DNA of 14,047 nt from an uncultured archaeon (GTDB lineage Archaea > Asgardarchaeota > Thorarchaeia > Thorarchaeales > Thorarchaeaceae). The position numbers were made by a program, and so were the translations under genes. The notes beneath the pieces were generated by a model, which saw only the letters and a program-made list of their open reading frames with translations, made no database searches and was not told the DNA's origin. Shown here piece by piece: positions 1 through 14,047 of this stretch (position 1 is the first letter of the stretch; every line of letters begins with the position of its first letter). The stretch covers positions 1 through 14,047 of the forward strand of contig CAZYLT010000031.1 in assembly GCA_964648855.1 (NCBI GenBank). The letters run 5' to 3'.

Positions 1-2
1 CA

Positions 3-245
3 TTCGCTGGGGAAAAAACCCAAAGCTTGCTCCGCTCGGCAGTTGTGCGCCCTATTCGGACTAGCATGGTCTGGGGCGAGGCAGCCAGCATCAAATGCCA
101 CGTTCCAATCTCTCTCCCGGATTGTTTTACTATTGCTGCATCAAGAATGTTGAATGGCCTGCCAATGTTTGCTCGTCGGGAAACCGAGATTGTTTCTGCT
201 GCAGAGAAGGGATTATTGAATGACAAGATTGAATTTCTTGAATGA
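3..245 (+). CDS. vapC: PIN-domain (VapC-like) toxin, 5'-truncated by the window edge
   Basis: Frame is open from nt 3 (FAGEKTQSLLRS...). AASIKCHVPISLPDCFTIAAS...LPMFARRETE matches the C-terminal 'SxxDxxxxAxA' PIN motif of archaeal VapC proteins. Confidence 0.75.
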   Translation, partial: FAGEKTQSLLRSAVVRPIRTSMVWGEAASIKCHVPISLPDCFTIAASRMLNGLPMFARRETEIVSAAEKGLLNDKIEFLE

Positions 246-258
246 ACTGTTAGGATTG

Positions 259-378
259 ATTGTTGATCCGATAGGTGCACAGATTGCTGGAATAGTCCTT
301 CAACATGATGAATCGATAGCGACAAGAAATCTAACGAATTTTGAGTTATTTAAGGGCTTGAGAGTTGAATCCTGCCGA
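259..378 (+). pseudogene. 3' remnant of a vapC gene paralogous to 8371..8763
   Basis: IVDPIGAQIAGIVLQHDESIATRNLTNFELFKGLRVESC vs IVDPIDAQIAGIALQHDESIVTRNLAHFELFKTLRVEPY. The conserved Asp is Gly, the stop TGA is CGA, and the N-terminal two thirds are missing. Confidence 0.85.
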
Positions 379-429
379 TTGCCAATGAACCAGAAGAATT
401 GTGGGACGAGAAAACCGGTGCAATCGTAG

Positions 430-480
430 AGGTTGCTCCAGAAAACGGAGTCTCCCTTTTGGTCACGCTGTTGAGTACCT
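430..480 (+). repeat. Module-boundary repeat, copy R1
   Basis: AGGTTGCTCCAGAAAACGGAGTCTCCCTTTTGGTCACGCTGTTGAGTACCT; aligns without gaps to R2. Confidence 0.92.
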
Positions 481-591
481 CTCCAATTTTACACAAGTTA
501 ATTCAAGAAGAGCAGACACTAGATCTTACCCGGTGATTTCTTCAGGGTATGAATGTCGCCTCTGTCGAATGGTCGTGGAAGTGGTGGCAAA

Positions 592-620
592 TTTATATGT
601 ACTCATATGTATACATATGA
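592..620 (+). promoter_or_regulatory. TATA box plus perfect 18-bp palindrome (probable antitoxin autorepression operator)
   Basis: TTTATAT at 592-598; TCATATGTATACATATGA at 603-620, just upstream of ATG 629. Confidence 0.7.
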
Positions 621-628
621 CGATACTC

Positions 629-871
629 ATGGCAAAAAACATAGCTCTTGCTGACGATGTCTATAGGTCCTTGAAACGCAGGAAGAGAGAGGGCGAGAGC
701 TTCAGCCAGCTGATTCGAAGACTCATGAAGAATTGCGGCGAAATAGCAGACCTCGCTGGTTCGGCAACACTCACTGTTGATGAATGGTTAGAGCTGAAAA
801 AGCTGAAGGAAGAGCAGGCTGAGAAGGACCGAGAACGAGCAAAAACCTTACTCTCCCAAGAAGAGGGGTGA
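629..871 (+). CDS. vapB: Antitoxin, archaeal VapB (DUF217-like) family
   Basis: MAKNIALADDVYRSLKRRKREGESFSQLIRRL signature; directly upstream of a PIN gene. Start reassigned to ATG 629, downstream of the TATA box. Confidence 0.88.
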   Translation: MAKNIALADDVYRSLKRRKREGESFSQLIRRLMKNCGEIADLAGSATLTVDEWLELKKLKEEQAEKDRERAKTLLSQEEG

Positions 872-879
872 AATAGTCA

Positions 880-1284
880 GTGCCTCTCTTTGATACCAAT
901 TACATCATTGATTTGACCAGAGGTGACGATGGTGCCGTATCCCTCGCAAAACAAGTGGACAGCGCCTCTGACATCAAAGCAGTATCAGTAGTTACGGTTC
1001 ACGAATACCTCAGGGGGATACTCTACCACCATTTAGACAAGGAAACGAAGGATGAGAAGATGCGCAAGGCCTTTGCAGACCTAGCTCACTTTGAGCAGAT
1101 GGATTTCACATCCGCAATCGCTCGAGAGGCAGCTCTTCTCGATGCTATCTTATACCGAGCTGGAGCCATGATTCCTTATGCCGATGTGATTATAGCCGCC
1201 ACAGCTTCTCATCACAACCTGCCCCTTGCTACTCGCGATTCTCATTTCTATTCTATAGAGGGACTCGATGTTATTCCGTATTAA
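880..1284 (+). CDS. vapC: VapC PIN-domain ribonuclease toxin
   Basis: FDTNYIID ... VTVHEY ... YADVIIAATA ... LATRDSHF: all PIN acidic motifs present. Confidence 0.93.
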   Translation: MPLFDTNYIIDLTRGDDGAVSLAKQVDSASDIKAVSVVTVHEYLRGILYHHLDKETKDEKMRKAFADLAHFEQMDFTSAIAREAALLDAILYRAGAMIPYADVIIAATASHHNLPLATRDSHFYSIEGLDVIPY

Positions 1285-1323
1285 CAAGAAGCGATGGATT
1301 TTGATGGATTCGTGCTGCAGCCT

Positions 1324-1374
1324 AGATTGCTCCAGAAAACGGAGTTTCCCTTACACCCACGCTATTGAGCTCCC
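1324..1374 (+). repeat. Module-boundary repeat, copy R2
   Basis: AGATTGCTCCAGAAAACGGAGTTTCCCTTACACCCACGCTATTGAGCTCCC. Confidence 0.92.
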
Positions 1375-1504
1375 TTTCATTTCTGGTTTGATCGGTACAT
1401 CTAAAGAGAGCAAGAATTTGTTCTTGTGACAAGAAACGAGTGCCCTTGTAGATAGAAACACGGTTAAAGGTTTATTCATGCCTCCTCATTGTGATACATT
1501 GGAT

Positions 1505-1798
1505 ATGCCTGTTGTGGCAGCCTGCATGGGGGCACTGCAAACCGAGAATATGAAACTCATTCTACCCTAGGTTCCCAAGAGTGCTGAAGATGAACTCGAA
1601 GAAGCATTCGCCATTACTTTTAATAGTAGATGGCATTCCACACACAACAAGAAGCAATTGATTTTCTTAATGATTCAGCATTTTCCTCTGGGAGATACTA
1701 CTGCTCCGAAAGCGACTGATCTGTGGAACAAGCCGGAAGAGGTGAACTCCTTCATCCATAAGAAGCGTTGCTACATTTCGAATTCTGACATTGTCTAG
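1505..1798 (+). pseudogene. Possible small gene (98 codons including final stop) interrupted by one in-frame TAG at 1568-1570
   Basis: ATG 1505 lies ~30 nt after a TTTATT box (1471-1476); the frame continues 75 codons past the TAG. No recognisable family. Confidence 0.3.
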
Positions 1799-1960
1799 AA
1801 CAAATAGATACAATCATCACGTTTGGATTGACTTATTATTCAAAGTCTATATTCGAACAAACGTTTTATTGGTAGACAGCCTTATTCTTCAGGAGAAGAA
1901 GCACTTCTTCTTGGAAACTTGGATATTTGAAGTAGCTTGTGAAGCGGCAGGGGATTACCT

Positions 1961-4453
1961 TTGAGCACCATGAAACTCCATCGACAAATTAGGAATTATC
2001 TCATTGGGCTATCTCTAATCCTAGTAATGTTTGGTGTAGTTTTGCAGGTAATCATCTTCAATTATGACATAAGTAATCAGATGGCTCAATCAGAATACGA
2101 GTCAGCACTTGAAGAATATGCAGAAAACAACATATACTATTCTCCTGGCGACGTTGTTCAGTATGTCCGAATTCGACAGAATCCATCAGGTTATTTTGTT
2201 CTAAACCCCGATTTAGTCTTCGAACCCTCGGAATACAATCTCAATACGCTAAAGGCTACACGGTTCTCTGTTATCACACTCAACACGCTGAACCAAACAA
2301 GTGCAATAAATGAAAATGCTACTGTTAACTATGTAATGAGTAACTATGAGAACTATTCAACTCCAGAAGGCACGTTCACCGGTTTCTCAAAATACGAAGG
2401 ATATAGCGCAGGTATTAGGAGTACATGTGACGCGTTAATGACGCTTGAAGCTCTTGATGCACTAGATACACCGACTCTTGACCTCAATTCAGTTGAGCAA
2501 TTCATTCTGCATCATCAGAATCTCGATGGGGGATTTTGGGATGACGACTACCCCCAGTATGGCACAAACTCCACACTTCTTGCCACTTCATTTGCTATGC
2601 GGTCCCTAGGAAGAATCTATCAGTTCCAAGGACGTGAATTCAATGAAACAATCAAGGAAATGATAGCAGAATTTGTCACTGATTGTTTTGATGAGTCTGA
2701 TGCAGGATATGCGAATGAGCCTGGAACCGACTCAACTGACTCTTATGGTGTCTTCAGAGCATTCATCTCATTATGGTGGCTTGAAGGGAGCGATGAAGCC
2801 TCAAGAAGAAGCTACATTGATCAGAATATGGATTTGGGGTCCACTGTTTCCTATTTGTCCAATAATTTATTTGATAATGAAACAGGAGCATTCTATCTGA
2901 ACGAAAATGATGGATTCGACCAGACGTCATTGAAAAGCACCCATCTCATGGTATGGTTTTTTACCGCTTTGAATCGGGATTGGATGCTCAATGTGACTGC
3001 CCTCGGTCATTATTTGATGAGTAGAGAGGTCACGCCAGGTCAATACGGTCCAGACATATATTCCACTTATGCCGCTGTCTTAACTTTTGTCCGTTTGGGG
3101 ATTTCAACAGAACCACTGCCTGTTCCAACACAACCGGCTCTGGTATCACTTGAATATCTTGGTGTTTTCCCATTCGTCATACTATCATTAGGAATCATCT
3201 CAATGACTTCGGCCTATTATTTTCAACATAATGCAATAAAAGCGGAACAATCACAAAGCGAATACCTTGAAAGAGAGGTGGAGAAGCGAACCAAAGAGTT
3301 GCAAATGGAGATTCGTAACCATGAGAAGACACGGGCTGACTTGGAAGAGAGTGAATGCCGCTATCGACGCCTGTTTGAGGACTCCCCGCTATCTCTCTGG
3401 GTAGAGGATTATTCCGGAGCCAAGAAAATATTGGACGACTTAGTAGACTCTGGAGTAACAGATCTCCGCACGCATCTAAGCAAGAACGAGGAGGTACTCT
3501 TACGCTGTGCAGATGCGGTTCAAATCTTAGATGTCAACCAAACAACGCTGACTCTTCATGGGCTCTCCAATAAGAATGAGATTATAGGTCCAGTGTCTCA
3601 AGTCCTGAATCGTGATTCGCTTCCTGTATTTCTCGATCAGATTTTGGCACTGCATTCTGGGCAATTATCATTCGAAAGCGAAATTGAGAATCTCCTCGTT
3701 TCAGGTACGGAAAAGGCACTGATATTAAAGCTCAGCGTACTGCCTGAAAATGAAGATACATTATCAAGGGTGCTTCTTACGATAATTGACATCACGGTGA
3801 GAAAGAGAGCTGAGGAACGTGTCGCAGCTTCGCTAGCAGAAAAGGAATTGCTTCTGAAGGAAATCCACCATCGGGTCAAGAACAATATGCAGATTATCTC
3901 TAGCCTGCTCCATCTTCAGTCTAGTAGGATTGTGGATACTGAAGCAGCCCTTGTACTCCGGGAGAGCGAGCACCGTGTAAAATCAATGGCCATGATTCAT
4001 GAAGCACTCTACCGCTCTGACGACTTGGCTAGGATTGATTTTGAGAAATATATCCACGATCTTACCCGGAACATACTTTTGTCTTTCGGGTCTAGCTTGA
4101 ATAACGTATCATTGAACGTGAATATCAAGGAGAAGTATCTCGATATCGCTATTGCTATTCCATGCGCATTGATAATTAATGAGTTGGTTTCAAACTCTGT
4201 TAAGCATGCCTTTCCTGATGATCGCCCAGGTGAAATCACAATTAGCTTTATAGCCGTTTCTGAAGACATTATGGAGCTATCCGTGAGTGATAATGGAATA
4301 GGGGTGCCCGATGACTTTGACCTGAAAGAAAGTGAAAGCCTAGGACTGAAACTGGTGACTCGCCTAGCGGAGAGGCAACTTAATGGCGCACTATCCTTGG
4401 AGTTGACTGATAAGACGAAATATATGATTCGATTCAAGAGGGGGGGCATCTGA
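1961..4453 (+). CDS. Membrane sensor histidine kinase: TM - prenyltransferase/squalene-cyclase-like repeats - TM - PAS - HisKA_2 - HATPase_c
   Basis: Hydrophobic N-terminal helix; repeats such as [14 protein letters not shown] and [18 protein letters not shown]; second TM ([16 protein letters not shown]); [12 protein letters not shown] entry; H-box [18 protein letters not shown]; [17 protein letters not shown] and SLGLKLV boxes. Alternative start ATG 1970. Confidence 0.92.
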
Positions 4454-4457
4454 AGGA

Positions 4458-6650
4458 ATGGCGGCATCTGCTCATATCATGATTGTGGAGGATGAGGCTA
4501 TAGTAGCTCTAGAAATGGAGGAACTATTGAAGAAATATGGATATGATGTTGTGGCTTCAGCACCTTCTGCTGAGAAGGGTTTGAAAGCGTTGTCACATCT
4601 CAAGCCTGACCTAGTATTGATGGACATCAGATTGAAAGGCGCTATGACTGGAATTGAAGCAGCAGAACATATCCTTAATAATTATTCAGTCCCAGTCATT
4701 TTCATTACAGCATATGCAGATGAAGAAACAGTAAAACAGGCTAGAGCCGCATCACCGTATGGCTATTTACTCAAACCACTCCGGACTGAAGAACTCCATG
4801 CATCAATCCAAGTTGCGTTGCACAAGTTCGAAGCTGACCAAGTAGTGATGACAAAAGGGGAGCACTTCAGACTTTTTTTCGAAAATCTTCCATTTTACTG
4901 TTACATGGTGACGATAGAAGGAAATATTCTAGATGTTAATGCTTTTGCATTGAACACCTTGGGCTATTCAAAAGAAGACTTGAGAGGAAAATCAATTGCC
5001 AGCATCTACACTGCTGATGATACAAGTAGAATAAGAGGGAGGCTACTCGGTTTACAGGATGGTTATACCATAGAAAATGAGGAAACCAATATCATTACAG
5101 CGGAAGGCAGGCAAAGAACGGTTCTTGAAAGCGTGGCTACAGTTCCAAGTGGCCAGCAAATCTTTGCCTTGGTCATTCAGAAGGATATTACCCAGCGAAA
5201 AATGGCGGAGGATAAGCTATGGAGGAGTGAAGAAAGATATGCCGAGCTCTTTCATCGAACAAAAGATGCCATTCTAATAAGGGATTTGGATGGCAACATG
5301 CTTGAAGTAAATCAAAGTGCTGTTGATTTATTCGGTTTCTCAAGGTCTGAATTCCTTCGTACAAAAATCACAAAAATAGCTGATGTAGAGCTTGTTCGAC
5401 ATGTTGAGAAGCGAATAGAAAAAGAAGGTTGGTGCAGAATTGAGGCACCTCTTACAAATAAGTCTGGGGAATCTTTCGATGCAAACATTACATCAAATCT
5501 AATCAAGCTTGGTGAAGAAAGAATTGTCCAAACAATTATAGAGGATATTACGGAACGCAAGCGGGCCGAAGAAACCCTGCGAAAGAGTGAGCAGAAATAC
5601 AGGAAACTGATTGAAAACTCAGTTCAGGGTGTCGCTATCTATCAAAACGATTCCATCGTGTATTCAAACAAATCATTTGCAGAAATCCTAGGTTACTCAG
5701 TCGATGAGATATTGGGCTTGAAAAGAGATGAAATAGAGGATATGATTCATCCTCATGATCAAGAACAGTTAATGAATCAAATCCAGAAGGTGTTGGAGTC
5801 CGATGGACCCCCTGTTTACTATGAGTATCGTGCTTTTCACAAGGATGGACCGCTACGATGGGTGGAATGCAGCTTATCACATATTGAACATAATGATGAA
5901 AAGGCAATTCAAATTGCTCAAATAGATAATACGAGTAGAAAGATGGCTGAGAATAAAGTAGAAGAGGAACGCGACCGAGCAGAGCTCTTTCTAGATTTGA
6001 TGGGCCATGATCTATCAAACATTCATCAAGCTGTTTATGGCCTCCTTGACCTTCTACTAAGTAGCGGAGAGCTATCTGAAAGCACTACTGGCCTTCTCAT
6101 GGAAGCTCTCGACCAAATGAATCGGTGTACTCGTCTTATCCGTAATGTAAAAAAAATACGGGGGATAGAAGAGCTTCCTTCGCAGCTCAAACCAATTAAT
6201 ATATCCTCGGCGATATCACAGGCAGTATCCGAAGTCCAAAGGGATATTCCGCATAAACAACTCAATATCAACATGGATAATAAATTGCGGGATGCATCAG
6301 TTATTGCTGATGAAGACCTTGCCACTGTTTTTTACGAACTACTTCATAATGCATTGACGTTTGATAGGGATCAGTGTGTCGAAGTTGATCTAACAATTGA
6401 TCAAGCCAATGGTGATGAGCTGGTCAGAATCCAATTGGCTGATAGAGGAAGTGGCATTTCTGACACGGAAAAAGAACGGTTGTTCATGAGAGAATCGGCC
6501 ACAAAGACCAAACATCGTAGAACTGGCCTTGGTTTGACTCTGGTGAAACACATAATTAGTAGGTATGCAGGCTCAATATACATAAAAGATAGAGTTGAGG
6601 GAACCTACAAAGAAGGCGCAGTGTTTGTTCTAGAGATTCCAAGAGCATAA
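4458..6650 (+). CDS. Hybrid signalling protein: receiver (REC) - 3x PAS - histidine kinase (HisKA/HATPase_c)
   Basis: IMIVEDE...DLVLMDIRL...FITAY...YLLKP receiver motifs; three PAS units ending DITQRK/DITERK/DNTSRK; LMGHDLSN H-box; ELLHNA, DRGSGI and TGLGL boxes. 4-nt gap after the upstream kinase suggests an operon. Confidence 0.93.
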   Translation: MAASAHIMIVEDEAIVALEMEELLKKYGYDVVASAPSAEKGLKALSHLKPDLVLMDIRLKGAMTGIEAAEHILNNYSVPVIFITAYADEETVKQARAASPYGYLLKPLRTEELHASIQVALHKFEADQVVMTKGEHFRLFFENLPFYCYMVTIEGNILDVNAFALNTLGYSKEDLRGKSIASIYTADDTSRIRGRLLGLQDGYTIENEETNIITAEGRQRTVLESVATVPSGQQIFALVIQKDITQRKMAEDKLWRSEERYAELFHRTKDAILIRDLDGNMLEVNQSAVDLFGFSRSEFLRTKITKIADVELVRHVEKRIEKEGWCRIEAPLTNKSGESFDANITSNLIKLGEERIVQTIIEDITERKRAEETLRKSEQKYRKLIENSVQGVAIYQNDSIVYSNKSFAEILGYSVDEILGLKRDEIEDMIHPHDQEQLMNQIQKVLESDGPPVYYEYRAFHKDGPLRWVECSLSHIEHNDEKAIQIAQIDNTSRKMAENKVEEERDRAELFLDLMGHDLSNIHQAVYGLLDLLLSSGELSESTTGLLMEALDQMNRCTRLIRNVKKIRGIEELPSQLKPINISSAISQAVSEVQRDIPHKQLNINMDNKLRDASVIADEDLATVFYELLHNALTFDRDQCVEVDLTIDQANGDELVRIQLADRGSGISDTEKERLFMRESATKTKHRRTGLGLTLVKHIISRYAGSIYIKDRVEGTYKEGAVFVLEIPRA

Positions 6651-6761
6651 CCCCTCGAACCGAAATAGCAAAATTATGTCCCACAGGATTAATGAAAAAT
6701 TTTGAAATCTCTCTGAGCAAAACAAGCGTTTTCCATATCATATTAAAAGGGTAGAAGCTTG

Positions 6762-6941
6762 CTATTCAATACCGATGCCCTTTATTTCTTCTGAAATTGT
6801 TGGGGCAGGTTTTTCTCCATCTGTCGTAAGTGAATTGGAAATGGGCTCAACTATGGTCCTGTTTTCCGCCCAAGTAACTAAGATATCCACGCCCACCTCA
6901 AGAAATGATGTTACGGTGTCAGGAGTAGAACGAGGGAGCAT
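6762..6941 (-). pseudogene. Decayed AbrB/MazE-type antitoxin paralogous to 13181..13435
   Basis: Translates TSFLEVGVDILVTWAENRTIVEPISNSLTTDGEKPAPTISEEIKGIGIE* vs TSGLEVGMDILITVEGDKIIIEPIPDPISLAIHGKKFASTNLEEIEEISHEQ. N-terminus is lost and there is a premature TAG. Confidence 0.75.
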
Positions 6942-6981
6942 GAGCGACCTGGCAAAATGGGCTCTTTAATCTGACAAGGTG

Positions 6982-7032
6982 ACCGTATTCTAGAGATGTC
7001 TATTCTCTTACAAGCCGTGTTGCTGAGCCCCC
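6982..7032 (+). repeat. Module-boundary repeat, degenerate copy R3
   Basis: ACCGTATTCTAGAGATGTCTATTCTCTTACAAGCCGTGTTGCTGAGCCCCC followed by TTTCGATTTTTCAT; closest to R5 (TCTAGAGA...TCTCTT...TGAGC.CC.T.TCGATTTTCAT). Confidence 0.6.
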
Positions 7033-7147
7033 TTTCGATTTTTCATTTTCATGCGTTTGAAAGAAGTAGATGCTAGATTTTGCTGAGTGATCCCCTTGAA
7101 GAAGAGTCTTTCTCCTCATGACTTCCGTCTGACAGAAATTATGCAGA

Positions 7148-7177
7148 TTTATATACTCATATGGTAACTAAGTAACT
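7148..7177 (+). promoter_or_regulatory. TATA box with ACTCAT motif and GTAACT direct repeat
   Basis: TTTATATACTCATATGGTAACTAAGTAACT immediately upstream of the antitoxin gene. Confidence 0.55.
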
Positions 7178-7179
7178 CG

Positions 7180-7467
7180 GTGTTGTCGGTGTCGACAGTG
7201 AAATTTGATTTGCAGGATGACCTGGAGGAGCTGCAGGCTCGGCTTTACCTTGACACTCGGAAACGGCTCAGCAAGAAAGAGGTCTTGGAACTGGTGTTCA
7301 GAATCGGCAAGGAAAACTACGACCTTATCGTGAGAGAAGTTCAGTCCGGAGAAGTCCCTCTGAGCGATGAAACGATTCGAGAGGTACTCTCTTTGGCCGA
7401 GGATTTAGGGCCGGGTAGCGAAGACCTATCATCAAGCGTGGACGACATTGTATATGGTGGAAGCTGA
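7180..7467 (+). CDS. Putative antitoxin (small protein with acidic C-terminus upstream of VapC)
   Basis: 95 aa; C-terminal EDLSSSVDDIVYG resembles VapB toxin-binding tails; 2-nt gap to the PIN gene. GTG 7189 is a possible alternative start. Confidence 0.8.
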   Translation: MLSVSTVKFDLQDDLEELQARLYLDTRKRLSKKEVLELVFRIGKENYDLIVREVQSGEVPLSDETIREVLSLAEDLGPGSEDLSSSVDDIVYGGS

Positions 7468-7469
7468 AG

Positions 7470-7892
7470 ATGGCGGTCCTTTTAGACAGTAATGTGATCA
7501 TTGCATTTCTCAACTCACGCGACAAGAATCATACCGCCGCCAAAGAATTACTTACAAAATTGAAGCATCCAGAATATGGTATGCGAGTCACAATTGATTA
7601 TGTGCTCGACGAAGTACTGACAGCTTTGTGGATGCATACCCGCCGTAAAGACGTAGTTAAAAAGGCACACCGATTCATTCGAAACACGCCCGAATTCATT
7701 CGATTCGATTATGTCAAATCTGATATCTTCGACTTGGCCTGGAGAAAATGGGAGAAGGTAGCCAGCTGGCCCAAGAAACCCTTGAGCTTCACTGACTCAT
7801 GCATCCTATCCTTCATGGAAAGGCACGATATTGAGTACTTGGCAAGTTTCGATTCAGACTTTGACGGACTCGTTTCTCTAGTGCTCAGTTGA
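7470..7892 (+). CDS. vapC: VapC PIN-domain toxin
   Basis: LLDSNVIIA...DKNH...YVLDEVLT...LSFTDSCILSFM...LASFDSDF. Confidence 0.93.
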   Translation: MAVLLDSNVIIAFLNSRDKNHTAAKELLTKLKHPEYGMRVTIDYVLDEVLTALWMHTRRKDVVKKAHRFIRNTPEFIRFDYVKSDIFDLAWRKWEKVASWPKKPLSFTDSCILSFMERHDIEYLASFDSDFDGLVSLVLS

Positions 7893-7971
7893 AAATAAGT
7901 CCCACTTTTTTCCGTTGTTCAAACTCAATCCACATTGGCACCATCGGGTTTGACGTAATGCAGTGCAACGT

Positions 7972-8021
7972 AGGTTATTCCGGAAACGGAGTTTTCCTTG
8001 CGCGCGCGCTGTTGAGCGCCC
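7972..8021 (+). repeat. Module-boundary repeat, copy R4
   Basis: AGGTTATTCCGGAAACGGAGTTTTCCTTGCGCGCGCGCTGTTGAGCGCCC. Confidence 0.88.
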
Positions 8022-8079
8022 TATCATTTTTCATATTTCAATGCAGAGAGAGCATAATAGATCTAATCGGGAGAGGGCT

Positions 8080-8099
8080 ATGAGTTTATATTTACTCAT
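8080..8099 (+). promoter_or_regulatory. TATA box flanked by inverted repeat ATGAGT/ACTCAT (probable operator)
   Basis: ATGAGT-TTATATTT-ACTCAT, ~30-45 nt upstream of ATG 8127. Confidence 0.65.
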
Positions 8100-8126
8100 G
8101 CACATACATACACAGAAGTGAGGATA

Positions 8127-8363
8127 ATGGGATACAAAACCATATCACTCTCGGTCGAGGCCTACAAGATTCTTAAGAATGCCAAGAGGGAAAACGAGAG
8201 CTTCAGCCAGGTTGTGATTAGGCTCGCAGGTAGACGCTCACTAGATGCCTTTGTTGGATGTATCTCCAAGGAATCAGTCGAGAAACTGTCAGATGCCATG
8301 AACACATTCCGAAAAGAACGTGGAGAAGTGTGGTCTCAGAGCATGAAAGAACTGACGGGATGA
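8127..8363 (+). CDS. vapB: Antitoxin, archaeal VapB (DUF217-like) family
   Basis: MGYKTISLSVEAYKILKNAKRENESFSQVVIRL; SD GTGAGG upstream; precedes a PIN gene. Confidence 0.9.
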   Translation: MGYKTISLSVEAYKILKNAKRENESFSQVVIRLAGRRSLDAFVGCISKESVEKLSDAMNTFRKERGEVWSQSMKELTG

Positions 8364-8370
8364 GGTCATT

Positions 8371-8763
8371 GTGATAGCTGACACATGTTTCATTATCGAC
8401 CTCATGCGAGAGAATGAGTCTGCGCTCAAGAAACTGGCACAGATTGAGAAGAACAATCGTCTACAGTACATAACTGTACCATCGGTCATGGAGCTGGCAG
8501 TCGGTGTAGCATTAGCGAGTCTACCCGCAAGAGAGCGTGAGAAAATCGATGAAATTCTTGGAGGCTTTGATATCGTTCCCTTTGATAGTTTATCCGCGTG
8601 GAAAGCAGGAATTGAAGTGGGTAGACTGAGAAGGGGTGGGCATATTGTTGACCCGATTGATGCACAGATTGCCGGAATTGCCCTTCAACATGACGAGTCT
8701 ATAGTGACACGAAATCTAGCGCATTTTGAGCTATTTAAGACCCTGAGAGTTGAACCCTACTGA
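8371..8763 (+). CDS. vapC: VapC PIN-domain toxin
   Basis: IADTCFIID...SVMELAVG...DPIDAQIAGIA...IVTRNLAHF. Confidence 0.93.
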   Translation: MIADTCFIIDLMRENESALKKLAQIEKNNRLQYITVPSVMELAVGVALASLPAREREKIDEILGGFDIVPFDSLSAWKAGIEVGRLRRGGHIVDPIDAQIAGIALQHDESIVTRNLAHFELFKTLRVEPY

Positions 8764-8814
8764 TTCCTTGCAATTAATCAGGGGAATTGCATGAAGAAAC
8801 AACCGGAGCAACAT

Positions 8815-8866
8815 AGGTTGCTCTAGAGAGCAGAGTTTCTCTTTACGCGCATGCTATTGAGCACCT
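8815..8866 (+). repeat. Module-boundary repeat, copy R5
   Basis: AGGTTGCTCTAGAGAGCAGAGTTTCTCTTTACGCGCATGCTATTGAGCACCT. Confidence 0.9.
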
Positions 8867-9065
8867 TCTCGATTTTCATCTACCTATTCAAAAGGAGTGA
8901 AAACTAGGACTTGTTCGATAGTTTGTTCAGCTCTTAGGGTCCGTCGTCAAAGTCTTCTGTAGCTGTTCATAATTCTTATACCATCTGCATGTCATGATGT
9001 GGTGACAGTCTTGCATTAGCGCCCGTATATACTCAGTCAACACATTTTCTGAACGATTGGCGGGC

Positions 9066-9299
9066 CTAGATACCAAGCAATTCCTCGATTTCTTCCTGTG
9101 TCGGCACTCGTCCGGAGATCTTAACATCACCATCTATAGCAACAGCGGGGGTCATTAGTACCCCTCTTTCCACAATCTCATCAATCTCATTGACCTCTAG
9201 GAGATCAGCGGCATAGTCATTTTCTCTCAGGGCCATCTCGATGTTTTTCTTAGTAGCTTTACATTTTGCACAACCAGTTCCAAATACTTCAATTTTCAT
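9066..9299 (-). CDS. Small redox-active disulfide protein (Thioredoxin_3 / MTH895-like), ars-associated
   Basis: MKIEVFGTGCAKCK CxxC motif; GVLMTPAVAIDG...SGRVP; GGAG SD upstream of ATG 9299. Confidence 0.92.
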   Translation of the reverse strand: MKIEVFGTGCAKCKATKKNIEMALRENDYAADLLEVNEIDEIVERGVLMTPAVAIDGDVKISGRVPTQEEIEELLGI

Positions 9300-9310
9300 T
9301 TCATCAACTC

Positions 9311-10390
9311 CTAAATCCACATTCCATAGAGGAGCCCAGCTGCAATACTGAAGGTGATTAGCAATAGACCGTAAGCTATGGTTCTTGCAGGCCTCATAAT
9401 CTTATTCACAACAAGTAAGGTCTGTAAAGATACAGCTGGATCTGCAATCAAATATGCCATGAGCGGTCCGGGGTGCATACCGAGCTGGAGAAACATATCG
9501 GCAATAGGAACCTCGACTAGAGTCGGGAAGTAGGCTATTGTTCCGAACAGAACGGCAAAAGTATTTCCAGCTAGACTATTCGTTCCGGCAAGAGCAACGA
9601 TTAATTCGGCTGGCACAAGGGGTCTAATCAAGCCAGATATGAGAACACCGACCAGAAGAATCGGAAATAGCATCTTGATGAATCGCCGAGTTTCAGTCAT
9701 CCAGTGACCCAGTTCCCCTCGGCTATAGAACATCAAAGCAATTATTGCTGTTATGATTGTACTGACCGAGACCAAAATGATTTTGCTAAGCAACTCAACG
9801 GGTGCAGTTCCAAAGACCATCACCATCGTCAGAGATGTGAAAAATGCTGCAGATTGATATGTGCTCCGTTCTTTTGTCTCTTCTGTTTTTGTTCCATCAG
9901 GTGTCATCAACTCAGATGATGATAGGTCCCGCTTCTCTTTGAATATAAGATCCATGGAGACCCCAATGGCAATGGCAATCACAATGGAGATGAGTAACTT
10001 GATGATGGCAAACTCTGGACCGATTACTGCGGCTGTGAGTGGCGTCGACAGCAAAGTGATTCCCGGACCAGCAAACAAGAATGTGATTGCGGGCCCAAAA
10101 CCCGCTCCCTTCTTCCAGATTCCTGCGAAAAGAGGGAGTATTGTACAGGAACATACCTCCAGAACAAGCCCACTTGTAGCAGCGAAGATATAAGCTACAG
10201 CTAGATGCATCCGATTCGTAGAGCTACCCAAGTACTTTGTGATTGTACTCTTTGGGATGAGAGCACTGAAAGCACCTGATATAAAGAATGCAGGTATGAG
10301 ACACAACAGAACATGCGCTGACAGGTAGTCCCAAAGGGTTTCGAGACCTGAAAGCAGGATGGTATAGAGAATGTGTTGCATCTGGGTCAA
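9311..10390 (-). CDS. arsP: ArsP / DUF318 family permease
   Basis: AHVLLCLIPAFFISGA, VCSCTILPLFAGIW, GPAITFLFAGP, YFPTLVEVP, GPLMAYLIADPAVSL motifs; multiple TM helices; typical neighbour of Thioredoxin_3 and ArsR. Confidence 0.88.
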   Translation of the reverse strand: MTQMQHILYTILLSGLETLWDYLSAHVLLCLIPAFFISGAFSALIPKSTITKYLGSSTNRMHLAVAYIFAATSGLVLEVCSCTILPLFAGIWKKGAGFGPAITFLFAGPGITLLSTPLTAAVIGPEFAIIKLLISIVIAIAIGVSMDLIFKEKRDLSSSELMTPDGTKTEETKERSTYQSAAFFTSLTMVMVFGTAPVELLSKIILVSVSTIITAIIALMFYSRGELGHWMTETRRFIKMLFPILLVGVLISGLIRPLVPAELIVALAGTNSLAGNTFAVLFGTIAYFPTLVEVPIADMFLQLGMHPGPLMAYLIADPAVSLQTLLVVNKIMRPARTIAYGLLLITFSIAAGLLYGMWI

Positions 10391-10405
10391 CTCAATGGAA
10401 TAATC

Positions 10406-10421
10406 ATCGAATAATCTCGAT
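10406..10421. promoter_or_regulatory. Candidate ArsR operator upstream of arsP
   Basis: ATCGA-ATAATC-TCGAT dyad; ATCGAATAAT recurs as its reverse complement at 12288-12297 upstream of acr3. Confidence 0.55.
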
Positions 10422-10774
10422 AAATAAATAATAAATATGTTGGTGGGTACATCACATCAGAAAGTGTAAGGCCTCTCAATTGGCTAGATAGAAGAGAAAT
10501 CATGCAAGAGATTTAGAGCGATAGTGCACTGTACGTGGACAGCTTGCCCTATGAGAGCAACCTTTGTGGGGTTACTCAGCAAGACGAGGTCAATGAAGAG
10601 TTAGGTCGTGTCTATGAAGCAAACGGTTAGACCTTCACTCAAATGATGCCATTTGAAATTGATACTCTGTTTGACGATGCTAGATAGGTTTTCGTTTTCT
10701 ATCTAATAATCGTCCAGCAAGATGGTATCACTTATACCATCAGTTGATTCCACGATGGTGCTTTGCCTGTCGTT

Positions 10775-11068
10775 TCATTTTACCATGTCAGGTGCAATTG
10801 CCCGTGTCTCATTGATGATATCTTTAATACGAGCGTCACTGATTTTGTATAGTTTTCTGGTTCCATCTTTTCGCTCTTCCAGTATTCCCGCCCTGACCAA
10901 CTGAGCCAGATACGCTGAAACTGTTGACTGAGCAAGGCCCATTTCGGGAAAGATTTCACACTGACATACCTCATTTTGAGCAATAATATCTAAAATCTCC
11001 AGTCTATTAGAATTGCTGAGTGCCTTGTGAAACTCTACTCTCCAATTCGTCACTTCATCAGTAGCCAT
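10775..11068 (-). CDS. arsR: ArsR/SmtB family metalloregulator
   Basis: HKALSNSNRLEIL...EVCQCEI...LAQSTVSAYLAQLVRAGIL...RKDG; ELCVCD-like metal-binding box. Confidence 0.93.
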   Translation of the reverse strand: MATDEVTNWRVEFHKALSNSNRLEILDIIAQNEVCQCEIFPEMGLAQSTVSAYLAQLVRAGILEERKDGTRKLYKISDARIKDIINETRAIAPDMVK

Positions 11069-11113
11069 TCATTATCCCATCTCTCCATAAGCTTGTGTAC
11101 CTATTCAAGATAT

Positions 11114-12220
11114 CTACTCACGAGGCTGCAAAGGCTCTCCTTTCCAGAACCGCTTCCTGCGCAAGTATCTGGCAAGATAGACCAATCCAAGCATGACTGG
11201 AACTTCCCAAAACAGACCCATTGTGGTACCTAGGGCTGCGATGGATCCAACACCATACATGGAGACTGCGGTTGCGATTGCTATCTCAAAGTGACTGGAA
11301 GAACCTATAATCACGCTGGTCACGCCCTCTTCATAGGCCAGACCCACTGTCCTCGTAATGAGAAGGTTGTAACCAACCACAATGGCAAAACCCAACAGTA
11401 AGGGTATTGACACCAAGACAAGCAGGTCGGGATTCTCAAGCATTACCTTTCCATTCAGTGAGAAGAGCACGATCAAGGTCACAAGTAGGGCAATCAAACC
11501 GACCTTGCCTACTGCTGGCCTGTATCTATCATGGAACCACTCAGCTCCTTTCCGATCAATAAGAATTTTCTTGCTAGCCACTCCGAGTAACAGGGGGGCT
11601 CCAATGAAGACAACAACAGAGATGACCAACAACCACTGGTCTATGGCGATAGATGAAATTCCTGTGAACAGAGCGACAACGGGGGCATAGAGCACCATAA
11701 TTGACACCGTATTAAGACTTGTATTGATAATATTCTGTTCTTGATTGCCCTTAGCAAGATAACCCCAGACCAATACCATGGCTGTGCAAGGGCTTGATGA
11801 AAGCAAGATGATTGCTACTATCAATTGCGGATTGCCACCAAGAAAGAGGTTCGCGAGTGCTACTCCAACCGAAGGAGCCACAACCCAATTTGAAAACAAC
11901 GTCAAAATGATTGGCTTTGGGTTTCTCCCTAGGTTCTTCAGTTCCTCGCCTTCAATATTAAGCATAGAAGGATACATCATCAAGAAGAGACTGATTCCTA
12001 TAGGAATCGAGATTCCTGCAACTTGTAGCTGGTCAATAGCCACGCTGACTCCAGGTACTGTCAAGGCCAACACAATGCCAATGGCCATACAGATGGCTAC
12101 CCAGAGGGGCAGGTATCTCTCGAAGAGACCTAATCCGACTTGCTCTCTGATATCTTCCTCACTTACTGATTCAGCTTCGACATACGCTGGCTCTGCAGGA
12201 TTTTCTTCGCTCATTTCCAT
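11114..12220 (-). CDS. acr3: ACR3 family arsenite efflux transporter
   Basis: FERYLPLWVAICM, MMYPSM, SPCTAMVLVWGYLAKGN, GSSSHFEIAIATA, EVPVML Acr3 signatures. Confidence 0.95.
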   Translation of the reverse strand: MEMSEENPAEPAYVEAESVSEEDIREQVGLGLFERYLPLWVAICMAIGIVLALTVPGVSVAIDQLQVAGISIPIGISLFLMMYPSMLNIEGEELKNLGRNPKPIILTLFSNWVVAPSVGVALANLFLGGNPQLIVAIILLSSSPCTAMVLVWGYLAKGNQEQNIINTSLNTVSIMVLYAPVVALFTGISSIAIDQWLLVISVVVFIGAPLLLGVASKKILIDRKGAEWFHDRYRPAVGKVGLIALLVTLIVLFSLNGKVMLENPDLLVLVSIPLLLGFAIVVGYNLLITRTVGLAYEEGVTSVIIGSSSHFEIAIATAVSMYGVGSIAALGTTMGLFWEVPVMLGLVYLARYLRRKRFWKGEPLQPRE

Positions 12221-12265
12221 GTAACCTCTTTGTCACCTTTATCGTGTCAATGTACACTACAATCA

Positions 12266-12297
12266 ATCGAATATTCTAATTATTTATATTATTCGAT
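12266..12297. promoter_or_regulatory. Candidate ArsR operator overlapping AT-rich promoter of acr3
   Basis: Inverted repeat ATCGAATA (12266-12273) ... TATTCGAT (12290-12297) around an AT-rich core. Confidence 0.55.
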
Positions 12298-12406
12298 ACA
12301 ACGTGCGACTACTACTGCAGTCCAAACTATATTCTGCTTATCAGTGCACAGTTGGAGGGGAACCCCAACTAAAATGACTTGATAGGAGCTCTTGACACTG
12401 CAAAAT

Positions 12407-12457
12407 AGGTTGCTACAGAAACGGAGTCTCCCTTTACGGTCATGCTGTTGAGCACCC
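12407..12457 (+). repeat. Module-boundary repeat, copy R6
   Basis: AGGTTGCTACAGAAACGGAGTCTCCCTTTACGGTCATGCTGTTGAGCACCC. Confidence 0.92.
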
Positions 12458-12559
12458 ACTCTGCTTTGAGTGCTGATCCTTGGATTTCCAGAAAATACAT
12501 ATGAAAATGGTTAGAATCAAATATTGAATGAATATTCAAACGTCAGGAAGGGCAGTAGG

Positions 12560-12742
12560 ATGACGCACCGAATAAGAATCTCCCAAGAGGCATATGACCT
12601 GCTTGAAAGTGAAAAGCGCCCTGATGAATCATTCAGTGATGTTCTTCGCCGACTAATAGGGCGGTATGAAAAACGGGAGTTTGCAAAAAGAGAAAAGTCT
12701 ATTTTCAAGAATGAGGAATTCAAGTCTTTCGACAAAGAGTAG
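12560..12742 (+). CDS. vapB: Orphan VapB (DUF217-like) antitoxin, short
   Basis: MTHRIRISQEAYDLLESEKRPDESFSDVLRRL has the same signature as 629..871 and 8127..8363; no toxin follows on the same strand. Confidence 0.75.
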   Translation: MTHRIRISQEAYDLLESEKRPDESFSDVLRRLIGRYEKREFAKREKSIFKNEEFKSFDKE

Positions 12743-12765
12743 TCGGCTATGGATACCAGCCTTAA

Positions 12766-13218
12766 CTAAAGCTCCTTCGGGAATAACAGAACATCTTCAA
12801 TCTCATTTTTGGCAACGAACTTGGAGAATTCAGTATCAATGGTTAGGAATTGTTGCTGGTTTCTAAGAGCTGTTGCATAGAGTAGGTTGTCAATCATATC
12901 TGAATGCCCCATTTGGAAGAAATCAAGAGCTATCATATAATCATCGGGGCCTGTTGAGACCGCATTATAGTGACCGGTCTTCGTAATACTCAGAAGCCCT
13001 CTTCTGAAGAGGGTCTTTTGATAGGTGTCTTGTTTGATTTGCTGTATCGCGACCCAGCTACTCTCAAGCAGACTCCAGTGAGAGTAGAAGAGCTGAACCT
13101 CCTCATGATTCAGCCTTGGAATGACCTCCATCACTTCATGTTCGACCTCGACTCCAAGAGTTGGAAGCAGGAACGATGTATCAAGAAGAATTCTCTGTAC
13201 GCTCTGATTGTTGTTCAT
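12766..13218 (-). CDS. vapC: VapC PIN-domain toxin
   Basis: ILLDTSFLLP...SLLE...GHSDMIDNLLYATA...FLTIDTEF; overlaps the 3' end of its antitoxin. Confidence 0.9.
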   Translation of the reverse strand: MNNNQSVQRILLDTSFLLPTLGVEVEHEVMEVIPRLNHEEVQLFYSHWSLLESSWVAIQQIKQDTYQKTLFRRGLLSITKTGHYNAVSTGPDDYMIALDFFQMGHSDMIDNLLYATALRNQQQFLTIDTEFSKFVAKNEIEDVLLFPKEL

Positions 13219-13435
13219 GGCTGATTTCCTCTATTTCTTCTAAATTCGTTGATGCAAACTTCTTCCCATGAATGGCAAGTGAAATAGGATCGGGAATTGG
13301 TTCAATGATGATCTTATCTCCTTCCACCGTGATCAATATATCCATCCCCACCTCAAGTCCGGATGTTTCAACCACTGCCTTTGGAAGGTAGATTGTATGT
13401 TTCTTTCCGATTCTACTCTCAGTTGTCAGAACCAT
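13181..13435 (-). CDS. AbrB/MazE/SpoVT-type antitoxin
   Basis: SRIGKKHTIYLPKAVVETSGLEVGMDILITVEGDKIIIEP swapped-hairpin signature; AGGTGA SD favours ATG 13435 (alternative 13441); TTTATAT box at 13496-13490 on the minus strand. Confidence 0.9.
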   Translation of the reverse strand: MVLTTESRIGKKHTIYLPKAVVETSGLEVGMDILITVEGDKIIIEPIPDPISLAIHGKKFASTNLEEIEEISHEQQSERTENSS

Positions 13436-13559
13436 AGTCATTCACCTGACTTTCAACCATTTTCCTGACAAATTACTTAATTTCAGGGCATATAAAGTCA
13501 TAGAATCCATATAGGCCCCAATTAACAGGCACATGAGCGTGTTAATGCGCGAACGAATA

Positions 13560-13609
13560 ATGGTTTCCAAAACGGAATGTCCCCTTAGGGTCACGCTGTT
13601 GATCATTCC
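13560..13609 (+). repeat. Module-boundary repeat, divergent copy R7
   Basis: ATGGTTTCCAAAACGGAATGTCCCCTTAGGGTCACGCTGTTGATCATTCC; shares AAAACGGA and GGTCACGCTGTTGA with R1. Confidence 0.8.
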
Positions 13610-13741
13610 TCTTTTTGGGTCAGTAGTGAGAAATGAATACATCCAACTGTCAGTTCTTCAGATATCCGCTCATCCTTTCCAACCAAGATATTTGGTCATT
13701 TGGAGCGCCGGGTGAATTCTTGATAAAACGTTTCTGACAGA

Positions 13742-14047
13742 TTGAGTGACCTCACCGTGTCTGAAACTTCTGTGTTCCACCCTTCCCCTGCCAGCGTCAC
13801 CGCCTCCAGCATGCCCGAAGGCTGCTGAGTCAGCAGGGGCTTTGTCCATGTTCATCGGGATGGGATCCCTCCCATGGTCCTGATCTCTTCCTCCTGTGTA
13901 TGTCCTGAGGCATCACACTCAGCCACAGGGAGGCTTTCCACAGTTCTTACCACGGCGGGTTCATGATCACCCATGCTAGCTTCGTCACCGAAGTCAGCAA
14001 GGCTCGCCTGAGCATGGTGAACAGCCGCGGACTCTCCGGGGGCTGAT
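13742..14047 (-). mobile_element. Probable right end of an IS200/IS605-like (TnpB-type) element with structured RNA, truncated by the window edge
   Basis: Abrupt rise in GC content; many hairpins; minus strand ends ...GGTGAGGTCAC-TCAA (TCAC/TCAA are typical right-end tetranucleotides). No transposase or RuvC motif is visible in the window. Confidence 0.45.
13852..14046 (-). CDS. C-terminal tail of a gene entering from beyond the window (possibly TnpB-like)
   Basis: Open frame SAPGESAAVHHAQASLADFGDEASMGDHEPAVVRTVESLPVAECDASGHTQEEEIRTMGGIPSR*, with no diagnostic motif. Confidence 0.45.
   Translation of the reverse strand, partial: SAPGESAAVHHAQASLADFGDEASMGDHEPAVVRTVESLPVAECDASGHTQEEEIRTMGGIPSR

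Follow-up and report, generated by a model that had tools for sequence, protein, structure and literature searches.

Integrative elements insert at tRNA and tmRNA genes, at whose 3′ ends att sites are duplicated and elements accrete in tandem. The pdif modules of Acinetobacter plasmids are bounded by 28-bp Xer sites that alternate in orientation and need XerC/D. The leader and trailer of archaeal pre-16S rRNA pair into a helix that is cleaved at a bulge-helix-bulge (BHB) motif. Finally, archaeal integrons, mostly CALINs (clusters of attC sites without an integrase), are reported to be enriched in Asgard archaea, and the archaeal attC sites listed for them have canonical bacterial-type ends, xxCTAAC...GTTAGGC (Ghaly et al. 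2022, PMC9668308). Here, we analyzed a stretch of 14,047 nucleotides (the window), which makes up the entire contig C31 of a 3.1-Mb, 62-contig metagenome-assembled genome (MAG; G000) that is 94.6% complete. Similar to integron arrays and CALINs, all sites point one way with a small cassette on the 5′ side of each, toxin-antitoxin pairs make up many of the cassettes, cassette order varies among relatives, and exchange maps to the 3′ end of the site, to a conserved motif that contains GTT. Unlike in those systems, we found no IntI, no R″/L″/L′/R′ symmetry and no stable single-strand hairpin, and the site is a copy of the trailer of a host rRNA. The duplication of the 3′ flank of a stable-RNA gene at the joints and the growth of the array beside that gene resemble the integrative elements of tRNA and tmRNA genes, although here the 16S trailer is the target, an integrase is missing, and the units are small and reshuffle in the manner of cassettes. 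The array also recalls pdif modules in that short recombination sites flank small units, commonly toxin-antitoxin pairs, that occur in many contexts; it differs in having direct repeats as sites and no detected tyrosine recombinase.

A repeat search combined with MAFFT and nhmmer identified a repeat of ~75–100 nt that is present in the window as six good copies and one decayed copy, all in direct orientation on the same strand, with four further copies on contig C29 (minus strand) and one on contig C19. The nhmmer E-values of the window copies (1e-13 to 1e-17) place the family far beyond chance; over all copies they ranged from 1e-12 to 1e-17, except for two on C29, one cut by the contig end (E = 2.8e-07) and one at C29:15545–15604 (E = 3.4e-05). 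The block under study, R1 (417–491, plus strand, as are all blocks of the window), carries the core CTGTTGAGTACC at 468–479, followed by oligo-T, and scored 64.5 bits with a sequence-only covariance model (CM R1). Block R2 (1310–1385; core CTATTGAGCTCC at 1362–1373) scored 72 bits with this model, R4 (7960–8033; core CTGTTGAGCGCC at 8009–8020) 67.4 bits and R5 (8804–8878; core CTATTGAGCACC at 8854–8865) 63 bits, while the core of R6 (12393–12468) lies at 12445–12456. The decayed block R3 (6990–7045) retains a core-like GTGTTGCTGAGCC at ~7017–7029 and was aligned to the block at 4488–4550 of contig C4 in the sister genome G001. Block R7 (13543–13617; core CTGTTGATCATT; 48 bits), the final block of the array, is the most diverged copy, is 95% identical to G001:C4 8465–8539 and has a flank in common with it up to position 13721. 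Genome copies were limited to the three contigs and always lay in array orientation, which is not the pattern of a MITE- or REP-type repeat (both orientations, terminal inverted repeats or target duplications), and the core 12-mer occurred elsewhere in the genome as one chance match in unrelated sequence.

Every copy adjoins the 3′ side of a gene unit, and the copies are spaced 0.8–6.6 kb apart in a single orientation. On the plus strand, R1 follows a partial cassette (1–416) with an open-ended ORF (3–245) and a PIN C-terminal fragment, and it is followed by a VapBC cassette (492–1309; VapB 629–871, PIN 880–1284; Pfam PF02697 and PF01850). The large cassette behind R2 (1386–6989) contains a remnant of a DUF6448 gene (1468–1613), a histidine kinase (1961–4453) and a receiver-PAS-kinase gene (4458–6650). 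Next come an ORF-plus-PIN cassette (7046–7959; 95-aa ORF 7180–7467, PIN 7470–7892), of which a copy with 84–85% identity is found in G001:C4, and a second VapBC cassette (8034–8803; genes 8118–8363 and 8371–8763), which two relatives (G026 and G012) carry beside other neighbours. Two of the six cassettes in the window are encoded on the opposite strand, namely the arsenic-resistance cassette (8879–12392; thioredoxin-like gene 9066–9320, ArsP 9311–10390, ArsR 10775–11068 and ACR3/SBF 11114–12220, assigned by Pfam) and the MazE/AbrB-PIN cassette (12469–13542; genes 12766–13218 and 13181–13441), which is 95% identical to G001:C4 7330–8645. The units on C29 comprise McrBC, an operon of NurA-HerA-Mre11-Rad50, an RHH gene next to an ORF without a Pfam match, a Fic unit, and a block of peptidases with a GNAT gene. 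The NurA-HerA-Mre11-Rad50 operon (C29 8627–15310) sits between two trailer copies like an 8-kb cassette and has almost no counterpart at the DNA level in the sister genome.

The repeats are all duplicates of one sequence, the 3′ trailer of the genome's single 16S rRNA gene. The only 16S gene extends from C19:30672 to ~32266 (RF01959, 1279 bits), and the copy on C19 begins ~53 nt past the 16S 3′ end (...CACCTCCT), directly 3′ of the mature 16S rRNA; the true 3′ end, that distance upstream of the copy, reads ...ATCACCTCCT. The trailer takes the same position directly after the 16S gene in G001 and G026. Certain array copies match the trailer from ~+25 past the 16S end to ~40 nt beyond the core, and the left extent differs from copy to copy. 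Block R6, from GGTTGC on, is the copy closest to the genome's own 16S trailer, with a variable segment identical in type. The array of G026 shares its contig with the 16S gene and is located downstream of it, and some of its copies include the last bases of that gene; in G001, the 16S contig terminates within the trailer block.

The repeat core GCTGTTGAGCA pairs with TGCTCAACAG in the 16S leader. Leader TGCTCAACAGTGTG and repeat CATACTGTTGAGCA form 14 consecutive pairs and, further in, leader CCCGTCTAACCTCGTCA pairs with trailer TGACGGGTTAGCGG. This extended leader-trailer duplex had an energy of −68.7 kcal/mol compared to −41 ± 5 kcal/mol for shuffled sequences (z −5.6), and the cofold of leader and trailer reached −118 kcal/mol, with two side hairpins on the trailer strand (GCAAC-GTAG-GTTGC and TCCG-AGAA-CGGA). 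Because the core pairs with the 16S leader, what had been described as a GTTRRRY integron core is the 3′ strand at the base of the pre-16S processing helix. The C19 copy thus corresponds to the 3′ strand of the archaeal pre-16S processing stem, while the array copies differ from it in that they have no leader partner nearby. We also considered the conservation of the core across genera as a sign of selection on the cassette copies and rejected this, as 16S trailers conserve the core and the copies were partly found via the core.

The initial annotation had proposed that the repeat folds into a nested, bulged hairpin with compensatory changes, as expected of an attC-like folded substrate. The R1 sequence on which it was based is identical to positions 430–479 of the window, yet the nested hairpin as a conserved attC-like fold obtained neither energetic nor covariation support. 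When both strands of the six window copies were folded as single-stranded DNA, z-scores ranged from +0.6 to −2.9 against dinucleotide shuffles, and only R5 stood out, through its local hairpin GAGCAAC-ATAG-GTTGCTC (the strongest of any copy, z −2.9) rather than through the nested fold. As RNA, the window copies gave z +0.4 to −2.6, with minimum-energy folds that varied among copies. Over 31 model-aligned copies, the nested hairpin was paired in 72.3% of cells compared to 71.0% in shuffles, and its covariation value was 0.102, with slid controls reaching up to 0.098. RNAalifold predicted 0 pairs on 27 diverse copies from several genera, and −4.9 kcal/mol on the copies of this genome. As to the compensatory changes reported for R5, TAG/CTA does replace CAG/CTG there, but R2 has CTA with an unchanged CAG and is therefore uncompensated; the second element, GGAG-T-CTCC, is impossible as a hairpin as its loop would be 1 nt. 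The overlapping second dyad at the left end fared better, GCAAC-GTAG-GTTGC being the best-supported local hairpin: together, the two local hairpins were paired in 81.2% of cells versus 75.8% in shuffles (0 of 500 shuffles reached the observed value), with a covariation of 0.151 versus at most 0.082 in slid controls, which is modest support. Overall, conservation lies in the sequence of the core and not in structure. The dyad symmetry is mostly inherited from the pre-rRNA pairing with the 16S leader: the left arm TGCTC-CAG resembles the leader TGCTCAACAG and can for that reason pair with the core. The nested hairpin would accordingly be a by-product, not a folded recombination substrate.

These results bear on the reading of the repeats as attC sites of an integron or CALIN that are recombined as folded single-stranded DNA by an IntI acting in trans, which we consider extremely unlikely; membership of the attC family is already refuted. 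The layout of a cassette array rich in toxin-antitoxin cassettes would suit such a system, as would the reported enrichment of CALINs in Asgard archaea (PMC9668308) and the fit to GTTRRRY of GTTGAGC, which sits in the crossover zone at the repeat's 3′ end. The GTTGAGY motif is indeed present in R1, R4 and R6, as had been noted; R2 and R5 have ATTGAGC, R7 has GTTGATC and the decayed copy has none, so that three of the seven window copies carry an R′-like motif, and simple arithmetic gives a chance of ~1 in 10 for GTTRRRY on either strand of a 60-nt element. The annotation had also rightly remarked that a canonical RYYYAAC is lacking: no such partner pairs with the core, and the sole candidate at the left end, GTGCAAC (RYRYAAC), showed no covariation with the right end (152 and 123 of 500 shuffles reached the observed values). 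An attC-like alternative with an outer stem of GGTGCAAC and GTT..GCACC was rejected for want of covariation. The attC reading is further contradicted by a hairpin no more stable than shuffles, the missing RNAalifold consensus fold, the homology of the repeat to the 16S trailer and the failure to find IntI or any other tyrosine recombinase. In addition, the published archaeal attC sites are canonical, and the core string is absent from the data sheets and supplements of that study (PMC9668308).

Another explanation is that the copies are kept mainly for a role at the RNA level, either termination at the oligo-T or pairing in trans with the 16S leader, and that recombination is incidental. In most copies the core is followed by an oligo-T run, as would be expected of an archaeal terminator, the cassette copies remain partly complementary to the leader (z −2 to −6), and the two local hairpins have the modest covariation described above. 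We nevertheless regard this as improbable, given that the two opposite-strand cassettes cannot be terminated by the block downstream, that no fold is common to the copies and that an Rfam search over the window at E ≤ 1 yielded no match.

The existence of an IntI or another tyrosine recombinase in the host, as an attC-like substrate would call for, was not borne out. A profile search of G000 for PF00589, TIGR02249, NF040815 and XerA returned no match while 14 of 14 control genomes matched, and tblastn with five tyrosine recombinases from relatives as queries gave a best E of 0.054; these negatives rest on a MAG that is 94.6% complete, and an unbinned element may carry such a gene. Resolvase-type serine recombinases and Y1 (Y1-HUH) transposases were likewise not found in G000, and two Cas1 genes are located on contigs C32 and C42. 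Within the taxonomic family, a tyrosine recombinase was detected in 16 of 41 genomes, where it lies on contigs other than the block-bearing ones, and in none of the searched genomes of g1 and g12, the genera with the best arrays. G000 and 25 of the 41 family genomes have no detectable tyrosine recombinase, XerA included, whereas all 14 controls have one. The ORFs flanking the arrays (G001:C4 800–1957 and C19 10210–11430) were inspected as a shared recombinase and discarded, being unrelated to each other and without a Pfam match.

Alternatively, the copies could have been left behind by integrase-encoding elements that used the 16S trailer as their target, accreted in tandem and later lost the integrase genes. 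Such a history would agree with three features: every joint carries a duplicate of the 3′ flank of a host RNA gene, the copies in genus g12 include the last bases of the 16S gene, and the most distal block is the most diverged. Against it stand the lack of a recombinase gene, of an integrase beside an att site or of a remnant thereof in the annotated arrays, the location of tyrosine recombinases in relatives on contigs that carry no blocks, cassettes as small as 0.8 kb and their reshuffling, and a scan of viral contigs with the block pattern that gave no match. We therefore judge this history unlikely, if slightly less so than a role at the RNA level.

These cassettes also occur in related Thorarchaeota, arranged in different orders and beside different neighbours, and resolvable context switches fall in or directly beside CTGTTGAGCACCC. 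The MazE-PIN region (window 12443–13721) is 95% identical to G001:C4, while the block preceding it differs between G000 and G001 in both its left part and its variable segment, which places the switch inside GCTGTTGAGCACCCA. Cassette A of G026 and G012 begins to be identical exactly at CTGTTGAGC, behind two unrelated block types, and the cassettes follow one another as A, B, C, D in G026 and as C, A, D, B in G012. Many block pairs have only the left flank or only the right flank in common, including those of the VapBC and ORF-plus-PIN cassettes of the window. Junctions are bracketed to GCTGTTGAGCACCCA, which contains GTT, at a resolution coarser than the single bond of the integron G/TT crossover. 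Part of the proposal that the repeat is a recombination substrate thus holds, in that the repeat marks cassette joints and the resolvable exchanges map to its GTTGAGC right end, and what falls away is the attC-like fold.

The blocks are themselves mosaics in which the left part and the variable segment reassort. The 10–12 nt preceding the core vary most, confirming that the 3′-arm bulge is the least conserved part of the repeat. Compared to the 16S trailer, a C29 block (C29_7053) matches at 25 of 26 positions of the left part and 3 of 12 of the variable segment, while R6 matches at 17 of 25 and 11 of 12, respectively, and the ‘TCATGTG’ type of variable segment is combined, across three genomes, with three or more different left parts. 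Exchange or conversion must hence also have occurred left of the variable segment, within the conserved AAACGGAGTYTCCCTT.

We favour, at slightly less than even confidence, homology-guided exchange by host recombination over attC/IntI recombination, based on the mosaic blocks, on left ends that vary from copy to copy and on the missing recognisable recombinase. The trailer copies would supply movable stretches of homology on which the recombination machinery of the host acts: two copies may recombine so that a cassette is excised as a circle with one copy, and any other copy could then take up the circle again. The conserved stretches flanking the variable segment, mainly the 13–14-nt core and also AAACGGAGTYTCCCTT, would be where crossovers and short conversion tracts resolve. 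Counting against this scheme, the copies within one genome are not homogenised (63–90% identity), so that recombination among them is rare.

In G026 and G012, a block of the G000 type is joined at the core to a different downstream type, with ~14 nt of identity available on the left side. This is very short for ordinary homologous recombination and weakens the homology-guided explanation; a site-specific enzyme fits such a joint better and stays as a rival. The 13–14-nt core (CTGTTGAGCACC) would then be where crossovers are made by a dedicated recombinase that escapes current profiles, with the rest of the block as its recognition arm, which we hold to be a less probable but substantial alternative. 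Equally tentative is that such an enzyme would be neither of the tyrosine, serine nor Y1-HUH type, making the system an analogue of integrons built independently on the flank of the 16S rRNA gene. The core lies within every resolvable junction, block-type chimeras meet there with ~14 nt in common, all copies have one orientation, and the family largely lacks XerA-type enzymes, so novel ones may exist. Moreover, the core is intact behind opposite-strand cassettes, as in R6, where it cannot terminate the preceding cassette, which hints at a sequence-specific constraint. On the other hand, no candidate gene recurs beside the examined arrays, the mosaics show exchange also left of the variable segment, the conservation of the core across genera may come from 16S trailers constrained by leader pairing, and the stretch AACGGAGT is conserved as strongly as the core among G000-type copies.

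A search with the sequence-only covariance model found the element only inside the same taxonomic family. Tight arrays are present in G001:C4 (six copies ~1 kb apart), G008:C44, G012, G026 and G022, while G035 has three matches at least 10 kb apart, and distant genera match in the right half only. Metagenome contigs scanned with the block pattern gave three matches only, each covering ~31 nt of the model. A full-text literature search returned no description of cassette arrays bounded by 16S trailers. What is new here is that the ‘integron core’ is the partner of the 16S leader, that resolvable exchanges map to this core and that the copies are mosaic. Integron-like arrays in archaeal MAGs need not be based on attC sites, and the dyad symmetry and the ‘integron core’ seen here are inherited from pre-rRNA processing signals. 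If exchange between trailer copies proceeds as outlined, accessory genes of Asgard archaea, among them toxin-antitoxin, metal-resistance and defence genes and the NurA-HerA-Mre11-Rad50 set, would land and be shuffled at the tail of an essential, highly conserved rRNA gene, and a route of gene flow distinct from integrons would exist in the closest prokaryotic relatives of eukaryotes.

Several further observations were made in and around the array. Two inserts of ~30 nt are present close to the 3′ end of the 16S gene compared to the usual ...GTCGTAACAAGG... and ...GGATCACCTCCT, at C19 ~2999–3028 and 3059–3086 and, in the sister genome, at G001:C9 258–290 and 320–347 (coordinates of the locus records); the second insert is absent from genus g12. 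The ars genes (window 9073–12163) have 72–74% identical counterparts on contig C53 of G001 with the halves arranged differently, and no block copy was detected on that contig. The decayed PIN C-terminal fragment at 259–380 duplicates 8644–8765 and is 84% identical to the intact gene at 8371–8763, and the decayed DUF6448 remnant (1468–1613) is 83% identical to G001:C4 3869–4014. The N-terminal region of the histidine kinase at 1961–4453 matches the PF00432 prenyltransferase alpha-alpha toroid (residues 65–192), an unusual sensor domain. Beyond the flank of R7, a multi-copy element (13722–14047) that matches at least nine places in G001 at 73–92% identity breaks into the array's distal flank and extends to the contig end, and it is also found at the far end of C29. 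The break in homology between G000 and G001 at 13722 was considered as a cassette joint with a degenerate core and rejected, as it is the edge of this element, which is probably an IS or MITE-like repeat outside the cassette system.

Follow-up and report, generated by a model that had tools for sequence, protein, structure and literature searches.

Modules and repeats in the window

The window, i.e. the whole stretch of 14,047 nucleotides analyzed here, consists of gene modules interspersed with seven related repeats (Table 1). As described in the original prediction, these repeats all lie on the + strand, none of the seven falls within an ORF, and the modules contain VapB/PIN pairs, two histidine kinases, and an AbrB-PIN pair. 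Module 5, which had been described as a complete ars cluster, carries the genes listed in Table 1, but no ORF for arsC, arsA, or arsD was found in it. The putative antitoxin of module 3 matches no Pfam or NCBIfam family. At the start of the window, positions 6-261 share 84% identity with the last part of a vapBC module from the array of a related genome (G001), and positions 259-489 match positions 8644-8876 at 76%. Towards the other end, module 6 and the distal module in the array of G001 share 95% identity, and copy 7 has a counterpart in the same place in G001, followed there by a surE-like ORF. The gene-less element derivative that closes the window, present in ~20 copies in the genome, is missing from the corresponding place in G001. 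A target-site duplication was looked for at this mini-element, and none was recognizable with confidence.

Table 1. Features of the window
Feature	Position	Strand	Basis or remark
PIN/vapC-like gene 3' end of an upstream module, cut by contig start	3..245	+	Similarity to G001
Truncated vapC tail, duplicate of module 4 end plus its downstream repeat	259..400	+	Internal match
16S-trailer copy 1, core 469	419..527	+	Repeat model; weak remnant of element ORF end after core
Module 1: VapB antitoxin 629-871, PIN toxin 880-1284	629..1284	+	Pfam
16S-trailer copy 2, core 1363	1309..1424	+	Repeat model
Module 2: two PAS/histidine-kinase genes, 830 and 730 aa	1961..6650	+	Pfam
16S-trailer copy 3, degenerate, core 7021	6969..7081	+	63% to the genome's own 16S trailer
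Module 3: putative antitoxin 7180-7467, PIN toxin 7470-7892	7180..7892	+	
16S-trailer copy 4, core 8010	7960..8064	+	Repeat model
Module 4: VapB and PIN toxin	8118..8763	+	Pfam
16S-trailer copy 5, core 8855	8803..8912	+	Repeat model; marginal element-end remnant
Module 5: thioredoxin-like protein 9066-9320, ArsP-type permease 9311-10390, arsR 10775-11068, acr3 11114-12220	9066..12220	-	
16S-trailer copy 6, core 12446	12393..12486	+	82% to the genome's own 16S trailer
Module 6: VapB-like 12524-12742 (+), PIN toxin 12766-13218 (-), AbrB/MazE 13181-13441 (-)	12524..13441		
16S-trailer copy 7, degenerate, distal array end, core 13597	13542..13635	+	Repeat model
End of gene-less Cas1-like/TnpB element derivative: TnpB C-terminal remnant and RNA scaffold, no trailer copy	13718..14047	-	

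Two properties originally ascribed to the repeats did not hold. They had been described as ~50 bp long, whereas the homologous unit spans ~100-120 nt, and as palindromic, whereas 14 single-strand folds gave z scores of -2.4 to +1.0, with one below -1.7, and no common hairpin. The repeat matches no Rfam family. A repeat model trained without rows from this genome (G000) or G001, on a set first gathered by a G000-seeded model, matched five window copies at E<0.01 and gave weak matches for the copies at 12446 (E 0.09) and 7021 (E 0.52); it missed the degenerate copy at 13597 and found nothing in the reversed genome. The 3.1-Mb genome contains 12 trailer copies in total, which are confined to three contigs and co-oriented on each. 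The scattered copies in both orientations that would have spoken against the original prediction were not seen. Repeat decay shows no monotonic polarity along the array.

The repeats and the 16S rRNA trailer

Each repeat is a copy of the 3' trailer of 16S rRNA, comprising the 3' arm of the leader-trailer stem and a T-rich tract, and some copies also include the last ~40 nt of 16S. The core of the repeat forms base pairs with the 5' leader of 16S, and the two co-vary from genome to genome. Compensatory leader-trailer changes were found for three stem variants and an indel; one of these variants was predicted beforehand and then seen on checking G003, G101, and G089. Conservation of the core is explained by this pairing. 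A by-eye search of the stem for a canonical bulge-helix-bulge found none. As judged from sequence and predicted pairing, the repeats are displaced non-coding copies of the 16S rRNA 3' trailer.

Trailer copies are present in 64 of the 86 genomes of the family (Thorarchaeaceae). They are co-oriented in every locus, and wherever 16S is assembled the arrays begin 75-200 nt behind it. In this assembly the window has no physical join to the 16S contig, and we infer that it represents the distal portion of a gene array growing behind the single, unlinked 16S rRNA gene. Its toxin-antitoxin modules reappear in relatives' arrays in different orders. Module 1 has homologues within the arrays of six other genomes and module 3 within seven other arrays, both in unchanged orientation, the latter next to different neighbors; module 4 recurs in G012, G095, G009, and L103, and module 5 in or near other arrays in opposite orientation. 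For module 2, no homologue at ≥50% was found among the arrays fetched from relatives.

Modules move between genomes together with their downstream trailer copy. As the original prediction anticipated, genome comparison revealed modules gained, lost, and reordered, with homology breakpoints within or beside the repeat. The copies vary in length and crossovers occur at several positions; hybrid foreign/host copies switch at different conserved blocks. In one genome (G055), a host-specific core variant is common to the 16S copy and ~ten array copies. Cargo reaches 15 kb, with genes on both strands, and includes a HerA-like repair cluster.

A Cas1-fold and TnpB element behind 16S

In relatives, a 16S-specific clade of elements encoding a Cas1-fold protein and TnpB lies directly behind the first trailer. 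The seven closest homologues of the Cas1-like protein are all encoded just behind 16S, and sequences matching the end of its ORF lie in antisense 35-106 nt after ~20 cores, internal ones included. Elements of another clade adjoin mvhD, another stacked gene. The window contains no intact element and no 16S fragment, and its ORF-end remnants are marginal (score 38 behind copy 1, against a shuffled maximum of 34). Elsewhere in the same genome, on contig C19, a Cas1-like protein is encoded beside TnpB, the latter recognized by family match. The C19 protein aligns to the Cas1 fold with Z 13.1 and rmsd 3.3 (185 aligned); the top 12 structural matches are all Cas1 or casposase (Z 9.6-13.1) and the next is at 5.9. 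The Pfam Cas1 profile does not detect the element's Cas1-like protein, and PF01867 finds in this genome two ordinary Cas1 genes on other contigs and nothing else. For the 1716-aa protein, sequence searches gave no identification and Foldseek matches to Cas1 were weak; the one clear result came from VIA-align. The element might also have come along as a passenger, with host recombination building the arrays.

TnpB retains the RuvC-I Asp, the RuvC-III Asp, and a conserved alternative Glu, a pattern that has been read as probably active (PMC10691335). Downstream of tnpB are a conserved motif and a variable guide region, with guide-like segments directed at the 16S 3' domain. These show 11-26-nt matches to four 16S sites, all preceded by GRAT. 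The guide for one site, T3, was found in 8 of 86 genomes and in none of the reversed controls; most array-bearing genomes have no visible element. In element carriers, the guided sites are mostly interrupted by introns: an interrupted T3 was seen in 11 of the 12 element-adjacent 16S genes that could be read versus 7 of 22 others, kin being non-independent, and the genome of the window has none of the four sites intact. G022 and G003 are exceptions, combining a T3 guide with an intact T3 site.

The 16S fragments in the arrays of ~25 genomes end at one position, 9 nt from the T3 GRAT motif, and never extend upstream of this guided site. Longer 16S fragments may be lost by assemblers. This boundary was seen in ~nine unrelated junction contexts; nine of the sharpest junctions represent one ancestral module. 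A bulge-helix-bulge-like mini-intron has its 3' splice junction at this same place, and the copies retain a second mini-intron. TnpBs studied so far cut 15-21 nt from their motif, the boundary here being nearer. Most copies begin at variable positions further 3', and intact elements are followed by trailer copies without a full 16S fragment.

Origin of the array and related systems

The repeats are most likely scars of a mobile element whose RNA-guided nuclease would attack rival 16S genes. We consider it probable, from these comparative data, that the array arose by RNA-guided replacement of the 16S 3' end, followed by decay and by recombination between copies. TnpB would cut 16S alleles lacking the protective mini-introns, and the recipient would acquire, by copying during repair, the donor's 16S end together with its trailer, the element, and cargo. 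Its own former 3' end would be reattached further downstream, either through end-joining, perhaps with help from the Cas1-like protein, or through recombination with a donor trailer, and so become a repeat. The element would later decay, small modules would be held in place by toxin-antitoxin pairs, and trailer copies would recombine homologously with one another, deleting, swapping, and reordering modules.

Alternatively, TnpB may mainly mark the site, and the Cas1-like protein may insert the element, complete with a 16S end of its own, at a set spacing from the motif, as in CAST or casposon systems. The sharp boundary, the Cas1/casposase fold, and the proposal that aCas1 is a transposase (PMC10691335) are in keeping with such integration, as are the dispersed gene-less derivatives, whose ~20 copies imply that the family transposes, and the fact that 5 of ~9 independent junctions share the same two preceding bases, although none matches at the third. 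We regard it as unlikely, because no conserved element end was found ahead of the displaced 16S fragments, most copies start variably and further 3', trailer copies without a full fragment follow intact elements, and the tendency of carriers to lose their own targets is what one would expect of a cutting nuclease. We hold in similarly low regard the idea that host recombination alone suffices, with other Thorarchaeota DNA recombining at the conserved 16S end and trailer, excised circles re-entering at any copy, and Cas1-TnpB as one selfish passenger. This would explain the hybrid repeats, the variable crossovers, the arrays without any element, and the ordinary chromosomal cargo, but it leaves unaccounted for the hard boundary at a guided, intron-marked site, the element-end remnants that follow many internal cores at a constant spacing, and the elements of another clade beside mvhD. 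It is scarcely credible that the repeat goes back to reverse transcription of a pre-rRNA fragment released by the splicing endonuclease: the left boundary does lie at a splice junction, but no reverse transcriptase was found in the genome, the second mini-intron is kept, and the cargo is long, with genes on both strands.

The original prediction took the repeats for dedicated recombination sites, served by an integron-like or Xer-like recombinase, here acting in trans. The polarity, the richness in toxin-antitoxin pairs, the repeat traveling at the module 3' end, and breakpoints near a GTT-containing core fit such sites. attC sites have RYYYAAC...GTTRRRY ends on a folding single-strand hairpin, and pdif sites are 28 bp long, with two inverted 11-bp arms recombined by XerC/D or XerA. 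In the window, GTTRRRY occurs in three of seven copies and RYYYAAC upstream of one, and neither a matching R'' nor a hairpin was found; the attC/attI candidate, prompted by the GTT triplet, was ruled out by these folding and motif tests. Xer/pdif was rejected on the length of the unit, its lack of dyad symmetry, and the absence of PF00589 genes. Indeed, the lack of a recombinase noted for the window extends to the whole genome (94.6% complete), where PF00589, PF02371, PF00239, PF00078, and PF01797 gave no match, i.e. no tyrosine, serine, IS110, Y1, or RT gene was found, and the recombinase expected at array ends was not found beside relatives' arrays either. Of the 86 family genomes, 57 lack PF00589, and no repeat lies near any of 20 tyrosine recombinase loci in relatives. 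Neither the core nor the 16S end was found in viral contigs, and a metagenome scan returned mostly true 16S genes. Because core conservation is accounted for by leader pairing, and the repeats are 16S trailer copies of variable length with scattered crossovers, dedicated sites appear very improbable. What stands of the proposed cassette system is a polarized accretion array.

End replacement at 16S has parallels. In the tandem accretion of ICEs, IMEs, and CIMEs at gene 3' ends (PMC5704250), elements likewise stack downstream of a conserved gene, whose end is restored by each of them, and decay to integrase-less units with direct repeats that copy the target's 3' end in an array starting from the intact gene (for the window, we infer this link to 16S). 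Here, by contrast, the target is the 16S end plus trailer, the repeats are ~100-200 nt and variable, no tyrosine or serine integrase was found, the junctions have no fixed att core, and a putative RNA-guided nuclease points to the site. Cas1H-Asgard-1 and -2, the aCas1-associated TnpB loci, share a Cas1-fold gene head-to-head with tnpB, a TCACTC-type motif, and a hypervariable region downstream (PMC10691335, citing Makarova et al. 2020). What sets the present elements apart is the multi-guide array matching 16S, the tie of the clade to this locus, and the resulting cargo array.

Homing includes 'collaborative homing' with ORF-less introns. In free-standing endonuclease homing (PMC2790892) and in TnpB restorative homing (PMC13565253), a nuclease encoded next to its target instead of within it attacks alleles in which it is missing and spreads together with the adjoining DNA, target introns protecting the carrier; the sequence pattern here suggests a similar mode. 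The present nuclease is predicted to be RNA-programmed, with several targets per gene and guides to a host gene instead of an empty transposon site, and would leave the former gene end behind as a repeat. HeimM2 of Ca. Heimdallarchaeum is also an Asgard mobile element with a homing-type nuclease directly beside a single 16S gene; the part of that report drawn on (PMC8813620) presents a protein-guided homing endonuclease and a single element, and describes no trailer-delimited array. Integrons and CALINs, archaeal ones included (PMC9668308), are alike in outcome, with polarity, genome-typical repeats, toxin-antitoxin and restriction cargo, and reordering. The arrays here have no IntI and no attC fold, and their modules (0.2-15 kb) have their own promoters and genes on both strands; a missing IntI alone does not exclude a CALIN, because CALINs lack IntI by definition.

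We found no paper on such an array or on a 16S-targeting aCas1-TnpB, subscription journals being thinly covered. More tentatively, Thorarchaeota could well possess a programmable gene-capture platform in which the Cas1-fold protein and multi-guide TnpB target the 16S decoding region and 3' end, replace the gene end, and stack cargo between displaced tails, amid a mini-intron arms race including guides retargeted to rival introns, with sister clades acting likewise at genes for tRNAs and proteins. For the Asgard aCas1-TnpB loci, PMC10691335 had left guides and targets open; the present matches supply concrete candidate targets and a four-base motif. RNA-guided end replacement would amount to integrase-free gene collection, an integron-like outcome without an integron integrase, in which toxin-antitoxin, restriction, and metal-resistance genes share a hotspot that extends across the lineage. 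It offers a possible reason for ORF-less mini-introns in rRNA genes and accounts for contig breaks at the 16S gene. It also predicts that 16S 3' ends are exchanged between lineages, which would matter for rRNA-based phylogeny.

Repeats and gene modules of the window

As the original prediction had it, the window contains seven related repeats on the same (+) strand, all of them between genes. The accompanying description of ~50-bp palindromes does not apply: folding z-scores are unremarkable, no hairpin is common to the copies, and the repeat unit is ~100-120 nt long. With a repeat model trained without this genus, five of the window's copies scored E<0.01 and two more were recovered weakly; the reversed genome gave 0 matches. 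Across the home genome (G000) there are 12 copies, confined to three contigs and all facing the same way on any one contig. The contents of the intervening modules agree with the earlier listing, except that the ars cluster cannot be called complete. It consists of acr3, arsR, an ArsP-type permease and a thioredoxin-like gene, with no reductase gene.

Repeat cores and additional features of the window
Feature	Position (nt)	Strand	Observation
Seven repeat cores	469, 1363, 7021, 8010, 8855, 12446, 13597	+	related sequences, intergenic
Partial duplication	259-489 and 8644-8876		76% identity; truncated duplicate of module-4 vapC tail and its downstream repeat
Segment upstream of kinase module	1705-1834		intergenic; 78% identical to G000:C4:66049-66177
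Gene-less derivative	13718-14047	-	end of ~550-nt derivative of Cas1-like/TnpB element

Relationship of the repeat to the 16S rRNA trailer

C19, another contig of the home genome, has only one repeat copy, ~106 nt past its 16S gene. In every relative with an assembled 16S and a recognisable core, the first copy is directly behind 16S. A segment of the 16S 5' leader, reverse-complemented, gives the core sequence; folded together, leader and trailer form a long stem. The leader/trailer pair is AAC/GTT in most genomes, AGC/GCT in G003, G101, G089 and G044, and GAC/GTC in G094; there is a compensated indel in the stem of G101, and one extra pair in those of G055, G058 and G067. Because the core pairs and co-varies with the 16S leader, we identify the repeat as the trailer side (3' arm) of the pre-16S stem together with a T-rich tract, the latter probably the terminator. 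G013 (L144), which has a leader of the usual type, shows no core in its 16S trailer within 230 nt and no repeat match in its genome.

The repeat model matches 64 of the 86 genomes of the family, with a median spacing of 1.3 kb and, in every locus examined, one strand for all copies. Most array copies are of the host's own trailer type, and a core variant of G055 is found in ~10 of its copies. Window modules 1, 3, 4 and 6 (toxin-antitoxin modules) recur in arrays of other genera in the same orientation, with different neighbours, and homologues of the ars genes recur elsewhere in inverted orientation. In close module homologues, identity sets in at points from 38 nt upstream to 9 nt downstream of a core; its end is often 13-27 nt past the start of the next. 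A nucleotidyltransferase module brings a G000-type trailer into two genomes whose remaining copies are of a different type, and the repeat therefore travels at the 3' end of the module. The last window module and its repeat share 95% identity with the distal end of the array in the relative G001; the inner modules differ. On contig C29 of the home genome (L001:8627-15310), a HerA-like gene is found as cargo between two trailer copies, beside an McrBC pair; by eye, its neighbours resemble NurA, Mre11 and Rad50.

The Cas1-like/TnpB element and its guides

Behind 16S in the home genome are a 1716-aa ORF and TnpB. Residues 1-240 of the 1716-aa protein have the fold of the Cas1 catalytic domain, and the best 12 structural matches are all Cas1 or casposase. 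Its seven closest homologues all lie directly behind 16S, antisense. Most of the closest ORFs end 50-110 nt past the first core; in the home genome, two genes lie between this core and the ORF. Remnants of the ORF end occur at that same position behind ~20 cores, internal ones included (one is on C29), and the window has marginal traces at copies 1 and 5 only. In TnpB, Gly occupies the usual RuvC-II position and an alternative Glu is conserved, a pattern that has been read as a rearranged, probably active site (PMC10691335). Both proteins match those of the aCas1-TnpB loci published in that study. The home genome has ~20 dispersed copies of the gene-less derivative, frequently at contig ends; G001 lacks it at the place where the window has it. 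In G045 (L132:4693-12628) and G009 (L133:5073-12826), Cas1-like/TnpB elements of another clade adjoin mvhD-like fragments.

Downstream of tnpB, there are one to four guide-like segments whose matches, perfect over as many as 26 nt, fall at four sites of the 16S 3' domain; in the target, a GRAT motif precedes each of these sites. Guides on C19 and in G050 instead resemble the intron-bearing alleles found in other genomes. One site, T3, is interrupted in 11 of the 12 readable element-adjacent 16S genes versus 7 of the 22 others, G003 and G022 being exceptions to this pattern; no guided site is intact in the home genome. On its contig C52 (L118), a guide array of at least six segments, two matched to 16S, follows a tnpB end. 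On C28 (L115), a Cas1-like/TnpB copy adjoins what appears by eye to be a tRNA-like gene, and a guide-like segment downstream of tnpB (~9860-10150) resembles, also by eye, the reverse complement of a tRNA T-loop. At L002:3717-3822 (-), a tRNA gene is interrupted close to the T-arm by ~34 additional nt, a non-canonical position for an insertion.

Many repeat copies in relatives start within the 16S gene. None of the 16S fragments in the arrays of ~25 genomes extends upstream of one single position, which we take to be ~1498-1500 in E. coli numbering. Approximately nine unrelated contexts join there or ≤2 bases away, counting once a context common to nine genomes. This boundary is also the site of a 30-nt bulge-helix-bulge-like insertion in 16S of G000 and other genomes, and lies within one guide target, 9 nt from GRAT. 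The window's own copies begin inside the trailer, further 3' than these fragments. In the 16S gene on C19, hairpin insertions of ~30 nt are found at guided sites or close to them (C19 ~32000-32270; L002 ~10000-10270), two within the gene's last 80 nt, which shorten the Rfam match. In G094 (L123:852-1532), a LAGLIDADG-like motif occurs in a 226-aa ORF located in or at the 16S gene; the ORF probably specifies an intron-encoded homing endonuclease. For Asgard archaea, a mobile element that places a homing nuclease next to 16S has been described (PMC8813620).

Assembly of the arrays

The arrays resemble integrons and pdif modules in outcome, but failed the tests for membership. Family searches of the home genome found no tyrosine, serine, IS110, Y1 or RT proteins; PF00589 is absent from most array-bearing relatives, and 20 PF00589 loci have no repeats. 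That the repeats are attC/dif-type sites is very unlikely, and that they are retro-copies is more improbable still. Foreign and hybrid trailer copies are also present, with the foreign-to-host switch at different conserved blocks, and these varying switch points bear the mark of homologous recombination. That host recombination alone builds the arrays seems unlikely. It is similarly doubtful that the Cas1-like protein performs guided integration.

The most likely reading, in our view reasonably probable, is that the arrays arise through cleavage of 16S by TnpB and repair, a scheme of which we infer all enzymatic steps. The layout of the arrays agrees with the tandem accretion known from the 3' ends of genes (PMC5704250), and a literature search found no paper that unites this layout, the aCas1-TnpB proteins and a nuclease-bearing element beside 16S in a guided, integrase-free array at 16S. 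TnpB would cut unprotected 16S alleles and repair would bring in cargo and element along with the donor's 16S gene end, leaving the recipient's old gene end stranded as a repeat. We infer the link between the window and 16S from repeat identity, contigs ending inside repeats and synteny with G001. Element decay, toxin-antitoxin retention and recombination between copies would then shape arrays like the window, which is a late, element-free stretch of array.
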